Assembly: GCA_041671305.1 (NCBI GenBank)
Contig: JBAZBX010000001.1
Coordinates: forward strand, 40,821 to 104,820
Reading direction: 5' to 3'
Source: Patescibacteria group bacterium
GTDB lineage: Bacteria > Patescibacteriota > Patescibacteriia > 2-01-FULL-39-33
DNA: 64,000 nt
In this document: in pieces, positions 1-64,000 of the stretch
How positions within the stretch are numbered: position 1 is the first letter of the stretch
Layout of the letters: each line of letters starts with the position of its first letter
Program-made: the position numbers and the translations under genes
The notes under the pieces: generated by a model
The model's input: the letters and a program-made list of their open reading frames with translations, nothing else
Database searches by the model: none
Told to the model about the DNA's origin: nothing

Positions 1-589
1 ACAACTAGACAATTTTATTGGCATGCTTTTTTCTAATTTTGCCACTTGGTCAATAATCGTTGTGGCTGCTACCGTGCTTCATGGCAATGGAATCTTCAAT
101 GTTAATTCGGCCGCAGATGCCGCCAGAGCCCTGGAACCTCTCGTCCAAACTTTTCCATATGCCGGATTTCTGGCTAAATTAATTTTTGCCACTGGCATTA
201 TCGGCCTAGGATTACTTGCGGTGCCAGTACTTTCCGGATCAGCCGCTTATGCTTTCTCGGAAGCCTTTGGCATGAAAGAAGGGCTAAATCTTAAATTAAA
301 AAAAGCTCATGGCTTCTATGGAGTCATTACCATTGCCACGCTTATTGGCTTGGCCATCAACTTCATAGGTATTGACCCGATTAAGGCATTGGTATTTACG
401 GCTGTGTTCAATGGTGTCGTCGCCGTACCTTTGATATTTCTCATTGCCCGCATTGCCGGAAACAAAAAAATTATGGGCAAATACAAAAGTGGTAAGCTTT
501 CTAGCACCCTCATCTGGATCACTTTTGGAATTATGGGCGCCTCGGCCATTGGCATGTTCTATACTTTATTTAGCGGATTAATCAAATAA
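1..589 (+). CDS. Nramp-family divalent metal cation transporter, C-terminal part (gene continues upstream of window)
   Basis: Frame is open from position 2 with no upstream stop. Multi-TM C-terminus with an ...EAFGMKEGLNLKLKK segment resembling the Nramp ...MEGFLNLR region. Confidence 0.5.
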   Translation, partial: QLDNFIGMLFSNFATWSIIVVAATVLHGNGIFNVNSAADAARALEPLVQTFPYAGFLAKLIFATGIIGLGLLAVPVLSGSAAYAFSEAFGMKEGLNLKLKKAHGFYGVITIATLIGLAINFIGIDPIKALVFTAVFNGVVAVPLIFLIARIAGNKKIMGKYKSGKLSSTLIWITFGIMGASAIGMFYTLFSGLIK

Positions 590-735
590 ATTTATGTCCA
601 TCAAATGGAATCAAGTGACTTGGTATTCTAAGTTGTTAGCTGTCATCGTATATGTCGCCACTCTAGGCATTGGCATATATCTTGGAATGCAACTTGAAAT
701 TATTCTATCAGCAATGAAATAACTTTCATAATTAA

Positions 736-766
736 AAAACGTCCCAAATTGGGACGTTTTTTATTA
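736..766. terminator. Bidirectional rho-independent terminator between convergent genes
   Basis: AACGTCCCAA / TTGGGACGTT perfect hairpin flanked by an A-run and a T-run. Confidence 0.7.
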
Positions 767-777
767 TCATTCAGTCG

Positions 778-2031
778 TTAAGACACTGCACTCTCCCCTG
801 CCACATACCCGGTACTCCAACAAATTTGCAAATTAAATCCTCCAGTCGGACCATCAAGATCCAAAATTTCTCCGGCCAGATATAAATTATCAATCAACTT
901 TGATTTCATAGTTTTGGGATCAATTTCTATTAATTTAACCCCGCCGGAAGTAACCATGGCCTTCTCAAAACCGCCTAAGCCGGATATTTCCAAATCAAAT
1001 TCTTTGAGCAAATGGACTAATTTTTTACGTTCTTCTTTGGTTACCAAATTGACTTGCTTCTCCGGATTAATTCCGAATAACTTCAAAATTACCATCGCTA
1101 ATTTTGGTTGCAATAACTTTTCCAAAAAATTTCTAAATAATTTATTATTATCATTTTGAAAATCAGCCTGAATTTTACGATCTAATTTATCAAAATCCAA
1201 TTGAGGATAAAAGTCTACTCTTAATTTCAAATTTTCTGATAAATTCTTCCCAACGATTCTGCTCATATTTAGAATCAATGGCCCGCTCATGCCATCTGAA
1301 GTGAAAATCGCCTCGCCGATTTGCGACTCTATCTTTTTATTATTTTTATATATAAAGATACTGACATCTTTCAGACTCACACCCTCCAATTCCTTCACAA
1401 ATTTATCTTTGAGCGCAATTGGCGTAAGTGCCGGCAAAGGCTCAACAATTTCATGACCCAATTTTTTGAGCCACTTATAGCCATCACCGCTGGAACCAGT
1501 CAAAGGATACGACTTACCGCCCGTACAAATTATATATTTATCTGCAATTATTTCTTCACCATTTGCCAAAATTAATTTTTCAATTTTCTTGCTCTTCTTG
1601 ATAATTTCTTTTATTTCTGAATTAACTTTCACCTCAACGCCAGAATCTTTTAAGTATCCAATCAGCACACCAAGCACATCCTGAGCTTTGTCACTCACGG
1701 GCAGAACACGATTACCTGGCTCTATTTTTGTTTCCATTCCCCTATTTTCAAAAAATTCCATGATTTCCTCCACACCAAATTTATTGAATGAAGAAAAAAG
1801 AAATTTACCATTGACACCATATTTTTCTACTAATTTTCTGATGTCATCAGTTTTGTTGGTAATATTGCATCTACCGTGTCCAGTCATGAGCAATTTAATT
1901 CCTAAGCTCTTATTTTTTTCAAGTAGAATCACACGAGCTCCCAACTCGCCTGCACGACCACTGGCCATCATTCCAGCCGGACCGCCTCCGATTACGGCTA
2001 TGTCATAGTTTTTGTTGCTTTTTGTGGCCAT
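778..2031 (-). CDS. HI0933-family FAD/NAD(P)-binding flavoprotein
   Basis: N-terminal DIAVIGGGPAGMMA Rossmann motif and HI0933-like TGHGRCNITN signature; 417 aa. Confidence 0.85.
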   Translation of the reverse strand: MATKSNKNYDIAVIGGGPAGMMASGRAGELGARVILLEKNKSLGIKLLMTGHGRCNITNKTDDIRKLVEKYGVNGKFLFSSFNKFGVEEIMEFFENRGMETKIEPGNRVLPVSDKAQDVLGVLIGYLKDSGVEVKVNSEIKEIIKKSKKIEKLILANGEEIIADKYIICTGGKSYPLTGSSGDGYKWLKKLGHEIVEPLPALTPIALKDKFVKELEGVSLKDVSIFIYKNNKKIESQIGEAIFTSDGMSGPLILNMSRIVGKNLSENLKLRVDFYPQLDFDKLDRKIQADFQNDNNKLFRNFLEKLLQPKLAMVILKLFGINPEKQVNLVTKEERKKLVHLLKEFDLEISGLGGFEKAMVTSGGVKLIEIDPKTMKSKLIDNLYLAGEILDLDGPTGGFNLQICWSTGYVAGESAVS

Positions 2032-2192
2032 TTTGATTATAATTAGGGCAAGAAATTTGTAATTTAATTAAAATTAGTAATGTGTATAATATACATTATT
2101 AATGATGATAATACAAAATAATTTGCATAAAAACAACCTAGATAAAACTCGATTCCGCTCAGAATAACTTATATGCAAAAAATTAAAATAAT

Positions 2193-3674
2193 ATGAATAA
2201 TAATTATAAATACTGGCAAACAATTACATATAGCGGCACCCATCACCCCATTCTTTTTATTGATACAGTGTTTCGTGGTTACCAAAATGGAATCATTGGT
2301 AAATTTTTTAATATACGATTCAATCCATCTCACTACCGACAGTTCAATGGAGCGCGTTGGTGGTTATCAGAAGAGGTAGATAAATATATATGTACTTTAA
2401 AAAATAAAAAAGAAAAATCACCAGGTACCTTACTGAAAAAAGCAAACGAATATTACCAGCTCAATAAAAATTTTCTAGCATGGGCAGAGAAAAATAGAAA
2501 AATAAATTTTAAAGGACTGACTAATCAAAAAATACTTCATGCATTTAGACAATGCGTTGATCAGTTAGCTACCATCAATGCTCTTGTATATACTGCCGTC
2601 TTTCTTGATAAATTTTATACCGATGATATTATTGAAATAGTCAACACAAAAACAACAGACCCAATAGCTCAACGTCACATTTTAACAGTAATCTTTTCAG
2701 TTCCATGGGGACTTGAATCGCACCTTGAAAAAGTCTCATTACTTCGCTTAGTTCAAAAAAAGCGGGATAAAATAAGCGAAGAAAAATTAAAACGACTCAT
2801 TAATTCATACCGTTTAAGATTCGGTTCCGTCTTTATGATGCCATTCCAATCAAACCCGTTGTCCATCACCACAGTTTTGCAAAAAGTTAATATGCTAGCT
2901 CGCAACGAAAAAAAATATAATCTCTTAAAATCAGAAATAAAAGAATTACAAGACACGGGAAAAAAATTTAGTAAAATATGCAAATCATTGAAGCTATCAA
3001 CTGAAGAAAAAAGGGAAATAGATACTTTGCGTCGTTGGACTTTTGTTGCCAATAATGATGATCCTTATGTTATGAAATCATTAAATCTCTTACAGCCGTT
3101 ATGGGATGAACTTGCCAGAAGACTTAATCTCACCTTTGAACAATTAATTGAACTACAAATACATGAAGTAGAAAAATTCATAGTGACTGGTGTTTCTGCA
3201 GAATTACGACAAGAATTAAAGTTAAGAAAAAACGCGGCGTTAGTGTGGGATCATTTAGGGACTCATCTATTTACTGGTCAAAAACTTAAAAGTTATATAA
3301 ACAAACAAGGGGCAACGAAAAAAATAAAACAAATAAACGCCGTGAAAGGATTGTCGGCATCGCCTGGAAAAGCCCGCGGGAGAGTCTTTATTCTACATTC
3401 TATTTATGATATTCCCAAAATAAAAAAAGGTGCTATTTTACTTGCGCCATATACATATCCCGCCATTGTTGCGGCTATGCGAAAAGCGAGTGCGATTGTC
3501 ACGGATCAAGGAGGATTACTATCCCACGCAGCAATAATATCGCGTGAAATGAAAAAGCCCTGTATTGTAGGGACCAATGTGGCGACACGGATTTTCCAAG
3601 ATGGGGATTTGGTAGAGGTTGATGCAGATAACGGGATAATAAAATTATTAAAAAAACGAGATAAAGAGCCTTGA
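2193..3674 (+). CDS. PEP-utilizing-enzyme mobile (phosphohistidine swivel) domain protein with an uncharacterized N-terminal domain
   Basis: C-terminal GGLLSHAAIISREMKKPCIVG motif typical of the PpsA/PPDK/RPH swivel His domain. The N-terminal ~350 aa are not recognizable. Confidence 0.6.
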   Translation: MNNNYKYWQTITYSGTHHPILFIDTVFRGYQNGIIGKFFNIRFNPSHYRQFNGARWWLSEEVDKYICTLKNKKEKSPGTLLKKANEYYQLNKNFLAWAEKNRKINFKGLTNQKILHAFRQCVDQLATINALVYTAVFLDKFYTDDIIEIVNTKTTDPIAQRHILTVIFSVPWGLESHLEKVSLLRLVQKKRDKISEEKLKRLINSYRLRFGSVFMMPFQSNPLSITTVLQKVNMLARNEKKYNLLKSEIKELQDTGKKFSKICKSLKLSTEEKREIDTLRRWTFVANNDDPYVMKSLNLLQPLWDELARRLNLTFEQLIELQIHEVEKFIVTGVSAELRQELKLRKNAALVWDHLGTHLFTGQKLKSYINKQGATKKIKQINAVKGLSASPGKARGRVFILHSIYDIPKIKKGAILLAPYTYPAIVAAMRKASAIVTDQGGLLSHAAIISREMKKPCIVGTNVATRIFQDGDLVEVDADNGIIKLLKKRDKEP

Positions 3675-3714
3675 TTTAGAAATGTTAATTAAAGTATTTA
3701 TTTAATTTAAACAT

Positions 3715-4395
3715 ATGAATAACATTTTTTTAATTTTCGGGTATGGGATACCCAAAAATATTTCAAAAGACGAGAATTATAATCTTTATTTAAAAACAAT
3801 TTTCAATAAAATTTACGATCTTAATACCAAAGACAAGCCAAAGAAATCTTTGATTATTTGCTGTGGCGGAAAAACTGATATGATACAGCCTTACGCGAGA
3901 AATGAGGCTGATGAAATAATTAAATTTTTCACAGAATTGATAAAACAAAGGCCGTTTTTGGCTCCGATAACCAAGAATTGGCTTTTTATTCCAGAGAAAA
4001 AATCTCTGTCCACCTTGGAAAACTTTATCAATAGTAGACAAATTATTGAAAAACAAAATATTAAAAAAGCCAATATTATAATTTTCTGCGAACAAACACG
4101 GGAGAAACGCATAAAAATTTTAGCCAAAAAAATATTTAATAAAAATTATAATTCTCAAGTTGTGCCGATTGATTTTGATGTTTCTTCAAACAGATACTTA
4201 TCACCGAATTTCCTTGCCAAAAAAGAGAAGGCTGAACTTGAACATTCTTTGTGGGCGCTAAAAAGTCCAGAAAATCTGAAAAGACATCACGAGGTGTTCG
4301 CGGAGAAGATTAAATACTTACGGAAAGCAGGATCAAAAATGCATGTTGAGGCTGTCCGAGATTGGTGGGAAGAAAAACTTAAGGAATTAAAATAA
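3715..4395 (+). CDS. Hypothetical protein, possibly DUF218/YdcF-like
   Basis: LIICCGG and SLSTLEN motifs weakly reminiscent of the DUF218 family; 226 aa. Confidence 0.3.
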   Translation: MNNIFLIFGYGIPKNISKDENYNLYLKTIFNKIYDLNTKDKPKKSLIICCGGKTDMIQPYARNEADEIIKFFTELIKQRPFLAPITKNWLFIPEKKSLSTLENFINSRQIIEKQNIKKANIIIFCEQTREKRIKILAKKIFNKNYNSQVVPIDFDVSSNRYLSPNFLAKKEKAELEHSLWALKSPENLKRHHEVFAEKIKYLRKAGSKMHVEAVRDWWEEKLKELK

Positions 4396-4410
4396 ATAAT
4401 AAAAATAATT

Positions 4411-4737
4411 ATGGCTTGTCTCATAGCACCAGCAACCGTGGCAGTAATTACTACGGTCGTCAGAAAAAAAATTCCCGCGAAGTACCACATTGAATGGCTC
4501 AATACCATGCTTTGGGGCGGAGTGATCATGCTGATAATTGATCATGTCATCAGCGGTGAAATTGTATTCTATCCCCCATTTCTGACAGCTATGCGAAGTC
4601 CTGCTGATACTATTGTCATGCTCAAAGAGATAGCTACTACGGGCGTAGCCATGACCATCGCGATTTTTCTATCCTGGACAGTGATGATCTTGATTGCAAA
4701 TAGAACTGAAAAGCTAAAACTAAAAAAATCAATTTAA
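4411..4737 (+). CDS. Small hypothetical membrane protein
   Basis: 108 aa with two or three hydrophobic helices. Confidence 0.35.
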   Translation: MACLIAPATVAVITTVVRKKIPAKYHIEWLNTMLWGGVIMLIIDHVISGEIVFYPPFLTAMRSPADTIVMLKEIATTGVAMTIAIFLSWTVMILIANRTEKLKLKKSI

Positions 4738-4740
4738 AAT

Positions 4741-4776
4741 AAAAAAATAAAAACGACCTCTTGTAGGCGGGTCGTT
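4741..4776 (-). terminator. Rho-independent terminator (minus strand)
   Basis: ACGACC...GGTCGT stem followed by a T-run on the minus strand, downstream of the 4846..5082 gene. Confidence 0.5.
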
Positions 4777-4845
4777 GTAGCCTTTGGCAAAACTTTACAG
4801 AAAAAAGTACTCTATGTTTTTTTACTTCTGCACTGCTCGTCTTTT

Positions 4846-5082
4846 TCATAAGTTATCCTCCCTTATCTCCTGTTCGGCCAATTCTTTCGTCGGAAAGACT
4901 TTGGCCTGGTTAATGCTCTCCGTCCACTTCCTTCTTTCGGACGGATCAGCGTACACGGTACGCCACTGGGCATCAAACAATCCTCCCCTTTGAATCACCC
5001 ATTCACCGCGGACTCGTTCCACATGAACAGGTTTCAAAGATGCGCCCATCGTTTTGGGCCTAGTCAACAACTCAATCATGAT
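4846..5082 (-). CDS. Small hypothetical protein encoded in a GC-rich island
   Basis: GC-rich ORF. The longest ORF runs to 5268, but its N-terminus overlaps the ABC-F terminator. GAAGGAGAG sits 6 nt upstream of the ATG (MIELL...), which favours a start at 5082. Confidence 0.4.
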   Translation of the reverse strand: MMIELLTRPKTMGASLKPVHVERVRGEWVIQRGGLFDAQWRTVYADPSERRKWTESINQAKVFPTKELAEQEIREDNL

Positions 5083-5220
5083 CTTCTCTCCTTCCATTTC
5101 TCCTTGTTGTTGCGCTCTCCCTCGGGTTTGAGCACCTAAATAAACAACGAATTTCACTCGGCCTATATCATAACACATCGCTAAATATCTGTCAATACCA
5201 TTTTTGACCAAATTAGCCAA

Positions 5221-5246
5221 AAACAACAAAACTCCCAAAAGGGAGC
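5221..5246 (-). terminator. Rho-independent terminator of the ABC-F gene
   Basis: GCTCCC-TTTT-GGGAGT hairpin followed by a T-run on the minus strand just after the stop at 5271. Confidence 0.6.
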
Positions 5247-5270
5247 TTTTATTAATTATTTTAATCAAAA

Positions 5271-6725
5271 TTAAACTTTATTCAGATCCAAATATTCGTC
5301 AATTCTAATCTGTTTGACAAAATCAGGCATGTGACTGACCAGAATCATCGCGCCCTCAAAATCATTAATTGCCTTAGCAATAACCGGAATATGCCGGAAA
5401 TTAATATGATTAGTCGGCTCATCCAGCACCAATAATCCCGGCCGCATCAGAACCAATCTGGCAAAGGACAAGAGTCCCTTTTGCCCCTCAGACAAACTCC
5501 CCACAGTATGATCCATTAACTCTCCGGTAATAAGTAATCCTGCCGCCGTAGATCTCATTTCCTGCTCCGTAATATCATCATCCAGGATAGCGCTCTTGAG
5601 AGAATTAAAAACAGTCTCATCAAAATTGAGCTGAGAGAAATCCTGACTATAATATCCAATTCTGACGCCTTCAGTAATAGTAGCGCCTTCAGCCTTGCCA
5701 GCCACAAGAAAACGCAAAAACGTGCTTTTGCCAATACCGTTGGGACCGGTTACTAGCAGATGCGTCTTCTTGCGAAGCACCACGTCCACATCTTTGAGCA
5801 ATGGCAAATGATTATAAAAAGACAAAACTGATTTGATCGTCACAACCTCGGTCTTAATATTTTGTTCAGGAATGGTAAAATTTCTAATGGTTTTGTCTTC
5901 TCGTCTGACATCCACAATATTGTCTTCTTGCTCTTCAATTTCATCTCTGAGTTTCTTGGCTAATTTTCTCATCTTACCACCTTTATTGGCAAAAAAATTA
6001 ACTTTTTCTTTGCGATCTCTGATTAATTTTTCCGCGCGGGCATTTTCCATCTGTTCTCTCTCAATCCTTTTGGAAATTTCTTCCACCACTGAGTAATAAT
6101 CGCCCACATAAGCCTCAATCTTGTGAGTAAAGACGTCTAAGTATATGACTCCTTCCGTAAAACAATTAAGAAAATCAGCGTCATGGGAAATTACTATAAC
6201 CGTCTTCTCGTACATCACCAGAAAAGTAATCAAGTGATCAATGCCGTCAGAATCAAGATTATTGGTCGGCTCATCAAGCAACAAAATATCCGGATCCTGA
6301 ATCAAAGCATAAGCCAAAAGTAACCTGGCCTGCTGTCCACCGCTCATATCCCCCACTTTCCTCTCCAAAGGCATATTCAAATTAACCGCTTCCAAAACCT
6401 TGCTAATCCTGCTTTTGAGATTGCCCGGAACCATAGTAAACGCCTTGGCAAAATATTTTTCCACGGTCAACTCCAAATCATCTCTATCCATAGTCTGTCT
6501 AGCCGTACCAATGGTGGCGTCGTTGGTGATAGAAATTCTCCCCTTTTGCGGTTTAATTTTTCCCTGGATGAGATTAAAAATCGTGCTTTTACCGGCACCA
6601 TTTTGGCCCATCAAAGTAATTTTCGCGCCCTTGCGCACACTGAAACTAGCCTCTTCCAAAAGAGGTTTTTTGTATGCGTATTCAAATGAAACTTCATCAA
6701 AACGAAGTATTACTTCTTCGGCCAT
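5271..6725 (-). CDS. ABC-F family ATPase (tandem ABC domains, no TMD; translation-associated)
   Basis: Two Walker A motifs (GQNGAGKST, GPNGIGKST) and two ABC signatures (LSGGQQARL, LSEGQKGLL). Confidence 0.85.
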   Translation of the reverse strand: MAEEVILRFDEVSFEYAYKKPLLEEASFSVRKGAKITLMGQNGAGKSTIFNLIQGKIKPQKGRISITNDATIGTARQTMDRDDLELTVEKYFAKAFTMVPGNLKSRISKVLEAVNLNMPLERKVGDMSGGQQARLLLAYALIQDPDILLLDEPTNNLDSDGIDHLITFLVMYEKTVIVISHDADFLNCFTEGVIYLDVFTHKIEAYVGDYYSVVEEISKRIEREQMENARAEKLIRDRKEKVNFFANKGGKMRKLAKKLRDEIEEQEDNIVDVRREDKTIRNFTIPEQNIKTEVVTIKSVLSFYNHLPLLKDVDVVLRKKTHLLVTGPNGIGKSTFLRFLVAGKAEGATITEGVRIGYYSQDFSQLNFDETVFNSLKSAILDDDITEQEMRSTAAGLLITGELMDHTVGSLSEGQKGLLSFARLVLMRPGLLVLDEPTNHINFRHIPVIAKAINDFEGAMILVSHMPDFVKQIRIDEYLDLNKV

Positions 6726-6879
6726 AATTTATATTATAAAAACCCAAGGATCTTCTTAGGTTTGTCTCTGCATTACTGCAGTATAATAGCATATTTTATA
6801 TAATCTTGCAACCACAAATCCCTGAAGCCCTAGAATACGCTTAAAATTTAATTTCAAAAATAGCGTAAAAAAAAGAGGG

Positions 6880-7320
6880 CCCGACGCGATGATCTTGGAG
6901 GGTGATCGCGTCGGGCGGGAGTTGGGACTCCGAGGGGGTTAGGTACACGACAAATTGACAATAGCGAGGGGGTGCTGGAAGAGGGTGTTCCTCTCGCCAT
7001 TACACAACTCGTCGTGCAAAAAAACTTTTTTGGAGGAAGGTGGACCGAAAAACAGCAATCACTCCCTTTTCATGCTAGTCGTCACATCACGCGCATTGTA
7101 CACAAAAAATGACTAGCATGTCACCGAATCGGTGATGTGGCGGGTGTTGTACACCACAGGATGATTCAACTAAATTCCGTCCACCTTCCTCACTACATAT
7201 ATGGCCGCCCTTATCATCAATCAACCGTTCCAACCGTTCGTGTTTCACAGACATAAGGGTCGAGCCAAGCCTCTTGGGATGAGGCATTTGGGGCTAAAGA
7301 AAGAACGACTCTAAAACAAT
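6880..7320. ncRNA. GC-rich, highly structured, apparently non-coding segment (candidate structured RNA of unknown class)
   Basis: About 55% GC in an AT-rich genome with almost no ORF. Hairpin 6883-6918. Long-range 13-bp helix GGAGGAAGGTGGAC (7031-7044) / GTCCACCTTCCTC (7178-7190). Crossing helices 7071-7079/7110-7118 and 7082-7089/7131-7138 form a pseudoknot. Confidence 0.3.
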
Positions 7321-7774
7321 TACATTATATTAAAATTAGATATAAAAGTCAAGATTTATACAACAAAATCTTTTTATTTCATTTTAAAAGCTAATTTAGA
7401 AGGTTAATTAGGCCAGCTATATCAAATTAACGATTAGTGTGCTAAGATTAAACTCTAATTAAGAACCTACGGGGAAATGGTCGTGACCACGTATTAAGTC
7501 CAGAAATGGATACTACTAGATACCAAATACCATGACAGAAGATACAACAGAAGAAACAACAGAGGAAACTCCTGAAGTTGCTACAGAAGAAAAAACAACA
7601 GAGGAAGCCGCTTCATAGACAATGAAAACGAAGCAAAAAAAGAAAAAATCCCCACTAAACTAGTGAGGCTTTTTTCTTTTGGGTAGAGAACTGGCTGAGT
7701 GAAACAAAATTTTCAAATTTTTGAGTGAGCCAAATTTGGGCTGGACTTCGGCGCTAAGCGCCGGAAATTCCGAA

Positions 7775-7892
7775 TGGCTGGGTGTTTATGAACAAATCCG
7801 AACCGAATTTAAACAAAAATCATGATCGGGCGGGCGGAATCCCCCCCAAACCCCTCCTTCCGCCCGACCTAAACATCTGGACGGCTGAGGCG
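7775..7892. repeat. 118-bp inverted repeat, left copy (IR-L)
   Basis: 100% identical to the reverse complement of 9326..9443. Contains an internal TCGGGCGG...CCGCCCGA hairpin. Confidence 0.9.
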
Positions 7893-7904
7893 AAATAGCA
7901 ATTT

Positions 7905-8951
7905 TCAATTTTTCTTTGGCGGCGAATTTTTTTCTCCTTCTTTAACTATTTCCCTTACTTCATTGTAACTTATCTGCCTTGGCCATAATAGATTGCCGTG
8001 AGCATCATAAATTGGCAGAAGAAAATCAACCCGGTCTCCATAAATCTTTCTCATTAATGTAGCTATTTCATTTGCTTTATTTTGTTTGCTTTCATCATCA
8101 TCAACTTCTTTATACCTATGTATTTTTCTTAAAACTTCTTGTGGGACATATGGTTGTTTTTTATATAAATTATCCATTTCCTCCTCTGTCTGTTCTGCCA
8201 TGGCTCTTATTACAATACCCTTAAACCGGTCTGGAGCAATTCGAAAAGACAAAGCGTAGCCCTCAGAATAGTCAGGAATCCTTCTGTCTCCTTCTTCAAA
8301 ATATTCTTCTCTTTCTGATCCTGGTCTAGCATGGGCTCCGAAAGTATTACTTTTATACTGTAATTTTTCTCTTTTGCCAAGGTCATAATCCAATGCATAA
8401 TTGGCAATTTCAGTATTTTCCTTAAAATCTGCTGTATCAAAAATTATTCCCAAGGAGGTTTGGCTTGTTCCAATGGGTCTAAACCAATGGGCGTCTTCGA
8501 TTTTTCTTAAATCCCGACCAACAATATTGAAAAAAACAACGGCCCCCATTTTTTTTCTAACAGCGCTAACCCAATCTTGTTCAGGACTGTTAGGATTCAA
8601 TTTTCCTAATAAACCCTTTCGAAGTATACCGCCTAATTTAATGGTGGAATTATCATCTTCAAGTATTCTAACAGAATGAAATCCTGTCCCCGGTTTATTT
8701 ATATCTTGTATTTTTTCCATTATTCTCTCAACCACTTCAGGTAGTAGTTCGGGAGGAATAGGGATGTCGGAATTATCAATATTTTGATCTGCATTTTCCA
8801 CGTCCAAAATATCGCTTTCGACTTGATAATCATCAGGAGAAAAATCCTCACCCTTCTCAGGATATTTTTCTTTCAATTTTTCTTGTAGCCTTTGGGCTTC
8901 TTTTAGAGCGTCATCGTTGTTTAATCGACCGCTTTCAAATCTTTTTTCCAT
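7905..8951 (-). CDS. Hypothetical 348-aa protein (cargo of the IR-flanked cassette)
   Basis: Long ORF 5 nt downstream of the XRE HTH gene on the same strand. No recognizable domain. Confidence 0.55.
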   Translation of the reverse strand: MEKRFESGRLNNDDALKEAQRLQEKLKEKYPEKGEDFSPDDYQVESDILDVENADQNIDNSDIPIPPELLPEVVERIMEKIQDINKPGTGFHSVRILEDDNSTIKLGGILRKGLLGKLNPNSPEQDWVSAVRKKMGAVVFFNIVGRDLRKIEDAHWFRPIGTSQTSLGIIFDTADFKENTEIANYALDYDLGKREKLQYKSNTFGAHARPGSEREEYFEEGDRRIPDYSEGYALSFRIAPDRFKGIVIRAMAEQTEEEMDNLYKKQPYVPQEVLRKIHRYKEVDDDESKQNKANEIATLMRKIYGDRVDFLLPIYDAHGNLLWPRQISYNEVREIVKEGEKNSPPKKN

Positions 8952-8955
8952 AAAT

Positions 8956-9162
8956 TTATTTCAATAACTCCCACGCCTCCACTCCTAAAGCGTGAGCTAG
9001 TCTATTTAAATTTTCTAATGTGGGATTAACTTGACCACTCTCGACTCGACATATATAGGCGCGATCTATTTTACTAGAACGAAAAACATCGCCTTGCGTA
9101 AGACTTTTTTCCTCTCTTATTCTCTTGAAATTATACGCTAATTTTTTACTTAATTTATGCAT
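8956..9162 (-). CDS. XRE/Cro-C1-type helix-turn-helix transcriptional regulator
   Basis: LTQGDVFRSSKIDRAYICRVESGQVNPTLENLNRLAHALGV, a classic HTH_3 pattern; 68 aa. Confidence 0.75.
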   Translation of the reverse strand: MHKLSKKLAYNFKRIREEKSLTQGDVFRSSKIDRAYICRVESGQVNPTLENLNRLAHALGVEAWELLK

Positions 9163-9245
9163 AGTTATCCACAGTCATTTTAACAATTATTGTATATCTT
9201 AACAATATTGTAGTATACTACAATATGTAAGTGAAATTTTGCATT

Positions 9246-9272
9246 AAGAAAAAGAAAAAGTTTGATTCTGGC
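9246..9272. repeat. 27-bp inverted repeat IR2-a (partner 9533..9559)
   Basis: AAGAAAAAGAAAAAGTTTGATTCTGGC is the exact reverse complement of 9533-9559. Confidence 0.85.
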
Positions 9273-9302
9273 CAAAATAAAGTTCGAGCCGATTTTTTTA
9301 AT
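9273..9302. repeat. 30-bp inverted duplicate (B') of the recombinase 3' coding segment 10901..10930
   Basis: CAAAATAAAGTTCGAGCCGATTTTTTTAAT equals the reverse complement of 10901-10930. Confidence 0.85.
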
Positions 9303-9325
9303 CTGGTTCTTTGGCGGTTTTATTC

Positions 9326-9443
9326 CGCCTCAGCCGTCCAGATGTTTAGGTCGGGCGGAAGGAGGGGTTTGGGGGGGATTCCGCCCGCCCGATCATGATT
9401 TTTGTTTAAATTCGGTTCGGATTTGTTCATAAACACCCAGCCA
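9326..9443. repeat. 118-bp inverted repeat, right copy (IR-R)
   Basis: Reverse complement is identical to 7775..7892. The outer end CACCCAGCCA resembles the tRNA-Gln 3' end CCCGCAGCCA. Confidence 0.9.
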
Positions 9444-9512
9444 GTTTCGTTTTTCATTTTTTAAAACCGAATCCCAACCGTTTTTTGGCTTAAATTCAAA
9501 TTTTTTGCCTTG
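9441..9512. repeat. 72-bp inverted duplicate (A') of the tRNA-Gln 3' end plus downstream flank (10931..11002)
   Basis: The reverse complement of 10931-10999 is identical to 9444-9512, and the CCA is also shared. Confidence 0.85.
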
Positions 9513-9532
9513 GTTCCGATTACAATCGGAAC
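9513..9532. promoter_or_regulatory. 20-bp perfect dyad site GTTCCGATT-AC-AATCGGAAC (candidate recombinase crossover site or HTH operator)
   Basis: Perfect 9-bp arms around a non-palindromic AC dinucleotide, 40 bp upstream of the serine recombinase start. Confidence 0.35.
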
Positions 9533-9559
9533 GCCAGAATCAAACTTTTTCTTTTTCTT
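9533..9559. repeat. 27-bp inverted repeat IR2-b
   Basis: Reverse complement of 9246-9272. Confidence 0.85.
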
Positions 9560-9574
9560 TAATTCAATACAAAT

Positions 9575-11062
9575 ATGAAATACTTTCTTTATGCCCGCAA
9601 GTCGACAGACGAAGAGGATCGTCAAGTTCTTTCAATTGAAGCCCAGCTCGCGGAGTTGAAGGAGTTAGCCGCCAAAGAAAAATTGGAAATTGCGGACTCG
9701 CTCTGCGAGTCCAAAACCGCCAAAGAACCAGGCCGAAAAATTTTCGGCGGAATGCTCGCTCGGATTGAAAAAGGTGAGGCCGACGGAATTTTAGCGTGGC
9801 ACCCAGATAGATTGGCCAGAAATAGCGTTGATGGTGGAAAAATTATCTACATGGTGGATATCGGCCAGATCAAAACGCTAAAATTCCCGACTTTTTGGTT
9901 TGAGAATACTCCGCAAGGGAAATTCATGCTCAATATCGCTTTCGGCCAAAGCAAATACTATGTTGATAATTTAAGCGAAAATGTTAAACGTGGTTTCAGG
10001 CAAAAGTTAAGGCGCGGCGAATATCCCAATAAAGCGCCCATCGGCTATCTTAACGACCGAACAGCTAAAACCGTGCTCATTGATCCTCTGCGCGCCAAGC
10101 TCGTGATAAAGATGTTTAAGATGTACAACACGGGAGAATTTTCGCTTAAATTTCTTAAAGATAAGTTTTGCGATATTGGCCTGACCAGCAAGCGCGGCAA
10201 AATCCTGACTGTCGGCATGATTTCTAACATATTGAATAATCCCTTTTATTGCGGAGTATTCAAGTTTAATGGCGAAATCTACCAAGGCAAGTACGAGCCA
10301 ATTATTTCCAAGAAGCTTTTTGATGAAGTTCAGGCGGTAATGAAAAACCGAGGACGGCCGCTCGGGCAAGACAAACACGATTATGCTTTTACTGGACTTA
10401 TGAAATGCAAGTGCGGCGCCTGCATTACCGCCGAACGGCAAAAAGGCCATATCTATTATCGCTGTACGAAAAAGCTTGGAGCCTGCGACGAAAAGTATAT
10501 CCGCGAAGAAAAACTGCTGGAGCAATTCCATGGCCTTTTTCAAAAAGTTTCTTTGCCAGATGACTGGATTGACAAGATGCTCGCTAAACTCGATGAGGAA
10601 CAAAAAAGCGACATGAAGTCATCGGTAGGTCTGATTGACGAGGTAAAAACGCAAATAGGAGCCATAGAGAGCAAGCTAGATAAGTTGCTCGATGATCGAT
10701 TAGAAGGATTACTCGATAAGGACGACTATTTGCGGAAGAAGGAACAACTCATCAATCAGAAAATTGCTTTTGAGGAGAAAATCCAGTCAATCAGGCAAAC
10801 GGGAAATAATTGGCTCGAACCGATGCGGGAATTCCTTTCCGCCAATAAACAAACCAAAAAAGTCGCCAATAGCGGCGACATTCTGGAAATCCGAGCATTC
10901 ATTAAAAAAATCGGCTCGAACTTTATTTTGCAAGGCAAAAAATTTGAATTTAAGCCAAAAAACGGTTGGGATTCGGTTTTAAAAAATGAAAAACGAAACT
11001 GGCTGCGGGACCTGGAGTCGAACCAAGATAACAGCTTTCAGAGAGCTGCGTCCTACCATTAG
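9575..11062 (+). CDS. Large serine recombinase (resolvase/invertase catalytic domain, recombinase domain and zinc-ribbon)
   Basis: YARKST catalytic-serine motif near the N-terminus; CKCGACITAERQKGHIYYRC zinc ribbon; 495 aa. The last ~20 codons are antisense to tRNA-Gln. Confidence 0.9.
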   Translation: MKYFLYARKSTDEEDRQVLSIEAQLAELKELAAKEKLEIADSLCESKTAKEPGRKIFGGMLARIEKGEADGILAWHPDRLARNSVDGGKIIYMVDIGQIKTLKFPTFWFENTPQGKFMLNIAFGQSKYYVDNLSENVKRGFRQKLRRGEYPNKAPIGYLNDRTAKTVLIDPLRAKLVIKMFKMYNTGEFSLKFLKDKFCDIGLTSKRGKILTVGMISNILNNPFYCGVFKFNGEIYQGKYEPIISKKLFDEVQAVMKNRGRPLGQDKHDYAFTGLMKCKCGACITAERQKGHIYYRCTKKLGACDEKYIREEKLLEQFHGLFQKVSLPDDWIDKMLAKLDEEQKSDMKSSVGLIDEVKTQIGAIESKLDKLLDDRLEGLLDKDDYLRKKEQLINQKIAFEEKIQSIRQTGNNWLEPMREFLSANKQTKKVANSGDILEIRAFIKKIGSNFILQGKKFEFKPKNGWDSVLKNEKRNWLRDLESNQDNSFQRAASYH

Positions 11063-11073
11063 ACGATCCCGCA
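11000..11073 (-). tRNA. tRNA-Gln (anticodon CUG)
   Basis: Manual fold gives U1-A72 acceptor pair, U8, D-stem GTCT/GGAC, anticodon loop CTCTGAA with U33 and A37, T-loop TTCGACT, discriminator G and an encoded CCA. Confidence 0.8.
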
Positions 11074-11098
11074 TTATATTAATTCATTAATCTTCTTT

Positions 11099-11353
11099 TT
11101 AAATATGCTCTTCCAAAACCAGTCTTAAGCTGTTTTTCCCTTTCAATTCAATAGCGTTTTGTTTACTTAAACACGCCTCATAATATACCAACTCGAGTGG
11201 TTGCCTTTCCTTTGTTGAATTTACTTGTCCACTATTATGCAAATAAATCCTTTTTCTTAAATCTTGAGTAAATCCAATATAATATCTTTCATCCGCCAAA
11301 CTCTTTAACACATAAGTGTAATAAAATTGCATATATCTATTAAACCTATCCAT
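11099..11353 (-). CDS. GIY-YIG nuclease-family protein (UPF0213-like)
   Basis: YYTYVLKS...YYIGFTQDLRKRIYLHNSG...LVYYE. The longest ORF extends to 11404 through a GC-rich palindromic stretch, so the start is uncertain. Confidence 0.65.
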   Translation of the reverse strand: MDRFNRYMQFYYTYVLKSLADERYYIGFTQDLRKRIYLHNSGQVNSTKERQPLELVYYEACLSKQNAIELKGKNSLRLVLEEHI

Positions 11354-11477
11354 TGGACGACCCGCCTGCAACGCTTTGCGTAGCAATGCGGGCAGGTCCC
11401 GCAAAATAATTTAATCCAAAAAAGCACTATAGTGCTTTCTATAAATTAACAAAAAATAGCAAAAAAATCAAGTGAGA

Positions 11478-13244
11478 TTAGAACATCCCTATCACATCAG
11501 CCACAACATCTGTAGGCACCGATGGTTTGGTTACTACAACATCAGCTTCAGCTTTGGATTTAAACATGGCAGGATCCGCACCAAATACTGGGCGATCCAC
11601 TTTCTCTTTCAACTCCGGAATAACCAAATCCTCCTGAACCACTCCTCTAATGCTTACTGGCGCCGATATGGCCTCAGATATCACATCCTCAACCACCTTG
11701 CGATTACTCGCGCATTCCAGCCTATCTTTGTAAAACTGGCTTTTGACGGCAATTTCCAAAACATTATCCTTGGCGCTAAGCGGCTGACTAATCCTAAGTA
11801 AAGATGACAAAGTAAAATTTTTCTCAAACAACTTTTCAGAAATCTGCACCCAATTTTCTTTTACTTTATTTAAATCTATCGGGGTTTTTGTTTTTTGTTT
11901 GTTTTCGTCATCTGACATCTTAATTTCTGAAACCTCTTCCATAATCTCATCTTCTTTCTTTAATTCTTCCGCCACTTCCTCAACCTTAGTCTTTTCAATC
12001 TTCTCAGCTTCTTGAATCCGATTTAAATTTTGAATTTTCTCCTTAGCTTTATCAAAAACCTCTTTTGGAGGTGTAGGCTCAGCACACTTGGCATCTTCTC
12101 TCATAACTACTCCCCTGCCAGTACTAGCCGGATTAATATCTCTATTCTCACACACTACATTTTTATCAAATTGAATAACCGCCATCTCCAAAGGAAATTG
12201 CACGATAGTGGCGCTTTTTAATTCTTGAGCTTTTTCCATGAACAATTCAATAATGGAAATTAATTTTTCATAAGTAAATACTTCTGCTAATTTTTCAGCA
12301 GACTTCTGACTATCTTCATCAAGCTCAATACCAAAGTCATTCAAATTATAATTAACCTTGAGAAGCAAAATCTTTCTGAGAAATTCTATAAGTCCATCTG
12401 CAAAAACCTGTAAATCCACACCGTCTTCCACTAATTTATTTATCAATTCAATAGCGGCAGTTGGATTTTTCTCACCCAAAAAACTCAAAAAGTCAGTGAT
12501 GCTTTTGAAATCCGTACGAGGCAGAACCAATTCCGCCGAATCCATATCTATATCATCGCCGAGAGTAAGAATTTTTCCCAAAAGACTTTCGGCATCACGA
12601 ACGCAACCCTCACTGTGTGTCACAATATTTTTGAGTACATCTTCTGTTACTTTTTTACCTTCTGATTTTACTACCAATTTGAGCAAATCAAGCATTTCTG
12701 CCATGGAAACTTTTTTGAAATCAAATCTTTGGCAACGAGAAATAATAGTCTGTGGCAGCTTGTGCGTTTCTGTAGTGCAGAGAATGAATATCACGTGAGC
12801 CGGCGGCTCTTCCAATGTCTTGAGCAAGGCATTAAAAGCCGCCGTAGAAAGCATGTGTACCTCATCAATAATAAATACCTTGTATTTGCTTTTGGTGGGT
12901 GTAAATCTGGCATTCTCAATAATATTTTCTCTGACATTATCCACACCGGTATGAGATGCCGCATCAATCTCAATCGTATCCACAGAACTGCTATTTATCA
13001 CATCCAAGCACGAAGAACACTCATTGCATGGCTCGCTCTCCCCTTCTTTGCGATTTTCGCAGTTTATCGCCTTGGCAAAAAGCCTAGCCGAAGTCGTCTT
13101 GCCCAAGCCTCTTGGCCCGCAAAAAAGATAAGCATGGCCGATTTCGCCAAGCTCTATTTCATTTTGCAAAGTGATTTTGATGTGATTTTGGCCAATCAAA
13201 TCTTTGAAAGTCTGAGGCCTGTATTTACGATATAATGCGGACAT
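11478..13244 (-). CDS. dnaX: DNA polymerase III subunit gamma/tau
   Basis: GPRGLGKTT Walker A, clamp-loader box motifs and a CxxC zinc module; 588 aa. Confidence 0.9.
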   Translation of the reverse strand: MSALYRKYRPQTFKDLIGQNHIKITLQNEIELGEIGHAYLFCGPRGLGKTTSARLFAKAINCENRKEGESEPCNECSSCLDVINSSSVDTIEIDAASHTGVDNVRENIIENARFTPTKSKYKVFIIDEVHMLSTAAFNALLKTLEEPPAHVIFILCTTETHKLPQTIISRCQRFDFKKVSMAEMLDLLKLVVKSEGKKVTEDVLKNIVTHSEGCVRDAESLLGKILTLGDDIDMDSAELVLPRTDFKSITDFLSFLGEKNPTAAIELINKLVEDGVDLQVFADGLIEFLRKILLLKVNYNLNDFGIELDEDSQKSAEKLAEVFTYEKLISIIELFMEKAQELKSATIVQFPLEMAVIQFDKNVVCENRDINPASTGRGVVMREDAKCAEPTPPKEVFDKAKEKIQNLNRIQEAEKIEKTKVEEVAEELKKEDEIMEEVSEIKMSDDENKQKTKTPIDLNKVKENWVQISEKLFEKNFTLSSLLRISQPLSAKDNVLEIAVKSQFYKDRLECASNRKVVEDVISEAISAPVSIRGVVQEDLVIPELKEKVDRPVFGADPAMFKSKAEADVVVTKPSVPTDVVADVIGMF

Positions 13245-13330
13245 CTATGATACGTGAGTTGTTTATAAGTCATTCATATTTTACTAAGATTAAGACGATA
13301 AGTCAAAAATGCAAAACAACATAATATTGA

Positions 13331-13507
13331 AGCAAGATTGGGGGTTTGGGGGAAGCACCTTTCGCCAAAGCGCGAGTGTAAGCCGAACCTCAGCCAGCAG
13401 GATGAGGTGAGCGAAACGAAGCGCGACTAAGCAAGATAAAAAACACTCCGAGCATAAGGCGAAATTGCGTCCCCCAAAACCTTTGGTTCTTTCAGTTATG
13501 AAAGAAC
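13331..13507 (+). ncRNA. Copy 1 of a ~180-nt GC-rich structured element (candidate sRNA or cis-regulatory leader)
   Basis: Near-identical to 23770..23945. Terminal GGGGGTTTGGGGGA / TCCCCCAAAACC pairing, internal helices, and a 3' hairpin GTTCTTTC-agttat-GAAAGAAC. Confidence 0.45.
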
Positions 13508-13680
13508 ATAAATTAAACTTTTTTAAAAAATGGGTTGAATATAAGAGAAATTATCCAAAATTAGATAAAATATAGGATTAATACTTCCTATCTATTGACA
13601 AAAGTACAAATATATACTATATTATAGGGTCACAATGAGTGACGGAAGCACATCACAACCAAAAAGGAGCATTGACTGTC

Positions 13681-14085
13681 ATGAGAATAATCATGAATAC
13701 CAACTTCGGGGACAGAGAATATGGCCCGGAACAAGACAAGGAGGCCTCTTTCCGACTAGTCCTCGCGACGATGACCTGGATATGGACACGATTCCTGCCG
13801 TTGGCCATGGAATTGGAATACATGAAAGAAGCGAAGGTGCATTCCTTGACATTCTCAATTCCCAGCTTTGAACCTTCGGGCATTCTTCTGACAATTGTTT
13901 TTACGAAGCATGGTAAAAAGCGGCATAGACACAAAGCTTTCAAATTGGATATTGACCAAAATGGCTTGGCGAAACTGGAGGTTCCCAAAAATCCGACACC
14001 GCCCACAACTGCCATATGGTCAGATCCGATGACACCCGAACAATTGATTGAGTCGATCAAGGCAACAATGGAGATTACGGTATGA
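13681..14085 (+). CDS. Hypothetical protein (GC-rich island, first of two coupled genes)
   Basis: AAGGAG lies 8 nt upstream of ATG 13681 (the ORF-track start at 13639 is probably too early). GC is about 50%. The stop overlaps the next start as ATGA. Confidence 0.45.
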   Translation: MRIIMNTNFGDREYGPEQDKEASFRLVLATMTWIWTRFLPLAMELEYMKEAKVHSLTFSIPSFEPSGILLTIVFTKHGKKRHRHKAFKLDIDQNGLAKLEVPKNPTPPTTAIWSDPMTPEQLIESIKATMEITV

Positions 14086-14552
14086 AGACATTTTTCTCTG
14101 TTAAGGCTGTGGATCTGGACAATGACCGCCTCTCCAGCCTAATGGCGTTCTGCCTTTGGCTCCAAGGCGAGTTTAACCAACTCCTCTCCGACAGTCTTGG
14201 CGATGCCTGTGACATAATGCGTTGGACGATTAAATATTCCTCCAAGGGATTTATTGAGGCGTTCGCCGAATTTACACACGATGGTGAACGCCAGGGTGGA
14301 TTATGGACACAATATCCTGGAACGGCCCGATGCCTGCTAAGGTACACCGATCCCGAGATTGAAGTCTATACCCATCTGCTTTTCTGCGGAGAAGGCATCG
14401 GATGGAAGGATAACGGTATTTCAGATCTCGTTTCACGTGACCCCACCGAGATTGTGAAGGTACTCTCCGACGCCATAACACAAGGTATTCTGGAGGATCG
14501 TCGTTACAACGAACTCCATAAAGACGATATTGTTGAATTTGAAGGTGTGTAA
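14082..14552 (+). CDS. Hypothetical protein (GC-rich island, second gene)
   Basis: 156-aa ORF translationally coupled to the upstream gene; no recognizable domain. Confidence 0.45.
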   Translation: MKTFFSVKAVDLDNDRLSSLMAFCLWLQGEFNQLLSDSLGDACDIMRWTIKYSSKGFIEAFAEFTHDGERQGGLWTQYPGTARCLLRYTDPEIEVYTHLLFCGEGIGWKDNGISDLVSRDPTEIVKVLSDAITQGILEDRRYNELHKDDIVEFEGV

Positions 14553-14650
14553 TGCGACCTTCACCAACCGGCAGAAGCACGATCGCCATCGTGACTTTCT
14601 GCCCCCAACTGAATTTACAAATTCTCATTTGCAACTTCTGAGGGTTATAA

Positions 14651-14684
14651 ACAAAAGACGGAATAATTCCGTCTTTTGTTTTAA
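14651..14684. terminator. Bidirectional rho-independent terminator
   Basis: AAAGACGGAAT-aa-ATTCCGTCTTT perfect hairpin followed by TTTGTTTT, between convergent genes. Confidence 0.7.
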
Positions 14685-14704
14685 ATTAAAAATTAAAAAT
14701 TAAC

Positions 14705-17248
14705 TCAGAATTTCGGCCTAGCCGGCATACCCATTTGCCCAATCCTGGATCTCTCCACAATTTCCCTGACTACAATTTTGCGATCACGTCCAAACTTGAG
14801 ACGCGACAATTCTTTGAGTGGCGCTACGATGCCTTTATCGGCCTGGAAATAATCCTTGAAATTATAAATCTTCATATTGAATGGATCGGAAGCGGCATTA
14901 TCAATTAAGAGACGCAGATAAACTGAGAATTTCTCCGTATTCATCACATCATATTCACTCACTTGCGGACCAAGCTGTTTGGCGATAGTCTCGGCATCAT
15001 CCACGCCGATTCTATATGCCGCCACAGTACCCACATTACCAAAAATAGCATCCCTTACCCTGGTGTCATTGTTCTGCACCAGTTGCGCTATGAATTGATG
15101 ACCCATGATCAAATTAAGTTTGTATTTTCTCGCTTCGGACAAAATAATAGAAATACTGTCGGTAATGAAATTTTGAAACTCATCAATGTAGAGATAGAAA
15201 TCATTTCTTTGATCCTCCGGCAAATCAGCGCGTCCCAAAGCCGCCATCTGCAACTTGGATACCGCAATTAAACCAAGTAAGTTGCTATTGGTCTCACCAA
15301 TTTTTCCTTTGCATAAATTCATGAGCAATATTTTGCCTTCATCCATGACCTGTCTGAAATTAATTCCTGATCTGGATTGGCCGATGATATTTCTCATCAA
15401 TTCATTTTCCACAAAACGTCCTGTTTTGGAAATAACATAGGAAAGCATATCGGATCCCGTAGAGCCTTTTTGCGAAGCCGGATATTCCCTTTCCCAGAAA
15501 TCCTTTACCAAAATATCGGTGACGTGCTCTAATTTTTGCTTGCGATAAGTTTCATCAGTAAAAATACGCGCCAATTCCACCAAAGTTCCAGGATCATCCT
15601 GATCGGCCATAAGTGCCAGAAGCGCGTTCCTCATATAATGCTCAAACATAGGTCCTGCCATGGCCGGATCCGGCAATAATTTGTAGAAAATATTAATCAT
15701 TTCCTGAGCCGCCATATCCATTTCATACGGCGTGTGCGCCTCTAGCATATTGAGCCCCATAGGTCTTTCCATGTCCGAAGGATCAAAAATTATCACATCA
15801 TCAAGACGATTTTTCGGGATATAAGGCAAAATGTCTTCCACAAAACTGCCATGCGGATCCACGATACAAACGCCCTTGCCGGCCGCAATATCCTGCAAAG
15901 CCATATGCGACATGAAATAACTTTTACCGGTACCGGTCATACCGACGATATACATATGTCTTCTCCTATCTTCATCCTTGATACGAACGATGTGTTTCAT
16001 GCCCCTGAAATCGTTTTCACCCAGGACAATTCCTGTTGCAGGCATATTTACCGGAGGCGCCAATCTTTTGGCTTGAAGCCACTTGATGCGAGGCACTTCC
16101 GTGTTGGGATATGGCAAGTGCCACAAGGAAGCCATTTCTTCAGAATTCAAAACGCAATAATTACTCTCATCAAAATTACGATAAATAAAATCTTGGATTA
16201 ATTTATTGCCTGAACCCTTGAGTACCGCCTTGAACGAGTTGGCATATTGATAACTGGAATATTGCGAAAAAGCGTTGGCTATGTGCCTCAGCACATCCTT
16301 GGCGAGATTTTCCACTGGCGCAAAAGTAATTATCCTAATATTTACATCCAATCCTGATTTAGCGGCTTTTTCTTCAATAAATTTAACCATCTGCTCTTCC
16401 ATGGGCGATAATTTATAAAGCTCTGGCGGTTTGCTGTCATCTTTTTTGGTAGAAGTCGGCAACCAATCTGACGGCTTGCCCAAAGTCTTGGAGAGTGCCG
16501 TAGAAGATGCCGAGGACATGGCGTCCTTCAATTTCTTACCCTGTTGCATTTCCGAAGCCACTTTGACACCTCTCTTTCTCCAATTAGGAGAAGCCGAACG
16601 CATGACAAATTGTATGGCCACCGTATGTCCCGGAGGCAATTTGGACAAAGTGCTCAGTATTCCCAGAATCGGATCCGTCTCCATTTGTTTGTAAGTCAAA
16701 ATAGGAAACATGGATTGCTTGGCTAACTTCAAATATCCGCCAGCCACATATCCTTGCTGATTAAAAATATTATAATCCTCCACTTCCTCAATCTGACAAT
16801 GCGGGAACTGTGACAGAATCTGCTGTTTGATATAATTTTCCAGATAAACAGGCACCGCCATATAGAAAGTGATAAGCCCATCAGAGCCAACCACCATCTC
16901 AAAAGACCAGCAGTCATAACGCCCAAAAAGCCAAGTCTTGAATCCTTTGTGAGGCATCAAACCGCCCAAACTGGCATAAAAGTTTTCCACACCGGCAAGC
17001 AATTCTTTGATATTTTTCACCTTATTCTCGTCATTTTTATCCAAATCAAATTCAGGAACAGTCAACATAAATATCTTTTTCTCAAAAATTGCCGGGTACA
17101 GCTTGTGTGAGGACAAAATTTTACGCAAAATAAAAACCAGGATAACCGCCGCCACGATAACGAAGATTATGATAAATAACCAAAAGATAATCTGATTCAG
17201 CAATGCTGATGAGATAATTTGTTCGTCAATAGGAATATTTAATTCCAT
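14705..17248 (-). CDS. Type IV coupling-protein-like ATPase (TraD/TrwB/VirD4 family, TraG-D_C-like) with an N-terminal membrane anchor
   Basis: N-terminal TM helix; Walker A GMTGTGKS as in TrwB; Walker B region YLYIDEFQNF followed by ARKYKLNLIMGHQ; 847 aa. Confidence 0.6.
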   Translation of the reverse strand: MELNIPIDEQIISSALLNQIIFWLFIIIFVIVAAVILVFILRKILSSHKLYPAIFEKKIFMLTVPEFDLDKNDENKVKNIKELLAGVENFYASLGGLMPHKGFKTWLFGRYDCWSFEMVVGSDGLITFYMAVPVYLENYIKQQILSQFPHCQIEEVEDYNIFNQQGYVAGGYLKLAKQSMFPILTYKQMETDPILGILSTLSKLPPGHTVAIQFVMRSASPNWRKRGVKVASEMQQGKKLKDAMSSASSTALSKTLGKPSDWLPTSTKKDDSKPPELYKLSPMEEQMVKFIEEKAAKSGLDVNIRIITFAPVENLAKDVLRHIANAFSQYSSYQYANSFKAVLKGSGNKLIQDFIYRNFDESNYCVLNSEEMASLWHLPYPNTEVPRIKWLQAKRLAPPVNMPATGIVLGENDFRGMKHIVRIKDEDRRRHMYIVGMTGTGKSYFMSHMALQDIAAGKGVCIVDPHGSFVEDILPYIPKNRLDDVIIFDPSDMERPMGLNMLEAHTPYEMDMAAQEMINIFYKLLPDPAMAGPMFEHYMRNALLALMADQDDPGTLVELARIFTDETYRKQKLEHVTDILVKDFWEREYPASQKGSTGSDMLSYVISKTGRFVENELMRNIIGQSRSGINFRQVMDEGKILLMNLCKGKIGETNSNLLGLIAVSKLQMAALGRADLPEDQRNDFYLYIDEFQNFITDSISIILSEARKYKLNLIMGHQFIAQLVQNNDTRVRDAIFGNVGTVAAYRIGVDDAETIAKQLGPQVSEYDVMNTEKFSVYLRLLIDNAASDPFNMKIYNFKDYFQADKGIVAPLKELSRLKFGRDRKIVVREIVERSRIGQMGMPARPKF

Positions 17249-17730
17249 AGATTGTTTTGATTTTTTTCCTCTTTGGCTTGCGCCAAAATTTTATCGGTTT
17301 TAATTTTTGCCGTTTGCTCCAGAAAAAACTTATTGATTCCTGGAATCATTTTGAGCCAATCTTTGATCAGCTGGAAAATCTTTTTAATTTTAATTTTGGG
17401 CTGATGCATGAGCCTGATAATCAAATTTGTGGCTTCCTCGCCCTTAACCTTGAATTTTTGCTGTTCAATAGGCATCATTTTGACATACATGTCCTCCAAA
17501 CCTTCTTCAAGTATAAATTCCACTTTCTTAAATTCTTGTTCTTGTGGCGTAAGAGGAGCCGGAGGCGCAGAAAAATGCTGAGGCAATTCCATACCCACAG
17601 TCTCTTCGGCCTGCTCTCTGGAACCGCCGATCTCATGCATGCCTTCTGGACGAAAATTACTTTCACCGCTATCGGGCACTTCCGGCGTTGGCAACTGCTC
17701 AATTATTTTTTCTGGATTTGGATTAACCAT
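17239..17730 (-). CDS. Hypothetical protein overlapping the coupling-protein start by 10 nt (probably co-transcribed)
   Basis: 163-aa ORF, acidic and Pro-rich; the stop overlaps the downstream start. Confidence 0.4.
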   Translation of the reverse strand: MVNPNPEKIIEQLPTPEVPDSGESNFRPEGMHEIGGSREQAEETVGMELPQHFSAPPAPLTPQEQEFKKVEFILEEGLEDMYVKMMPIEQQKFKVKGEEATNLIIRLMHQPKIKIKKIFQLIKDWLKMIPGINKFFLEQTAKIKTDKILAQAKEEKNQNNLWN

Positions 17731-17784
17731 TTTTTATTTCTGAAAGTTATTAACATTAATATTATAGCATAAAATAATTATTTA

Positions 17785-18768
17785 TTGTATAATATTTATA
17801 TGAGTAAAAATATTGCCATACGTCCAGAGCACAGAAATATTTCCAACCTTCAATCCACGGCTGGCAAGTTGAGTTGGATAAATATTACTAATGCCAAAAC
17901 CAAGGAAATTGATTATTTAAAACGTAAATTTAAATTTTTGGATTGCGATCTCAAAGATACTCATTCCAAAAGAATTTCTCAACGCCCCAAATTTTATGTG
18001 AGAAACAATTATTGTTTTCTCATACTCCAATTTCCTATCTATAATCCCAAAACCAGGACCATAGACGCCGAAGAAATAGATTTTTTTATCGGCTCTGACT
18101 ATATTATTTCTATTCATAGAGACGTCTTGCCTCCATTGGTTGAGCTCTTCAACAAATGCAGTAACGATCGCTTTTTTAAGGATCAATACCTCAACAGTAC
18201 GAATTCAATCCTGTTGTATGAAATTCTTACCCGCCTTCATGAATATTGCTATCCCATATTGGATCACATCAGCCTGGATATCAAAAATTTAGAAGGCAAC
18301 ATTTTTACTGGCAGAGAGCGCCGAATGGTGACAGAAATCCTTTTTATCAGAAGAAATCTATTGAATTTCCGAAAAATGATGCAGCCGCACAAAACCATTA
18401 TTCAAAAAATAGCCAAAAAAGAAATTTCTTTCTTGTCCATGACCGGCAGCAAGGAATATTTTGACGATCTCATAGAAAACACCAAGGATATTTGGGATAA
18501 TTTAAACAGCCAAAAGGAAACATTGGAAGCGCTTGAAGACACCAACACCTCGCTGGTCTCTTTCAAGCTAAACGATATTATGCGCACGCTGACTATTTTC
18601 TCGGTCATAATTTTTCCGCTTACCCTCTTTGCTGGTATTTTCAGCATGGGTATTCGCGGTGGCATGCCTTTTTCAGAATCACCTTATGGTTTTTGGATTA
18701 TAATAGGAATTATGGCCATGGGAGCTATTACCATGTTTGTTTTCTTCAAAAAAAGAAAATGGATGTAA
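17785..18768 (+). CDS. CorA-family magnesium/cation transporter-like protein with a non-canonical GMN loop
   Basis: 327 aa; two C-terminal TM helices; KKRKWM tail; the loop reads AGIFSMGIRGGMPF instead of AGIYGMNF. Confidence 0.55.
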   Translation: MYNIYMSKNIAIRPEHRNISNLQSTAGKLSWINITNAKTKEIDYLKRKFKFLDCDLKDTHSKRISQRPKFYVRNNYCFLILQFPIYNPKTRTIDAEEIDFFIGSDYIISIHRDVLPPLVELFNKCSNDRFFKDQYLNSTNSILLYEILTRLHEYCYPILDHISLDIKNLEGNIFTGRERRMVTEILFIRRNLLNFRKMMQPHKTIIQKIAKKEISFLSMTGSKEYFDDLIENTKDIWDNLNSQKETLEALEDTNTSLVSFKLNDIMRTLTIFSVIIFPLTLFAGIFSMGIRGGMPFSESPYGFWIIIGIMAMGAITMFVFFKKRKWM

Positions 18769-18778
18769 ATTGTTAATT

Positions 18779-18808
18779 CAAAAAACCGCCTTTTGGGCGG
18801 ATTTTTTT
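18779..18808. terminator. Bidirectional terminator hairpin
   Basis: AACCGCC-TTTT-GGGCGGA followed by a run of T, between convergent genes. Confidence 0.55.
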
Positions 18809-19430
18809 ATTCCTTTTCTGGATGTTTTGTAATTATCATTCTGTAATCTCTGCCGGGAACTGATTCCAACACAATATCGGCCTGTTCCCTAAAATCAGAA
18901 ATTATTTTTCTGAATGTTTTATCCTCTTGCAATAGAGAGAGTATAGGATAAAAATAAGCACTCCCACCTGGCTTAAGAGTTCGAATAACTTCACTAAAAG
19001 TATCCCTATATTCCTGCTCATGCGTCTGCAAAAAAAACGGTATTGCCAAATAAGATATTTCAAAGTCAAAAGTATCATCTTTAAATGGCATTTCCTGCAC
19101 TAATCCAGATATGACATCGCCATGATGCTTCTTTCTTTCGTTAGAACTAAATAATGTGCCCAAGGCTGGATTTAAAGATATCACCTCAATGCCGTGCTTT
19201 TCCGCCTCTTTGGAAAATACGCCCTCTGACCCGGAGCCAATATCTAATCCACACATACCCTTCATATCGTCGATTGGTAAATTAAGTATTTCACGAGTCT
19301 CCTCAAAGGACCAATTTGTTTGGGCTTCTCTTCTTTTAAGCGGATCCTTGAAATCTTCAATCCGAGTCTTTCTATTAAATGGCTTTTCTTCGTTGGTAGC
19401 TAAAAAACTAGTCTCTCTATTTTCTATCAT
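18807..19430 (-). CDS. Class I SAM-dependent methyltransferase
   Basis: Motif I LDIGSGSEG plus acidic motif II. Confidence 0.65.
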   Translation of the reverse strand: MIENRETSFLATNEEKPFNRKTRIEDFKDPLKRREAQTNWSFEETREILNLPIDDMKGMCGLDIGSGSEGVFSKEAEKHGIEVISLNPALGTLFSSNERKKHHGDVISGLVQEMPFKDDTFDFEISYLAIPFFLQTHEQEYRDTFSEVIRTLKPGGSAYFYPILSLLQEDKTFRKIISDFREQADIVLESVPGRDYRMIITKHPEKE

Positions 19431-20497
19431 ATATTTTTACAAACATTTTTTATATCTTTCAACGACTCCACTGTCACGAGCTGACTTCGCAATTCCTTGG
19501 CATTTTCCCAGCCCTTCACATACCACAGCAGATGTTTTCTCAACTCTATTATACCATGAGTGTCTTTGGATTTAAATGCCGCTTCGGCGTGCTGGATTAT
19601 GACCTTCTTAATTTTGGCTTTATCAAATTTCTGATATTTTCCCGTATTTAGATAATCCTTGATCTGCTTAAATATCCAAGGCTTGCCATAAACTCCGCGA
19701 GCAATGCCGAATCCATCAACTCCGGTTTTTTCCCACATGATTTTTGCATCCATAGGAACATTTATGCCACCATTTCCAAGTACTATGCCTGGAAATTCTT
19801 TTTTGATCTTTTTTATCATCTCATAATCAATCTCGGCATTAAACGGATTTTCATACGGCCGGCCGTGAATCATAATGGCGGAAATATTTAATCCTTTCAT
19901 TTTTTTGACAAAATCAAGCGCGGTTATAATCTTATTATCTTTTTTATAATTGTCATCCCGAGGGAGGATGTAATCAGCCGACCGTGGGGATCCCGCGGGA
20001 TTGCCACACTTCGCCCTTGAGGGCTCGCTCGCAATGACATTGATACTAGATCTTATTTTGACAGAAACTGGCAATTTTGTCCCCGAGAGAACCGCTTCTA
20101 CTATTTCTCTACATTTTTCTAAATCTCGCATCAAAGTCACCCCACCGCCATGTCCAGCAACTTTCTTGGCTGGACAGCCAAAATTAATGTCTATGCCATC
20201 AAAACCGGCCTTTTCTGCCAGTTGTGCCGCCTTAGTAAATTTCTCCGGATGTTTACCGAATAATTGAATTACAATCGGACGTTCATCTTTGGAAAATTTT
20301 AAAAATTCCAAAGTCTTTTTGGAATCATAGTGCAAACCGTCGGCCGAAACCATTTCCGTATAAACCACATCAGCGCCGTATTTCCTGCAGATTTGGCGAA
20401 AAGCCGAATCAGTCACTCCCGCCATAGGAGCAAGCGCTAGAATTGGTTTTTTCTTTAGTCCGCCTGTGGCAGAAAGTTTTGACCAAAAATTTTTCAT
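19427..20497 (-). CDS. tRNA-dihydrouridine synthase (Dus family) carrying an in-frame 30-codon insertion
   Basis: ALAPMAGVTDSAFR...FDGIDINFGCPAKKV...GGGVTLM TIM-barrel Dus motifs. The extra SINVIASEPSRAKCGNPAGSPRSADYILPRDDNYKK segment is encoded by the palindrome at 19951-20039. Confidence 0.85.
   Translation of the reverse strand: MKNFWSKLSATGGLKKKPILALAPMAGVTDSAFRQICRKYGADVVYTEMVSADGLHYDSKKTLEFLKFSKDERPIVIQLFGKHPEKFTKAAQLAEKAGFDGIDINFGCPAKKVAGHGGGVTLMRDLEKCREIVEAVLSGTKLPVSVKIRSSINVIASEPSRAKCGNPAGSPRSADYILPRDDNYKKDNKIITALDFVKKMKGLNISAIMIHGRPYENPFNAEIDYEMIKKIKKEFPGIVLGNGGINVPMDAKIMWEKTGVDGFGIARGVYGKPWIFKQIKDYLNTGKYQKFDKAKIKKVIIQHAEAAFKSKDTHGIIELRKHLLWYVKGWENAKELRSQLVTVESLKDIKNVCKNI
19951..20039. 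repeat. 89-bp GC-rich imperfect palindromic element inserted in-frame in dus (RPE/MITE-like)
   Basis: TGTCAT...ATCCCGCGGGAT...ATGACA. About 60% GC against AT-rich flanks. The length is a multiple of 3 and the reading frame is preserved. Confidence 0.6.
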
Positions 20498-20579
20498 TAT
20501 TATATATTGACAGAATATTTAATTTAAAATAAGGTAAATTATAGTACACTTAACAATTCACCCTGAGGGAGAAAAAAAC

Positions 20580-20741
20580 ATGAAATCTGTTCCATGGGAC
20601 TTCAAACTTATGCTGGGATTTTTGGGATTATTTCTCCTGGTCATTATAGTACAGGAGGCATGGGAGCTTATCCACATCCCGTGGGTTTACAACCTGCTCA
20701 TGAGAATAGGCGAAGGTTTGTCGGCTCTCAATCGCAGTTAA
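20580..20741 (+). CDS. Possible small membrane protein (53 aa), not in the ORF track
   Basis: GAGGGAG lies 8 nt upstream of the ATG; hydrophobic core FLGLFLLVIIV. Confidence 0.25.
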   Translation: MKSVPWDFKLMLGFLGLFLLVIIVQEAWELIHIPWVYNLLMRIGEGLSALNRS

Positions 20742-20802
20742 ATCTGCGGCCACACGACGACAACTTGCACCTGGAGCGACACCCTCTCGCTTCCGGTGCT
20801 TT

Positions 20803-22170
20803 TTATTTTTTCTTCAAATTATACCCTTCGGGAGTATCTTCAATAATATATCCGAGTTTATTTATCTCATCTCTTAACTCATCAGATTTCTTAAAATCCT
20901 TGGACTTCTTCGCTTCTATTCTCTGTTCGGCTAGATCAGTTACTTTTTGAGGGATTTCTTCTATCTCAATTTTATCCAAATTTAATCCTAAAACTCTATC
21001 AAAATCCAAAAGTGTGGCTTTCTTGTCTTCGTCGGCAATATCGCTTTTTATAACCTCCCAAACCAAGGCCATCACCTGTGGCATCGCCAAATCATCATTT
21101 ATTAATCCAATAAATTTATTCTGAAATTCTTTATTAATTTTTCCTACCTTATCAATTCCCGCTACAAAATCATTCAACTTCATTCTGGCTGTCTTGGCGC
21201 CTTCAAGCCCTGCCCAAGTGAAGTTCAATTGGCTACGATAATGCGATGTTAAAAATAAATATCTTAAATCAAGAGCCACGAAGCCTTTTTCTTCCAAATC
21301 CTGCAACCGATAAAAATTATTTTTTGACTTGCTCATTTTTTCACCTTCAACCATCAAAAATCTAGTGTGAAACCAATAATCAACAAACTTGACCCCATTA
21401 GCGCACTCGCTTTGAGCAATTTCACATTCATGATGCGGAAAAATATTATCCTCACCGCCAGTATGAACATCAAAGGTTTTTCCCAAATACTTCATGGACA
21501 TAGCACTACATTCAATATGCCAACCAGGAAATCCTTTATGGCCGAATGCATCCCACTCCATCTGTCTTTTTTCACCCTCAGCTGAAAATTTCCATAATGC
21601 AAAATCGGTTGGATTTTTCTTTTCCGGATTAATCTCCACTCTGGCGCCTTCTTTCAATTTATCCAAAGTATTGCCAGATAATTGGCCATATTGTGAAAAC
21701 TTACTAGTATCAAAATAAATACCGTCGGATGTTTGATATCCATAACCCTTATCAATCAAGACTTGGACTAATTCAATCATTTCTTGAATGTGATCAGTCG
21801 CCTTGCAAATTACATTCGGTTCCAAAAAATTCAACTTTTTTCTATTGGCCAAATAAATCTCAGTAAAATATTCAGCAATTTCATGAGCGCTTTTACCGCC
21901 AGCTTTGGCCGCTTTTTCCAATTTATCCTCACCTGTATCGCCATCAGAAGTTAAGTGCCCCACATCGGTAATATTCATTACGTGCCCAACATTATATCCG
22001 CTATATTCAAAGACACGACGCAAAATATCGGAATTAAAATAATTCCAAGCGTGCCCCAAATGATCATAGCTATAAACGGTCGGACCGCAAGTATACATGC
22101 CAACCTGGCCTTTTTTGAGCGGTTTAAAGTCTTCTTTCTTTCTACTTAAGGTATTGTAAATCTGAAGCAT
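20803..22170 (-). CDS. cysS: Cysteine--tRNA ligase
   Basis: HLGHA (HIGH) and KMSKS motifs with a CysRS Zn-binding cysteine pattern; 455 aa. Confidence 0.95.
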   Translation of the reverse strand: MLQIYNTLSRKKEDFKPLKKGQVGMYTCGPTVYSYDHLGHAWNYFNSDILRRVFEYSGYNVGHVMNITDVGHLTSDGDTGEDKLEKAAKAGGKSAHEIAEYFTEIYLANRKKLNFLEPNVICKATDHIQEMIELVQVLIDKGYGYQTSDGIYFDTSKFSQYGQLSGNTLDKLKEGARVEINPEKKNPTDFALWKFSAEGEKRQMEWDAFGHKGFPGWHIECSAMSMKYLGKTFDVHTGGEDNIFPHHECEIAQSECANGVKFVDYWFHTRFLMVEGEKMSKSKNNFYRLQDLEEKGFVALDLRYLFLTSHYRSQLNFTWAGLEGAKTARMKLNDFVAGIDKVGKINKEFQNKFIGLINDDLAMPQVMALVWEVIKSDIADEDKKATLLDFDRVLGLNLDKIEIEEIPQKVTDLAEQRIEAKKSKDFKKSDELRDEINKLGYIIEDTPEGYNLKKK

Positions 22171-22311
22171 ATTTGATTTTTATTAATTAAACTAATTTTA
22201 GAATTTTTTGGGCTTTTTGGCAAGTTTTGTCAAATAAAAAGAAGGCTTGAGTAAGGATTATCGTCTCCAATACTCAAGCCTCAAAAAGGGGGCTACCAGC
22301 GGATTATCCAC

Positions 22312-22692
22312 CTACCTCACTGCCAGCTCGTGAGCCGGCCGTTGTGCTTTGTGATACATCCCAGTCATCACCTTCTCTCCGTCCGTCAAGCTGCACACAG
22401 CACACAGCACATACTTCGGGAAAATTTGACTTCCCCTGAATTGTCCACACGCATCACAAAGTTCCATTGCAGCCCGAAGATTGGCCTGAGCATGCTCCTT
22501 TGCTCCCTCCGAGCCAAATTCAACTATCCACTGAGCTGCCCGACGCAACCGAGAGTTATTGATACAGGGATCTTCAACGCCGTCCCTGTCCGGACTATTC
22601 AATAGCTCCTCCGCCTTGTCCAAACAACCAAGAACTCCGCGCGCGTCTTGAATGCGCTTCTGTTTCTCATCACAACAAACCAACTCCGACAT
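22312..22692 (-). CDS. Cysteine-rich hypothetical protein (GC-rich island)
   Basis: GGAAGGAG lies 8 nt upstream of the ATG; 126 aa with about 9 Cys including CDACG and CAVC pairs; GC about 55%. Confidence 0.5.
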   Translation of the reverse strand: MSELVCCDEKQKRIQDARGVLGCLDKAEELLNSPDRDGVEDPCINNSRLRRAAQWIVEFGSEGAKEHAQANLRAAMELCDACGQFRGSQIFPKYVLCAVCSLTDGEKVMTGMYHKAQRPAHELAVR

Positions 22693-23152
22693 GTTTCATT
22701 CTCCTTCCAACGTCTGAACCCTAAAATGTACGACACAAAACAAAAAATCAGCTCCGACCGACAGGGTGGGCTGACTGACTCTCTTATCTAAATTCTTCTA
22801 GACAACGTCAATACTTCCACCCCTGGGCAAGAGTAGCAACAAGCCTAACAAATTTTGAGTGAAAGTTTTATTCATATACTTATATAAGTATAATAGCAAA
22901 TATATCAGAAAAGTCAAATACCTTCTTTATCTCAAAGCCACTTTTCTAGAAAAGTGGCGCAAAAGTCGCAAGCAGACAAAATCATGGCCAAATTTTCTCT
23001 GCATTCGCTAAGCCACATGCGCCACTGCTGTGGCTATATGTTGGCTTTTAACGCTCATGCTTAGAGAAAATTGGCACCCGCCCGAACGTACCGTTCGGTA
23101 CGGGCGGGCAATATTTTGTAATGCTTGCATGGGTGCAGAAAGTTGAATTTGA

Positions 23153-23186
23153 ATAAAAACCCGCACCCTAAATCGATGGGTGCGGA
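23153..23186 (-). terminator. Rho-independent terminator (minus strand)
   Basis: CCGCACCC-taaatcgat-GGGTGCGG followed by a T-run on the minus strand, after the stop at 23212. Confidence 0.65.
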
Positions 23187-23211
23187 CTGTAACGCGTGTT
23201 GAAATGTTTCA

Positions 23212-23553
23212 CTATTGGGCGAAGAAAGCCTTGCGGATTTTCCGTCCCACGGAGGAAAGTATCTTCTCGAGATCATGGGGCATGTCTTCACAGGACATAG
23301 TGAGGGCAAAATAATTTCCGCTCTTCTGCTCGATGAAGCTTTCAAGATTGATTGACTCGCCATTGTTTGTCATGGAGTCAAGGGCGAGTTTGATTTTTGC
23401 CCAATTTTCCATATTTTGCGGATGCAGTTCGAAATACATGATCCATTTATCCGCACTTGGGCGCCTGGAAGCTGCAACGACTCGCCACTCTTCAGATCCG
23501 CCCACACTACAGACGGGAGCTATCCTCAAATTGCCAATTTTTCGTATTCGCAT
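23212..23553 (-). CDS. Hypothetical protein (GC-rich island)
   Basis: AAGGAGG lies 7 nt upstream of the internal ATG (MRIRKIG...). The longest ORF extends to 23673. Confidence 0.4.
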   Translation of the reverse strand: MRIRKIGNLRIAPVCSVGGSEEWRVVAASRRPSADKWIMYFELHPQNMENWAKIKLALDSMTNNGESINLESFIEQKSGNYFALTMSCEDMPHDLEKILSSVGRKIRKAFFAQ

Positions 23554-23769
23554 CGCTTGTTCCTCCTTTGGTTGTGCGACGGAATCTCGTATGTTTTGAG
23601 AGCACGGCTGCTCTAAGGAACTATTCCTCGGAAAAGCAGTTAATTTAACGACCTTACCGAGAAATGGTTTCATATTATAATATAATAAATTTAGACAAAT
23701 GTCAAAATTCTCGTAAGTTGTAATTAAATATTTTTATATTATGTATTTTTTAAAAAGCACAAATATCTA

Positions 23770-23945
23770 AGCAAGATTGGGGTTTGGGGGAAGCACCTTT
23801 CGCCAAAGCGCGAGTGTAAGCCGAACCTCAGCCAGCAGGATGAGGTGAGCGAAACGAAGCGCGACTAAGCAAGATAAAGAACACTCCGAGCATAAGGCGA
23901 AATTGCGTCCCCCAAAAGCTTTGGTCCTTTCGCTTACGAAAGGAC
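23770..23945 (+). ncRNA. Copy 2 of the ~180-nt structured element, about 75 nt upstream of metA
   Basis: About 98% identical to copy 1 over the body. The 3' hairpin GTCCTTTC-gcttac-GAAAGGAC carries compensatory T>C and A>G changes relative to copy 1. Confidence 0.45.
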
Positions 23946-24019
23946 AGAAGAAATATTTGACCAAATCCGGAAACCATTGATATAATTAACTAGATTTAGT
24001 TAATAATCCATTATTCATT

Positions 24020-24928
24020 ATGCCAGTAAACGTCCCCGACAGTCTCCCAGCCGTAGGAATCCTAAAAAAGGAAAATATTTTTGTCATGGAGCAATCACGC
24101 GCCTCACATCAAGATATTCGTCCACTACGTATTGCCATTGTAAATATCATGCCTCTCAAATTAGTCACGGAAACACAACTTCTGCGCCAGCTTTCTAATT
24201 CCCCGCTTCAAGTGGAAATTGACTTGGTTCATATGGCCGAACACCAGTCCAAAAACACTCCCAAAGAACATTTGGATTTTTTCTACAAAACATTTGATCA
24301 AATCAAAAATCAGAAATACGACGGCCTGATTATTACCGGCGCGCCAGTGGAAATGATAAATTTTGAGGAAGTTGATTATTGGCCGGGCATCACAAAAATA
24401 ATGGAATGGAGCAAAACCAACGTGACTTCTACACTCCACATCTGCTGGAGCGCGCAAGCCGGATTATATTATCATTACGGAATCAACAAACATCCCCTGG
24501 AGGAGAAAATGTTCGGGGTTTTCTGGCACAAAGTCAATGATTCAAAATGTTTGCTGATGAGAGGATTTGATGATCAATTTCTGGCGCCTCACTCCAGACA
24601 TACTGGCCTAGACCGTAATGATATTATAAATAATAAAAACATTAAGCTTGTCGCCGAGTCAATTGAAGCTGGGCCGTACATTATTGTATCGCGCGATCAT
24701 AAACAAATCTTTGTGACTGGACACAGCGAATATGACGCGCTCACCCTCAAAGGAGAATATAATAGAGACATTGAAAGAGGATTAAACATAAATATTCCCA
24801 ACAATTATTTTCCTAATGACGATCCGACCAGACAGCCGGAAGTGCTTTGGCGCTCTCATGCCAATCTGCTTTTTTCCAATTGGCTTAATTATTACGTTTA
24901 TCAAGAAACTCCATTTGATTGGAGTTAA
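24020..24928 (+). CDS. metA: Homoserine O-acyltransferase (MetA family, HTS/HTA)
   Basis: Near-colinear with E. coli MetA: [23 protein letters not shown]...ITGAPVE...[12 protein letters not shown]...FLAPHSRH. Confidence 0.9.
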
Positions 24929-24939
24929 ATTAAAAATAT

Positions 24940-25464
24940 ATGACCAAATCAATTGACTTGGAATTTGAAAAAGCAATACGATTTCTAGTTAAATATATGC
25001 CAGTTTCTGACAAGAATAGCCGAAAACCTATTTTAGCCCATGGTATCCGCGTTGGAGTTTATCTTTATGAAAATAATTATTCACAAGATATTATTATAGC
25101 TGGACTTTTACATGACACTATAGAATGGTCCAAAGCTAGCAAAGGTATAATAAAAAAAGAATTCGGCAATAATATAACTAAGCTGATTTTAGCCAACACT
25201 AAAAAAGATTCCATCATAGATAAAGAAGAAAAAACCAACGAACTTATCAAACGTTGCATTAAAAACGGCCAAGACGCTTTGATTGTCAAAACGGCTGATA
25301 TAATTGATAGTTTCAAATGGTATTCAAAACAGAATAATAAGGATCAGCTAGGATATTGCATGAGAAATGCCAATGCAATTCTTAAATTCAAACCGAGTAA
25401 TTTTCATGACAACATATTTGGCGAACTAAAAAAGTGGCAAAAAAAATTTAATAATCTAAGCTAA
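24940..25464 (+). CDS. HD-domain phosphohydrolase-like protein
   Basis: H...HD motif (LAHGIRV...GLLHDTIEW); 174 aa. Confidence 0.55.
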   Translation: MTKSIDLEFEKAIRFLVKYMPVSDKNSRKPILAHGIRVGVYLYENNYSQDIIIAGLLHDTIEWSKASKGIIKKEFGNNITKLILANTKKDSIIDKEEKTNELIKRCIKNGQDALIVKTADIIDSFKWYSKQNNKDQLGYCMRNANAILKFKPSNFHDNIFGELKKWQKKFNNLS

Positions 25465-27000
25465 TTTCTCAATTACCGCTAATTTATAAATATACCCGCT
25501 CAGGAGCGCCTCCCAAGAGGCTTCTTCTATATTCTCTTTAACTCCAACGGTCTCCCAAGTGTGCTGTCCATCAGAAAATTGAATTAGTACTCTCACTTTG
25601 GCCGCCGTACCACGAAAAGCGTCAACCGTTCTCACACTGAAATCAACCAGCTTCAGATGATCAATTTTCTCAGTGTAGCCATTGAGCGACTGACGCAAAA
25701 CATTATCCAGAGCATTGACCGGGCCATCGCCAGAAGCATTGAGCCATTTCTCTTGTCCGTGGATATTTATTTTCAGACTGGCCACGCACTCGCTCCCCTC
25801 TCCTGATTCTTGCTTGTTGAGTATCTGCCACATATTAACTTTGAAATACTCCGGCAAACTACCCAGTTCTTTAATTAAAAACAAATGAAAGGAAGCGTCC
25901 GCCAACCCAAAATTAATTCCTTCATCAACTAAATTCTGATAATTTTTGGCAATCTCGCTGACCTTATCTTCTGGAATTTCTATGGCTAATTCCTGAGCCT
26001 TGGACAAAAGATTGGATTTGCCTGATTGCTCGGTAATTCCAGTAGTAGCAAAATTGCCAAACATCGCCGGATCAGCATGGAGATAACTGCCCGGATCTCT
26101 TTGCTGTCCGGATTCGTGCATGCCCGCCTCGGTATAAAAAGCGGCATCGCCCACGTATGGTTTCTTGGCATCGGGCACGGTATTGACACAGTCGCAAACT
26201 TGGAGGTAGACATCCTTGAGTTTGGCTAATTTTTCCTCGCCAAATCCTTGAGCTTCATGATCAAGGCACAAATTGGGAATTAGCGTCATCAAATCTAAAT
26301 TTCCAGTTCTCTCGCCGAAACCGCCCACCACGCCTTGAATGTGCCTCACGCCAGCCACCCAAGCGGCCTCAGCATTGGCCAGAGCGCGTCCACGGTCATT
26401 GTGAGTATGAATGCCCAACATTTCCATGGGAACGTGCTTGGCGGTCTCAGCTATGGCCTCAGCCACTTTCTCCGGCGTCATTTTGCCGTTGGTATCGCAA
26501 AGTACCAATCTAGTGACACCGCAATCCCAAGCGAGCTTCAAAACTTTCAAAGCATACTCTCTGTCGTCTTCAAAAAATGCTTGAAAATAATGCTCGGCGT
26601 CAAAAATTACTTCTATACTATTTTCTACTAATTTTTTGATTGATTCTCGGATCAAATCCAAATTTTCCTGAGCAGTTTTGAGTAATGATTTCTCCACATC
26701 CCTAAGCCTCACCTTGCCAACTAGCACACCGACTGGCACTTTCAGATCCAAAATAGCACCCACATCGGTCGCATGAGTCCGGCCAAAAGCAGCCACCTTG
26801 GCATTCAAATCCAATTCCAAAGCTTTTCTAATTCTTTCCTGAGCAGAAAAATTAGACGAAGCAAAGCCTAATTCTAAATACTTTACACCCAAATCATCAA
26901 TAGTCCTGATGGCGTGCATGGCGTCATCAATATTGGTCACTTCAATCCCCCTACCCTGTACTCCATCACGAAAAGTCGTGTCTAGAATTTCTAGATTCAT
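25456..27000 (-). CDS. 2-isopropylmalate synthase / citramalate synthase family (LeuA/CimA)
   Basis: LDTTFRDGVQ and HTHNDRGRALANAEAA DRE-TIM metallolyase motifs plus a C-terminal regulatory domain; 514 aa. Confidence 0.85.
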   Translation of the reverse strand: MNLEILDTTFRDGVQGRGIEVTNIDDAMHAIRTIDDLGVKYLELGFASSNFSAQERIRKALELDLNAKVAAFGRTHATDVGAILDLKVPVGVLVGKVRLRDVEKSLLKTAQENLDLIRESIKKLVENSIEVIFDAEHYFQAFFEDDREYALKVLKLAWDCGVTRLVLCDTNGKMTPEKVAEAIAETAKHVPMEMLGIHTHNDRGRALANAEAAWVAGVRHIQGVVGGFGERTGNLDLMTLIPNLCLDHEAQGFGEEKLAKLKDVYLQVCDCVNTVPDAKKPYVGDAAFYTEAGMHESGQQRDPGSYLHADPAMFGNFATTGITEQSGKSNLLSKAQELAIEIPEDKVSEIAKNYQNLVDEGINFGLADASFHLFLIKELGSLPEYFKVNMWQILNKQESGEGSECVASLKINIHGQEKWLNASGDGPVNALDNVLRQSLNGYTEKIDHLKLVDFSVRTVDAFRGTAAKVRVLIQFSDGQHTWETVGVKENIEEASWEALLSGYIYKLAVIEKLA

Positions 27001-27016
27001 AATTTTATTTTATAAT

Positions 27017-27044
27017 TTAAAAAACCCACTCTTGCGAGTGGGCG
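27017..27044 (-). terminator. Rho-independent terminator ending the mraZ-to-murF operon
   Basis: CCCACTC-gcaa-GAGTGGG followed by TTTTTT on the minus strand, downstream of the murF stop. Confidence 0.75.
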
Positions 27045-27176
27045 ATTGACTTTTAAGCAATTCAACACTTCCCACTCAAAAACTGGATAATAATAATGCT
27101 AATAATGTTTGTTCTTGTGGAATGCATAAATTTAAATAAATTATATACAAATATATCCAAAATGTCAAAAAATAAA

Positions 27177-28451
27177 CTAAATCCAAGGTTTTTCCTGCCT
27201 GACCAATAATTCTTTCGCTCTAAGAGGCTCAGCCATAATTTCTTTGACCACTTTTTCCATTCTAGCGCCTTGTGAACCTTTAATTAAAATATAATCGCCC
27301 TGCCTGATTCTCTTTTGGACAAATTTTCCCGCTTCCAAATTTTTGGAAAAAGAAAATACTTTGTCTTTTGGCATTTTCAGCCTGATAGCCTCACCAGCAA
27401 TTATTCTCGCCCTTTCTCCGACAGTTATGAGATAATCAACCTCTGACATCGCCAAAGCCTTGGCCACTTTTTTGTGCCCTTCCTCGGTAAATTCTCCCAG
27501 TTCCAACATATCACCCAAAACCACATACTTCTCATGCTTTGTTTTGATTTTACCTAGAGCATTTATAGCACCAATCATGGATTCAGGGCTGGCATTATAA
27601 CTGTCGTCAATAATAATTGTACCTTTAATTCCGTTTACAATATTCATCCTGCCCTTGGGCGCGGAAAAATGCATTAAATTTTGAGCTATATCCACCAAAT
27701 TCATTTTGTATATCAATCCTATGGCTGAAGCAGCCAAAGCGGAATAAATCAAATGCTCACCCAAAATATGAGGCAAAAGTATGGGCACCGTACTGCCCTC
27801 ATAAGAAAGCTTGAAACTTAAACCCCGGGTATCTCCCTCATTGCCCTGTGAAATATTAACTTCCTGGGCAGTTACATCCGCTCCTTGATCAAAACCATAA
27901 GTCATAATCCTGCCTTTGACATATTTATCCATGCCAGCAACATACTCATTATCCGCATTGAGCACTCCCCAACCATTTTTGTCCAGATGAGAAAGCAAAA
28001 CTGCTTTTTCTTTGGCAATTTTTTCTATGGATTTGAAATGTTCCAAATGGACAGTGCTGACATTAGTCACTACTCCAATTTTGCATGGCGCCAACTCCGT
28101 GAGATATTTCATATCACCAGGATGGTCAACAGCCATTTCCAAAATTAATATTTTGGGATAATTTGGATTTTTGACAATAATTAATCCGATGGCTTTGATA
28201 AATACTCCTAGCCAGCTAAGTGGCGAACGACCGCCTGAATTAGCGCCGATGATGGAAAGAGGCAAGCCGATTTCATTATTATAATTTTTAATATTCCTGC
28301 GAACGTTAAAATTGGAGCTAAGTACCGCGTAAATTGCTTCTTTGGTGGAAGTCTTGCCCACACTTCCTGTCACGCCAATAATATCCGGCTGATATTTTTT
28401 CAAGACGGATTTAGCAAAAGTTTTTAATATTTTTTGTATTAACTTTCTCAT
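27177..28451 (-). CDS. murF: UDP-N-acetylmuramoyl-tripeptide--D-alanyl-D-alanine ligase
   Basis: Mur ligase P-loop GVTGSVGKTSTKE and a C-terminal ILIKGSQGARMEKVV. Confidence 0.8.
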   Translation of the reverse strand: MRKLIQKILKTFAKSVLKKYQPDIIGVTGSVGKTSTKEAIYAVLSSNFNVRRNIKNYNNEIGLPLSIIGANSGGRSPLSWLGVFIKAIGLIIVKNPNYPKILILEMAVDHPGDMKYLTELAPCKIGVVTNVSTVHLEHFKSIEKIAKEKAVLLSHLDKNGWGVLNADNEYVAGMDKYVKGRIMTYGFDQGADVTAQEVNISQGNEGDTRGLSFKLSYEGSTVPILLPHILGEHLIYSALAASAIGLIYKMNLVDIAQNLMHFSAPKGRMNIVNGIKGTIIIDDSYNASPESMIGAINALGKIKTKHEKYVVLGDMLELGEFTEEGHKKVAKALAMSEVDYLITVGERARIIAGEAIRLKMPKDKVFSFSKNLEAGKFVQKRIRQGDYILIKGSQGARMEKVVKEIMAEPLRAKELLVRQEKPWI

Positions 28452-28460
28452 TTTTAATTA

Positions 28461-30365
28461 TTACTTTTTGAGAGCCGGATCGTCTGCGCGATCATAGGGC
28501 ACATTATAATACTGAAGAATGAACTTTCCCACATTGGCAAATACTGGAGCAGCCGAATATTCTCCTGTCTTTCCATATTGAGGCTCTTTTATCACAACGA
28601 ACATAACAAATTTAGGATTAGTAAAAGGAGCATAACCGATAAATGAAGCATTAACCACACTATCAGGCATATATCCTCCGCCATTTTTTGGCACTTGAGC
28701 AGTACCAGTTTTACCAGCCACATGATATCCAGGAATCTGAGCTGTTTTGGCATGGCCATTTTCCGTAACACTAACCATCATACCAGACAACATCATAGCG
28801 GTTTTAGAAGATACCACTTGCTTTAAAACTTTTGGCTGGGTTGAGGAAACCACTTCTTTGCCGGAAAGTATTTGGGATACAATATATGGATGCATAAGTT
28901 TTCCACCGTTAGCAATAGCACCTACTGCTGTAATCATTTGAAGGGGCGTAACCGTAATGCCTTGCCCGAAAGTAGCGGTAGCGGCGTTTATCTCTCCGCG
29001 CAAATTTAAATTGGAAATATCTCCAGGCATTTCTTTGTCTAATTCAATTCCTGTCTTCACTCCAAAGCCGAAATTTTTGACGTAATTGACAAAAACTTTC
29101 TGCGTGGCTTGTTGCATGGCATAGATGACTCCGGTATTAATGGAAGTTTCCAAAACCTGAGTCATGGTTTGAAGTCCATATGATTTATCATTATAATTCC
29201 CTATTTTATACTTACCATAATCCACCACTCCCGTATCCACATAAGTCGTATCCGGTTTAACTTTGCCAACGTCCAAAGCGGCGGCCATGGTTATCGGTTT
29301 AAACACCGATCCCGGCTCATAAGCTTCAAAAATGGCAGGATTATTATATACAGAGATATTGTCTACCTGATTGTACTTATCGGGACTATAATCGGGATAA
29401 GAGCACATGGCCAAAATCGCGCCGGTTTTAGGATCCATAACGATGGCGGAACCGCCCTTGGCTTTTTGTCCCTGAACCATCAGATAAAGCTCTTGGCAAG
29501 TTTTGAATTGTATAGCTCGATCTATAGTCAAAACCAAATCCTGTCCATCTGTTTTTTCTTTGATGGAATTATTACCGACCGCCACGATATTGCCCCAAGC
29601 ATCCCGCTCAGAATGGATTTCTCCCATAGTTCCGGAAAGGATTGAATCAAAGTAACTCTCTAGTCCGTATTTTCCCTTTCGACTATCCCCTGAAAAACCC
29701 CAAAATCCGAATATGTGCCCGCCCATTCCCTGCTCAGGATAAAATCTCCAATCTTCTTCTTTGAATTCTAAGCCTTTTATGTTTAGGGCTTTTATCGCCT
29801 CTACCTGTTTATCAGAAAGTTTGGATCTAATCGGCGCGTATAATTTATTGGGCTGCGAGAGAATGCCGGTAAGCCGAACTAATTCTTTGCTTTTTTGCTC
29901 TTGAAACCACTGTTCTTGCTGAGTCTTGTTATTTTTCTGCATCAGATCATCTACGGTACTAGATGAGCTGGTAACGGCAATTATCGGGGATAAATTTTCA
30001 TATTTTATTCCATCCGACAAACCCAGAATTCCAAATAATTTATCCGCCGTGCTACTAGCGTCTTCTACACTTACCGGCACAGCGTAAAGCATATTTAATT
30101 TCTGATTTGTTACCAAGGGGAAAAGCGTCTTGCCGGTAATTGTGCTTTCAGAGACATAGATAGATCCTCGTTCTGGAAAAAGTTTTTGATACAAATCATG
30201 CTGACCTGCCGCCAAAGCCGAATAAAATCCGCCACGGATGATTTGTAAAGTAAAAAGCCGCGCCACAATACACAAAGAAAAAATAATAAAAAAAACAGCC
30301 AACACTGTTATTCTTTTTTTCTCGCTATATTGTTTCTTTTTTAAGAGTGAAGAGCGCCAATCCAT
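28461..30365 (-). CDS. ftsI: Penicillin-binding protein 2/3 class transpeptidase
   Basis: N-terminal TM, dimerization domain, and transpeptidase S*xxK, SxN and KTG(T) motifs (GSVFKP, KTGTAQ); 634 aa; dcw position. Confidence 0.9.
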   Translation of the reverse strand: MDWRSSLLKKKQYSEKKRITVLAVFFIIFSLCIVARLFTLQIIRGGFYSALAAGQHDLYQKLFPERGSIYVSESTITGKTLFPLVTNQKLNMLYAVPVSVEDASSTADKLFGILGLSDGIKYENLSPIIAVTSSSSTVDDLMQKNNKTQQEQWFQEQKSKELVRLTGILSQPNKLYAPIRSKLSDKQVEAIKALNIKGLEFKEEDWRFYPEQGMGGHIFGFWGFSGDSRKGKYGLESYFDSILSGTMGEIHSERDAWGNIVAVGNNSIKEKTDGQDLVLTIDRAIQFKTCQELYLMVQGQKAKGGSAIVMDPKTGAILAMCSYPDYSPDKYNQVDNISVYNNPAIFEAYEPGSVFKPITMAAALDVGKVKPDTTYVDTGVVDYGKYKIGNYNDKSYGLQTMTQVLETSINTGVIYAMQQATQKVFVNYVKNFGFGVKTGIELDKEMPGDISNLNLRGEINAATATFGQGITVTPLQMITAVGAIANGGKLMHPYIVSQILSGKEVVSSTQPKVLKQVVSSKTAMMLSGMMVSVTENGHAKTAQIPGYHVAGKTGTAQVPKNGGGYMPDSVVNASFIGYAPFTNPKFVMFVVIKEPQYGKTGEYSAAPVFANVGKFILQYYNVPYDRADDPALKK

Positions 30366-30401
30366 AGTTTTTTAATTATCATCGCAATGACTCTTTTTGC
30401 T

Positions 30402-30773
30402 CTATTTCATGGCTACGATAGATCCAACTGGTGATATAACCTCAACTCTGGAAATAGGCACTAAATCTGATTTGGAAGCCCCGTTTACTATATTAGCCAT
30501 TGACTGTAATTGAATATAATTCAAATTAAGTTTGGTACTTACTTCCTGCAAGTCGGATAACTGCCTTTGCAAATCATTGACTTGATATCCTTTGGTGGCT
30601 GTAATATTAGTCTGCATCAGATATGCCACTCCGACTAAAACCGTTATAACTACCACGAGCGAGGTGCCTTTCATGCCACAGAGAAAACAAGCGGCCAAAG
30701 ATCCAAATCCTTTTTTCGGATTCAATTCAGGAAAATGATGATTAGATTTTTCGTGCTTCCAAAACCTTCCCAT
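30402..30773 (-). CDS. FtsL/DivIC-like cell-division protein (assigned by position)
   Basis: Small bitopic protein with one TM followed by a coiled-coil (LQRQLSDLQE), between rsmH and ftsI. Confidence 0.5.
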   Translation of the reverse strand: MGRFWKHEKSNHHFPELNPKKGFGSLAACFLCGMKGTSLVVVITVLVGVAYLMQTNITATKGYQVNDLQRQLSDLQEVSTKLNLNYIQLQSMANIVNGASKSDLVPISRVEVISPVGSIVAMK

Positions 30774-30785
30774 ATATGATTATGA

Positions 30786-31691
30786 TTAGTTAAAAGTTTT
30801 CTCAATGACTCGCAGTTTTGCGCTTCTGCTACGCGGATTCTCCTGGCTTTCTTGCTCCGTAGCGACTATCGGCTTCTTGGTGATAATTTTTATTCTTGGC
30901 TTATCCTGCTTGGATTCGTCTCTGAAATAATTCTTGATTATCCTATCTTCTCCTGAATGGAAAGAAATTACCGCCAATCTTCCTCCGGACTTAAGTAATT
31001 CTATGGCTTGAGGAAGTACCGTATGGATATTGCCGAATTCATCATTAACCGCAATACGCAACGCCTGAAATACTTTGGTGGCGGGCGATTTTTTGGATTT
31101 AGCACGGTAATGCCTGCCATAAACGCCTTCAACTAGTTGCACCAAAGCCTCTACCGTCTCTATTTTATTTCCTGCCTCTCTTTCCGCAACGATCTTCTTG
31201 GCTATAGGCCAAGCTAGAGGCTCCTCTCCGTATTCCTTAAATATTCTGAATAATTCTTTTTGATTGTATGATTGCAAAATCTCCGCTGCCGTCATCTGAT
31301 CAGATGAGGCATTATATCTCATGTCAAGAGTTCCGCTATCTTGGAAACTAAATCCCCGACTCCTTGCGCCGAGCTGATCTGATGATAGCCCAAGGTCAAG
31401 TAGAACACCGTCAATTTTGCCAATTCGCTTATCATCGCTTAATTTTTTATAAATATTTTTTAAATTCCGATAATTATCATTTACCAGAATTAAATTTTTA
31501 TTACTACTGGTCTGAATGACACTGGGATCCAAATCAATTCCGATAAGCTTGCCATCAGGTTTTATGCGCTCCAAAATTTCCAATGAATGACCACCGCCTC
31601 CAAAAGTACAATCTATAAAATTCTGTCCAGGCTGAGGGTCTAAATACTGCAATACCTCCTGCAAGAGCACTGGCTCATGGATCGTGGCCAT
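30786..31691 (-). CDS. rsmH: 16S rRNA (cytosine1402-N4)-methyltransferase
   Basis: MraW family; FIDCTFGGGGHS SAM-binding motif. Confidence 0.9.
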   Translation of the reverse strand: MATIHEPVLLQEVLQYLDPQPGQNFIDCTFGGGGHSLEILERIKPDGKLIGIDLDPSVIQTSSNKNLILVNDNYRNLKNIYKKLSDDKRIGKIDGVLLDLGLSSDQLGARSRGFSFQDSGTLDMRYNASSDQMTAAEILQSYNQKELFRIFKEYGEEPLAWPIAKKIVAEREAGNKIETVEALVQLVEGVYGRHYRAKSKKSPATKVFQALRIAVNDEFGNIHTVLPQAIELLKSGGRLAVISFHSGEDRIIKNYFRDESKQDKPRIKIITKKPIVATEQESQENPRSRSAKLRVIEKTFN

Positions 31692-31710
31692 ATCTATATA
31701 AAATTATATT

Positions 31711-32139
31711 TTAGGTACCCAGACTACTGAGAGCTTCAGCAATATTATTATAATTTTTTTCACTCTCTTCCTTGTAATTATTCCATCTGTCTTCATCCCA
31801 GATTTCCAATCTATTATATAATCCAGCGATAATAACATTCTTACTGATACCGGCAAACCTTCTCAAATATTCAGGCAAAATAATTCTTCCCTGTTTATCA
31901 AACTCCACTTCCATCGCTCCGGCAAGTATTGCCCTGGAAAAAGCGCGATTATCTGACTTGTCTATAGATAGAGAAGCTATTTTGGTAGCCATTTTATCCC
32001 ATTCTTTTTGTGGATAAAGAAAAAGACAATTATCCAAGCCCTTAGTTACAACTGCCTTTTTTAATTCAGACCTAAATTTCGCAGGAACTGCAACCCGCCC
32101 CTTATTATCCAAGCTATGAGTGTACTGGCCTATAAACAT
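31711..32139 (-). CDS. mraZ: Transcriptional regulator MraZ
   Basis: Two DxxxR-type MraZ repeats (LDNKGRVAVPAKFR and DKQGRIILPEYLR); 142 aa; head of the dcw cluster. Confidence 0.9.
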   Translation of the reverse strand: MFIGQYTHSLDNKGRVAVPAKFRSELKKAVVTKGLDNCLFLYPQKEWDKMATKIASLSIDKSDNRAFSRAILAGAMEVEFDKQGRIILPEYLRRFAGISKNVIIAGLYNRLEIWDEDRWNNYKEESEKNYNNIAEALSSLGT

Positions 32140-32250
32140 GTTTTTTGTTGTTTGTGAAATTCACCACTTTTCACCATTTGTATTCATTATACACCACCAA
32201 CACACCACCGTCAAACATTATTCTGCATAAATTCTACATAATTATGTAAT

Positions 32251-32280
32251 TAAAAATGCCCGAAAATCGGGCATTTTTAT
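32251..32280. terminator. Bidirectional terminator hairpin
   Basis: AAAAATGCCCG-aaaat-CGGGCATTTTT. Confidence 0.65.
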
Positions 32281-32475
32281 TAATCCAAATAAACTAAGTG
32301 GAAAACGTGGGGATAATTTTAATTTTTCTCTACTTAAATAATCCCATCAGTACAGCAGAAGAAATAATTATCAACATGTACACCGTCAAAATAATTACAC
32401 TAATTCCGGAAGAGATGGTGACCTTGGTTTTGGTTTGAGTTTCAGTTTGAAGTTTTGGTTTTTGCATATTGTAAT

Positions 32476-32874
32476 TTAAGTTATATTTGGTTCTCTATCA
32501 TAGAATGGCAAAACAATACTTCCCTTTTTAACTTTTTTAATTTTAATCAATAGCTTACTAATTAAATCATCATTATTTTCAAATTCATCCTTTCTAATTC
32601 CAGCAACCGGGACTTTCCAGGCATAGCCAAGCGTATTGGCCACCACTACTCCAATTCTGACCGATGTAAATCCACCCGGTCCAGAAACAACGCCAATCCC
32701 CTTCAATTGAGAAAATTTTATCTTCTGCGTGGTTATAATTTTCTCAATACCAACGAGTAATTTCTCCGATTGCTTTCGCTCACCGATAATTTTCTTGTGC
32801 CAAAAATTAACCTTGTCTTTGACAAGAAATATTTCAATGCCCTTATCGTCTGTGGTATTAATTATTAAATACAT
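32476..32874 (-). CDS. tsaB: tRNA t6A biosynthesis protein TsaB-like (YeaZ family, short form)
   Basis: GIGVVSGPGGFTSVRIGVVVANTLGYAWKVP, typical of the YeaZ N-terminal domain; only 132 aa. Confidence 0.6.
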   Translation of the reverse strand: MYLIINTTDDKGIEIFLVKDKVNFWHKKIIGERKQSEKLLVGIEKIITTQKIKFSQLKGIGVVSGPGGFTSVRIGVVVANTLGYAWKVPVAGIRKDEFENNDDLISKLLIKIKKVKKGSIVLPFYDREPNIT

Positions 32875-32877
32875 AAA

Positions 32878-34251
32878 TTAATATATTATAACCTTTGTCC
32901 CAATATCAACCCAATCATAAATCAACTTAGCCTGCGCCGTCAACATATTTACGCAACCATGGCTCATCACATGCCCAAAATTACTGTGCCAATAAGTTCC
33001 ATGAATTGTATACGCTCCCTTAAACGACGCTACCCAAGGCACATTGGGCAAATTATAATCCGTTCCAACCATATTTACTTTTGGCCTTTTTTTGAATATA
33101 GAGAATAATCCTTTTGGCGTCGGTTTACTGGCTAACCCAGAAGAAATCAAAAATGTATCTAATTTTCTCCCATCTTGCCAATATGTCAATTTCTGATTTT
33201 TTAAATCAACATCAATAAATTTGTAATCACCGCTTCTATAGCTATCAAAAGTTCTCTCCGGTAAAGTCACGATTTCATTTTTTCCGTCACCGTCTATATC
33301 GCCCACTGCATTTTTTATTCCACCCAGATAGTTATCCAACTCATACGGCTTAAATTCTTTCAATAAAGTCCCCTTGGTGTCAAAAACTCTTACTACGGCA
33401 AAGCCATGGAAACTGGGACTAACTACGATTTCCGAATTTCCATCACCATTTAAATCTCCGCCGGAAACATTTATTCCTCCATTATATTTATCATCAAAGG
33501 CCGCAAACCTCCCTGTCTCTGCCAAATCAGAATTCAAAATTAGCACTTCTGGCTTATTGCCATAACCCGGAGAAATCAAAATAGCTTCTTTACTGCCGAA
33601 AAGAGGTAATTTTCCCAAGTTCACCCCTCCCGCATTACCAAAATCCAATTTTTTATTTTTTAATATCTTTCCTTGCGTGTCATAGACAGCAATCTGAGCC
33701 GGCTGATTGAGGTTTGAACCGGTTACTATTTCAGACTTATTGTCGCCATTTAAATCAACAACCAAGACCTTGATCCCGCTTCGGCCATTATTATCGCCGG
33801 AGAAAAAATTAAAGAAATTATTTCCATCGCCATAAAATCCTCGCACCTGAGGTCCGCCTCTATATCCCGCTCCGGTCGCAATCTCAGATTTCCCGTCCCC
33901 ATCTATATCTCCAGCAGAAATAAAGACTCCGCCTTTAAAAGACTCCGCATAAGCCATAAACTCTCCCATCTTCTGACCATTGTCTGACCATATTTCTACC
34001 CTGGGAGAATTTCCACTGCCCGTAGAAACAATAATTTCCTCCTTGCCGTCATTATCAATATCGCCCAGACTCAGATCAGTATTTCCCAGATAAATATTGC
34101 CACCCAATACTTCAAAACTTGTTTTCAACTTTCCCTCAGAATCAAATATCTTTATTTGTGGAGAAATAACATTGCCAGCCTTGGTTATAGCAGGAAATAT
34201 TATTAAGCCCAGCACTATCATTAAAAATGATACAAAAAATATTTTTTTCAT
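32878..34251 (-). CDS. Secreted FG-GAP/VCBS-repeat protein with a C-terminal L,D-transpeptidase (YkuD) domain
   Basis: Signal peptide; repeated GDIDGDGKxEI motifs; C-terminal HGTYWHSNFGHVMSHGCVNM catalytic His/Cys motif. Confidence 0.75.
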   Translation of the reverse strand: MKKIFFVSFLMIVLGLIIFPAITKAGNVISPQIKIFDSEGKLKTSFEVLGGNIYLGNTDLSLGDIDNDGKEEIIVSTGSGNSPRVEIWSDNGQKMGEFMAYAESFKGGVFISAGDIDGDGKSEIATGAGYRGGPQVRGFYGDGNNFFNFFSGDNNGRSGIKVLVVDLNGDNKSEIVTGSNLNQPAQIAVYDTQGKILKNKKLDFGNAGGVNLGKLPLFGSKEAILISPGYGNKPEVLILNSDLAETGRFAAFDDKYNGGINVSGGDLNGDGNSEIVVSPSFHGFAVVRVFDTKGTLLKEFKPYELDNYLGGIKNAVGDIDGDGKNEIVTLPERTFDSYRSGDYKFIDVDLKNQKLTYWQDGRKLDTFLISSGLASKPTPKGLFSIFKKRPKVNMVGTDYNLPNVPWVASFKGAYTIHGTYWHSNFGHVMSHGCVNMLTAQAKLIYDWVDIGTKVIIY

Positions 34252-34850
34252 CGCTGAGTTTTTAATTTATCAACAAGAATCAAATTCTTGTGCTCAAGCA
34301 GGTCATAAAGGAACTTATCAGTCAGACCTCTTCTATACAAGAAATCAGCCTTGGTTAAAATAGTATAGTTGATAGATCGTCCTAATTCTTTCTCAAATCC
34401 GCGAATAATCTTCTGAAAATTAGCTTTTTTAACATTTCCGACCACAAGTACATCTGCCGGAGCATCTTCCCAGCCCACAAACACACCAGAGAGAAGGAAA
34501 AAATAGATATCGCCCATCTTATCCACTTTCTGAAGCAATGACTGATCCATAATCAAATTAGACTTAACCAAAAGCGACCGTAATTCATCTACAAAGATAA
34601 AATTTCTATTGAGTTTATAGTATTTTTTATTGTCTTTTAACTCTTTCTCCACCTCCTTTTCAAAATCTTCCTTGGTAGAAGCTTCAATAATGCCAATACT
34701 TTCCAAATTATTGAGTTCCCTGCGTACTGAATTTAAATGGAGATCCAAATTCCTGGCCATTTCCCTGACAAAATAAAATTTTTCTGGATTATTAATAAAA
34801 AGCCGAAGCAATAACACTCTGGCCTTTGATCCAAAAATTTGTTCAAGCAT
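34248..34850 (-). CDS. Winged-helix DNA-binding-like protein (hypothetical regulator)
   Basis: N-terminal ARVLLLRLF...FYFVREMARNL...NSVRRELNNLESIGII wHTH-like segment; 200 aa. Confidence 0.35.
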   Translation of the reverse strand: MLEQIFGSKARVLLLRLFINNPEKFYFVREMARNLDLHLNSVRRELNNLESIGIIEASTKEDFEKEVEKELKDNKKYYKLNRNFIFVDELRSLLVKSNLIMDQSLLQKVDKMGDIYFFLLSGVFVGWEDAPADVLVVGNVKKANFQKIIRGFEKELGRSINYTILTKADFLYRRGLTDKFLYDLLEHKNLILVDKLKTQR

Positions 34851-34951
34851 AATATGTGTTTGTGCCTTAGTTAAATTGGCGCGATTTTGTGTTTGTGATA
34901 CTTTTATTGTATAATAATATAATTAAACTGTAAAGAAAAAGACTGCCCCAA

Positions 34952-37207
34952 ATGGAAAATTTCTCCACCAAAATAAGCAAGCTATCCTTAGAAGCCGATC
35001 CATCAGTAATCGGCGAGGCTTTTGTTGCAAAAACAGAAAGAAATTTAGCCAAAAACCTTGGTTTACTTTTTGGAGTTACTGATTTGTGCGATCTTCCGGA
35101 CGGCTTTGTGGATAAATTCACTGAGATGATTTCCGATCTTAAAACAGAATATTATCTGCCCCCATTTGATATTGAAGAAGGGTTGGAAAAAAGATTTGAG
35201 GAATGTCTGCAAAGAGCCAACAGAAGACTGAATAAAATAATCAACGAATCATTTGAGGAAATTAATCTTTCCGGCATTCATGCCATTATCGGACTTATCC
35301 ACAAGAACAAAATTTATTTGAGCCAGATAGGTCATATCAGCGCTTTCCTGTTCCACCAGAGGAAACAGTTTGATCGTATCATTATAGATATCCTGGGCGT
35401 TGGCGCTGACAAAAAAGCCAAGATAGACCATGAAAAAATGTTTTCTAATATTGTCAGCGGAGCCATAAGCGAAAAAGATGACATCATCATCTGCAATTCA
35501 AAAGTTTTGGAAGCTGTTTCGCAATATGATCTTCTTGGACTATTTTCCGAATCCCAGGCAGAAGAAGTCATTCCAGTCAAGCTGGAAAAACTCATTGAGT
35601 CAATCGGACAAAAAAGCAATTTTTATGCCATTATTATCCAACCTGATATTGAAGAAGTCACTCAGCAATCTACAGGATCGTTGCCTATAAACAAAAATAA
35701 TCAAGTTCCATCTCTCCCCTCGCAAAATTCCATAAATAAATTGCTCCGGACCCAAGAGAAAACCGAGAAATACTTGACCCCATCGCTCATGCCTTCATGG
35801 CAAAAAATTCTAATTCTACTAGGCCGAGGAATCAAAAAAACATCAATTTTTATTTGGAAATATCTCAAGATAGTTTTGATTTATATCAATAATTATGCGA
35901 GAAAGCTTTTTATAATAATTAAAAACAAATTATTCAAAAAATCCGCCGCCAAAGAGATTATGCCAATTATTCCTGGCGGAGCAAGCTCCCAAATAGAGCC
36001 CATGAAACCTAGTGAAAAATTTTCCGAAATTACTCAGCCTGATTTCCAACAAATGCCTGCCACCAACCCGCTAAACATAATTAGCAATTGGGTTAATGGG
36101 CAGATTGCCAAGATAATACGATTAAACAAACTTCAAAAAGCGCTGCTGATTTTGGCCTTAATCTTAATTTTTGCCTTCAGCGAAAGTATTGTTTGGATGG
36201 GACAAGCTTCTTCCAATAAAAAATCTCCCAACGATCCTCAAGTAATTTCCCTGCAGATTGAGGATAAATTAAGTCTCGCAGAGGCACAAAACATCTTCAA
36301 CGACGAAGTTGGCGCCAAAAGTTATCTGCAACAAGCCAGGGATTTACTGGCCAAAATACCAGAGAAAAAGAAATATCAATCCATGAGATCGGACTTGCTA
36401 AGCAAAATAGAAAAATTAAGCCAAACTATACAAAAAATATCCTATCTGGAAAATCCTCAATTAATAACTGACCTAACTGCCGATAACGCACAGATAAAAA
36501 GCATGGCTCTTTCCGGCAGAATCCTTTTTGTCTATGGCAACGGCAATCAAATATTGTATCAAATAGATTTGGACAAAAAACAAATTAATAAATCTAATAT
36601 TCCTCAAAATTTAAATATTATCAAAATTGCTTCTCTGGATGCCAAAAATTTAATTATATTGGACAATTCCGGTAATTTATTCAAATATACCCTCAAAGCA
36701 TCTACGACTGATCCACTACTTTCCGGAAGCGCCAGCGACGTCTCCCTCTATGCCGGCAAAATCTATATTCTTCAAAAAGACAAAAATCAAATCATCAAAT
36801 ATAGTCTAGTCAAAAATAAACTGTCCACTCCCAGTTCCCTTATCAAAAATAACTACAATCTTGCCAATACTTCAGCCATTTCTGCCACGGTAAGCGGTGT
36901 GTTGTCTTTTGACAATTCCGGCCAAATTAAATATTTCAAAAAGGGAATCCCCGATAACATGCCTTTTACAGTAATTGATCCGGCAGTCAAGCCTCCCGTC
37001 CAAATATATGGCGATTCAGCCGGATACATTTATCTACTGGATCAAACCAATAAAAAAGTAATTATATATGACAAAAAAGGCGAGTTAAAAGTTCAAATTA
37101 CTTCTACTCAATTTAATTCTTTGGATGGCATGGCCGTATCCGAGAAAGACAAGAAGATTTATCTTCTTTCCGGAAGCAAAATATTTGCCATCAATACTAA
37201 TTTATAA
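34952..37207 (+). CDS. Large hypothetical membrane-anchored protein (751 aa)
   Basis: Cytosolic N-terminal domain, a central TM (LLILALILIFAF), and a C-terminal region with a beta-rich repeat character. Confidence 0.45.
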   Translation: MENFSTKISKLSLEADPSVIGEAFVAKTERNLAKNLGLLFGVTDLCDLPDGFVDKFTEMISDLKTEYYLPPFDIEEGLEKRFEECLQRANRRLNKIINESFEEINLSGIHAIIGLIHKNKIYLSQIGHISAFLFHQRKQFDRIIIDILGVGADKKAKIDHEKMFSNIVSGAISEKDDIIICNSKVLEAVSQYDLLGLFSESQAEEVIPVKLEKLIESIGQKSNFYAIIIQPDIEEVTQQSTGSLPINKNNQVPSLPSQNSINKLLRTQEKTEKYLTPSLMPSWQKILILLGRGIKKTSIFIWKYLKIVLIYINNYARKLFIIIKNKLFKKSAAKEIMPIIPGGASSQIEPMKPSEKFSEITQPDFQQMPATNPLNIISNWVNGQIAKIIRLNKLQKALLILALILIFAFSESIVWMGQASSNKKSPNDPQVISLQIEDKLSLAEAQNIFNDEVGAKSYLQQARDLLAKIPEKKKYQSMRSDLLSKIEKLSQTIQKISYLENPQLITDLTADNAQIKSMALSGRILFVYGNGNQILYQIDLDKKQINKSNIPQNLNIIKIASLDAKNLIILDNSGNLFKYTLKASTTDPLLSGSASDVSLYAGKIYILQKDKNQIIKYSLVKNKLSTPSSLIKNNYNLANTSAISATVSGVLSFDNSGQIKYFKKGIPDNMPFTVIDPAVKPPVQIYGDSAGYIYLLDQTNKKVIIYDKKGELKVQITSTQFNSLDGMAVSEKDKKIYLLSGSKIFAINTNL

Positions 37208-37214
37208 ATTTCTC

Positions 37215-37254
37215 ATAAAAAAATTCCCTCGGATATCCGAGGGAATTTTTTTAC
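37215..37254. terminator. Bidirectional terminator
   Basis: ATTCCCTCGGAT / ATCCGAGGGAAT perfect hairpin flanked by A- and T-runs, between convergent genes. Confidence 0.75.
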
Positions 37255-37277
37255 TTCAGCAATATAGAGTAATTTCC

Positions 37278-37673
37278 TTATTTCAAAGTAACTGTAGCGC
37301 CAGCGGTTTCCAATTCTTTCTTGATCTTTTCTGCTTCTTCTTTCTTTACGCCTTCTCTTACTACTTTTGGAGCTCCATCAACCAAATCCTTGGCTTCTTT
37401 GAGGCCAAGTTCAGTAATAGTTCTGACTGCCTTAATAACAGCAATCTTGTTGGCTCCGGCATTGGTGATTTCAATATCAAAGAAATCTTTTTCCTCTGCG
37501 GCTTCAGCAGCTCCGCCAGCAGCAGCCATCATGACAGGGGCAGCAGCAGAAACACCAAACTTTTCTTCCAACACCTTAACTAATTCAGCCAAATCAACGA
37601 CTGAAAGCTTATCAATTTGTTCCACCAAAGATTTGAACTTTTCTGGAACAATAACTTCTTTTTGTTCGTCCAT
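37278..37673 (-). CDS. rplL: 50S ribosomal protein L7/L12
   Basis: [13 protein letters not shown]...[20 protein letters not shown]...[14 protein letters not shown]. Confidence 0.95.
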
Positions 37674-37709
37674 ATTATTGTTTTATTTTAAATTTGTTAA
37701 TTAATTCTA

Positions 37710-38213
37710 TTAAACGGCTTGTCCTTCTTTGCTTTCTTTAATTGCATTTATAACTCTCACGATGCCCGACAAAGGATTGGAAAGGCAACCAACGAGTTTT
37801 GACAAAAGTTCTTTTCTGGAAGGAATCTTGGATAATTCCGTTACTTTTACAGCATCAATATAATTACCTTCAAAAATACCGCCAATAAACTTCAATTTGT
37901 TGTTCTCCTTGGCAAGTCCTGCTACGATTCTAGCTGGAGCAATCTCGTCTTCATAACCGAAAACGGTTGCGATTTCTCCTGATAGTTCTTGACTATCTAT
38001 CTCAGAAATACCTCTTTTCTTCAAAACATTTTTGAGTAAGGTCTTTTTGGTGGCCATATACTCAGCGCCCTCATCACGGCATTTATTTCTCAAAACATCT
38101 ATTTCTTTGACTGGAATTCCGGAATAATTGATGAAAACTGCGGATTTCATTTTTTCCGCCTTTTCCTCCAAAGAACCGATAATGGCAGCCTTTTTGGATC
38201 TTGTTTTTGGCAT
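37710..38213 (-). CDS. rplJ: 50S ribosomal protein L10
   Basis: L10 fold signature and position immediately upstream of rplL. Confidence 0.9.
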   Translation of the reverse strand: MPKTRSKKAAIIGSLEEKAEKMKSAVFINYSGIPVKEIDVLRNKCRDEGAEYMATKKTLLKNVLKKRGISEIDSQELSGEIATVFGYEDEIAPARIVAGLAKENNKLKFIGGIFEGNYIDAVKVTELSKIPSRKELLSKLVGCLSNPLSGIVRVINAIKESKEGQAV

Positions 38214-38397
38214 ATTTGTAATAATTAAAATTACGAATTAATAATTGAAAAAATAAAAACTGTGGTTTTCCACAGGGTAAAATAGCTAAATCTAGCTAAT
38301 TCCTCGGTAGGTCTTATGTCTTTAATGACGCCTACTGTCTGTGGAAAATTAAGTTATGCATAAATTATAACAAAATATAAAGAAAAGTCAACATTTA

Positions 38398-38961
38398 TTA
38401 TCCAATGGTTTGTTCGCTGAACTTTATTACACTATATTTATAAAATTCTATCCCTTCTTCCAAATAAGCATTTTCCTCCAATCCAGCCTTAAGGCAAAGA
38501 CTCTTAATAAACTCTTCCTTGGGCGACATAGCCTTAGCGAAGTCGGCCCACACCTGAGGCAAATAAGTTGCTCCATTAAGCCCGCTTTTTATAACTACGC
38601 CATCTCCCGTTCCAATATCATCAAAAGCTGTCCTTTCCAATTCGCTCAAAATAGAAATTTCAATATTAATATCCCCCAACTCCCCTCTTTCAATCGGATC
38701 AAAACGGGAATCTTTGGCAGCCGATATGGTGTTATCCCTTACAGCCAACATCAACGGCTCAATCGGTTCAGTGTAACCGATGCATCCTCTGAGATCGCCG
38801 TTTTTAGTAAGCGTCACAAACACTCCCATTTTTTCCCATAATTTAGAATTGACGGTCTGAGGTTCACACCTCTCACCCTCAGTGACAAACTTTTCCAGCG
38901 TTGTCCTGGCAATTTTGAGCAAAAATTCCTTTTCCCCTCTAGTAAAATAATCCTCTGTCAT
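38398..38961 (-). CDS. AMMECR1-domain protein
   Basis: Conserved LRGCIGY motif; 187 aa. Confidence 0.75.
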   Translation of the reverse strand: MTEDYFTRGEKEFLLKIARTTLEKFVTEGERCEPQTVNSKLWEKMGVFVTLTKNGDLRGCIGYTEPIEPLMLAVRDNTISAAKDSRFDPIERGELGDINIEISILSELERTAFDDIGTGDGVVIKSGLNGATYLPQVWADFAKAMSPKEEFIKSLCLKAGLEENAYLEEGIEFYKYSVIKFSEQTIG

Positions 38962-38965
38962 AATA

Positions 38966-39967
38966 TTATTCTAAATATTTTGCAATATTCAATTTATGCT
39001 GTTCAAATGTCTTGGCAAATACTGCATGTCCGCCCTCATCAGTCAAGAAATAATAATAATCATTTTTAATCGGATAAAGCGCGGCAGAAATAGAGCTGAG
39101 TCCTGGACTAGAAATAGGCCCAGGCGTAAGTCCACGGTATTTATAGGTATTGTATGGAGAATCTGTTTCTAGATCCGCACCGCTAGGACGCAAAGAACTT
39201 TTTTTGGTCACATAATTTACCGTAGCATCAGATTGCAAACCCATACCGATATCAATCCTCTTCCAAAAAATATCTGAAACCATTTTTCTATCCTGAGCAA
39301 ATTTAGCTTCTCTTTCAATAATTGAAGCCATAGTTACTATCTCAAAAATACTCTTATTTTGTGATAAAGCGTCATTTCTCATGCTAGCGCTAAACTTATG
39401 ATCAAAATTATCCAACATCTTGACGACAATATCATCCGCCGTTGCATCTTCAAAAATTCTATATGTATCTGGGAATAAAAATCCTTCAACCGTATCTCCC
39501 TTAACATCTTTCAAAAAATCATATTTATTCTTCCAGTTTTTCAGCTTAACTGCATTTATAAAATCGGAACTAGATACTATTGCCTGCTTATCTAGATAAT
39601 TTGCCATATCTACAATTGTCCAACCTTCAATAATAGTAATAGTTTTCTCTTTTGATAAATTTCTACTACTATTTAATTCATCCAAAACCGCAACGATACT
39701 CATATTTTTGGACAAAGGATGTTCTCCGGCGACGATTTTCCTCTTTTGCGCGATCAGAGAATACCATTTGAAAGATAATTTATTATCAATAATTCCAGCG
39801 TCTTTTAATTTATCCGCAACTTTTTGAATGCCGTCTCCTTTATCAATTTTAAATATTACTTTCTGCGCGCTGCCTGATTTGGGCTGATATGCCGGAATTA
39901 AAACAAAAAACGCTGCCAAAGAGATTAGCAGTATCAAAATTACAATAGTTGTTATGAATTTCCGCAT
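38966..39967 (-). CDS. mltG: Endolytic murein transglycosylase (YceG family)
   Basis: N-terminal TM and a YceG-like domain ending ...YYYFLTDEGGHAVFAKTFEQH. Confidence 0.8.
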   Translation of the reverse strand: MRKFITTIVILILLISLAAFFVLIPAYQPKSGSAQKVIFKIDKGDGIQKVADKLKDAGIIDNKLSFKWYSLIAQKRKIVAGEHPLSKNMSIVAVLDELNSSRNLSKEKTITIIEGWTIVDMANYLDKQAIVSSSDFINAVKLKNWKNKYDFLKDVKGDTVEGFLFPDTYRIFEDATADDIVVKMLDNFDHKFSASMRNDALSQNKSIFEIVTMASIIEREAKFAQDRKMVSDIFWKRIDIGMGLQSDATVNYVTKKSSLRPSGADLETDSPYNTYKYRGLTPGPISSPGLSSISAALYPIKNDYYYFLTDEGGHAVFAKTFEQHKLNIAKYLE

Positions 39968-40043
39968 ATTTATATTTTAATTATAGCAATAGCGTTTTAT
40001 TATAACAAGCCCTTGAATATGTTATAATTAATATTAGTAATTT

Positions 40044-40811
40044 ATGGACAAACTTCAAAAAATATTTTTGGTCATCGTTATTTCACTCGTCGCATTCAAA
40101 GCCATTATCGGTTTTGGCATATTTTTCTATCCTCTCTCTACTGCCAGCAACAATATTGAAGTCAGCTCCAAGGAGCTTATCAATTTGACAAATCAATACC
40201 GCATCAATAGAGGGCTCAAGCCATTGGCCCAAAACCCGCGGCTGACTCAGGCAGCTCTCAATCATGCCAATGATCTTCTGACCAAAAACTATTTTGATCA
40301 TACCTCACCTGACGGCCGTAAGTTTTCTCAGTGGATAAATGATGTCAATTACAAATATTTTTATGTCGGCGAGAATCTAGCTATTGATTTTGATGACGAT
40401 AAGCGCGCTTTTCAAGCTTGGGTGGACAGCCCGGAACATCTGGCAAATCTTGAGAAACCGCAATATCAAGAAATAGGCATTGCGGTAGTTAAAGGAGAAA
40501 TGAAAGGACAAGACACTACCGTCATGGTACAAATGTTCGGATCAAGAGTCATGGGCGCGAATGAAGAGAATAATTATAATTTTTCAGGTAGCTCAGGTAG
40601 CGTCGCTCAAAATTATTTCTACCCGGAAAACGGCCTTGAAAAATACCTTGAACCAAAAAATCTTCAAAAGTTAAACATTATAAATGATTTTCTGCTGATA
40701 ATTTTCATTATTCTAGTACTAATTGCCTACAAACCTCTGAAAAGAAAAAACCAACCGAGTATAAAAAGTCCCATGACTAGACGATACCAGGCAAAAACAT
40801 TCAAAGAATGA
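40044..40811 (+). CDS. CAP (SCP/PR-1, YkwD-like) domain protein, membrane anchored
   Basis: NQYRINRGLKPL...HANDLLTKNYFDHTSPDG...GENLA CAP motifs; TM at both ends. Confidence 0.65.
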   Translation: MDKLQKIFLVIVISLVAFKAIIGFGIFFYPLSTASNNIEVSSKELINLTNQYRINRGLKPLAQNPRLTQAALNHANDLLTKNYFDHTSPDGRKFSQWINDVNYKYFYVGENLAIDFDDDKRAFQAWVDSPEHLANLEKPQYQEIGIAVVKGEMKGQDTTVMVQMFGSRVMGANEENNYNFSGSSGSVAQNYFYPENGLEKYLEPKNLQKLNIINDFLLIIFIILVLIAYKPLKRKNQPSIKSPMTRRYQAKTFKE

Positions 40812-41557
40812 TTACCGAGGAATTTCATTAGAAACTTGATAGAGAAATATCCGGTTATGGCCGCGGAAAGAAAACCTATAATCAAAATCATTATAGGAAT
40901 TTGGAACCAATCCGTGACATCCAAAAATGACTTAAGTCCCGCTCCCAAAATTACTGGAACCGAAAGCAAAAAAGAAAATCTAGCCGCCTCTGATCTTTTT
41001 AAATTTCTCCACAAACCTGTTATAATAGTAATACCTGATCTTGAAGTTCCAGGAATTAGTGCCAACGCTTGAGCGCAACCAAGAATAAAAGAATCAACCT
41101 TGGTCATTTCTCGCAAGTCTTTCTGTTGAGTGGCATATTTTTCCACTACCCAGAATAGAATTGCCACGCCGATAAGCATAAAAGCGACCACAAGTGGAGC
41201 AATGGAGTTATTGTGCAAAGTATTGGTGATAAAATGATCAAAAGTAAATCCAAGAATTCCCGCGGGAATCGTGCCGATAATAACCATCCAAGACAAGCGC
41301 TGATTAAAATTATTGGATAAATTAAAATTTACCAGACTAGAAAAAAATCCGCGAATAATCTTGATAATATCTTTGTAAAAAACCAGTAAGATTGCTACCA
41401 GACTTCCAAGGTGCAGTACCACGTCAAATAAAACATTATCCGGAAGATTAAAATTAAACATATCGTGAAATATCACCAAATGCCCGGAACTGGATATTGG
41501 CAGAAATTCAGTTATGCCCTGGATAGCGCCCGCCAAGATGGCAAAAAGATAACTCAT
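40727..41557 (-). CDS. uppP: Undecaprenyl-diphosphatase
   Basis: BacA family; GITEFLPISSSGHL and PGTSRSG motifs; 276 aa. Confidence 0.9.
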   Translation of the reverse strand: MSYLFAILAGAIQGITEFLPISSSGHLVIFHDMFNFNLPDNVLFDVVLHLGSLVAILLVFYKDIIKIIRGFFSSLVNFNLSNNFNQRLSWMVIIGTIPAGILGFTFDHFITNTLHNNSIAPLVVAFMLIGVAILFWVVEKYATQQKDLREMTKVDSFILGCAQALALIPGTSRSGITIITGLWRNLKRSEAARFSFLLSVPVILGAGLKSFLDVTDWFQIPIMILIIGFLSAAITGYFSIKFLMKFLGNHSLNVFAWYRLVMGLFILGWFFLFRGL

Positions 41558-41582
41558 ATTTATTATTAATAATATTTATTAA

Positions 41583-42020
41583 ATGTATCAATTAATCATC
41601 ATCCCGATTGTGGTCGGAGCCATAACCCAGATTATTAAGCTCATTATTGATGGTATACCAAATAACTTAAATTGGCAACATATCTACAACGACTACGGCG
41701 GTATGCCTTCATCTCATACTGCGTTTGTCGTTTCCCTGGTCACGGCCGTGGGTTTTCGTGAAGGATTAGATAGTGCTGCTTTTGCCATTGCTCTCATTTT
41801 GATGTTAATTGTAGTTCGGGATGCCATCGGATTTAGGAGAGAAATCGGAAGAAACGCCACGATGACGAATTTGCTGGCCAAAGAGGTTTTCAAAAGCAAA
41901 AAAGTTCTTGTCCCTCATCTGCGCGAAAGAATCGGTCACAGCATACCGGAAGTAATTGCCGGCGCCTTGCTCGGATTTTCTCTGACTTCCATCTTATATT
42001 TAGTCTTTTTCTTTCAATAA
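41583..42020 (+). CDS. Divergent PAP2-family (DUF212) membrane protein
   Basis: YGGMPSSHTA motif. Confidence 0.65.
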   Translation: MYQLIIIPIVVGAITQIIKLIIDGIPNNLNWQHIYNDYGGMPSSHTAFVVSLVTAVGFREGLDSAAFAIALILMLIVVRDAIGFRREIGRNATMTNLLAKEVFKSKKVLVPHLRERIGHSIPEVIAGALLGFSLTSILYLVFFFQ

Positions 42021-42256
42021 ACCTCTATTCTTGACTTTTTTAATATTTTGTATAAAATAGAGAACGGCGGTTATATTTTAAAAGGACAGAAACGCAATCC
42101 CAGCGAGGGACCCAAAAAACTCAAACGAGCAAATCTCAGCCACAAATACTGAGCAGCCTCAGCTGAGTCAAGGGACCCACCTATTGAGGAAACGGTTTCT
42201 CGTCTTTTAAAAATATAACCCCTTTTTCATTTGAACTTCAAAACCGAGTAATTTTT

Positions 42257-43123
42257 TTATTTCTGGCAATCTTCACAAAAAAATGTTCCTCGGCCGTTCA
42301 ACTTGATTCTCTTGATTGTTCCTTTCTTGCATCTCTTGCATTTCTGTCCGTGTCTCTGATAAACATTTAAATATTCTACCATGGCGCCCTTGCTGCCATC
42401 AGTGGTGACATAAGTATTGGATGACGTTCCTTTCTTGCTGATAGAAAATTTCAAAACTTCTGGAATACAAGTAAAAAACGCCTTAATCTCTTTGGCGGTT
42501 AAACTAGAAACTTTTCGCATCGGCAAAACTTTGGCACAGAAACAAATCTCATCATTATAAATATTTCCGATTCCGGCGATAAGCGACTGATCAAGCAGAA
42601 CCTGTTTTATCTTCCTGTTCGGATATCTGCCAATTATCTCTCTAAAATTATCCAAAGTGAATTCACGCGATAACGGCTCCAAGCCGTATTTTTTTGTCTC
42701 TATTTTTAATTCTTCACTGTCCACTAATTTCATCCAACCGAATTTACGGATGTCATTAAAAAATAACTTGGAACCATTCTTAAATTTAAGAGTGATGTGC
42801 GAAAATTTGTTCGGAAGTTTTCCAATATCCCCTATCGGATGTCCGCCTACTATTATTTTTCCGTCCTTTGCCGGCTGATAAATCAATTGGCCGGTCATCT
42901 TCAGATGAATCAAAAGATAATTTCCATCACTTAGATCCCAAATCATCATCTTGCCACGCCTTTCTAATTTGATAATTTTCTGGCCTTTTAACTTTTTGGC
43001 AAAATCTAAAAAGGGCAGATTTATCATTCTACCCACCTTCACTTCAATACTGCTTATGATATGATTCCTAATTTTCGCCTGCAGTTCCCGATTAATTGTT
43101 TCCACTTCTGGGAGTTCCGGCAT
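42257..43123 (-). CDS. mutM: Formamidopyrimidine-DNA glycosylase
   Basis: N-terminal MPELPEVE with catalytic Pro2/Glu3, an H2TH domain, and a C-terminal CxxC...CxxC zinc finger. Confidence 0.85.
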   Translation of the reverse strand: MPELPEVETINRELQAKIRNHIISSIEVKVGRMINLPFLDFAKKLKGQKIIKLERRGKMMIWDLSDGNYLLIHLKMTGQLIYQPAKDGKIIVGGHPIGDIGKLPNKFSHITLKFKNGSKLFFNDIRKFGWMKLVDSEELKIETKKYGLEPLSREFTLDNFREIIGRYPNRKIKQVLLDQSLIAGIGNIYNDEICFCAKVLPMRKVSSLTAKEIKAFFTCIPEVLKFSISKKGTSSNTYVTTDGSKGAMVEYLNVYQRHGQKCKRCKKGTIKRIKLNGRGTFFCEDCQK

Positions 43124-43133
43124 AATACTTAAA

Positions 43134-43313
43134 TTAATTTAATTTTAAAGCCCCCATGGGACAAAACTGAACGCATTGTCCGCACTCTATGCACTTATCA
43201 TAATTAATAATCGGCAGACCATGTCCAACCTGAGAAATGGCTCCAACCGGACAAACTGTGATTGCCGGACAAACGTGGTTTTGCGGACATAAATTTTTAT
43301 CTACTGTTATCAT
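43134..43313 (-). CDS. Small 4Fe-4S ferredoxin-like protein (59 aa), not in the ORF track
   Basis: MITVDKNLCPQNHVCPAITVCP...CIECGQCVQFCP has two Cys clusters, the second a canonical CxxCxxCxxxCP. Confidence 0.45.
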   Translation of the reverse strand: MITVDKNLCPQNHVCPAITVCPVGAISQVGHGLPIINYDKCIECGQCVQFCPMGALKLN

Positions 43314-43329
43314 ATTTTAAATTCAATAT

Positions 43330-43677
43330 TTAAATCTCTTCCTCTTTTTTACTATAGCCTCCAACAACGATATTACCCAGTCCAGCATCGCTTAAGGCTT
43401 CAACAACCCTTAGACGGTTGGGATCTTCCCACTTTTCAAAACCGTTAGTAAATGAAATTTTCAAGCCAGACCCCGTATCATATGAATACCTAATGCCATC
43501 ACAACCATCGGAAACTAAGGGGGTAGCAAACTCTTCCATATATTCTTTTTTTAATAATCTATCGGTTACATCGAAACCCAGGCCCCTAATTATCTCGGCC
43601 GCCTGCAATAACTTTTGCCAAGCTTCTTCTTTTTTTTCCTCCACTTCTAAATTTTTTAAAATTCTAGATTCATTCAT
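43330..43677 (-). CDS. Hypothetical protein
   Basis: 115-aa ORF with no recognizable motif. Confidence 0.35.
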   Translation of the reverse strand: MNESRILKNLEVEEKKEEAWQKLLQAAEIIRGLGFDVTDRLLKKEYMEEFATPLVSDGCDGIRYSYDTGSGLKISFTNGFEKWEDPNRLRVVEALSDAGLGNIVVGGYSKKEEEI

Positions 43678-43700
43678 AGATATATCTATTATTGATTATT

Positions 43701-44219
43701 TTATAATAAATTATCAACCTGGATTAAATCATAATTCTCAACTGATTCATCTTCCCTGAATAAAAATTTCCCCTTGAATTTCTTACCCTGCAATAGCAAC
43801 GGCATCCAATATGGATCATCAGTCCACATATCCGTAAAAGGAATATCATCAATACGAAACCACTGGGGCTTCATCTCCTCTGATTCAACCAAATCTCCGC
43901 TGAACTTATCCACTCGGAAAACATGAACAATTATAATTTCCTTAAAATGGTCGGCATCAAATTCCAATACGCCAACCTTCTCCATTTCACTTATTTCCAA
44001 TCCGCATTCTTCCCTCATCTCCCTTACTGTCGCTTCCTCAATAGTTTCATCTTCTTTGACCTTTCCACCAAAACCATTCCACCTACCTTCTCCAAATCCC
44101 CGTTTCTTCATGCCAAGCAAAATTTCTGGATGATTGTAAACCAGGCATAGTGTTGTTTGCTTCTTGGGCTTAGAATATTCCATATGTTGCGGACATGAGC
44201 TTTTGTCTACAATTATCAT
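43701..44219 (-). CDS. NUDIX hydrolase
   Basis: Nudix box GGKVKEDETIEEATVREMREECG. Confidence 0.75.
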   Translation of the reverse strand: MIIVDKSSCPQHMEYSKPKKQTTLCLVYNHPEILLGMKKRGFGEGRWNGFGGKVKEDETIEEATVREMREECGLEISEMEKVGVLEFDADHFKEIIIVHVFRVDKFSGDLVESEEMKPQWFRIDDIPFTDMWTDDPYWMPLLLQGKKFKGKFLFREDESVENYDLIQVDNLL

Positions 44220-44222
44220 ATT

Positions 44223-44825
44223 TCAATTTTGATTTCTTTTAATCAAGCCGTCAAATTTAAATTCTATATAATCCAACATTTTAATTCCTTTCAGGGCATA
44301 AATCTGCGAGGCGGAAAAAATCTTTTTGTCTTCCGGATTTAAACCCAAAAGTTTTATTCCTCTATCCACATTTTCCCACGAGCTGGATTCTATTTCCAAA
44401 AAAGGATCCAGAGCCGGCATCAAGTCAATATCAAATTCTATCTCATCCAAAATATACCTAATGCGCCTTTTTTCTTCATAAAATTTAATCATCAATCCCA
44501 GAGAAAGAAAAATATCGCTTGTCCTGTCAAAATTATCAACGACTACTTCCAATTCCTCCATGCCCTGATCATTGACTCCGGCTACCTGAGAAACTCCCAG
44601 TCTCCTTTTGAAAGCTACCGTGACTTTGTCACCCTCATCTCTTAATCTTAGCCATGATTTACGATCATTCAAGCGTAAATCGGGATAATCAAAAATCCTG
44701 ATTTTATAAATTTTATCAAAAACCTTTTTGGCGCCGATATTTTTCAGCTTGGCCTCTATTTCTTCTATATTGATGTTGAGAAATTTTACTTCAATCTCTT
44801 CCATAATTTTATTTATTTTCTTCAA
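44223..44825 (-). CDS. CYTH-domain protein (class IV adenylate cyclase / triphosphatase-like)
   Basis: N-terminal EIEVKFLNI motif typical of the CYTH family. Confidence 0.55.
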   Translation of the reverse strand: MKKINKIMEEIEVKFLNINIEEIEAKLKNIGAKKVFDKIYKIRIFDYPDLRLNDRKSWLRLRDEGDKVTVAFKRRLGVSQVAGVNDQGMEELEVVVDNFDRTSDIFLSLGLMIKFYEEKRRIRYILDEIEFDIDLMPALDPFLEIESSSWENVDRGIKLLGLNPEDKKIFSASQIYALKGIKMLDYIEFKFDGLIKRNQN

Positions 44826-45057
44826 CGTACTTAAATCTCGGGCTCCTTCGTCCTAAATATTCCACCTCGTCAAAAAATTCATCCAGTGGCCTAGCCCAAT
44901 AATTATGCTCTCCATATTGCGCTTGATAAATCACCATTTCCTGCAAAGTCTCGCTATGAAAAGCCACGCCAATAACACGATACCTTCCGCCTTTATAATG
45001 TTCATAAATCCCAAGCTTCAAGCCCTTTGCTTGGTCTGATAATTTTATATCGCTCAT
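44809..45057 (-). CDS. DUF1653-family protein
   Basis: YEHYKGGRYRVIGVA...MVIYQ pattern. Confidence 0.55.
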   Translation of the reverse strand: MSDIKLSDQAKGLKLGIYEHYKGGRYRVIGVAFHSETLQEMVIYQAQYGEHNYWARPLDEFFDEVEYLGRRSPRFKYVEENK

Positions 45058-45062
45058 ATTAT

Positions 45063-45575
45063 TTATTCTTTAAAAAGCTTAATTGTTTTAATCACTTCAT
45101 CTTGAATTCCGCCAATACAATCATAATTTTTTACTTCATCTTCATTGACCCAAACAAAATTAGTAAAGCCATCCTCCTCCAACTTTACCTCTCCGCTTTT
45201 ATACTTCATCGCCAATTTTACCATGGCAACAGGAGTTTCATCCGGCCGAATGAAAGCATTGCTATTGATGAAAATCGGCGTTCCATAAATTTCTATACCG
45301 GCTTCTTCCATTACCTCGCGCTCCAATAATTTTTCTACCGTACCCTCAAAATCCAACACCTCGCCATTTATTCTTCCTGGATTATTTATGTCCAAATCAC
45401 TCCAATCCAATTTTCCGCCAGGTACGCAATATTTGCCAGGATGAACTTTTTCATTTTCACTGCGTTTTAAGATCAAACATCTCGCGTCGTCTTCGCGATA
45501 GATGACAACATTAGCTACAAAATAAAAAAGATGATTGATTTTTGCATTATCAATGCTTATTTTAGTAGCTGGCAT
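45063..45575 (-). CDS. NUDIX hydrolase
   Basis: Nudix box GGKLDW...VEKLLEREVMEEAGIEI. Confidence 0.75.
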   Translation of the reverse strand: MPATKISIDNAKINHLFYFVANVVIYREDDARCLILKRSENEKVHPGKYCVPGGKLDWSDLDINNPGRINGEVLDFEGTVEKLLEREVMEEAGIEIYGTPIFINSNAFIRPDETPVAMVKLAMKYKSGEVKLEEDGFTNFVWVNEDEVKNYDCIGGIQDEVIKTIKLFKE

Positions 45576-45590
45576 AATATTAATTTTTAT

Positions 45591-46172
45591 TTAAAAAATC
45601 TTATACTCTCCCTCTTTCAAAGTAATAATCGGCAAATCTTCTTCATAATTTTTTAATTCTTCATAAGCCCTATCCCAATCAATGTTGGGAGAGTTATAAT
45701 TTGATTGATAGTGGACTATAATTTTAATCTGAAGAATTCCCAAACCTTCAGCAAGTTTTAAATTGTCCAAATCATAAAAATATTTAGATATGGCATCAGA
45801 CCCGGCGGATGTGCCAACCAAAACTTTTCCGTCCAGCTCATTTAGCCATGACCCATCTCGGCTTAAATATTCTATCAATGTTCCCTCTTCATCTCCGCCA
45901 CGAAGATAAATCACGTCAGCCCATCTCGCCTGCCGAGAAAATTTTTCCAATTCAGCCGTCTCTAACACAAATTCTTTTCCGGTCAAATTCCTGGCCAAAA
46001 ACATTTTGTCATCTTCCAAAGCTTTTTCCCACGTCTCCTTCGGCCGAGCGAAAAGACAATCCAAAATTTTTACCGGTTCTGCAAAACCATTCACCATTTC
46101 TTCGCAAAAAGCCTTTCCTCCATCAGAAGCAACTTTGGGATATCCGCCGACTAGAATATATTTGGTGGACAT
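45591..46172 (-). CDS. Peptidase S51 (dipeptidase E / cyanophycinase-like) family protein
   Basis: VGTSAGS nucleophile-elbow-like motif in a class-I glutamine-amidotransferase-like fold context. Confidence 0.5.
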   Translation of the reverse strand: MSTKYILVGGYPKVASDGGKAFCEEMVNGFAEPVKILDCLFARPKETWEKALEDDKMFLARNLTGKEFVLETAELEKFSRQARWADVIYLRGGDEEGTLIEYLSRDGSWLNELDGKVLVGTSAGSDAISKYFYDLDNLKLAEGLGILQIKIIVHYQSNYNSPNIDWDRAYEELKNYEEDLPIITLKEGEYKIF

Positions 46173-46175
46173 AAA

Positions 46176-46490
46176 TCAATTTGAAATTTTTTTGTCTAAT
46201 TCATCCATATTCACAAAAAAATCTTTTTCTAAATCAATTGCTAATTTATCAGCTATCATAATTATTGACCACAAGCAATCAGACAATTCCTCAGAAAGTT
46301 TTTTGTCTACGTCTTCCTTTTTACGAAATCTATTTTTGGCCATCACCAACTTACACAAATCTCCCACATCTCCAACAAAACCTTGAGTGTATTCTGAAAG
46401 TTCCCATAATCTATTGCCAATATGCTTATTTAATAAAGTATATTTATCATCAATCTCCTTGGCTTTTTTAATAAATTCTTTTAATTCCAT
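46176..46490 (-). CDS. MazG-like nucleotide pyrophosphohydrolase domain protein
   Basis: EL.E...D..LWE...E.GD pattern (RLWELSEYTQGFVGDVGDL); 104 aa. Confidence 0.55.
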   Translation of the reverse strand: MELKEFIKKAKEIDDKYTLLNKHIGNRLWELSEYTQGFVGDVGDLCKLVMAKNRFRKKEDVDKKLSEELSDCLWSIIMIADKLAIDLEKDFFVNMDELDKKISN

Positions 46491-46499
46491 AATTAAAAA

Positions 46500-49217
46500 T
46501 TATTTCCCATGGCAATTCTTAAACTTTTTCCCGCTACCGCAAGGACACGGATCATTGCGGCCGACTTTTTCGCCATCATAGTGTGAGGAGTCTTTGATGA
46601 TTTTATCGGCCTTGCGCGCTTCCAGACCTTCATCACCAGCCATGGGAGATTGCATGCTGGATTCCTTGCTGGGCGCAGAGAATTGTAAATTGTGCTGTTG
46701 CATTTCATCTTGGGGCATCTCTTGAGGCGTCACCATGCCAATTTTATAGATACTAAAGGCAATCTGCTGATCAATCATAGAGAGCAATTCCTTAAACATA
46801 TTAAATGATTCTCTCTTATATTCCACCAATGGATCTCTCTGGCCGTAACCGCGCAGACCGATACCGGTTCTCATATATTGCATAGAGTCCAGATGTTCAA
46901 TCCACAAAGCATCAATGACTCGCAAAAGCATGCCCTGTTCCACCTGCCTCATCAATGGCGCTTCCGGACGTTGATTGGGCAACAAATTTATATGCTCTTC
47001 CAATTCATTATACTTTATAACTGCTTGCTTGATCAGATAACCAGTCAAAGCATCCTGGCCAGCTTCGTTCTGGCCATTATCATTTTCACGTCTTATTTCT
47101 TCCAATGTCTTCCTGGCTTCTTTTGGCAACGGGAAAATAGTGTCTGCCAGATTGTACAGTTCTTCCATATTCCATCTGCTTTCTTCCGGATCTTGCGTGT
47201 TAGACAAAACTATATTCTCAATCTCTTTTTCAATCGCTGAGAGAACTGCTTCCTTGGTATCGCCGCCATCAAGAATCAAACGCCTCTTTTTGTAAATCGT
47301 CTCTCTGTGCTTATTCATGACATCGTCATATTCCACCAGATGTTTTCTGATATCAAAATTATTGGTTTCCACTTTCTTCTGCGCCTGCTCAATGGATTTG
47401 GAAATCATCTTGTTTTCTATAGGCATATCATCCGGCATGCCCAAAGTCGTCATGATGGATTTCATTCTGTCTGAACCGAAAATTCTCATCAAATCATCAT
47501 CCATGGAAATATAAAATTGCGTGTCTCCAGGATCGCCTTGTCTTCCGGCGCGGCCTCTGAGCTGATTATCAATTCTTCTGGACTCATGCCGTTCAGTGCC
47601 GATAACACACAAACCTCCGACCTCTACCACTTTCCGATATTCTTCTTCATTGAATGGATATCCGCCAAGAATAATATCTACGCCACGACCAGCCATATTG
47701 GTCGCCACAGTCACAGCGCCGAATTTTCCGGCTTGAGCAATGATGTGCGCTTCTTTCTCATGATGCTTGGCATTGAGGATTTGGCAATCCACGCCCTCAC
47801 GAGCCAGAAGCTCTGCCAACAATTCATTTTTTTCAATAGAAACCGTACCGATAAGAATCGGCTGTCCCTTCTCGTGCCTTTCTTTTATCTCCCGCGCCAA
47901 GGCCTGGAACTTTCCGCTTTCATTCTTATAGACCCTGTCATTTAGATCGTACCTCACCATGGGCTTATTGGTCGGAATAATGACCACTTCCAATTTATAA
48001 ATTTTGGAAAATTCTTCCGCTTCGGTTGCAGCTGTTCCGGTCATGCCGGATAATTTCTCATACAAACGGAAATAATTTTGAAAGGACACGGTCGCCAAGG
48101 TTTTGCTTTCTTTCTGAACTTTCACTCCTTCTTTGGCTTCAATGGCCTGATGCAAACCTTCACTATATCTACGGCCAAACATCATCCTGCCAGTAAACTC
48201 ATCAATAATAATTATCTCGCCGTCTTGGACTACATAATCTTTGTCTTTTTTAAATAATGCCTGCGCTTTCAAAGCCTGTTCAATGTGATGCACTTCGCCT
48301 ATTCCTCGCTCGGTATAAATATTTCCCAAACCAAGCAACTTCTCCACCTTGGCGATTCCTTCTTCGGTCAAAGTCGCCGCTCTCATTTTCTCATCAATTT
48401 TATAATCTTCTTCCGGTACTAGTTTTTTTACTAATTGCGAGAACTGATAATACTTGTCGGTTGATTCCATGTCCGGAGCGGAAATGATGAGTGGCGTTCT
48501 GGCTTCATCAATTAAAATAGAATCAACTTCATCAACAATGGAATAATACAAATCACGCTGAACCATATCTTCTCTGGACTGAACCATATTGTCACGCAGG
48601 TAGTCAAAGCCGAATTCGTTGTTGGTGCCATAAAGAATGTCGCAGTTGTAAGCCTCTTTGCGAGCGCAAGGAACCAAATTTTGGACATCAAGCATCTCAT
48701 CTCCTTCTTGCTTGCCTCGCGCGCTGTCAAACTTGAAAGCGCTTTCATGCTGGATACAACCCACGCTCATGCCCAAAAAATCATAAACCCGTCCCATCCA
48801 GTCAGCATGGATTCTGGACAGATAATCATTGACTGTCACCAAATGCGCTCCCTTGCCGGCCAAAGCATTGAGATACATGGGACTGGTAGCGGTAAGAGTT
48901 TTTCCTTCACCAGTTCTCATTTCCGCAATCTGCCCGCGGTGAAGCACGATACCGCCGATAAGCTGAACATCAAAATGCCTTTGACCCAGAACTCTCTTGG
49001 AAGCTTCTCTCACCGTGGCGAAAGCTTCCGGTAAAATTTCATCCAAAGTTTTGCCTTCGGAGAGCATTTTACGAAGCTTGGGAGTCTGTGCTCTCAACTC
49101 TTCATCTGAGAGCTTCACCATCTCCGGTTCCAGTGCGTTTATCTCCTCAATTACGGGTCGCATGGACTTGACCACTTTCTCATTCGGATCACCAAAAACT
49201 TTGCTAATTATAGACAT
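46500..49217 (-). CDS. secA: Preprotein translocase ATPase SecA
   Basis: DEAD-like motor motifs (MRTGEGKTL, DEVDSILIDEARTPL), preprotein cross-linking domain, and a C-terminal Zn-finger CPCGSGKKFKNCHG; 905 aa. Confidence 0.95.
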   Translation of the reverse strand: MSIISKVFGDPNEKVVKSMRPVIEEINALEPEMVKLSDEELRAQTPKLRKMLSEGKTLDEILPEAFATVREASKRVLGQRHFDVQLIGGIVLHRGQIAEMRTGEGKTLTATSPMYLNALAGKGAHLVTVNDYLSRIHADWMGRVYDFLGMSVGCIQHESAFKFDSARGKQEGDEMLDVQNLVPCARKEAYNCDILYGTNNEFGFDYLRDNMVQSREDMVQRDLYYSIVDEVDSILIDEARTPLIISAPDMESTDKYYQFSQLVKKLVPEEDYKIDEKMRAATLTEEGIAKVEKLLGLGNIYTERGIGEVHHIEQALKAQALFKKDKDYVVQDGEIIIIDEFTGRMMFGRRYSEGLHQAIEAKEGVKVQKESKTLATVSFQNYFRLYEKLSGMTGTAATEAEEFSKIYKLEVVIIPTNKPMVRYDLNDRVYKNESGKFQALAREIKERHEKGQPILIGTVSIEKNELLAELLAREGVDCQILNAKHHEKEAHIIAQAGKFGAVTVATNMAGRGVDIILGGYPFNEEEYRKVVEVGGLCVIGTERHESRRIDNQLRGRAGRQGDPGDTQFYISMDDDLMRIFGSDRMKSIMTTLGMPDDMPIENKMISKSIEQAQKKVETNNFDIRKHLVEYDDVMNKHRETIYKKRRLILDGGDTKEAVLSAIEKEIENIVLSNTQDPEESRWNMEELYNLADTIFPLPKEARKTLEEIRRENDNGQNEAGQDALTGYLIKQAVIKYNELEEHINLLPNQRPEAPLMRQVEQGMLLRVIDALWIEHLDSMQYMRTGIGLRGYGQRDPLVEYKRESFNMFKELLSMIDQQIAFSIYKIGMVTPQEMPQDEMQQHNLQFSAPSKESSMQSPMAGDEGLEARKADKIIKDSSHYDGEKVGRNDPCPCGSGKKFKNCHGK

Positions 49218-49290
49218 ATTTTATAATAATATTAGTTTATAAGATCAAATATATTCTACCAGAGAACGGTATTAATTTCAAATTTTAGTA

Positions 49291-49328
49291 AAAAAAATAT
49301 GGGGGCTCCTGACGGCAGGCGCTCCCCA
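49291..49328 (-). terminator. Rho-independent terminator (minus strand)
   Basis: GGGGAGCGCC...GGAGCCCCC imperfect hairpin followed by a T-run on the minus strand. Confidence 0.5.
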
Positions 49329-49353
49329 AATAAATTGTCCAATATGTTCGCGT

Positions 49354-49704
49354 TCACTCTTTTACAGTGAACATCAGCGGATTGGTGAACATCAGCGGAT
49401 TGTATGAACGCGGCTTACCGTGATATCCATCATGACCCTGGAATATCAACGTACCATGCTTGGTAATTTCTGCGATGACATACTCCGCTTTTGTATCGCG
49501 GTGGACGACGATTACGCCGACTGCCATCTTTTGTTTATCTATCCACTGTTGCATGGAATATTGCGCATTGGCGCAATTCTGAGCAGTGGAGTTAGTCTCT
49601 TCTCGCATAGCCACCGCCGCGAAATGCGTACTTATGGATCCGCTCTGACAAGTCATGCTTCCACCACGATACACCATCGCTTTTGCCAAACCCAGTTTTG
49701 ACAT
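49354..49704 (-). CDS. Hypothetical protein in a GC-rich island with a C-terminal tandem NPLMFT repeat
   Basis: GGGAGG lies 6 nt upstream of the internal ATG (MSKLGLAK...). The longest ORF extends to 49731. Confidence 0.4.
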   Translation of the reverse strand: MSKLGLAKAMVYRGGSMTCQSGSISTHFAAVAMREETNSTAQNCANAQYSMQQWIDKQKMAVGVIVVHRDTKAEYVIAEITKHGTLIFQGHDGYHGKPRSYNPLMFTNPLMFTVKE

Positions 49705-49810
49705 TTGGAACCTCCCTTCTCCCTTATCCATCTTCTCGTTGTTTGAAGACCATTCTTACAAAGAATAGAACCAATTTATTATACCATAATATTATAAACT
49801 TTGCAAGACA

Positions 49811-49850
49811 AAAATAATCCACCCAGACGTTACGCTGAGGTGGATTATTT
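49811..49850. terminator. Bidirectional terminator
   Basis: ATAATCCACC...GGTGGATTAT perfect 10-bp stem followed by a T-run on the minus strand, after the hpf stop. Confidence 0.65.
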
Positions 49851-49859
49851 TAGAATAAT

Positions 49860-50162
49860 TTATTCCTGCTTTTTTTCTTTGTATTTTATCAATTCTTGTT
49901 TCATTTTGTCTTTTGCCTCGTTTATAGATTTTTCAATATTATCTGTTTCGGCTTCAGCTCTTAATACCGTGCCAGGAACCGTCAGATTAATTTCTGCACG
50001 GAAATTATCTCCATTTCTGTGATGAAAAGAAATAAGCCCTATTTCCACATCAACTTCAATAATATTGTCAAAATATTTAGTTAATCCTCCAACTTTTTCA
50101 TTGATCATCTCGTGAGCTTCCGGAGTGAGCTTGGCATTAGTGGCCTTGATATTAATTTTCAT
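49860..50162 (-). CDS. hpf: Ribosome hibernation promoting factor (short HPF/RaiA)
   Basis: MKINIKATN...LTPE...KYFD fold signature; 100 aa. Confidence 0.85.
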   Translation of the reverse strand: MKINIKATNAKLTPEAHEMINEKVGGLTKYFDNIIEVDVEIGLISFHHRNGDNFRAEINLTVPGTVLRAEAETDNIEKSINEAKDKMKQELIKYKEKKQE

Positions 50163-50192
50163 GATTTTGTATTTTATTAATTAATTTAATAT

Positions 50193-51158
50193 TTAAAATC
50201 CCAGATATTCTATTTCCTCCATCAATTGCAAATCAAAAGTGTCTCTCACTTTCTGTTTTATAATGCTAATTAGCATAATTACGTTTTCCGCCGTCGCCCC
50301 TCCGATATTAATAATAATACCAGCATGATTTTCAAAAACTTTGGCATGGCCGATTTCTTTGCCTTTGAGTTCGCATTTATCAATCAACCAAGCAACTGGA
50401 ATTTTCCGATATTTTACATATTGATCGGGAAAATTCGGAAATTTTTCCTGAAACAGTTTAATTTCTTCTGCGCTAGTTTCTATATTCTTGAAAACACAAC
50501 CTGCCGAAAAACCCGCAAACTTCGGAGCCCTTTCGCTGATAATTTTTTTTACTCTTTCTCTAGCTTGATTAGTATCACTTTTTTGCAGTTTCATGGTGAC
50601 AGACAAAATTACATCTTTATTGCCATTCTTTTTGAAAACGCTTTCCCGATAACCAAATTCACAATCAGAAACGGACAAAGATTTGATCTTGCCATCACGC
50701 AAAACTTTTACTTCTATGATGTTTCTGCTCATATCACTGCCATAAGCTCCGGCATTTCCCCTGACTGCTCCTCCTATTGTGCCGGGAATTCCTGCCGCCC
50801 ACTCCAGACCGGAAAGACCTTCAGCCAATGACTGACTGAGCGCTTTGGCCAGAATTACTCCAGCCTCGCATTCAACAATTTCATCTTTTATGTTTAGACG
50901 ATCTCCGGACATCTTTATTACTAGTCCCGGATAGCCGTTATCACTGACTAATATATTGCTTCCGCCACCCAGGACGACATACGAAATCGCATTTTTCTCC
51001 GCCCAGGACAACACCTCCTGAAACTCTTCTAAATTTTGAATAACGGCGAAATACCTGGCCGGTCCGCCGATACGAAATGTGGTATGAGAAGACAACGGCT
51101 CATTTTCCATAAATCTTTCATTCAAAATTTCCTTTATTTTACTAGTATCTGAATTCAT
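50193..51158 (-). CDS. murB: UDP-N-acetylenolpyruvoylglucosamine reductase
   Basis: FAD-binding HTTFRIGGPARYF...VLGGGSNILV. Confidence 0.9.
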   Translation of the reverse strand: MNSDTSKIKEILNERFMENEPLSSHTTFRIGGPARYFAVIQNLEEFQEVLSWAEKNAISYVVLGGGSNILVSDNGYPGLVIKMSGDRLNIKDEIVECEAGVILAKALSQSLAEGLSGLEWAAGIPGTIGGAVRGNAGAYGSDMSRNIIEVKVLRDGKIKSLSVSDCEFGYRESVFKKNGNKDVILSVTMKLQKSDTNQARERVKKIISERAPKFAGFSAGCVFKNIETSAEEIKLFQEKFPNFPDQYVKYRKIPVAWLIDKCELKGKEIGHAKVFENHAGIIINIGGATAENVIMLISIIKQKVRDTFDLQLMEEIEYLGF

Positions 51159-51343
51159 TATTTTTTTCTTTTATCAATTAATTTAATTTCTTTCTTTTTT
51201 TTGGTCTTAATATAATATCCGGATTGTTCCATCACCTGCCGTTGCTTGGCAAAACCAGTGCCTTTGACTTTCCGTTTCGGGCGCTTTTCCTGCTCTAGCT
51301 TGTTTTGTAAATTATATAAATCTTTTTCCATATAGACAAGCAA
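51158..51343 (-). CDS. Small lysine-rich hypothetical protein
   Basis: 61-aa ORF between murC and murB. Confidence 0.3.
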   Translation of the reverse strand: MLVYMEKDLYNLQNKLEQEKRPKRKVKGTGFAKQRQVMEQSGYYIKTKKKKEIKLIDKRKK

Positions 51344-51349
51344 CTTGAA

Positions 51350-52726
51350 TTATTTTTTCACTAGATTTTGGGCCACGTCATAGATATTACCTGCCCCCAT
51401 AATAAGTATTACGTCAAAATCACCTGCTTTGGTTCTAATTAAATTCTCGGTTTCGTTTAAACTGCCTCCGTAAACGGCATTAGCGCCTGAATTTTTGGCC
51501 TCTTCCGCCAACACCACGGAATTAATATCAAAATCCTCGGGCCTTTCCCGACCTTCTACATAGTAGATGTCGGAAATAATAGCCATATCCGCCAAGGAGA
51601 AACTCTGGACAAATTCATTGAACAAATTTTTTGTTCGCGCAAATTGGTGGGGCTGGAACACGACCAAAATCTTTTGGGAAGGAAAAAATTCCTTGGTTGC
51701 CTCAATGGTTTTATATACTGCGTCCGGCGTATGAGCATAATCGGTGATAAGAAGCGCCTTACCCAGATGACCAAGCTTTTCAAATCGTCTCCAAGCACCA
51801 TTAAATCCAGCCAAAGACGACCTAATCACTTCCCACCTAATGTTAAACTGCCTGGCAACCGCAATGGAGGCCAAAGCATCATAAACATTAAATCTGCCAG
51901 GGATATTAATAAAAAAATTCTCCCCAAAATTACCCCTCTGGAAAACATCAAAATATTGTTTACCGTTATTTAAGTGAATGCACTTGGCAGTAAAATCAGA
52001 TTCATTATCCAACCCGTAAGTTATTATTCTAGCCTGGCATTTTGCAGAAGCTTGGCTGGAATTTGAATCATCATTATTGATAACTAGCATGCCGTCGCCA
52101 GGCAATTTTTCAAAATACTTTTTGAAAGCCATCTTTATTTCTTTCGCATTTTTATAATAATCCAAATGATCTTCTCCAATATAAGTATTTACCGCCACCT
52201 TGGGATTGTAATTATCAAAGGCTCTTCTATATTCATCGCTTTCAAAAATAAAATATTTACTATTTCCGACCCTGGAATTGCCCCCAAGATAATCAGCTTT
52301 GCTTCCCAATATAATAGTTGGATCCATCCCGGCATCTACAAAAATTTTTCCCAGCATGGCGGTGGTAGTCGTTTTGCCATTGGTGCCGGAAATTCCTATA
52401 GCGTATTTATCTTTCATCAAAAATCCCAAAAGATCAGGATAAGTCAGGGTATTTATTTTTAACTTCCTGGCTTCCTGCCGTTCACAATTATCTTCCGGCA
52501 CAGCCACGCTATAAACCACCAGATCAATATCGTCTTTTATATTCTCGGATCTGTGTCCGATAATAATATTTATCCCTTCCTTGGATAATTGTTCCGTTAT
52601 CTCGCTTTCTGTGGCATCACTGCCGGAGACTTCCTTTTTTTGAAAATTCAAAACACGCGCCACCGCCGAAATGCCAATTCCACCAATGCCGACAAAATGT
52701 ATTTTTTTTATTTCCGATAAATCCAT
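51350..52726 (-). CDS. murC: UDP-N-acetylmuramate--L-alanine ligase
   Basis: HFVGIGGIGISAVA Rossmann motif and GISGTNGKTTTTAM P-loop. Confidence 0.9.
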   Translation of the reverse strand: MDLSEIKKIHFVGIGGIGISAVARVLNFQKKEVSGSDATESEITEQLSKEGINIIIGHRSENIKDDIDLVVYSVAVPEDNCERQEARKLKINTLTYPDLLGFLMKDKYAIGISGTNGKTTTTAMLGKIFVDAGMDPTIILGSKADYLGGNSRVGNSKYFIFESDEYRRAFDNYNPKVAVNTYIGEDHLDYYKNAKEIKMAFKKYFEKLPGDGMLVINNDDSNSSQASAKCQARIITYGLDNESDFTAKCIHLNNGKQYFDVFQRGNFGENFFINIPGRFNVYDALASIAVARQFNIRWEVIRSSLAGFNGAWRRFEKLGHLGKALLITDYAHTPDAVYKTIEATKEFFPSQKILVVFQPHQFARTKNLFNEFVQSFSLADMAIISDIYYVEGRERPEDFDINSVVLAEEAKNSGANAVYGGSLNETENLIRTKAGDFDVILIMGAGNIYDVAQNLVKK

Positions 52727-52732
52727 GCTGAT

Positions 52733-53803
52733 TTATTTATCTTTGACTATTGATTTAATTAAGCCGACCACATTTTTGGCTCCATCTTTGGCCATAATAT
52801 GAGATATATTTTCAGACAATAATTCGCTCTGACTCTTGCGGTTAGAAAACAAGTCTTTGATCACTCCAACAAACATAGCCGGCGTCAGGCTTTCTTGAGA
52901 AAGCACCAAAGCCGCTTCATGTTTTTGATAATAATGAGCGTTTAATTCTTGATGACTGTGAGGCATGGGTATTAAAATTGCCACCTTGCCCATTATAGAT
53001 AGCTCCGACAAAGTTGAAATGCCACACCTAGACACGACGATATCAGCCACGCACAAGGCCTCAATTAATTCTGAAGTCAAAAATTCAAATTGATGATAAT
53101 TATCAGACTGGACATCAATCTTTTTGCCATGACCAGTGACATGGATTATCTGGCAAAATTTAATCAAATCAGCAATAGCTTTTTCCATAATTTCATTAAT
53201 GCCCTTGGCTCCCGTGCCTCCCCCCATCACCAGAAGAATCGGGAGATCCGAATTCAATTTAAAAAATTCTCTGCTCTCGTCACGATTGCAATAATAAAAT
53301 TCTTGTCGCACCGGATTTCCGGTAAGCACCGTCTTTTTAGGATTAAAATCTTTGAGCGACACATCAAATGAAACCGTTATTTTCCTAGAAATATTGGCCA
53401 TCAACTTATTGGCTAAGCCGGCTACAATATCCTGCTGATGAACAATAACCGGAATATGGAGAAGCCATGCTGCATAAGCGACCGGTACGCCTACAAAAGC
53501 GCCAGCGACCATTACCGCCTCCGGTCTGAATTTCCAGACAATACCAAAGGCCTGAAAAAATCCCAAAATTATTTTGAATGGATCTGTAAAATTCTGCCAA
53601 CTGAAATATCTGCGAAATTTTCCTGATGAAATGGATTTAAACGGTATCTTGTAACTTTCTACGGCCTTCCTCTCCGGCCCGCTTTCCGTACCAATAAAAA
53701 GAAACTTATCACTGCCATGGCTACTTTTTTTAAACTCTTCATAAACTGCAATAAGCGGACTGACTGATCCCATGGTTCCACCGCCTGATAATAATATTTT
53801 CAT
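52733..53803 (-). CDS. murG: Undecaprenyldiphospho-muramoylpentapeptide beta-N-acetylglucosaminyltransferase
   Basis: GT28; SGGGTMGSVSP and GGGTGA motifs. Confidence 0.9.
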   Translation of the reverse strand: MKILLSGGGTMGSVSPLIAVYEEFKKSSHGSDKFLFIGTESGPERKAVESYKIPFKSISSGKFRRYFSWQNFTDPFKIILGFFQAFGIVWKFRPEAVMVAGAFVGVPVAYAAWLLHIPVIVHQQDIVAGLANKLMANISRKITVSFDVSLKDFNPKKTVLTGNPVRQEFYYCNRDESREFFKLNSDLPILLVMGGGTGAKGINEIMEKAIADLIKFCQIIHVTGHGKKIDVQSDNYHQFEFLTSELIEALCVADIVVSRCGISTLSELSIMGKVAILIPMPHSHQELNAHYYQKHEAALVLSQESLTPAMFVGVIKDLFSNRKSQSELLSENISHIMAKDGAKNVVGLIKSIVKDK

Positions 53804-53817
53804 ATGAATTTATTTAA

Positions 53818-54966
53818 TTAGCGATATGAATTCTGTTTGGATATATTAACCAAAATTCCGGCTGCTGCCAAGGAGGCCATAATGGAAGTGCCTCCGTATG
53901 AGATAAATGGCAAAGTCACTCCGGTAAGCGGTAAGATACCGACCATGGCGCCGATATTAAAAAATGCTTGGAATGCAAACCAAGAAATAATACCTACGAC
54001 CAACAATTTACCAAAAGTATCTTCACATCTTTGCGCCAGCTTGAGGCCTCTTATTGCCAAAAAGATAAAAACTGCCACAATAATTGAAGCGAAGATAAAT
54101 CCTAATTCTTCAGACACCACGGCAAATATGGAATCTCCGGTTACCTCGGGAAGATAATTGAACTTTTGTATAGAATGGCCATATCCCTTGCCAAACCATC
54201 CGCCGGATCCGACAGCCAGAAGCGCTTGGTTGATATGATACCCGGTTCCCAAAGGATCAAGTTCCGGATGCAAGAAAGTTGTAAATCTCTCTCCTCTATA
54301 CGGAGAGAATTTTATAAGTAAGGCCAAAGCACCCGCTCCCAAAACTCCGAGCCAGGTCAGATGAAGGACTTTTCCGCCAGCCGTAAAATATACCGACAGG
54401 GACATGAGAATTATAATCATCATAGTTCCGGTATCTGGCTCCAAAACAGTCAGCAGGGAAATTATTCCTAATACAAATAGAAACGGCACGAAACCATACT
54501 GAAAATTTTTGAGATGACTTTCCTCTTTGGATGAGAGCCAGGAAGCTAAATACAAAAGAAATGTCAGCTTTACTATTTCAGACGGCTGAATGGAAAAACC
54601 AAAAATATAAATCCAACTTCGTGAGGTTCCCCAACTGGCGCCGATACCTGGGATAAACACCAAAACCAAAAGCGCAATAGAAAACAAAAGAAGTCCAGGA
54701 GCATAATTTTTCAGTTTGCGATAATCAAACTTAGAAAAAAGAAACATCAAAATCAGACCCGGAATAACGCCGACTAATAATTGATGCTTAAAATAATAAT
54801 ATGGATCATGAAATTTCTGCCAACCTACGGCTACTCCGGCTGAACAAAGCATGATCAACCCGAAAGCGGTCAAGAATAAAATCGTACCAACCAAATACCA
54901 ATCTGGCTCATTAGTATCATGAAAAAAATATTTTTTTATCTTTTCAATTAATTTTTTGATAAGCAT
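53818..54966 (-). CDS. ftsW: SEDS-family peptidoglycan glycosyltransferase / cell division protein FtsW
   Basis: Ten TM helices; conserved PEVTGDSIFAVVSEELG region. Confidence 0.85.
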   Translation of the reverse strand: MLIKKLIEKIKKYFFHDTNEPDWYLVGTILFLTAFGLIMLCSAGVAVGWQKFHDPYYYFKHQLLVGVIPGLILMFLFSKFDYRKLKNYAPGLLLFSIALLVLVFIPGIGASWGTSRSWIYIFGFSIQPSEIVKLTFLLYLASWLSSKEESHLKNFQYGFVPFLFVLGIISLLTVLEPDTGTMMIIILMSLSVYFTAGGKVLHLTWLGVLGAGALALLIKFSPYRGERFTTFLHPELDPLGTGYHINQALLAVGSGGWFGKGYGHSIQKFNYLPEVTGDSIFAVVSEELGFIFASIIVAVFIFLAIRGLKLAQRCEDTFGKLLVVGIISWFAFQAFFNIGAMVGILPLTGVTLPFISYGGTSIMASLAAAGILVNISKQNSYR

Positions 54967-55005
54967 ATTTTAATAATTACCTGCATTTGCAATGAGAGCA
55001 TTATG

Positions 55006-57504
55006 TTATTTACTTTTTGATAATTTTTTAATTATAGCTTGAAACTGGTTTCCTTTTTCTTCAAAATTTTTCCATAAGCTATAACTGGGCGAAGCCGTGG
55101 AAAGCAGGCATATCTCCCCCGCCTTGGTACTTACATAAGCGAATTTAACCGCCTCAGCCATGCTATCCGTAGACAAAATATTTAGTTTATTTTTTTGTTT
55201 GAATATCCTCTGACCACTATCCGGGAACAGCACCACATTCTTTATTCCGGATTTGATAATTATACCTTCTAATTCTTTAAAATCATATCCTCTATCTTCA
55301 CCGCCGAGAAAAATTGTGCCGACTCTCGGCAAAGATTTAATGGCCATTATGGTTGATTCCGGCGTAGTGGAAATGGCGTCATCATAAAATTTGATTTCGT
55401 TATATTCTCCCACAAATTCCAAACGATGCGACAATGGCCGAAAAGTCTTGATCGCTTTTTTTATTATCACATCTGAAATGCCCAAAATTTTTACTGCTTT
55501 AACGGCGGCTAGGATATTGTCTTGATTATGCTTGCCCAAAAGAACTGTCTCATAATTCGCTCTACCATTATTATAAGCAAAAATTTGAGCAATGGATTCT
55601 TTCGCCCATAATTTCAAACCGGCAAACTTGGAATTATAAATAAAATAATCAGACGGACTTTGATACTTGATAATATTTCTCTTGGCATCATGGTACTTTT
55701 CTACTCCACCATGATAAGTCATGTGATCGGCGTATAAATTCAAAACCACAGCAATATTGGGTGAGTATTCTATGTCATCCAATTGATAAGAGGATAATTC
55801 CAAAACAAAAATTTCTTTCGGATTAATCGGTTTCATCAGAACCTCCAACATGGGATTGCCAATATTACCCAACAAACGGACTTTCTTGCCGGCGGTCTTC
55901 AAAATATGATAAATGAGCGACGCGGTGGTTGATTTACCTTTGGTACCAGTAACCCCGATAGTGAAATTGCTGATTTGTGACAGAAAAATATTGGTAGCCG
56001 TGGTATAAGGAATGGTTAATTTTTCTTTGGTGAGTCCCGGGGTTCTGATGGCAAAATCATAATCTTTCTGCTTTTCTAAATAATCTTTACCCTGCTTTTG
56101 ATCCGCGATACCGATATTTAACCATGGATATTTCTTCGCCAAATACTGTTTGGTTATTTTTCCTTCATTTTCATAACCCATAATTAAAATATTCTTCAGT
56201 CCCAACAGTCTCTGTGAAACTGGCATATTTTTTACGTCCTGAAATTTCAATAATTCTTCTAGTTTCCCAGACTGAACAATTTTTGTGTTCAGATTTTTTA
56301 TAACATAATCAGACTTAAATTTGGGACTAGCCAAACGCATCGCCAACTTTATTTCCTCAAAAGTGCCCACACATTCAAACGGCTTCATCTTCCCCTCTCC
56401 AATCAAATCTTGATATAGGGGCAAAAGCAACTCGTCCGCATATAAATTCTTGCCAAATATTTTGATAACTTTATCCTTTGGCAGATATGCCGACAAAAGC
56501 GCAAAAACAAAGGCGCATTTCGGGCACTCTCCACACCACAATGTTTTCTGGCGTTCCTTGTTCGCTTTAAAATTTAAATTACAACTGGAGAATAAATGAT
56601 GGTATTTCTTATGCTGAGCAAACATCTGAGCTATGCGAATTTCGTAATATGGACGAAGCAAAGAATAATACTGAATATCCGGCGTGATAAATTTCCGGCA
56701 ATAATTTTGAAACAACTGTTCAAATTCCAAGGACTTGCTCCACTGGTGATTAATTTCCAATCCTTTGTATTTAATATTGCCAAAATTACTAGAATACTCA
56801 TTACCCACAACTACCTCGCCATAATCATATAATACTGCGCCCAAAAGTCCCATAAACGCGACTATAGCGCTAAAGGGAACATGACCATTATAAGCCTCAG
56901 GAAAAGTTTGAAATATCTTCGGATCTAATTTACGAATAATTGCCAGTTTGTCCGTACCGAGAGCTTTTATGGTTTTATCAATAATCGGCGAACCTTTTTC
57001 CGTTTCCATCACAAAAGAAGAAAACTTTTGTCCGGCTCGCTTCATGAGTTCTGCCACCACTATTGAATCCTTTCCTCCTCCGATGCCAACCAACGCCCTT
57101 TTCTGCCTCGGATATTTAATTGCCTGCGCCTGCGCTTTATTGTCGCTGGCAAAAACCGGAGAATTATTCGGATCCAAGTGATTGCGATAATAAAATTCTC
57201 CCAATCCCTTTTTGTAAACAATACCAAAAAATTCTGCCTGTTCTGATGTTAATTTGTACGGATGTATAACCTTCTTCGGGCAATATAATTTGTAATAGCT
57301 CAACCCCAAAATCAAGTGTAGAGAAGACAATAAATTCTTGAGTAATGGCTGAGGTACTGACTGAGGCGTCTTTGGTAGAATAATAGTTTCCGTAAACAAT
57401 AGTGGTTTGCCACTGAAAAAATTAATTTGGTAATTAAAATAAACCCGCCTTTGCGCCGGCTTAAATTGGTATGAGACAAATTCAAAACTTTTGGGTTTGG
57501 TCAT
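55006..57504 (-). CDS. murD: UDP-N-acetylmuramoylalanine--D-glutamate ligase fused to an N-terminal PP-loop ATP-pyrophosphatase-like domain
   Basis: The C-terminal ~400 aa are MurD (GVTGTKGKSTTASL P-loop). The N-terminal ~420 aa have GIGGGKDS (PP-loop SGGxDS-like) and C-x13-CGECPKC. One continuous 832-aa ORF. Confidence 0.75.
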   Translation of the reverse strand: MTKPKSFEFVSYQFKPAQRRVYFNYQINFFSGKPLLFTETIILPKTPQSVPQPLLKNLLSSLHLILGLSYYKLYCPKKVIHPYKLTSEQAEFFGIVYKKGLGEFYYRNHLDPNNSPVFASDNKAQAQAIKYPRQKRALVGIGGGKDSIVVAELMKRAGQKFSSFVMETEKGSPIIDKTIKALGTDKLAIIRKLDPKIFQTFPEAYNGHVPFSAIVAFMGLLGAVLYDYGEVVVGNEYSSNFGNIKYKGLEINHQWSKSLEFEQLFQNYCRKFITPDIQYYSLLRPYYEIRIAQMFAQHKKYHHLFSSCNLNFKANKERQKTLWCGECPKCAFVFALLSAYLPKDKVIKIFGKNLYADELLLPLYQDLIGEGKMKPFECVGTFEEIKLAMRLASPKFKSDYVIKNLNTKIVQSGKLEELLKFQDVKNMPVSQRLLGLKNILIMGYENEGKITKQYLAKKYPWLNIGIADQKQGKDYLEKQKDYDFAIRTPGLTKEKLTIPYTTATNIFLSQISNFTIGVTGTKGKSTTASLIYHILKTAGKKVRLLGNIGNPMLEVLMKPINPKEIFVLELSSYQLDDIEYSPNIAVVLNLYADHMTYHGGVEKYHDAKRNIIKYQSPSDYFIYNSKFAGLKLWAKESIAQIFAYNNGRANYETVLLGKHNQDNILAAVKAVKILGISDVIIKKAIKTFRPLSHRLEFVGEYNEIKFYDDAISTTPESTIMAIKSLPRVGTIFLGGEDRGYDFKELEGIIIKSGIKNVVLFPDSGQRIFKQKNKLNILSTDSMAEAVKFAYVSTKAGEICLLSTASPSYSLWKNFEEKGNQFQAIIKKLSKSK

Positions 57505-57543
57505 TTTGTCTTTTAATTCTTAATTGCCCATTCTTAATTAATC

Positions 57544-58599
57544 CTAGTGCCACCCTCCCCTATCCATTAGAAAAATTACCAAGCCAATAACGGAAGTCAT
57601 GGCAGAAATGACCCAAAAACGCATGACCACTTTGGCTTCCGGCCAGCCTTTGGCTTCAAAATGATGATGAATCGGAGTAGAGAGAAAAACCTTTTTGCCT
57701 TTACGTAATTTTTTGGAAATCACTTGGATGATGACCGAGCCGGATTCCACCACAAACATAAATCCAATTATGGGCAAAAGTAAAATGGAATTAGTGAGAA
57801 TGGCGATAATCGCCAGTGTCACACCAAGAGCCATCGCTCCGGTATCGCCCATAAAAAACCTGGCCGGCGTAATATTGAACCACAAGAAAGCAAGAAGCGC
57901 GCCAATTATAACTGCACAGAATGTAGCTAGATCATATTTGCCTTGAGCAAAAGCTATAGCGCCGAAGGACGCAAACGCGGCCAAAAGCGTCCCGCCAGAC
58001 AAACCGTCAAGTCCGTCAATTTCATTGACCGAGAAAGCCGTGCCTACGATGACAAAAATTACAAAAGGAATAAACCACCAGCCAATTTCAAAATTTCCCA
58101 CAAAAGGAATTCTGACTATATCCCAATCCAACCGGAAATAAAACCACAGTGCCGCGATAACCGCTATGGTCGTATACACCGCCAACCTATACTTTACTGA
58201 CAGACCTCCACCATAAAGACCAATTTTTCTGACATTGAGATAATCATCAAAAAGTCCTACGATGGCGGCGGCAATTAAAGCGCCCAAAGGAAGCAAGGTC
58301 TGCGGTCTGGTTAGAAAATTCAAATCCGTAAAAACATGATCAAACCACTTGCCAAAATAAAAGAAAAAAACTGACATCAGAAGCACGGTCAGCCAAATAA
58401 GAATTCCGCCCATGGTCGGCGTGCCCGATTTTTTCTGATGGAGAGAGAAAAAAATAGGAGCCTTGTCCGAAGTCCTTATCTGTTTTCCTAATTTATATTT
58501 ATACAAAAAATGCGTCAGGATGGGCGTCATAGCAAAAGCAATCGCAAAAGAAAGAAAAGCGAGCAAAAAAATCCTCATGACGGCGAAGTTTAAGTCCAT
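57544..58599 (-). CDS. mraY: Phospho-N-acetylmuramoyl-pentapeptide-transferase
   Basis: TPTMGG motif; multi-TM; HHHFE; 351 aa. Confidence 0.95.
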   Translation of the reverse strand: MDLNFAVMRIFLLAFLSFAIAFAMTPILTHFLYKYKLGKQIRTSDKAPIFFSLHQKKSGTPTMGGILIWLTVLLMSVFFFYFGKWFDHVFTDLNFLTRPQTLLPLGALIAAAIVGLFDDYLNVRKIGLYGGGLSVKYRLAVYTTIAVIAALWFYFRLDWDIVRIPFVGNFEIGWWFIPFVIFVIVGTAFSVNEIDGLDGLSGGTLLAAFASFGAIAFAQGKYDLATFCAVIIGALLAFLWFNITPARFFMGDTGAMALGVTLAIIAILTNSILLLPIIGFMFVVESGSVIIQVISKKLRKGKKVFLSTPIHHHFEAKGWPEAKVVMRFWVISAMTSVIGLVIFLMDRGGWH

Positions 58600-58601
58600 A
58601 T

Positions 58602-58976
58602 TTAGAGATTTATATATATTAGAAGGAAGCAGGCTAAAGCCAAAATTAAATTAAAAATCAAAGCTGAAACTGACAAAAAATGGCTCAACGCCTGTTTTTT
58701 CAAATAAAAGTAAAAAGACAACAAGAAGTTTACACCGATAACAAGCAATCCCAAAAATGGCGGAATTAAAATCTTGTACCAAATATCCAAATCACTGATT
58801 CCGAAATATACATTATAATGCAAGATTATATACTCTGGGGCGCTAAAAAATTTGACCAAATAAGCCGCCCAAACGGCTATATTGATTATTAATGCTAAAA
58901 TTAGGCTAATTAGAATAATCCTATCCCTTTTGGCCGGACTAGTGGTGATTAATTCCCTAAATTTGAAAAAAATCAT
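58602..58976 (-). CDS. Hypothetical polytopic membrane protein
   Basis: 124 aa with four hydrophobic helices, immediately upstream of mraY. Confidence 0.35.
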   Translation of the reverse strand: MIFFKFRELITTSPAKRDRIILISLILALIINIAVWAAYLVKFFSAPEYIILHYNVYFGISDLDIWYKILIPPFLGLLVIGVNFLLSFYFYLKKQALSHFLSVSALIFNLILALACFLLIYINL

Positions 58977-59132
58977 ATTGTTGATAAATGTTTAAATATA
59001 TTATAAATGTTTTTAGCATTTTCTTCAACTATTGACATTTTTTGATATTTATGTTAATCTCAAAAGTTGACTTTTCATTCCAACTGTTAATTACTTAATT
59101 TAATATAAATATTATCTAAATTTACAAATTAT

Positions 59133-59900
59133 ATGCATAAAGATTCTGCCATAAATACTAGAAATATATTGACTATTATATTCATAGCCATCTTGGTTAT
59201 GGGTATAACTTTGGGAACTAGCATTTTTATAACTCCCAAATACAAAGCCACTTCCAAATTAATCGTTGTTTTTAACCAGGGCAATATTGATGCTTATACC
59301 GCCTCCAAAAACTCCAGTTACATCACCAGCATTTTGGCCGAAGTAGTATACTCCAATTCATTTATTGGAGATGTCTTGACCAATAATTATAATCTCAAAG
59401 ATAATCTGGGCATGACCAATGAAGCCAGACAGAAATCTTGGAAAAAAATGATTAAAATTTCCACTCTTGATGCGCAAGGCATAATCATCGTTGATTCTTA
59501 CAACAACGACAAATATCAGGCTTATCAGTTCGCTCAATCCGTGAGCGCCGTACTTATGAGCAGTCATGGCCAGTATGATGGATTCGGCGACAAGGTTATT
59601 ATCAAGCAAATTGATAATTCCAGCTTAAGCGACAACTGGTATCCTTTGCAAATAATCAAAAACACTATCTTGGGATTTTTGGCCGGATTGTTTTTGGGCA
59701 TTACTTTCATTGTAATTTTTCCTCAACAGCAAATATTTAAAATCTTCTCGTTTAATCTTGATAGAATCAGAGAAAATGAAACTATCGGACTTGAGCAGTA
59801 TAATTACAATAGCAACATCCAGCCATACAGCGCAGATTGGATGAATTATAATCAGTCTCAACCAAAAGAACAGGATCAAGAATCAAATCGGGATTCCTAA
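59133..59900 (+). CDS. Wzz-like polysaccharide chain-length determinant / co-polymerase-like protein
   Basis: Bitopic: N-terminal TM, ~170-aa exposed domain, C-terminal TM (GFLAGLFLGITFIVIF). Located in a polysaccharide locus. Confidence 0.5.
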   Translation: MHKDSAINTRNILTIIFIAILVMGITLGTSIFITPKYKATSKLIVVFNQGNIDAYTASKNSSYITSILAEVVYSNSFIGDVLTNNYNLKDNLGMTNEARQKSWKKMIKISTLDAQGIIIVDSYNNDKYQAYQFAQSVSAVLMSSHGQYDGFGDKVIIKQIDNSSLSDNWYPLQIIKNTILGFLAGLFLGITFIVIFPQQQIFKIFSFNLDRIRENETIGLEQYNYNSNIQPYSADWMNYNQSQPKEQDQESNRDS

Positions 59901-59912
59901 ATTGCAAATTCC

Positions 59913-61412
59913 ATGAATATACTACGCAGCACAATGATTGGCCCGAATGAGTCAGTCAATTCTTTGAGCAAGCAAGCGGTAATCGCCTTTATTTATCTGG
60001 CCATTATTACTGTGCTGTATTTGTATTTCGGACTTTCACTTCCTCTTTATCTTCTCTTCATCCTGATGTCGGCCATATTTATCATGCCGTCATCCTATTA
60101 TCTTGGCCTGTCCCTGATGGTGGTTCTAACCATGGTTTTTGAAAAATTCTTTACCTTGGAATCGCTTACTATCGGCAGAGAAATTTATAAATTATATCCG
60201 ATAGACATAATTATGGCTTTTACTATTCTGGCTCTATTTATAGCAGTCAGAATAAACAAAGAAAAAATAAAATGGCTTTTTGGGTGGCCGGAAAAATTAT
60301 TGGTATTTTTCCTCTTTTTGGTAGCCGCTTATCTGATCAGATCCTTCTTTGATATTAATGCCAACTTCGCTTCCGCCTTCTCCTCATTCAAAAATTATTT
60401 TTGGTACCCGCTCATATACTTTATGGTTATCTATGCCATACAAACGCCACAGAGACTCAAAAATTTTGTCCACATCATGTTGCTTTGCGGAATAGGTATC
60501 ATCGGATTTCTAGCTTACGGTATTATAAACGGCCAGGGTCTTTGGACAGAATTTACTCCCCTATCTACCTCCGGTATTAGAATCTTGGCGGGCACTCATG
60601 CTTTTTATCTTTGCATCACTTTTGTCATTGCGCTGAGCCTACTTACATTTGAAAGATTTCAAAACAAAAATTTTACCCAAGCCATACTTTGGATTTGGGC
60701 CATAGGAATTATCGGTTCCATGATGAGACATCTATGGCTAGGTTTTGGCGTAGGATTGATAATTCTATTTGCCTTCCTACCCAAAAAAAATAAGAAAAAC
60801 TTGATAAGCTATGGCGCAAAAAATATATTAATCGCCTTAACTGTAATCTTATTGATAATTCTATTATCTAGTGTAATTGTCACCGGCGGATCTACTTCTG
60901 GAAATGATCAATTTTTTACCAGTTTGCAAAATCGTGCCGTATCATTTCTCAATACCAGCGATGACACCAGTGCCACTTGGAGACTTGATCTGTGGCGTGA
61001 TGCCAAAAACAAATGGCTAGACAACCCTTTATGGGGCGTAGGCTATGGAAAAACTTTATCACTAGAGACATTTGACTGGCACACCTATGAGGAAATCAGA
61101 AACTTGCATAATTCTCCTTTGGCTATCGCCGTACAGATGGGCGCTTTGGGACTAGTGGCTTTCTTGATATTCTGTGTCGGCGTGCTAGTATCCAGTTTCA
61201 AATACATCTACAAAGATCCGGAACTAACTCCGTATTATATTGGAATTATTGCCGCCATTGCCATTATGGGTTTTGCCAGTTTATTCCAGCCGTATCTGGA
61301 AGCCAACTTTACGGGAATCTTTTTGTGGCTAATGCTAGGATTACTAGGAACCAGCAGAATAATTAATTCTTCAAAAGATAAGGAATTAGAAACAGATCAA
61401 AAGACAAATTAA
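59913..61412 (+). CDS. O-antigen ligase / Wzy_C-family polymerase-like membrane protein
   Basis: About 12 TM helices and a large exposed loop with a NLHNSPLAIAVQMGALG (Wzy_C-like) segment. Confidence 0.65.
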   Translation: MNILRSTMIGPNESVNSLSKQAVIAFIYLAIITVLYLYFGLSLPLYLLFILMSAIFIMPSSYYLGLSLMVVLTMVFEKFFTLESLTIGREIYKLYPIDIIMAFTILALFIAVRINKEKIKWLFGWPEKLLVFFLFLVAAYLIRSFFDINANFASAFSSFKNYFWYPLIYFMVIYAIQTPQRLKNFVHIMLLCGIGIIGFLAYGIINGQGLWTEFTPLSTSGIRILAGTHAFYLCITFVIALSLLTFERFQNKNFTQAILWIWAIGIIGSMMRHLWLGFGVGLIILFAFLPKKNKKNLISYGAKNILIALTVILLIILLSSVIVTGGSTSGNDQFFTSLQNRAVSFLNTSDDTSATWRLDLWRDAKNKWLDNPLWGVGYGKTLSLETFDWHTYEEIRNLHNSPLAIAVQMGALGLVAFLIFCVGVLVSSFKYIYKDPELTPYYIGIIAAIAIMGFASLFQPYLEANFTGIFLWLMLGLLGTSRIINSSKDKELETDQKTN

Positions 61413-61416
61413 TCAT

Positions 61417-62595
61417 ATGAAAATACTTCAAATTAATAAATTTCTTTATCCGCATGGCGGAGCAGAAACTTATCTTCTCAACCTAAGCCGTCTTCTTGAG
61501 CAAAACGGCCATGAGGTGATTTATTTTTCACAAAAAATTTCCAAAAATATTCCTTGTTCTCAAGAAAAATATTTTTTATCTAATTTGGAACTGGATAAAT
61601 TCCACTGGAAGACTCTTTGGAGATTGGGAAGAATTTTCTGGTCCTTTGAAGCCAGCAGAAAAATTAAAAAGTTAATTGACCAGGAAAAGCCGGACATAGT
61701 TCACATCCACAATATCTATCATCAAATTTCACCTTCTATCTTGCATGTGATTAAACGCGCCGGCATACCAATTGTGATGACCGCTCATGATTACAAATTA
61801 ATCAGACCGGATTACATCTTGCGAGCAGACGGCAAAAAGGTAAAGCCCAAGGACTCCACTCTGGTACAAATTCTTTTGTCAGCTGAATTTTATTTCCATA
61901 GAATAATTAATGTCTATTCCAAAAATATAAAACTATTCCTTACGCCTTCAAAATTTTTGAAAGATAAATTAATAAAAAAGGATTATTTGTCTGTGGAAGC
62001 TGTCCCATTATTCATTGATTTGGCCGATTACCCGGAATTTGAGACTGACCGAATCAGTCCATATATCATTTTTTTCGGAAGACTACATGAAAGCAAAGGC
62101 GCTGACGTTTTGATTAATGCTCTAGCCAAAGTACGTAATAAAGATATAAAATTAAAGTTAGCAGGAGCCGGACCGGAAGAAGACGGTTTGAAAGCCTTAG
62201 CTGACGAACTGAAAATATCCGATCGCGTAGAATTTACGGGACATAAAAGCAAAAAAGAGCTGATAGAGCTTATCGGCAAAAGCATGTTTGCCGTGGTGCC
62301 ATCAAGATTTCATGAAACCTTCGGGCTAAGCGTTTTGGAGAGTTTTGCCTGTGGCAAACCGGTTATTGCCACGAGAGCTGGCGCCGTTCCAGAACTGATA
62401 AATGAGAACAACGGCATATTGTTTGAAGTGGATAATGTGAAAGAATTGTCACTTGCCATAGACAAAATATTGGACGATCCCATCCTGTTGGAAAAAATGT
62501 CTCAAGAAGGCAAAAAGACTGCTCAAGAATTTTCACCCGAAAAGCATTACCAGAAAATAAACGAAATATATAATGAAGCTGTCAGAAATAAATAA
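61417..62595 (+). CDS. GT4-family glycosyltransferase
   Basis: E-x7-E region VPSRFHETFGLSVLESFACGKPVIAT. Confidence 0.85.
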   Translation: MKILQINKFLYPHGGAETYLLNLSRLLEQNGHEVIYFSQKISKNIPCSQEKYFLSNLELDKFHWKTLWRLGRIFWSFEASRKIKKLIDQEKPDIVHIHNIYHQISPSILHVIKRAGIPIVMTAHDYKLIRPDYILRADGKKVKPKDSTLVQILLSAEFYFHRIINVYSKNIKLFLTPSKFLKDKLIKKDYLSVEAVPLFIDLADYPEFETDRISPYIIFFGRLHESKGADVLINALAKVRNKDIKLKLAGAGPEEDGLKALADELKISDRVEFTGHKSKKELIELIGKSMFAVVPSRFHETFGLSVLESFACGKPVIATRAGAVPELINENNGILFEVDNVKELSLAIDKILDDPILLEKMSQEGKKTAQEFSPEKHYQKINEIYNEAVRNK

Positions 62596-64000
62596 AAAAG
62601 AGTGGTTTAGAATTATTCTCCTGATAATCATTTTTATAGGAGCGATAATTTATTTCCTTCATCCTACTCTATTTGTTGAACCGGGATTGTCTTATAATGC
62701 TCCAACTCATGACTATCCTCGTATTGCTAATTTGTATTGGAAAGCTCCCATTACCACAGCCACTGCCGAGGAATTATCCAAGTGGGATTTATTGGTACTG
62801 GATCTCTCGGCGCAAAATGAAAGCGCCGAAGCCATCAGATATTTGCGCAAATTGAATCCAAATATAATTATCCTGGCATACGCTTCAGCTACTGAAGAGC
62901 CCAAAGAGAGACTTTCCATCAGGGAACCAAAGGGCGTGGGAGTTTGGTGCGATTTGACTTCGGGCATAAAATCTCAGTGGCAACTCAAAACCTGCCAGGG
63001 ACAAGATATTTCTTGGTGGCCGGGCAACACCTCTCTTAACCTCTGCGCCAAAGATGAAAACAATAGAACTTACGCTGATTATTTGTCTCAATTTTTGAAT
63101 GACAAAGTTTTGAGTACGGGATTGTGGGATGGAATTATTTTTGATACCACCTGGGATGAGATTGCTTGGAAAAACAACAACATAGATATTGACGGCGACG
63201 GACGCAAAGACAGTGTAGAAAAAATAAATTCCATGTGGCGATCGTGCCATAATAATTTTTTTGACCAACTTCGCAAAAAAGCCGGATCCAAATATTTATT
63301 GCTAAGCAATGGCAATGGATCATATTCCAGCAAGCTCAACGGCCGAATGTTTGAAGGCTTTCCGGAAATTTCAGAAGGCGCCTGGGTCGGCTCAGTTCAA
63401 AAATATGCTCAAACCAATAATAACGGACTGTCTCCTCGCATAAATATTATTAATTCCGATACCAATAACACCGGCAATAGTAAAAATTACCAAGCCATGA
63501 GACTGGGACTGGGAAGCGCCTTGCTATACAACGGTTATTTCAGTTTTGATTATGGCACACAGCTTAGAGAACAATTATGGTATTATGATGAATATGACGC
63601 CAATCTGGGACAACCCAAAAGCCAGCCTTTTAATTTATTGGATCAGAATAATTCCACAATCAAAGAAGGTCTCTGGCAAAGAGATTTTGCTAATGGCTTA
63701 GTGATAGTAAATGCTACCAGCAAGAAACAAAGCGTTAAATTTGACAGCGAATATGAAAAAATCCATGGCACTCAGGATACTATAATTAATGACGGTTCCA
63801 TTGTGGACTCTCTTTCCCTTAATCCCTGGGACTCCATCATATTACTTCGTCCCATAAATCAGATAGATAATCAGGTATTTGTTAATGGTTCTTTTGTCAG
63901 AGTTTTCAATAAATCAGGAGTAAATACCAGAACCGGTTTTTTCGCTTATAATTCCAAATTCCGAGGCGGAACCAAAATAATTTCTACCGACATAGATAAT
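62574..64000 (+). CDS. Membrane-anchored extracytoplasmic protein, possibly glycoside-hydrolase-like; 3' partial, not in the ORF track
   Basis: Frame open by manual translation from ATG 62574 to the end of the window (at least 475 codons). N-terminal TM (IILLIIIFIGAIIYF). Overlaps the GT4 stop by 22 nt. Confidence 0.5.

Follow-up and report, generated by a model that had tools for sequence, protein, structure and literature searches.

The RNAs RNAIII and RsaE/RoxS and the other Rsa RNAs of S. aureus are reportedly multi-hairpin regulators of Firmicutes that carry C-rich motifs in their loops. RNAIII is 514 nt long and presents its C-rich motif in loops including that of the terminator (hairpin 14), and the C-rich loops of RNAIII and the Rsa RNAs pair with Shine-Dalgarno sequences. 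The segment described here lies in a 64-kb stretch of DNA, in the following called the window, and resembles these RNAs in being a candidate stand-alone gene with its own predicted promoter and intrinsic terminator and with several stable hairpins. With RNAIII it also shares a similar size (~450 nt) and a short C-rich motif that is repeated in predicted loops, again including the terminator loop. Unlike RNAIII and the Rsa RNAs, however, the candidate comes from a Patescibacteria MAG and is known from its sequence alone, it shows neither sequence nor covariance-model similarity to them (Rfam), and its motif is ACCC(CC)UC instead of UCCC, in a genome in which Shine-Dalgarno targets are hardly used.

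The original prediction for this locus had likened it to the GOLLD and ROOL RNAs, and it does have in common with them a large size, a high GC content within an AT-rich genome, a structured and non-coding sequence and mobile DNA close by. Nevertheless, nothing links the segment to either of the two, as there is no Rfam match at the gathering threshold nor at E ≤ 10. It is also shorter (~450 nt vs ~580 nt for ROOL and ~800 nt for GOLLD), has no known family of relatives and consists of simple, long and perfect helices without the GNRA-type loops that are common in ornate RNAs. MITEs and other palindromic repeat DNA share with it the nested perfect inverted repeats and a place in variable DNA adjoining a recombinase element; in contrast to them the segment is single-copy in the sequence examined, shows no target duplication, has non-Watson-Crick oppositions that are biased to one strand and is bracketed by a promoter and a terminator. 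In the GC-IGR pipeline of the Breaker laboratory (PMC11109978, PMC6429828, PMC8723152), long GC-rich intergenic regions of AT-rich genomes are reportedly taken as candidate structured RNAs. The segment fits this description, being long, intergenic, unusually rich in GC for its low-GC genome and without a match to any known family, but the candidates of that pipeline were accepted only with covariation among homologues and no homologue was retrieved here.

Patescibacteria (CPR) have tiny genomes and are mostly uncultured, and to our knowledge almost nothing is known about their regulatory RNAs. We propose, with about an even chance of being right, that the segment encodes a structured non-coding RNA of ~450 nt as a stand-alone gene, located on the minus strand and equipped with its own promoter and terminator. 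We regard it as plausible that this is an orphan sRNA gene situated on variable DNA, and assign its function by inference. If confirmed, it would be a rare case of accessory RNA-based regulation in Patescibacteria, with a repeated loop motif and located on exchangeable DNA, and it would be a starting point for finding an RNA family. Known from one sequence of one genome, it is at present of value as a well-defined candidate for which the strand, the ends and the domains have been specified.

Composition, coding capacity and fold

A GC content of 55% in a genome of 35% had been claimed for the segment. The contrast is real but smaller, since positions 6880-7320 have 49.7% GC with a peak of 57% within 6846-7062, and positions 6868-7318 have ~49%, compared to 38.7% across the whole window. 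The near-absence of ORFs, also claimed, was confirmed: those within the segment encode 66, 53, 48 and 46 aa, and even the longest of them (7287-7087) is without a credible coding signal, its codon log-likelihood being 0.03 per codon vs 0.15-0.5 for the genes of the window. A word-indexed search among 5.8 billion proteins yielded no homologue of this 66-aa ORF, and it belongs to no PHROG or Pfam family. Pfam matches were found in none of the stop-free frames of the segment including all four ORFs, a 71-aa frame compared with 1.84 billion representatives gave low-complexity matches only, and a protein look-up found no record for the 48- and 53-aa ORFs. The segment is non-coding, as a gene for a non-coding RNA has to be, and a degraded protein gene, which the original prediction itself had named as one outcome speaking against an RNA, is not indicated by protein similarity in any frame.

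Four perfect inverted repeats of 12, 13, 10 and 8 bp are present in the segment. The terminal hairpin of the original prediction is found as a perfect helix of 12 bp (GCCCGACGCGAT, 6879-6890, with ATCGCGTCGGGC, 6905-6916). The predicted long-range helix of 13 bp is perfect as well (GAGGAAGGTGGAC, 7033-7045, with GTCCACCTTCCTC, 7179-7191), only its coordinates had been given 1-2 nt off, and if one mismatch is allowed it reaches 17 bp (7033-7049 / 7175-7191). An inner helix of 10 bp (CATGCTAGTC, 7071-7080, with GACTAGCATG, 7111-7120) is interleaved with a helix of 8 bp (CACATCAC, 7083-7090, with GTGATGTG, 7132-7139; 11 bp with one mismatch) and because of this interleaving an H-type pseudoknot is geometrically possible. 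Thus, both helices of the predicted pseudoknot exist, but the 8-bp pairing has a competitor in a local 6-bp hairpin (TCACCG/CGGTGA, 7121-7135), which is preferred by the minimum-energy fold, and for this reason we rate the pseudoknot at 7083-7139 as possible.

The claim of a strong structure was well founded, and the structure is not random. Perfectly complementary 8-mers occur 15 times vs 1.6 ± 1.6 times in dinucleotide shuffles, with 0 of 1000 shuffles reaching 15, and complementary 10-mers occur 8 times vs 0.1. The folding z against shuffles is −5.98 for the plus and −6.73 for the minus strand over the whole region, and the predicted minus-strand transcript has a minimum free energy (MFE) of −169.6 kcal/mol (z −6.7). 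Pair probabilities reach 0.9-0.99 for the helices of the domains H1, H3, H4 and H5 and of the terminator, and H2 is the weakest domain (z −2.3). The junction of H3 carries three hairpins (7137-7157, 7121-7135 and 7071-7120), and the apical region of H4 comprises 18 nt with two copies of the loop motif. Inspection of the predicted fold revealed no GNRA-type tetraloop in its loops. The helices are long and perfect, not short and irregular. Perfect pairing over 10-13 bp is less typical of an old structured RNA than of palindromic DNA that is young or selfish, and this counts against an RNA gene.

Predicted promoter, terminator and strand

The sigma-70-type promoter next to the segment (Table 1) predicts a transcription start at ~7317. 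Equally good sites number eight on both strands of the 64-kb window (128 kb), and six of the other seven lie in the correct orientation just upstream of a gene or of the L10 leader, the last one being located inside a listed 140-aa ORF. A stand-alone sRNA gene should have a sigma-70-type promoter of its own, and here it is present in the form of a consensus match. At the opposite end the hairpin CCCGACGCGAT with its 14-nt loop CACCCUCCAAGAUC is followed by CCUC and U8 (6867-6874), and its stem has −23 kcal/mol with z −5.4. The U8 run is 3' of the stem on the minus strand only, and it is this strand that shows both parts of a Rho-independent terminator, the G+C-rich stem and the U-run. That the U-tract begins 4 nt past the stem counts against the proposed gene, and an automated terminator scan with a loop limit of 8 nt did not list the hairpin at 6867-6916, probably because its 14-nt loop exceeds this limit.

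H3 and H4, the two largest domains, are ~19 kcal/mol more stable on the minus strand. For H3 the MFE is −72.0 (z −7.1, 9 G-U pairs) on the minus strand vs −61.9 (z −5.9) on the plus strand, and for H4 it is −34.3 (z −7.3) vs −25.6 (z −2.5). Inspection of the folds showed 7 helix-internal G-U pairs in these two domains on the minus strand and 0 helix-internal A-C mismatches. A strand call from total G-U counts failed, as the totals of the whole-length folds are equal (15 vs 14), and the per-domain comparison alone is informative. For the terminator and H2 it is the plus strand that gives the slightly better fold, which counts against the minus-strand reading. The original prediction had named no strand. 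As read from the sequence, the minus strand is the most likely one for the RNA, and transcription would then head for the ABC-F gene, with the recombinase cassette lying behind it. Promoter, terminator and the strand asymmetry of the helices, all taken from a single sequence, favour a real RNA gene.

Table 1: Features of the candidate RNA gene and its surroundings (window coordinates).
Feature	Position	Strand	Remarks
Sigma-70-type promoter, TTGACT-17 nt-TATAAT	7324..7352	-	11/12 consensus positions
Predicted non-coding transcript, ~450 nt	6867..7317	-	bounded by promoter and terminator
H1, 5-bp hairpin GCCUC/GAGGC, loop AUCCCAA	7269..7285	-	MFE fold, pair probability 0.96
H2, long imperfect hairpin, direct repeat GAACGGUUG x2	7202..7267	-	MFE fold, pair probabilities 0.55-0.88
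H3 domain, perfect 13-bp closing helix (7033-7045 / 7179-7191) leading to multi-branch junction	7032..7193	-	
Alternative pairing CACAUCAC/GUGAUGUG (7083-7090 with 7132-7139), predicted pseudoknot partner of the 10-bp helix	7083..7139	-	perfect 8-bp complement
H4, 24-bp hairpin (14 + 10 bp, 5 G-U pairs)	6944..7018	-	pair probability 0.98
H5, 5-bp hairpin GGAGU/ACUCC, loop CCCA	6918..6931	-	pair probability 0.96
Intrinsic terminator, G+C-rich 12-bp stem (6879-6890 / 6905-6916)	6867..6916	-	read from sequence
Motif copy 1, ACCCUC, H4 apical loop	6981..6986	-	
Motif copy 2, ACCCCCUC, H4 apical region (loop and first stem pairs)	6966..6973	-	
Motif copy 3, ACCCCCUC, single-stranded H4-H5 linker	6932..6939	-	
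Motif copy 4, ACCCUC, terminator loop	6898..6903	-	
ABC-F promoter, TTGCAA-17-TATTAT, upstream TG	6783..6811	-	downstream of RNA terminator
Strain-specific segment, 965 bp, carrying the candidate RNA gene	6813..7777	.	homology to L132/L133 up to 6812 and again from 7778

Genomic setting and search for relatives

The 965-bp strain-specific segment also contains a divergent 28-aa acidic ORF (7535-7621) and adjoins a recombination junction. In the closest relatives, the loci L132 and L133 with ABC-F proteins that are 93-94% identical, unrelated genes occupy the position of the RNA, and a further locus (L060) shows a third, different flank at 7778. Samples in which the same population occurs are JGI 3300014208, ENA ERZ27249449 and SRR18595301. 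Proximity to mobile elements had been predicted correctly, the neighbouring region bearing a recombinase, but the tRNA adjacency postulated along with it was not found, as the nearest tRNA is tRNA-Gln (11000-11073) at a distance of 3.7 kb. The candidate gene points the same way as ABC-F, whose start codon follows 142 nt downstream. Both the ABC-F promoter and a short 5' hairpin with a U-run are kept in L132, which is without the RNA, and because ABC-F has its own promoter conserved in this relative, the RNA would be a separate transcription unit.

We fetched 41 loci around ABC-F homologues, 29 of them from Patescibacteria with 69-93% identity. Using blastn, nhmmer and a covariance model of the H3 domain no relative of the RNA was detected in these 29 loci, and no neighbouring genes are common to the ABC-F loci. 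The neighbouring 348-aa protein has homologues in other contexts, all of them without the RNA. Phage and plasmid collections gave no match, six viral-contig patterns gave none or chance matches only, and a metagenome pattern with fixed loops and free stems gave 65 matches, all by chance, none of them similar and none with the right architecture, in a collection from which the source is absent. A second copy was found neither in the window nor in ~1 Mb of fetched loci. The homology search suggested in the original prediction thus revealed no conservation outside this genome, with the large collections covered by exact-pattern and synteny searches only, so that relatives may still exist. As no homologue was found, there is no covariation support.

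The Infernal scan against Rfam that had been suggested as well was run with cmscan on the whole window at gathering thresholds and on 6600-7800 at E ≤ 10, and no family matched in the segment. As predicted, RNase P RNA, tmRNA and SRP RNA are absent from it (Rfam, ARAGORN). GAGGAAGG pairs with its own complement in the perfect 13-bp helix and is not P4-type, RNase P RNA being without an Rfam match, while for tmRNA there is no Rfam match either and ARAGORN reports only the tRNA-Gln in the window. SRP RNA and 6S RNA have no covariance-model match at gathering thresholds or at E ≤ 10. A fragment or mimic of 16S rRNA was rejected with no SSU match at E ≤ 10; the best local alignment to the 3' domain of E. 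coli 16S rRNA, made with an approximate query, has a score of 22 vs 18.5 ± 2.2 in shuffles, and 31 of 300 shuffles reach 22. A Cas9 tracrRNA-like RNA shares a few words with the segment, but there is no CRISPR array and no Rfam match, and no Cas9 was found among eight ORFs scanned including the largest. A CsrB/RsmZ-type sponge would need the plus strand, where a hand count gave 8 GGA vs ~8.5 expected from the base composition, and the signals lie on the other strand. The likeness of 6910-6940 to a repeat of the recombinase element amounts to a shared 9-mer and G-richness and is about what we estimate for chance.

Loop motif and competing explanations

The motif ACCC(CC)UC occurs in four copies vs 0.21 expected, a number reached by 1 of 2000 shuffles, and CCCUC occurs five times vs 0.64 expected (0 of 2000 shuffles). 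All copies of the motif are found within the 3' 110 nt, in predicted loops or a linker. Only 3 of the 44 genes in the window are preceded by a Shine-Dalgarno-like sequence. With so little use of such sites in this genome, the proposed pairing targets of the motif cannot be Shine-Dalgarno sites and anti-Shine-Dalgarno targeting is ruled out.

Instead of encoding an RNA the segment might act at the level of DNA, as a nested palindrome cluster such as a miniature inverted-repeat element, a decayed insertion or a region for protein binding or recombination, and its resemblance to promoter and terminator would then be incidental. The long and perfect helices (12, 13, 10 and 8 bp) would fit such an element, as would the 17-bp arms at 7033-7049 and 7175-7191, which enclose 125 bp in the manner of terminal inverted repeats, the strain-specific occurrence at a junction whose flank differs in each of three populations, and the good folding of both strands with equal whole-length G-U counts. 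We still regard it as unlikely, since a MITE or palindromic repeat was rejected for the lack of a target-site duplication in the flanks of the arms (sequence read by eye) and of a second copy in the window and the fetched loci, and no terminal repeats are present at the ends of the 965-bp segment. Furthermore, one strand alone carries the helix-internal G-T oppositions of H3 and H4, a bias that selection acting on DNA would not yield, and the near-consensus promoter and the terminator bracket the structured block exactly. Decay would have eroded these two elements as well as the intact and perfect helices, and this, together with a significantly enriched loop motif and no frame with protein similarity, makes it improbable that the segment is a non-functional remnant of foreign DNA, namely a decaying gene or RNA gene that was brought in by a mobile element and has no present role, even if its GC content (49% in a window of 38.7%), its absence from the closest relative and the searches without a homologue would agree with such an origin.

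ABC-F resistance genes are often under attenuation control, and the candidate has the orientation of ABC-F, lies 142 nt upstream of its start codon and ends in a terminator, just as a long cis-acting 5' leader or attenuator would that controls ABC-F by terminator read-through. This is very unlikely, however, as L132, which does not have the 450-nt segment, keeps both the promoter that ABC-F has of its own (6811-6783) and the short 5' hairpin with its U-run, and nothing similar is located upstream in 29 of 29 related ABC-F loci. Equally little speaks for an mRNA or dual-function RNA that would encode the 66-aa ORF (7287-7087). Its start is 30 nt past the predicted transcription start, and the absence of a Shine-Dalgarno sequence is no evidence against translation because the genome hardly uses such sequences, but against these points stand the search of 5.8 billion proteins without a homologue, the missing Pfam or PHROG family, the low codon log-likelihood and the fact that the ORF crosses the most stable helices.

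For a stand-alone RNA gene, the reading that we prefer, transcription on the minus strand would begin near 7317 from the consensus sigma-70-type promoter (7352-7324) and would end upstream of ABC-F at the strong intrinsic terminator (stem 6916-6879, U8 6874-6867). The RNA would fold into six elements, which are H1, H2, the multi-branch H3, the 24-bp H4, H5 and the terminator hairpin. The four ACCC(CC)UC copies in its 3' third could then be the working surface, offering repeated single-stranded sites that may pair with other RNAs where these are G-rich (GAGGG) or else titrate an RNA-binding protein, a mode that would be similar to that of the C-rich multi-loop regulatory RNAs in Gram-positive bacteria. 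The gene would be accessory, being carried by the 965-bp segment that is absent from the nearest relative and lies beside the junction used by a serine-recombinase element.

A scan of the window for pairing partners revealed nothing beyond the expectation for G-rich sequence and no enrichment at start sites, and the top-ranking trans target, predicted in rplL, seems to owe its rank to chance. Due to the strain-specific location and since no relative was found, we do not assign the RNA to a new class. It is a rather long shot that with it a first representative has come to light of an undescribed class of structured RNAs, ~450 nt long and travelling as cargo of small recombinase-associated cassettes in Patescibacteria, and that its four loop sites serve as a multivalent decoy or guide for G-rich nucleic acid or for an RNA-binding protein. 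Candidate targets in this case would be the hairpin loops of the recombinase element (7826-7865 and 9341-9380), which are G-rich and, of all pairing partners predicted in the window, rank near the top.

Fold, strand and ends of the predicted RNA

In the original prediction the segment had been described as strongly structured, and this observation is correct, since it contains four perfect inverted repeats (see table), 15 complementary 8-mers compared to 1.6 in dinucleotide shuffles (none of 1000 shuffles as high) and reaches z = −5.98 for the plus and z = −6.73 for the minus strand when the whole region is folded. The predicted helices are present, although their coordinates had been 1–2 nt off, and the GC contrast is real but had been somewhat overstated, with 49.4% in 6868–7318 against 38.7% for the window and a maximum of 57% in 6846–7062. 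The proposed H-type pseudoknot is possible because the 8-bp pairing interleaves with the 10-bp helix; however, the minimum-energy fold prefers a local 6-bp hairpin (7121–7135) competing with this pairing, which we regard as an alternative rather than a demonstrated pseudoknot.

The promoter upstream of the RNA is one of only eight matches of this quality in the window, both strands counted. Of the other seven, six immediately precede a gene or the L10 leader and point the right way, so the pattern is predictive in this genome; the seventh lies within a listed 140-aa ORF. At the other end a G+C-rich hairpin of 12 bp precedes CCUC and U8, an order seen on the minus strand alone, and is a predicted intrinsic terminator. 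It was missed by the terminator scan, probably on account of a 14-nt loop longer than the scan allows. Folded separately, the two largest domains (H3 and H4) favour the minus strand, and by inspection their minus-strand fold has seven G-U pairs inside helices and not one internal A-C mismatch, a pattern that would be expected from selection on RNA and not on duplex DNA. Against this strand call, whole-length G-U counts (15 vs 14) do not discriminate between the strands, and for the terminator and H2 the plus strand gives a slightly better fold. Our call is a predicted minus-strand transcript of ~450 nt from ~7317 to ~6868. A second, weaker promoter-like site on the same strand inside H3 (GTGACA-18-TACAAT; 7124–7095, 10 of 12 positions) could be the source of a shorter 3' transcript.

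Features of the predicted RNA, its minus-strand predicted fold and its surroundings
Feature	Position	Strand	Details
ABC-F ATPase gene	5271–6725	minus	downstream of RNA, same strand
Short hairpin and U-run	6735–6760	minus	ACCUAAG...CUUGGGU UUUUAU, directly before ABC-F start codon
ABC-F promoter	6811–6783	minus	gene's own
Terminator	6879–6916	minus	14-nt loop on 12-bp stem
H5	6918–6931	minus	hairpin, loop CCCA
Linker	6932–6943	minus	single-stranded, 12 nt
H4	6944–7018	minus	24 bp, apical region 18 nt; −34.3 kcal/mol, z −7.3 (plus strand −25.6 kcal/mol, z −2.5), folded separately
H3 domain	7032–7193	minus	three hairpins and 13-bp closing helix; −72.0 kcal/mol (plus strand −61.9 kcal/mol), folded separately
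H2	7202–7267	minus	imperfect, weak hairpin
H1	7269–7285	minus	hairpin, loop AUCCCAA
RNA promoter	7352–7324	minus	TTGACT-17-TATAAT, 11/12 positions
Perfect inverted repeat	6879–6890 / 6905–6916		12 bp
Perfect inverted repeat	7033–7045 / 7179–7191		13 bp; 17 bp with one mismatch allowed
Perfect inverted repeat	7071–7080 / 7111–7120		10 bp
Perfect inverted repeat	7083–7090 / 7132–7139		8 bp
28-aa acidic ORF and terminator	7535–7680		divergent from RNA gene
348-aa protein	7905–8951	minus	paired with HTH regulator
Large serine recombinase gene	9575–11062		3' end overlaps tRNA-Gln (11000–11073)
Inverted duplication	7775–7897 / 9321–9443		123 nt, 99%
Inverted duplication	9438–9512 / 10931–11005		75 nt, 100%
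Inverted duplication	9273–9302 / 10901–10930		30 nt, 100%
Inverted duplication	7898–7926 / 9665–9693		29 nt, 93%

Known families, coding tests and relatives

Rfam 15 gave no match in the segment at gathering thresholds nor at E ≤ 10 with permissive filters, which covers GOLLD, ROOL, RNase P RNA, tmRNA, SRP RNA, 6S RNA, tracrRNA and rRNA, and ARAGORN found tRNA-Gln alone. The segment is thus not an RNase P RNA, tmRNA or SRP RNA, of which no motif had been recognized in the original prediction either, and the suggested likeness to GOLLD and ROOL is absent in any tested sense. Words resembling 16S rRNA were noticed, among them GAGGAAGGUGG and a GAUCACC(C)UCC loop, but when aligned locally to the 3' domain of E. 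coli 16S rRNA the segment scored no better than shuffles. That the segment is non-coding was borne out by all tests of its ORFs (66, 53, 48 and 46 aa): stop-free stretches in all frames had no Pfam match, the 66-aa ORF had neither a PHROG match nor a homologue and a codon-usage log-likelihood of 0.03 per codon compared to 0.15–0.5 for the genes of the window, and a 71-aa frame searched against 1.84 billion representatives retrieved only low-complexity repeat proteins.

The source MAG is close to Candidatus Buchananbacteria, and the closest homologues of the neighbouring ABC-F are found in Buchananbacteria MAGs. No relative of the RNA was detected at 29 related ABC-F loci (blastn, nhmmer and a covariance model of H3), which share no synteny, nor at the loci of homologues of the 348-aa protein, in phage and plasmid collections or in pattern searches of viral contigs. 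A metagenome scan with fixed loops and free stems gave 65 matches, all chance by similarity and architecture, in a collection that did not contain the source genome. As genome and metagenome scans used exact-pattern tools, conservation is unproven rather than disproven; in the nearest relative the RNA is not conserved.

The variable segment and its neighbours

The closest relatives by ABC-F (L132 and L133, 93% amino-acid identity) align with the window from ABC-F to 6812 and again over 7778–7929 at 95% identity. In between they have AT-rich DNA that shows no similar structure and encodes a short-chain dehydrogenase besides two small ORFs. In a third population (L060) yet another sequence is attached at 7778. 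The RNA is thus located within a strain-specific segment of 965 bp (6813–7777) adjoining a junction with population-dependent DNA. One element end (7775–7778, reverse-strand sequence ...AAACACCCAG|; L132 2076/2077; L060 1378/1379) abuts three unrelated sequences in the three populations, with 95% identity over the conserved 152-nt piece, although the ABC-F DNA of the same genomes is only 81% identical. The junction has the appearance of a hot spot of recombination or a mobile end. The hairpin before ABC-F, of which L132 (3588–3612) keeps the stem with a different loop, may be an attenuator or translation-control element of this gene.

On its divergent side the segment adjoins mobile DNA as predicted, namely an island with genes for a large serine recombinase, an HTH protein and a 348-aa protein. 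The nearest tRNA, tRNA-Gln, is 3.7 kb away and not adjacent as had been said of tRNAs. The 28-aa ORF in front of the island (7535–7621, plus strand) is highly acidic and Thr/Glu-rich (MTEDTTEETTEETPEVATEEKTTEEAAS), is based on 12-nt tandem repeats, was called as a gene by JGI in another sample and is followed by a bidirectional terminator-like hairpin (7638–7680). The 348-aa protein belongs to no Pfam or PHROG family, and a search of 5.8 billion proteins found only about 10 homologues. It recurs with 100% identity in three other samples, where the short contigs carrying it break at the repeats. Nested long inverted duplications within the island surround the recombinase gene. They repeat, in the opposite orientation, pieces of the region upstream of this gene, of its 5' coding part and of the flank next to the tRNA, which suggests that the recombinase has mediated, or still mediates, inversion or integration.

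Possible role, competing readings and other features

Of the readings considered, a stand-alone small-RNA gene of accessory nature has the best support, and the segment could well be one; its structure is real and an orphan sRNA gene plausible, but it does not yet count as a new RNA class, which would take homologues or expression data. A palindromic or mobile element acting at the DNA level is unlikely, as no target duplication was seen and no second copy found in the window or in about 1 Mb of other loci, G-T oppositions are strand-biased and a promoter and a terminator bracket the segment. Even less probable is a dead remnant of foreign DNA, in view of intact helices, promoter and terminator. 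That the RNA is the leader of ABC-F is very improbable, since the promoter and 5' hairpin of this gene are kept where the RNA is absent, and we consider an mRNA for the 66-aa ORF just as hard to believe, given its missing homologues and family and its codon usage.

The 3' third of the RNA contains a repeated motif. CCCUC occurs in five copies (0.64 expected, 0 of 2000 shuffles) and ACCC(CC)UC in four (0.21 expected, 1 of 2000 shuffles), all four at predicted unpaired positions (H4 apex, two copies; linker and terminator loop, one each); unpaired positions of the predicted fold are depleted in G (11%). RNAIII and the Rsa RNAs are multi-hairpin regulators with C-rich loop motifs, usually targeting Shine-Dalgarno sites. 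By this analogy we infer, weakly, that the four sites would be the active surface of the RNA, either base-pairing with RNAs that contain GAGGG or serving as protein-binding sites. The usual targets are essentially absent here: only three of the 44 ORF starts in the whole window are preceded by a Shine-Dalgarno-like sequence, the DNA ahead of start codons is nearly pure A/T, and translation initiation in this genome appears largely SD-independent. A duplex scan of the window revealed no convincing partner; rplL as top match looks like a chance extreme, and the high-ranking G-rich hairpin loops of the recombinase element (7826–7865, 9341–9380) are simply the most G-rich sequences nearby.

Elsewhere in the window, a near-consensus promoter (TTGACA-17-TATGAT, 5195–5167, minus strand) lies within the listed 140-aa ORF (4846–5268), which is GC-rich over 4857–5074 and present as a 126-aa version in a related contig; the real gene is probably shorter than 140 aa. 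Other locally GC-rich stretches (52–55%) at 13639–14085 (plus) and 22312–22692 (minus) are spanned by ORFs (148 and 126 aa) without a Pfam family, the latter with weak codon usage (0.065 per codon), and may represent orphan genes or genes of foreign origin. A ribosomal protein L10 leader (38245–38362, minus, 57.6 bits) has a near-consensus promoter just upstream, and an 847-aa protein (14705–17248, minus) resembles TraG/TrwB type IV coupling proteins.

Follow-up and report, generated by a model that had tools for sequence, protein, structure and literature searches.

A two-gene cassette between long inverted repeats in a patescibacterial genome: a likely cargo module of a serine-recombinase element at the 3' end of tRNA-Gln

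Canonical serine-integrase elements possess one attP site and need a directionality factor for excision. The SCC elements use rlmH as the target, usually encode two recombinases, and have short direct or inverted repeats at their ends. Hin, Gin, Cin and Pin are invertases of ~190 aa (the shufflon employs the tyrosine recombinase Rci); crossover sites in these systems are 19-34 bp, and inversion switches promoters or gene ends. Tycheposons, defined in Prochlorococcus, are small cargo-carrying elements integrated at tRNA genes, with partial tRNA copies as direct repeats on both sides; a tyrosine recombinase is used by 910 of 937, and the remaining minority rely on a large serine recombinase (LSR) (bioRxiv 10.1101/2020.12.28.424599). 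Integrase-type LSRs pair attP only with attB (PMC3783163), and in attB the motif for the zinc-ribbon domain lies 5 bp nearer the centre than it does in attP (Rutherford et al. 2013, PMC3783163).

The locus described here lies in the window, by which we mean the whole 64,000-nt stretch of DNA analysed, from a Patescibacteria group bacterium. A preliminary description had pointed out an exact inverted repeat of 118 nt (7775-7892 and 9326-9443) with GC-rich arms, each containing a GGGCGG...CCGCCC hairpin, an HTH gene and a 348-aa ORF on the minus strand between the arms, and a 495-aa serine recombinase beyond the right arm. We found that all of these points were borne out. A repeat search of the window returned two arms, U' and U (Table 1), of 123 nt, which are 99% complementary and have 1423 nt between them; the sole mismatch lies at 7893/9325, so that the sequence check gives 118 of 118 matches over the shorter interval. 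The G+C content is 52-53% in the arms, 35% in the interior and 39% in the window, and the hairpin was seen in both arms. The two genes were recovered by ORF calls and a domain search, and the recombinase gene starts 131 nt past the arm. A 46-nt core of the arm has exactly two copies in the window, as compared with 0 expected from 100 shuffles. The independent JGI contig L001 (1850 nt, 99.9% identical), spanning 9338 to 7489, reproduces the interior and all of the left arm, together with the junction on its outer side. When the JGI metagenome collection was searched for exact copies of the 46-nt core, the sole match was a contig already known.

The arms are not an isolated pair but one layer of nested repeats; this nesting, like the tRNA-Gln(CUG) gene, is absent from the preliminary description. 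A second perfect pair of 75 nt, TIR-L and TIR-R, brackets the recombinase gene, and both pairs converge at one point beside a tRNA-like ...CAGCCA end. Smaller repeats pair p1' with 10901-10930 (30 nt), m with m' (27 nt), k1' with 9665-9693 (27/29), and 9303-9321 with 9713-9731 (19/19). The pieces m, p1' and k2' recur at corresponding positions in over 15 further loci, and a short palindrome follows TIR-L in other loci too. As a side observation, k1', m, p1' and k2' resemble a circularly permuted, internally deleted recombinase module.

A known structured RNA or tRNA as the identity of the U arm was ruled out: Rfam gave no match in U' or U at the gathering threshold and at E<=5, ARAGORN reported tRNA-Gln only, and U as RNA folded no better than shuffled sequences (z of -1.2 and +0.5). 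A DDE transposon or insertion sequence with terminal inverted repeats was ruled out likewise, since no DDE transposase ORF was found among the ORFs and domains checked at the locus, and the sequences outside the arms, ...AATTCCGAA and GTTTCGTTT..., do not form the direct repeat of a target-site duplication. Next to U', the fragment 'a' extends the similarity, in that a sensitive BLAST search aligned 7715-7897 with the reverse complement of 9321-9503 at 85% match. This fragment is similar to the TIR of the relative L012 and is missing from L002, which has the same cassette; 'a' appears to be what remains of the P arm of an older, or of another, copy of the element.

Table 1. Coordinates of the features of the locus, given as positions of the window.
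Feature	Position	Strand	Remark
'a'	7715-7774	+	Decayed recombinase 3'-end fragment abutting U'
U'	7775-7897	-	Putative P'-type attachment-site arm (tRNA 3'-half mimic) with GC-rich hairpin; left element end, attL side
U', putative crossover dinucleotide	7778-7779
k1'	7898-7926	-	29-nt copy (27/29) of recombinase nt 91-119; end of 348-aa ORF
348-aa cargo gene	7905-8951	-	Putative ADP-ribosyltransferase-superfamily (DarT/Tpt1-like) fold
Xre-type HTH regulator, 68 aa	8956-9162	-	Resembles restriction-modification 'control protein'
Divergent promoter/operator-like region	9163-9245	.	16-bp palindrome TTGTAGTATACTACAA at 9208-9223
m	9246-9272	-	Perfect inverted copy of region upstream of recombinase gene
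p1'	9273-9302	-	Perfect inverted copy of recombinase gene 3' end
k2'	9303-9320	-	Perfect inverted copy of recombinase nt 139-157
U	9321-9443	+	With 9438-9512, intact, inverted attP-like site
U, putative crossover dinucleotide AG	9439-9440
TIR-L (p2')	9438-9512	-	Perfect inverted copy of last 75 nt before tRNA junction (recombinase C-terminal codons)
pal	9513-9532	.	Palindrome GTTCCGATT-AC-AATCGGAAC with two T-loop-like motifs
m'	9533-9559	+	Just upstream of recombinase start codon; inverted repeat of 9246-9272
Large serine recombinase, 495 aa	9575-11062	+	ORF runs through TIR-R, antisense into tRNA-Gln
TIR-R (p2)	10931-11005	+	Putative attachment-site P arm; tRNA junction (attR)
TIR-R, putative crossover	11003-11004
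tRNA-Gln(CUG)	11000-11073	-	Putative integration target, B'-type half-site; ARAGORN; Rfam tRNA 58 bits

The recombinase contains the Resolvase domain PF00239 at residues 4-149 (E=3.6e-19), together with PF07508 (Recombinase, E=2.4e-13) and PF13408 (Zn_ribbon_recom, E=3.6e-7). It matches the PHROG 95 'integrase' (E=6.5e-78), and its R8, K9 and S10 are invariant in an alignment of 16 family members. The catalytic domain with its serine, the Recombinase and zinc-ribbon domains, and a length within ~450-600 aa characterise the 495-aa protein as an integrase-type LSR. It shares with the A118/LI, Bxb1, phiC31 and SPbeta SprA integrases the domain set, the use of an element site versus a host site, and a gene that adjoins the attachment site. 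However, its similarity to characterised LSRs is remote: CcrB, although the best-scoring curated model, and XisF are far below the cut-offs, and the PDB match is N-terminal only. At E<1e-30 its relatives number at least 7988, and the GTDB species representatives contain at least 582 loci of the family. Among 2.9 million IMG/VR contigs we found only two true relatives. The recombinase is not a prophage integrase and, unlike phage and ICE integrases, its family is practically absent from viral contigs and is associated with a tRNA 3'-end target into which the ORF reads. A minus-strand tRNA, of 13 amino-acid types in all, overlaps or abuts the 3' end of the ORF in 56 of 80 fetched loci, as compared with three loci with a tRNA at the 5' end. 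In the window, the TGG at 11000-11002, inside the recombinase ORF, is the antisense of the tRNA CCA. The C-terminal tail ...W(L/R)R..(D/E)SN(P/Q) is conserved in the family because the ORF reads antisense into the tRNA, and the synteny of tRNA-Gln and dnaX is kept in L011. The idea that 10931-10999 represents the native downstream flank of the tRNA was dropped, since the protein alignment identified this region as family-conserved coding sequence.

The layout of the locus, i.e., flank, U', cargo, U·TIR-L, large serine recombinase, TIR-R and tRNA, is present in 29 loci, window included, of unrelated uncultured bacteria, mostly Patescibacteria. In these loci, the cargo of 0.8-5.5 kb is bracketed by a repeat pair of 64-289 nt (typically 90-146), mostly 99-100% identical. 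An inverted repeat of 45-160 nt between the region upstream of the recombinase gene and its 3' end was found in 61 of 80 loci, being 100% identical in 34, and in 21 of 25 loci the two repeat systems share 3-7 nt where their outer ends meet. Full-text literature searches returned no description of this layout.

In U, we found that the GTTCGRA motif begins 21-23 nt away from the junction, versus 16-18 nt for the T-loop motif of the tRNA, with an offset of exactly +5 nt in 40 of 40 loci. The same difference between attP and attB half-sites has been published for serine integrases, and it agrees with phage and ICE enzymes, in which the host half-site motif is 5 bp nearer the crossover than that of the element; we infer that GTTCGRA is the contact of the zinc-ribbon domain. 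The U arm appears to mimic the T-loop and acceptor end of the adjoining tRNA. On the basis of this mimicry and geometry, we consider it likely that the 1.43-kb cassette is the cargo module of an integrative element of ~3.2 kb (7775 to ~11002), inserted by the LSR at the 3' end of tRNA-Gln(CUG). A point against this reading is that manual inspection of the P arm found no symmetric GTTCGRA at the P-type distance. A symmetric site centred after CCA (TTCGG/CCGAA at +/-24-28) was rejected because the identity to U stops before CCA in L002, L025, L022 and L028. A folded single-strand attP, in the style of the CTX phage or integron attC, was rejected as both-strand cutting would leave hairpin-capped chromosome ends, and a head-to-head dimer or a 'wrong'-alignment recombination of two circles was rejected as the U·U' and p2·p2' junctions that these should produce are absent.

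According to the integrative-element model, the P arm would be the 3' end of the recombinase gene itself (p2), ending with the TGG, and the P' arm would be U, the tRNA mimic with 5 extra base pairs; the crossover may occur at the two nucleotides preceding CCA. The attP region would be present twice in the element, inverted. Upon integration, the first copy would be split, with U' forming the left end at attL and p2 abutting the tRNA at attR, and the other copy (U·p2', 9321-9512) would stay intact between the cargo and the recombinase. Two inverted attP copies would account for U'/U around the cargo, p2'/p2 around the recombinase, and the single meeting point. The excised form is predicted to be a circle with two inverted attP copies, and arm identity may be kept by gene conversion or homologous recombination, which could also flip the modules with no damage to the ORFs. 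Candidate roles of the second copy are integration via either copy, an operator or insulator between divergent genes, and a platform for cassette exchange. The empty site is expected to consist of ...GGAAATTCCGAA (or an L002-type terminator flank) directly before the tRNA-Gln antisense TGGCTGCGGGACC....

If the predicted circle is right, the element would be analogous to the yeast 2-micron plasmid (Flp/FRT) and to plastid-type inverted-repeat isomerisation, in having two unique segments and identical inverted repeats with a recombination site, with both isomers existing and the repeats being homogenised. The analogy is limited in that the enzyme is a serine and not a tyrosine recombinase, there are no replication functions, and the isomerisation is putative. 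As read here, the element resembles SCCmec/Ccr elements in being small, non-phage and LSR-moved, in its location at the 3' end of a conserved gene, and in its accessory or defence cargo. To our knowledge, an internal inverted attP copy, tRNA mimicry and recombinase-bracketing repeats have not been described for SCC. It resembles tycheposons in its small size, cargo and tRNA location, but lacks a direct tRNA repeat and has in its place a tRNA mimic that is inverted and 5 bp longer, and perfect inverted repeats surround both modules.

The 68-aa HTH protein matched HTH_3 (E=8e-11) and the PADLOC Control_protein model (E=2.5e-11), and homologous HTH genes occupy the same position in L020, L022, L025, L026, L028, L035 and L088; the Xre-type HTH gene is a conserved backbone gene of the element subtype. 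This protein is a candidate regulator only, and domain and PADLOC searches recognised no directionality factor in the element, unlike phage and ICE integrase systems. Promoter-like hexamers, which are consensus matches only, lie on the minus strand at 9235-9207 and 9205-9177. A Foldseek search with a first, low-confidence model of the 348-aa protein gave nothing informative. There is no adjacent gene for a DarG macrodomain antitoxin, the 68-aa HTH protein being the only partner of the 348-aa protein. In L020, the homologous HTH gene precedes an NgoPII-type endonuclease and a C5 methyltransferase; the window cassette has a control-protein-like HTH gene upstream of an effector gene, but without a methyltransferase or restriction endonuclease. 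We infer that the cargo, an Xre/control-protein-like regulator with a protein of putative DarT-like ADP-ribosyltransferase fold, is a self-regulated accessory unit, possibly a defence or toxin unit. Among 46 cargo ORFs of 25 loci, there were eight DNA methyltransferase matches, and other domains were NgoPII, Mrr, GmrSD, ResIII, Eco57I, HNH, RelA_SpoT and Schlafen. Loci with longer arms carry Type I, III and IIG restriction-modification genes upstream of the recombinase gene. The cargo of the relatives comprises mostly restriction-modification and defence genes.

The suggestion that the repeats are part of a mobile element driven by the adjacent serine recombinase agrees with contig L002, from another sample, in which the cassette and U' are 100% identical over 1378 nt and, past ...CACCCAG, adjoin an unrelated terminator-like flank that is not present in the window. 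The relative L012, with an 88% identical backbone, has a cargo of 3.9 kb versus 1.3 kb, exchanged exactly between k1' and m; homology to L012 ends at window position 7932, and k1' would be the left limit of the exchangeable cargo. The view that the arm identity reflects ongoing homogenisation was supported, as TIR-L and TIR-R show 0 differences within each of five related elements, as compared with 1-21 of 75 positions between elements. The repeat arms evolve in concert. Exact-protein look-ups with the recombinase and the neighbouring ABC-F gene gave no match to strain variants without the element, and neither an empty attB site nor a circle junction was retrieved by such look-ups and the 46-nt JGI search.

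The left junction in the window and in L012 joins the decayed recombinase-3'-end fragment, and not host DNA, to U', so that an older insertion or an attP-like left copy must be invoked; the clean left boundary rests on L002 and other loci. A separate observation runs against the integrative-element model in its simple two-attP form, which does not predict that k1', m, p1' and k2' are identical to the element's own recombinase gene even at 20 nt. RecA-mediated gene conversion poorly explains such exact identity of short scaffold pieces. Two inverted copies of the attP region, as perfect repeats of 75-160 nt and 90-146 nt, are present here, unlike the single attP expected of a serine-integrase element. 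As a tentative extension, to which we give about one chance in a few, the family may employ its LSR in a manner not recognised before: two inverted, homogenised attP copies would make both the cargo and the recombinase gene modules that can be flipped and exchanged, as a serine-recombinase 'cargo bay' for defence genes at tRNA genes, in which the recombinase or coupled copying would regenerate the repeats and scaffold pieces in each cycle and mediate inversion or swapping.

The preliminary description had also proposed that the cassette could flip, as in phase-variation segments or shufflons, and so couple its operon to, or uncouple it from, outside promoters or the recombinase gene. In a programmed switch of this kind, the serine recombinase would flip the cassette and its own gene in a Hin/Gin/shufflon-like manner and vary the expression of the cargo or the recombinase, e.g., by setting the recombinase gene with or against the direction in which the tRNA promoter is read. 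We regard such a switch as unlikely, although several features recall the Hin, Gin, Cin and Pin segments and shufflons: perfect long inverted repeats that evolve in concert directly adjoin a serine recombinase and bound a segment, and both orientations occur among relatives. The recombinase and cargo modules have the opposite relative orientation in L014 and L079, and L093 and L098, from two samples of one project, are 100% identical except that a segment of 1420 bp, lying between perfect repeats of 193 bp, is inverted. In either orientation the recombinase ORF remains whole, because p2 is present on both sides. Since both module orientations are found in relatives, flipping of the modules probably occurs, whereas the left arm has the same orientation in the three independent contigs (window, L001 and L002). 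The L093/L098 inversion could reflect an arbitrary choice of path by the assembler, whose k-mer is shorter than the repeat; seven sibling contigs end inside the arm. Given the integrase-type enzyme of ~500 aa, the self-contained cassette and the single orientation in three contigs, a function in phase variation or as a shufflon is not indicated; the arms are apparent copies of an attachment-site arm and not short crossover sites for inversion, the enzyme is tied to tRNA ends on the 3' side of its gene (56 versus three loci), and by the published rule LSRs pair attP with attB only (PMC3783163). The proposed coupling to outside promoters was not supported either: a promoter-like region lies inside the cassette and the ORFs there are complete, so that flipping makes or destroys no fusion and needs no outside promoter. 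In contrast to Hin, Gin and the shufflon, moreover, the recombinase is 495 aa long, and the arms are non-coding on the cargo side.

It seems improbable that the locus is a static scar, in which the cargo module would be a defective, circularly permuted second recombinase module, a non-autonomous partner with the recombinase gene replaced by cargo, which once inserted beside the active copy in inverted orientation and left functionless repeats. The minus-strand order of recombinase nt 139-157, recombinase 3' end, upstream region, cargo and recombinase nt 91-119 is that of a rotated, deleted module, 'a' is a decayed third copy of the recombinase 3' end, and L079 indicates that deletions between scaffold pieces can remove the recombinase N-terminus. 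However, the same pieces and boundaries occur in elements only 50-65% identical at the protein level, and the k2 piece is identical to the recombinase gene of its own element in 16 of 16 loci with 13 distinct sequences, an identity that decay would have erased in an ancient scar. A 'simple' subtype without the scaffold pieces also has the U'/U and TIR pairs. A collapsed or chimeric repeat can practically be dismissed, for although the window comes from a metagenome-assembled genome and the repeats are where several contigs of related elements break off, L001 independently gives 7489-9338, the layout is found in 29 loci from unrelated assemblies with some contigs of 0.77-1.8 Mb, and, at 123 nt, the arm is below both k=141 and the length of typical reads.

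For annotation, these data mean that the conserved C-terminal tail of the recombinase is antisense tRNA sequence, and that contigs of element-bearing organisms tend to break at the U/TIR repeats. The tRNA ends would provide ready-made attP/attB pairs for dozens of divergent integrases, which could serve genome engineering, and the tRNA mimic with 5 extra bp would be a natural, family-wide confirmation of a half-site rule drawn from one crystal structure. If the integrative-element model holds, the locus belongs to a family of small mobile elements that is abundant in the Patescibacteria (CPR) and in further uncultured bacteria, with a recombinase family of thousands of protein clusters. Lineages of the Patescibacteria type have tiny genomes and poorly known routes of gene exchange, and the elements appear to spread defence genes, restriction-modification genes among them. 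Both the double inverted attP and the way in which even the 20-nt pieces co-evolve exactly point to a step in the life cycle of these elements that lies outside current models of serine integrases.

The inverted repeat reported in the preliminary description was borne out, as its two arms, U' and U, match over 123 nt with a sole mismatch (7893/9325) that leaves the 118/118 core, and both arms contain the GGGCGG...CCGCCC hairpin. The window holds exactly two occurrences of a 46-nt core of the arm, where chance would give none, and the G+C content is 52-53% in the arms versus 35% in the 1423-nt interior. The interior has two genes, both on the minus strand: one for an Xre-type HTH protein of 68 aa and one for a protein of 348 aa. 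The adjoining gene (rec), for a 495-aa large serine recombinase, starts 131 nt to the right of the right arm. As to the doubt that the repeats might be an assembly artefact, we found that the JGI contig L001 independently matches 9338..7489 at 99.9%, so that a second assembly reproduces the left arm together with its outer junction and the interior.

We found that this pair does not stand alone but is nested with further repeats in the window. A second pair, TIR-L and TIR-R, brackets rec; its left arm begins 6 nt inside U, and its right arm ends 6 nt within the tRNA-Gln(CUG) gene. The rec ORF passes through TIR-R and continues into the antisense tRNA-Gln.

Coordinates of the repeat arms, recombinase-module pieces and tRNA gene in the window
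Feature	Coordinates	Description	Length or match
U'	7775-7897	left arm of the reported inverted pair	123 nt
U	9321-9443	right arm of the reported inverted pair	123 nt
TIR-L (p2')	9438-9512	left arm of the second inverted pair	75 nt, perfect
TIR-R (p2)	10931-11005	right arm of the second inverted pair	75 nt, perfect
tRNA-Gln(CUG)	11000-11073	strand opposite to rec	
a	7715-7774	decayed copy of the rec 3' end	
k1'	7898-7926	inverted copy of rec nt 91-119	27/29
k2'	9303-9321	inverted copy of rec nt 139-157	
p1'	9273-9302	inverted copy of rec nt 1327-1356	
m	9246-9272	inverted copy of the 27 nt directly 5' of the rec start codon	
Source regions of the pieces	9533-9559, 9665-9740, 10901-10930	rec module	

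Relatives of the recombinase number at least 7988 at E<1e-30, and a scan of one-genome-per-species contigs yielded at least 582 confirmed loci. The window itself comes from a Patescibacteria MAG, and the loci listed are mostly from Patescibacteria, with some assigned to Marinimicrobia, Ignavibacteriota, Margulisiibacteriota and other bins. As 2.9 million viral contigs contained only two true relatives, the enzyme is not a prophage integrase. In 80 fetched family loci, a tRNA on the opposite strand lies at the 3' end of the rec ORF in 56 (Gln, Ser, Asn, Trp, Arg, Gly, Glu, Leu, His, Pro, Tyr, Ala and Phe) and a tRNA lies on the 5' side in three. The rec-bracketing repeat was found in 61 of the 80 loci (45-160 nt; 100% identical in 34), and a pair of the U'/U kind in 28 loci plus the window (64-289 nt, typically 90-146, mostly 99-100% identical), where it encloses 0.8-5.5 kb on the upstream side of rec. 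In 21 of 25 measurable loci the two repeat systems meet at one point, their outer ends overlapping by just 3-7 nt. Overall, the order is flank | U' – cargo – U·TIR-L – recombinase – TIR-R | tRNA. A C-terminal tail, '...W..(D/E)SN(P/Q)', is conserved in the protein alignment. Since the last ~20 rec codons are antisense tRNA (10931-11062), with the tail corresponding to antisense T-arm sequence and the W codon TGG to antisense CCA, this conservation is at the DNA level, not the protein level.

The arm U itself resembles a tRNA end. In the sense of 9321-9443, U ends ...ACACCCAGCCA and the tRNA-Gln ends ...CCCGCAGCCA, and across loci the final ~35 nt of U follow the pattern ...AAATnnGTTCGRAtttttTCAAnnAnACnCnGCCA, resembling the T-loop-to-CCA portion of a tRNA. 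The distance from the start of GTTCGRA to the junction is 21-23 nt in U versus 16-18 nt in the adjacent real tRNA, and the offset is exactly 5 nt in all 40 loci in which both motifs are locatable. For a serine integrase, the motif of the zinc-ribbon domain was shown to lie at bp 16-24 of the attP half-site versus 11-19 of attB, a 5-bp shift (Rutherford et al. 2013, PMC3783163). If the crossover is the dinucleotide before CCA (AG, 9439-9440), the motif would fall at 18-24 in U and 13-19 in the tRNA. This position is supported by the point at which sequence identity ends: contig L002 matches the window at 100% over 1378 nt of cassette and U', and beyond ...CACCCAG an unrelated terminator-like flank follows that is not in the window, while the two U copies of L025, L022 and L028 likewise diverge immediately before CCA. 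From this half-site geometry, we infer that U is probably an element-borne P'-type arm, the tRNA end the B'-type arm of the host, and the rec 3' end (TIR-R) the P arm.

On this basis, U' would be the left end of the integrated element and TIR-R, beside tRNA-Gln, its right end, and U·p2' (9321-9512) would represent an intact copy of the excision junction of both ends, lying inverted between the cargo and rec. Most simply, this arrangement would derive from a circle that bore the attP region twice, in inverted orientation, and was opened at one of the two copies on integration. In both the window and the related locus L012, the sequence outside U' is not host DNA, but a decayed rec 3' end resembling the L012-type TIR, which we read as a relic of an earlier insertion at the same tRNA; the argument for the left boundary is therefore weaker at this locus. 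The retained inverted attP could allow integration via either copy (compare the three loci with a 5'-side tRNA), could act as an operator or insulator between the divergent cargo and recombinase genes, by analogy with res in Tn3, or could be a platform for cassette exchange.

The short module pieces beside the cargo (19-30 nt, from four separate parts of the rec module) recur with the same boundaries in more than 15 divergent loci, where each equals the rec sequence of its own element; for the 20-nt k2 piece this holds in 16 of 16 loci, which carry 13 distinct sequences. On the minus strand the order is rcU – k2 – p1 – m' – cargo – k1 – U, so that the cassette reads as a rec module that was circularly permuted and internally deleted, with its 5' end replaced by cargo. 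The opening point of the permutation lies between k1 and k2, where rec has a TCGCTTTGCGA palindrome, and there is a partial match (11/19) between the k1–k2 spacer and the 19 nt at the inner end of U. A hypothetical loss of 9273-9512 would join 9246-9272, 9513-9532 (the palindrome pal) and 9533-9559 into a perfect 74-bp palindrome, m–pal–m'. The permutation, the spacer likeness and the palindrome may point to secondary recombination sites or a copying step. The 74-bp palindrome would sit between the divergent HTH/cargo operon and rec. Between 7600 and 11200 there is a six-fold enrichment of GTTCG[AG], a T-loop-like motif found in the tRNA, in the arms U and U', in p1 and p1', and in each half of pal. 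The inner TIR boundary of the 'simple' subtype falls exactly at this motif, inside the invariant GSNF codons. GSNF (GGC TCG AAC), further upstream in rec, is also T-loop-like (TCGAAC).

TIR-L and TIR-R show 0/75 differences within each of five related elements and 1-21 between elements. This identity, together with that of k2, shows that the copies are homogenised or quickly regenerated; in some loci they are starting to decay (83-94% identity). The proposal that the cassette inverts for phase variation stood in part: relatives show orientation variants, a phase-variation function is unsupported, and the window, L001 and L002 share one orientation. In L014, the order is tRNA→ ... rec → p2·rcU – k2 – p1 – m' – HTH→, with rec and cargo co-directional. 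In L079 (4050-7455), U' – k2 – p1 – m' – HTH→ cargo→ (HTH, 243-aa and 231-aa genes) is joined at k1 to a truncated recombinase, from which the first ~29 residues and with them the catalytic serine are missing. Such a fusion is what would be expected if a flipped isomer had suffered a deletion between direct copies of k1, and L079 looks like an immobilised element. Between L093 (6724-8529) and L098 (1809-3527), contigs from two samples of one project with recombinase P0116, 1420 bp are inverted and the rest is 100% identical; the segment lies between 193-bp perfect inverted repeats that begin 5 nt inside TIR-R. Whether a real inversion or an assembler path choice, this difference is only suggestive, because the repeat exceeds the assembler k-mer, permitting either path, and seven sibling contigs stop inside the arm. 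The rec ORF survives flipping since a copy of p2 is present at either side of the recombinase body; an ORF joined to U' would have the end ...NWLGVYEQIRTEFKQKS. Flipping through homologous recombination, accompanied by gene conversion, is likely; the recombinase itself could also catalyse it, but this would go against canonical pairing rules.

L012 has a backbone ~88% identical to that of the window and shares its flanks, a·U'·k1' and m·p1'·k2'·U, yet carries 3.9 kb of different genes versus 1.3 kb in the window, homology breaking at window 7932 and 9243. A Pfam survey of 46 cargo ORFs from 25 loci gave eight DNA methyltransferase hits, nucleases (NgoPII, Mrr, GmrSD, ResIII, Eco57I, HNH), and RelA/SpoT, Schlafen and SNF2 helicase domains, and where the second U copy falls outside the fetched flank, the same position is occupied by restriction-modification genes of types I, III and IIG. 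The small HTH gene, homologous across the window's subtype and always at the recombinase-proximal cargo end, encodes a match to restriction-modification 'control proteins'. For the 348-aa protein (7905-8951), the analysis supports an ADP-ribosyltransferase-superfamily, DarT/Tpt1-like fold, which speaks to fold and not function. Its family is unannotated and has 781 representatives at 50% clustering; none of 76 members gave a Pfam hit. Since one member, of 30% identity, is found in Moranbacteria within the conserved housekeeping neighbourhood khpA–trmD–X–ftsW–murG–murC, a 'toxin' label is not assured. In L060 (2497-5829; Ignavibacteriota, a 1.8-Mb contig), a 136-nt perfect U'/U pair encloses enolase and CrcB-like genes, not defence genes, representing either captured host genes or an inverted chromosomal segment.

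Other features flank the element. The ~430-nt, GC-rich, ORF-free region 6868-7300, beside an ABC-F gene, shows much stronger folding than its shuffled controls (plus strand z=-5.0, minus strand z=-7.7), gave no Rfam match even at E<=5, and is a candidate unclassified structured RNA; it holds a stretch 71% similar to the repeat-arm hairpin. Within 7531-7680, a small ORF ends in an acidic, T/E-rich peptide encoded by tandem imperfect 12/39-nt repeats; after these comes a strong hairpin (7638-7680) that resembles a bidirectional terminator. A 101-aa GIY-YIG nuclease-domain ORF (11099-11404) lies directly 5' of tRNA-Gln, between it and dnaX; the matching interval is ~125 nt shorter in the relative L011, so a further small insertion may account for this gene.

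Its domain content and site geometry place the element among the serine-integrase integrative elements. However, a single attP and a directionality factor are expected of these, and the element departs on both counts; its recombinase is also remote in sequence from every characterised serine integrase. In its way of working, it is closest to cargo islands of the SCC and tycheposon types. The likeness to a Hin/Gin invertible segment is superficial, as none of the testable defining features of the latter was found. A full-text literature search found no description of this architecture, which is not proof of novelty. We consider the element to be of moderate to high interest for the fields of mobile elements, serine integrases and CPR genomics.

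What the first reader, a model, noticed from the sequence alone, without database searches (positions are those of the whole stretch)
7905..9162. Cargo of the invertible or mobile cassette: an XRE HTH regulator and a 348-aa orphan protein
A 68-aa Cro/C1-type HTH gene is followed after 5 nt by a 348-aa acidic protein with no recognizable motif. Small HTH regulators immediately upstream of a large unknown effector are typical of antitoxin/toxin, abortive-infection and other defence modules, which often ride on recombinase-associated islands. This is a candidate undescribed system.
Basis: inference. Interest (0 to 1): 0.7.

Follow-up and report, generated by a model that had tools for sequence, protein, structure and literature searches.

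The report
ART-fold cargo gene on recombinase element
The 348-aa "orphan" belongs to a large unnamed protein family of ultra-small bacteria and archaea with a predicted ADP-ribosyltransferase (DarT/Tpt1-like) fold; here it is the swappable cargo of a 3.2-kb recombinase element in a tRNA gene, and the small HTH gene belongs to the element, not to a toxin-antitoxin pair.

Summary
Both ORFs are real: the HTH at 8956-9162(-) and the 348-aa gene at 7905-8951(-), with a 4-nt spacer. The 348-aa protein matches no curated family, but it is not an orphan. An exhaustive profile search found 781 clusters, almost all from CPR/Patescibacteria and DPANN.

The family has no conserved neighbour, no macrodomain partner and no defence-island enrichment.

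The locus is a ~3.2-kb large-serine-recombinase element in the 3' end of tRNA-Gln. Relatives (87-92% identical) keep the ends and recombinase, and some keep the same HTH, but carry other cargo: an R-M module, membrane proteins, Ymh+DUF3800, or a 436-aa protein.

So the HTH is a backbone regulator, not a dedicated antitoxin. A mobile cargo gene is supported; a two-gene TA/Abi system is not. The family is a divergent, unannotated ART-fold family of unknown substrate.

The parts
7681..7777 (+). Decayed remnant of an earlier occupant. It resembles the 3' end of an L059-type recombinase gene and carries a second AACTGGCTG motif at 7690-7698.
   Evidence: L059's X and Y arms match window 7896-7728 at 91% and 7718-7931 at 85%. 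L059's Y equals its own recombinase 3' end. Sequence read.
7775..7897 (+). X' = left end of the integrated element (the P' arm of the attP-like site). TGGCTG is at 7775-7780, and the shared crossover core CTG is at 7778-7780.
   Evidence: 123-nt inverted repeat with 9321-9443, 99%. The tip '...CACCCAG' joins four different outer flanks in other contigs.
7898..7931 (+). Conserved left-end extension. It includes segment b, an inverted copy of recombinase codons 32-40, and supplies the last codons and the stop of the cargo ORF.
   Evidence: Conserved in L057, L061 and L062 up to about 7924-7931 although their cargo differs. Pair b = 7898-7923 / 9693-9668.
7905..8951 (-). 348-aa cargo gene: a member of an unannotated CPR/DPANN family with a predicted ADP-ribosyltransferase-like (DarT/Tpt1-like) fold.
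8956..9162 (-). 68-aa XRE/Cro-C1 HTH regulator. It is a backbone gene of the element and is inferred to be co-transcribed with the cargo.
   Evidence: Pfam HTH_3 8e-11. Best PADLOC match is R-M 'Control_protein'. The same gene precedes different cargos in L057 and L062.
9163..9245 (-). Promoter/operator region of the HTH-cargo operon: two sigma-70-like promoters on the minus strand and a perfect 22-bp palindrome at 9205-9226.
   Evidence: The palindrome is also present in L058.
9246..9321 (+). Mosaic of exact inverted copies of recombinase-gene pieces: c (9246-9272 = upstream region 9533-9559), d (9273-9302 = 10901-10930) and e (9303-9321 = 9713-9731).
   Evidence: The pairs are conserved at 100% within L057 and L059.
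9321..9512 (+). Internal inverted copy of the whole attP-like junction: X (9321-9443) joined through CAGCCA to Y (9438-9512, an inverted copy of the recombinase 3' end).
   Evidence: Y/Y' is 98.7-100% identical within each genome but 85-96% between genomes.
9575..11062 (+). Large serine recombinase (Resolvase + Recombinase + Zn-ribbon domains). After ...N-W-L (AAC TGG CTG, ending at 11005) the ORF is encoded by flanking DNA, here the antisense of the tRNA.
   Evidence: The C-terminal tails differ in L057 and L059 after NWL.
10931..11005 (+). Y' = P arm of the attachment site, at the right end of the element. TGGCTG is at 11000-11005.
11000..11073 (-). tRNA-Gln(CTG), the integration target. Its 3' CAGCCA overlaps the element end.
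   Evidence: ARAGORN and Rfam at 58 bits. L059 has the same target.

Best explanation
The region 7778-11002 is a small (~3.2 kb) integrative element.

Element anatomy:
- It is driven by a large serine recombinase and is inserted at a CTG core in the 3' end of tRNA-Gln.
- Its backbone consists of the two ends (X' on the left, the recombinase 3' end Y' on the right), an internal inverted copy of the joined ends, the recombinase gene and the 68-aa HTH gene.
- Between the left end and the HTH gene is a cargo slot (about 7932-8955). Its content differs between related elements.

The cargo here:
- In this copy the slot holds the 348-aa gene.
- That protein belongs to a large, unnamed family that is almost confined to CPR/Patescibacteria and DPANN archaea.
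- Its predicted structure has an ADP-ribosyltransferase fold closest to DarT and Tpt1.

Inferred mechanism:
- The HTH dimer binds the 22-bp palindrome that overlaps its own promoters, and so autoregulates an HTH-cargo transcript.
- The cargo protein is a nucleotide/NAD-utilising transferase acting on a nucleic acid or another phosphorylated target, with a re-wired active site. Candidate residues are N142, R146, D172, E178, R237, Y315, D316 and N320, plus E72, K80 and D83.
- It acts alone, without a dedicated antitoxin.

Shown versus inferred:
- Shown here: the gene structure, family size and taxonomy, predicted fold, lack of conserved partners, element boundaries and cargo variability.
- Inferred: operator function, co-transcription, any enzymatic activity and its target.
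For: - Genes and domains.
- Family size: 781 representatives. Taxonomy: CPR MAGs plus Nanoarchaeota and Woesearchaeota, and an S6e neighbour.
- A permissive hhalign run places three motif blocks collinearly on DarT: LxxILxxGLLG, VxFNIVGR, and GFxLxxRVAPRxFxGIV.
- Many polar residues are nearly invariant, which suggests an active or binding site.
- Element: tRNA-Gln at the recombinase 3' end. The X tip joins four different flanks. L057 lies at a non-tRNA site whose B' arm shares GGxxTxGAACC at the same offset as the tRNA.
- The cargo differs while the backbone is 87-92% identical.
- The same HTH sits in front of three different cargos.
- Palindrome and promoters.
Against: - Sequence-level homology to DarT or Tpt1 is not demonstrable: hhalign probability is 1-2%, and there is no Pfam or PADLOC DarT hit.
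- The residues aligned to the ART catalytic positions are not catalytic types. The beta-1 position is S/H/T, DarT Y71 aligns with Asn and E160 with Gly. The protein could therefore be a non-catalytic ART-like scaffold or use a different substrate.
- I could not superpose coordinates to see whether the conserved residues line an NAD pocket.
- No excised circle, empty site or inverted isoform was observed.
- The contig that places this cargo in another flank (L013) could be an assembly chimera, formed through the 33 nt that the two X variants share at the tip.
Confidence: 0.55

Rival explanations
1. Two-gene toxin-antitoxin or abortive-infection module. The 348-aa ART-fold protein is a DarT-like toxin, and the HTH protein is its antitoxin and/or transcriptional repressor. 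Together they give phage defence or addiction to the element.
For: - The nearest structural relatives are DarT toxins.
- The HTH lies 4 nt upstream in the same operon, with an autoregulatory-looking palindrome.
- Weak HTH hits to HipB/Y4mF antitoxins and to CapH.
- Sister elements carry R-M and Ymh/DUF3800 cargo.
- Two homologues lie near HepT/MNT pairs.
Against: - The HTH is a backbone gene that is paired with unrelated cargos.
- None of 37 examined family contexts has a related HTH, a macrodomain or any conserved neighbour.
- There is no defence-island enrichment.
- The catalytic Glu and Tyr of DarT are replaced.
- Hundreds of stand-alone copies in tiny genomes argue against an unneutralised toxin.
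Confidence: 0.15
2. Catalytically inactive ART-like protein. The family kept the fold but lost NAD chemistry, and works as a binding or structural factor specific to the CPR/DPANN lifestyle. It was picked up here by chance as element cargo.
For: - The canonical H-Y-E positions are S/H/T, Asn and Gly.
- No significant profile match to any ART family.
- Genomic contexts look like housekeeping.
Against: - About 20 nearly invariant polar or aromatic residues across sequences only about 30% identical fit an active site better than a scaffold.
- DarT and Tpt1 themselves use non-canonical residue sets (PMC9967889 for DarT; established knowledge for Tpt1).
Confidence: 0.22
3. C-protein-controlled restriction endonuclease. 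The HTH is an R-M controller protein and the 348-aa protein is a fast-evolving type II restriction enzyme.
For: - The best PADLOC match of the HTH is R-M 'Control_protein' at 2.5e-11.
- A palindromic operator lies upstream.
- The sister element L059 carries a methyltransferase, a PD-(D/E)xK-like gene and its own small HTH.
Against: - There is no methyltransferase in the element or next to it.
- There are no REase hits in PADLOC or Pfam.
- Family members are not next to methyltransferases.
Confidence: 0.03
4. The 348-aa protein is a transposase or recombination accessory factor for a 1.67-kb cassette bounded by the 123-nt inverted repeats.
For: - Long terminal inverted repeats flank the cassette.
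- The same cassette was seen next to another flank.
Against: - The same inverted repeats flank unrelated cargos.
- Family members elsewhere lack such repeats and are single-copy among housekeeping genes.
- There is no DDE/RNase H-like or recombinase fold.
- A complete serine recombinase lies adjacent.
Confidence: 0.03

Closest known systems
DarT (PF14487/DUF4433), the ssDNA ADP-ribosyltransferase toxin of DarTG
   Same: - Collinear motif blocks, including the helix LxxILxxGxL after beta-1 and F-x-x-x-[PG]-R after beta-2.
- DarT is also carried on mobile or defence loci.
   Different: - No significant sequence or profile similarity.
- DarT Y71 aligns with an invariant Asn and E160 with an invariant Gly. 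R51 and H119 have no recognisable counterparts (residue roles from PMC9967889).
- The protein is about 140 residues longer, with a conserved N-terminal helix (ELSPEVxExIMxKVQDI), an insert and a distinctive C-terminal PIYDxxGNLLWP motif.
- There is no DarG macrodomain partner.
Tpt1/KptA RNA 2'-phosphotransferase (NAD+-dependent)
   Same: - It is an ART-fold enzyme without the catalytic Glu, acting on nucleic-acid phosphate.
- By eye, its hairpin FYxxNGVWL resembles IYDxxGNLLWP.
   Different: - hhalign is not significant, at 1.6%, and there is no Pfam hit.
- The Tpt1 N-terminal RNA lobe and its HGT and VHL motifs are absent.
SCC-type and other small integrative elements driven by large serine recombinases (CcrAB/CcrC, TnpX/TndX, XisF, phiC31-like integrases)
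   Same: - The recombinase has Resolvase + Recombinase + Zn-ribbon domains and hits the CcrB, XisF and CcrA models, below their cut-offs. It also hits phrog_95 integrase at 6e-78.
- Integration is site-specific at the 3' end of a conserved gene.
- The cargo varies between relatives.
   Different: - The element is very small (3.2 kb) and has a single cargo slot.
- It carries an internal inverted copy of its own joined ends, plus exact inverted copies of short recombinase-gene pieces. These are kept identical within each genome. I know of no described counterpart, but this is from memory and was not searched systematically.
R-M controller (C) proteins and Cro/CI-type repressors
   Same: A 68-aa HTH_3 protein immediately upstream of the gene it presumably controls, with a palindromic operator overlapping its own promoter.
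   Different: There is no restriction enzyme or methyltransferase here. The HTH is associated with the element backbone rather than with a particular downstream gene.

Membership tests
DarT (PF14487) | Significant sequence or profile match to the DarT family | tested here: not met
   No Pfam or PADLOC hit at E<=1. hhalign of the 150-sequence family profile against a 36-sequence DarT profile gives probability 0.9-1.7%.
DarT (PF14487) | ART fold with DarT-like topology | tested here: met
   [not shown]
DarT (PF14487) | Catalytic residues R51, Y71, M78, H119 and E160 (PMC9967889) | tested here: not met
   In the permissive alignment Y71 aligns with N142 (140/150 Asn) and E160 with G231 (149/150 Gly). 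R75 aligns with R146, which is conserved. R51 and H119 have no conserved counterparts. Caveat: the alignment has low confidence, and no 3D superposition was possible.
DarT (PF14487) | Adjacent DarG macrodomain antitoxin | tested here: not met
   There is no macrodomain gene in the element or among 110 neighbours of 31 family loci.
Tpt1/KptA | Sequence or profile match, and the two-lobe architecture with an N-terminal RNA lobe | tested here: not met
   [not shown]
ADP-ribosyltransferase superfamily (fold level) | Split beta-sheet ART core | tested here: met
   [not shown]
ADP-ribosyltransferase superfamily (fold level) | H-Y-E or R-S-E triad, or another documented NAD-binding constellation | tested here: inconclusive
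   The canonical positions are S/H/T, Asn and Gly. An E/D two residues before G231 occurs in 66% of members, and many other invariant polar residues exist. Their 3D placement could not be checked.
ADP-ribosyltransferase superfamily (fold level) | NAD+-dependent transferase activity | not testable with these tools
   This needs biochemistry.
Type II toxin-antitoxin module (HTH antitoxin + toxin) | Gene pair conserved across homologues of the toxin | tested here: not met
   There is no HTH next to homologues in six metagenomic contexts or in 31 genome loci.
Type II toxin-antitoxin module (HTH antitoxin + toxin) | Antitoxin specific to its toxin | tested here: not met
   The same HTH (62/68 identical) precedes three membrane or lipoprotein genes in L057, and an HTH gene 81% identical at the DNA level follows a 436-aa protein in L062.
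Type II toxin-antitoxin module (HTH antitoxin + toxin) | Toxicity of the effector and neutralisation by the partner | not testable with these tools
   This needs expression assays.
R-M system with C protein | Cognate methyltransferase and a nuclease-fold restriction enzyme | tested here: not met
   [not shown]
Large-serine-recombinase integrative element | Recombinase with Resolvase, Recombinase and Zn-ribbon domains | tested here: met
   Pfam E-values of 3.6e-19, 2.4e-13 and 3.6e-07. phrog_95 integrase at 6.5e-78.
Large-serine-recombinase integrative element | Defined ends with a short shared core at a specific target, and the same element in different flanks | tested here: met
   TGGCTG occurs at 7775-7780 and at 11000-11005, the latter being the tRNA-Gln 3' end. 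There are four different left flanks. L057 is at a non-tRNA site with a similar B' arm.
Large-serine-recombinase integrative element | Excision to a circle, or an empty attB site, observed | not tested
   No contig with an empty site or a circle junction was sought beyond the single metagenome scan. Internal attP-like junctions would confound such a search.
XRE/Cro-C1 HTH regulators | HTH_3 domain | tested here: met
   PF01381 at 8.1e-11, 42 bits against a cut-off of 23.

The most novel reading that the evidence does not exclude
The 348-aa protein represents a previously unrecognised clade of the ADP-ribosyltransferase superfamily. It would be essentially restricted to the ultra-small episymbionts (CPR bacteria and DPANN archaea). 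Its re-wired active site (Asn/Arg/Arg/Tyr plus an N-terminal acidic helix, in place of H-Y-E) would catalyse a new NAD+-dependent modification of nucleic acid. On this element it would act as a single-gene, HTH-repressed conflict effector. In addition, the element's paired inverted attP-like copies flanking the cargo would mediate natural recombinase-mediated cassette exchange, which would explain the interchangeable cargo.
Probability: 0.15. Interest if true: 0.8.

Novelty: new variant of a known kind. Interest (0 to 1): 0.5.

Why it matters
If the family is catalytically active, it would add a large lineage-restricted branch with non-canonical catalytic residues to the ADP-ribosyltransferase superfamily. 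That branch would sit in organisms (CPR/DPANN) whose biology depends on interactions with host cells and whose proteomes are largely unannotated. A family of about 780 clusters would gain a structural annotation and a testable biochemical hypothesis.

The small recombinase element also offers two things. It is a compact natural example of a site-specific integrase with a defined tRNA target and a swappable cargo slot in Patescibacteria. Its internally duplicated, homogenised att-like repeats are unusual and may be relevant to how serine integrases exchange cassettes.

For this specific finding, the practical point is a correction. 'A small HTH upstream of an unknown protein' is not, in this case, evidence of a toxin-antitoxin or defence pair.

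Tried and rejected
- Pfam, NCBIfam, PHROGs, PADLOC and PDB-sequence searches of the 348-aa protein found nothing. A PDB search with the family profile also found nothing.
- Pfam scans of ten unusually long family members, looking for fused domains, found nothing.
- The first AF2 run with 10 sequences gave only pLDDT 61. It was replaced by the 150-sequence run.
- Foldseek against viral structures gave no meaningful hits. The afdb50 library was unavailable.
- hhalign against DarT and Tpt1 profiles was not significant. Global mode was useless.
The 10-sequence alignment worked.
- BLASTP clustering of neighbour proteins found no neighbour conserved in more than 3 of 31 loci.
- The apparent PADLOC hits among neighbours are cross-matches from RecA, PolA and similar proteins.
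- A viral-contig scan for the repeat tip found nothing.
- An Rfam scan of 6700-11500 at E<=1 found only the tRNA.
- No source gives any family member a name, and no paper was found linking CPR/DPANN to ARTs.
- The restriction-enzyme and transposase readings were considered and rejected (see the rival explanations).
- I could not reduce the mosaic of inverted recombinase-gene fragments (9246-9321) to a simple history of inversions or deletions.
Full report
OBSERVATION

Both ORFs exist on the minus strand. The 68-aa ORF is at 8956-9162 and the 348-aa ORF at 7905-8951. They are separated by 4 nt (AAAT on the plus strand), not 5. A 348-codon open frame has a chance probability of about 5e-10 in this 38.7% GC sequence. 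The short ORF is validated by Pfam HTH_3 (8e-11) and by conservation in related contigs.

The large protein is only mildly acidic overall (pI 5.1), with a strongly acidic first 65 residues. It matches nothing in Pfam, NCBIfam, PHROGs, PADLOC or PDB sequences.

THE PROTEIN FAMILY

The word-indexed search returned only 10 relatives. The exhaustive profile search returned 781 representatives of 50%-identity clusters, 337 of them at E<=1e-30, mostly 260-400 aa. So the protein is not an orphan.

Loci from species-representative genomes are almost all CPR/Patescibacteria: Saccharibacteria, Parcubacteria/Paceibacterota, Moran-, Staskawicz-, Doudna-, Kaiser-, Andersen- and Berkelbacteria. There are also Nanoarchaeota and Woesearchaeota, and a few MAGs with other labels that may be binning errors. 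One homologue lies next to ribosomal protein S6e, an archaeal marker. No source names any member, and long members carry no Pfam domain.

Conserved motifs are ELSPEVxExIMxKVQDI, LxxILxxGLLG, VxFNIVGR, IIFDxSxFKE, GFxLxxRVAPRxFxGIV and LLPIYDxxGNLLWPKQMSYEEV. About 20 positions are nearly invariant among sequences that are only about 30% identical.

STRUCTURE

With 10 sequences, AlphaFold gave pLDDT 61. With 150 sequences it gave pLDDT 87 and pTM 0.82.

TESTING MEMBERSHIP

I recovered real DarT and Tpt1 sequences from PDB alignments and 120 natural DarTs, and built profiles from them.

Profile-profile comparison is not significant: probability 0.9-1.7% for DarT and 1.6% for Tpt1. A permissive alignment is nevertheless collinear over 157 columns and lines up three blocks:
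- the helix after beta-1 (LxxILxxGLLG against NLxSILxxGxL);
- VxFNIVGR against VPFYFxPR;
- GFxL...APR...GIV against EFLV...PW...IxV.

In that register DarT Y71 corresponds to an invariant Asn (140/150) and E160 to an invariant Gly (149/150). The beta-1 position is S/H/T, and is His in the window protein. An E/D sits two residues before the Gly in 66% of members.

According to PMC9967889, DarT catalysis needs R51, Y71, M78, H119 and E160, and its partner is the DarG macrodomain. None of this is met. The protein is therefore not a DarT or a Tpt1. It is a divergent ART-fold family whose chemistry, if any, uses other residues.

GENOMIC CONTEXT OF THE FAMILY

Six contexts of close homologues show no upstream HTH. 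The neighbours include an Exo_endo_phos gene, RhuM fragments, HepT/MNT pairs and S6e.

In 31 genome loci, BLASTP clustering finds no neighbour shared by more than three loci, and none related to the window's HTH. A serine recombinase occurs once.

Pfam censuses of 58 and 110 neighbours show scattered housekeeping genes: RecA x3, MurB x3, LeuRS, P-type ATPases, PolA, MreB, ClpP, LigA, FtsW, TsaD and RNase Y. There are also two GIY-YIG genes and two IS200 transposases, and no macrodomain. PADLOC hits among the neighbours are cross-matches of such housekeeping proteins. So there is no defence-island enrichment and no conserved partner. The window contains no paralogue.

THE ELEMENT

The adjacent 495-aa ORF is a large serine recombinase. 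Its 3' end runs into tRNA-Gln(CTG) at 11000-11073 on the opposite strand.

All repeats in the region are inverted:
- X'/X (7775-7897 / 9321-9443, 123 nt, 99%);
- Y/Y' (9438-9512 / 10931-11005, 75 nt, 100%);
- shorter exact copies of recombinase-gene pieces: b, c, d and e.

TGGCTG, which is the tRNA 3' end CAGCCA, occurs at 7775-7780 and 11000-11005.

A metagenome scan for the X tip found eight contigs. The relatives are 87-92% identical across the recombinase, Y, X and the mosaic.

Outward from the X' tip '...CACCCAG', the sequence differs in the window, in L057 (which equals L013), in L061 and in L062. L057's right junction is AACTGG-CTG-ACTGACTCGGTCTAGAACC at a non-tRNA site. The window's is AACTGG-CTG-CGGGACCTGGAGTCGAACC. 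Both share GGxxTxGAACC at the same offset. L059 and L063 use tRNA-Gln. The recombinase C-terminal tail after N-W-L is encoded by whatever flank follows. These data define a site-specific integrative element of about 3.2 kb (7778-11002) with a CTG core.

CARGO VARIABILITY AND THE ROLE OF THE HTH

The conserved left end extends to about 7931. The conserved right side starts at about 8943-8969, which is the HTH gene's 3' end. Between them, the elements carry:
- window: the ART-fold gene;
- L057: three membrane or lipoprotein genes behind the same HTH (62/68 identical);
- L062: a 436-aa unknown protein behind the same HTH;
- L059: a serine-hydrolase membrane protein, a PD-(D/E)xK-like gene, an N6/N4 DNA methyltransferase and a different small HTH;
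- L060: Hypoth_Ymh and DUF3800 genes, with no HTH.

The HTH is therefore a backbone regulator that sits in front of interchangeable cargo, not a cognate antitoxin. Upstream of it are two sigma-70-like promoters and a perfect 22-bp palindrome (9205-9226) that would suit an HTH dimer. Autoregulation and co-transcription are inferred, not shown.

UNUSUAL FEATURES OF THE ELEMENT

Block 9246-9512 consists entirely of inverted copies of other parts of the element. It contains an internal inverted copy of the joined ends (X-CAGCCA-Y). Within each genome these pairs are 98.7-100% identical, although orthologues differ by 4-15%. L059 has a different Y that still matches its own recombinase 3' end exactly. 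This indicates ongoing homogenisation by recombination or gene conversion.

The cargo arc is thus flanked by two inverted attP-like sites, which is the geometry used for recombinase-mediated cassette exchange. That reading is speculative.

In one contig (L013) the identical cargo cassette is joined to the L057-type flank. This would fit cassette exchange, but it could also be an assembly chimera through the 33 nt shared at the tip.

Window 7681-7777 looks like a decayed remnant of an earlier, L059-type occupant.

VERDICT

However, a dedicated HTH-effector (TA/Abi) module is not supported.

The most likely picture is a stand-alone, divergent ART-fold enzyme of unknown substrate, carried here as swappable cargo under the element's own HTH repressor. 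Confidence is about 0.8 for the genomic and structural parts and about 0.35 for enzymatic ART-like activity.

Novelty: a new variant (an unannotated, lineage-restricted family) of a known kind. Interest is moderate.

Noticed in passing
window 6840-7300: An ORF-poor, GC-richer stretch folds far better than shuffled controls (z -5.9 on the + strand, -7.0 on the - strand). On the minus strand it ends in a strong hairpin plus U8 (about 6876-6918). There is no Rfam match at E<=1. It may be a ~430-nt structured RNA or a long leader of the ABC-F gene at 5271-6725(-).
   Followed up: partly
window 9246-9512 with partners at 9533-9559, 9713-9731, 10901-11005 and 7775-7923: A 267-nt block made entirely of exact inverted copies of recombinase-gene pieces and of the element's left end. 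The same pairs stay 98.7-100% identical within L057, L059 and L063 although orthologues differ by 4-15%, which points to concerted evolution. Segment d (30 nt) is 100% conserved in all relatives. Its function is unknown: inversion sites, cassette exchange, or RNA pairing with the recombinase mRNA.
   Followed up: partly
window 7681-7777: The left flank of the element resembles the 3' end of an L059-type recombinase gene. It carries another AACTGGCTG at 7690-7698. It is probably the decayed remnant of an earlier element at the same tRNA-Gln site.
   Followed up: partly
window 11005-11062; L057 8104-8119; L059 6000-6168: The recombinase ORF continues past the crossover core into flanking DNA. 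Its C-terminal tail after ...NWL therefore differs with the integration site, and would change again on excision.
   Followed up: yes
L059 435-4173; L060 1278-3357; L057 3697-6002; L062 301-1611: Sister elements carry other cargo in the same slot. L059 has an N6_N4 methyltransferase, a PD-(D/E)xK-like gene, a Ser-hydrolase membrane protein and its own HTH. L060 has Hypoth_Ymh and DUF3800. L057 has three membrane or lipoprotein genes. L062 has a 436-aa protein with no Pfam match.
   Followed up: yes
L013 1379-1486 (ENA ERZ27249449 k141_668518): The ART-fold cassette, 100% identical to the window over 1378 nt, is joined here to the flank seen in L057 instead of the window's flank. This is either real cassette or element exchange, or an assembly chimera through the 33-nt identical repeat tip.
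   Followed up: partly
window 11099-11404 (-); L017 582-806: A small GIY-YIG nuclease gene lies just beyond tRNA-Gln. Another family locus (L017) also has a related GIY-YIG gene next to the family member. With only two cases this may be coincidence.
   Followed up: no
window 7533-7620 (+) and 7638-7680: A 29-aa highly acidic ORF (MTEDTTEETTEETPEVATEEKTTEEAAS) built from short tandem repeats, followed by a bidirectional terminator-like hairpin. Weak Thr-leader-like Rfam hits (E 0.065 and 0.9) fall on the end of this ORF and the terminator region (7607-7712) and are probably spurious.
   Followed up: no
L036, L045, L048, L051: A few family members sit in MAGs labelled Gammaproteobacteria or Thermodesulfobacteriota. 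This is either rare horizontal transfer outside CPR/DPANN or binning contamination.
   Followed up: no
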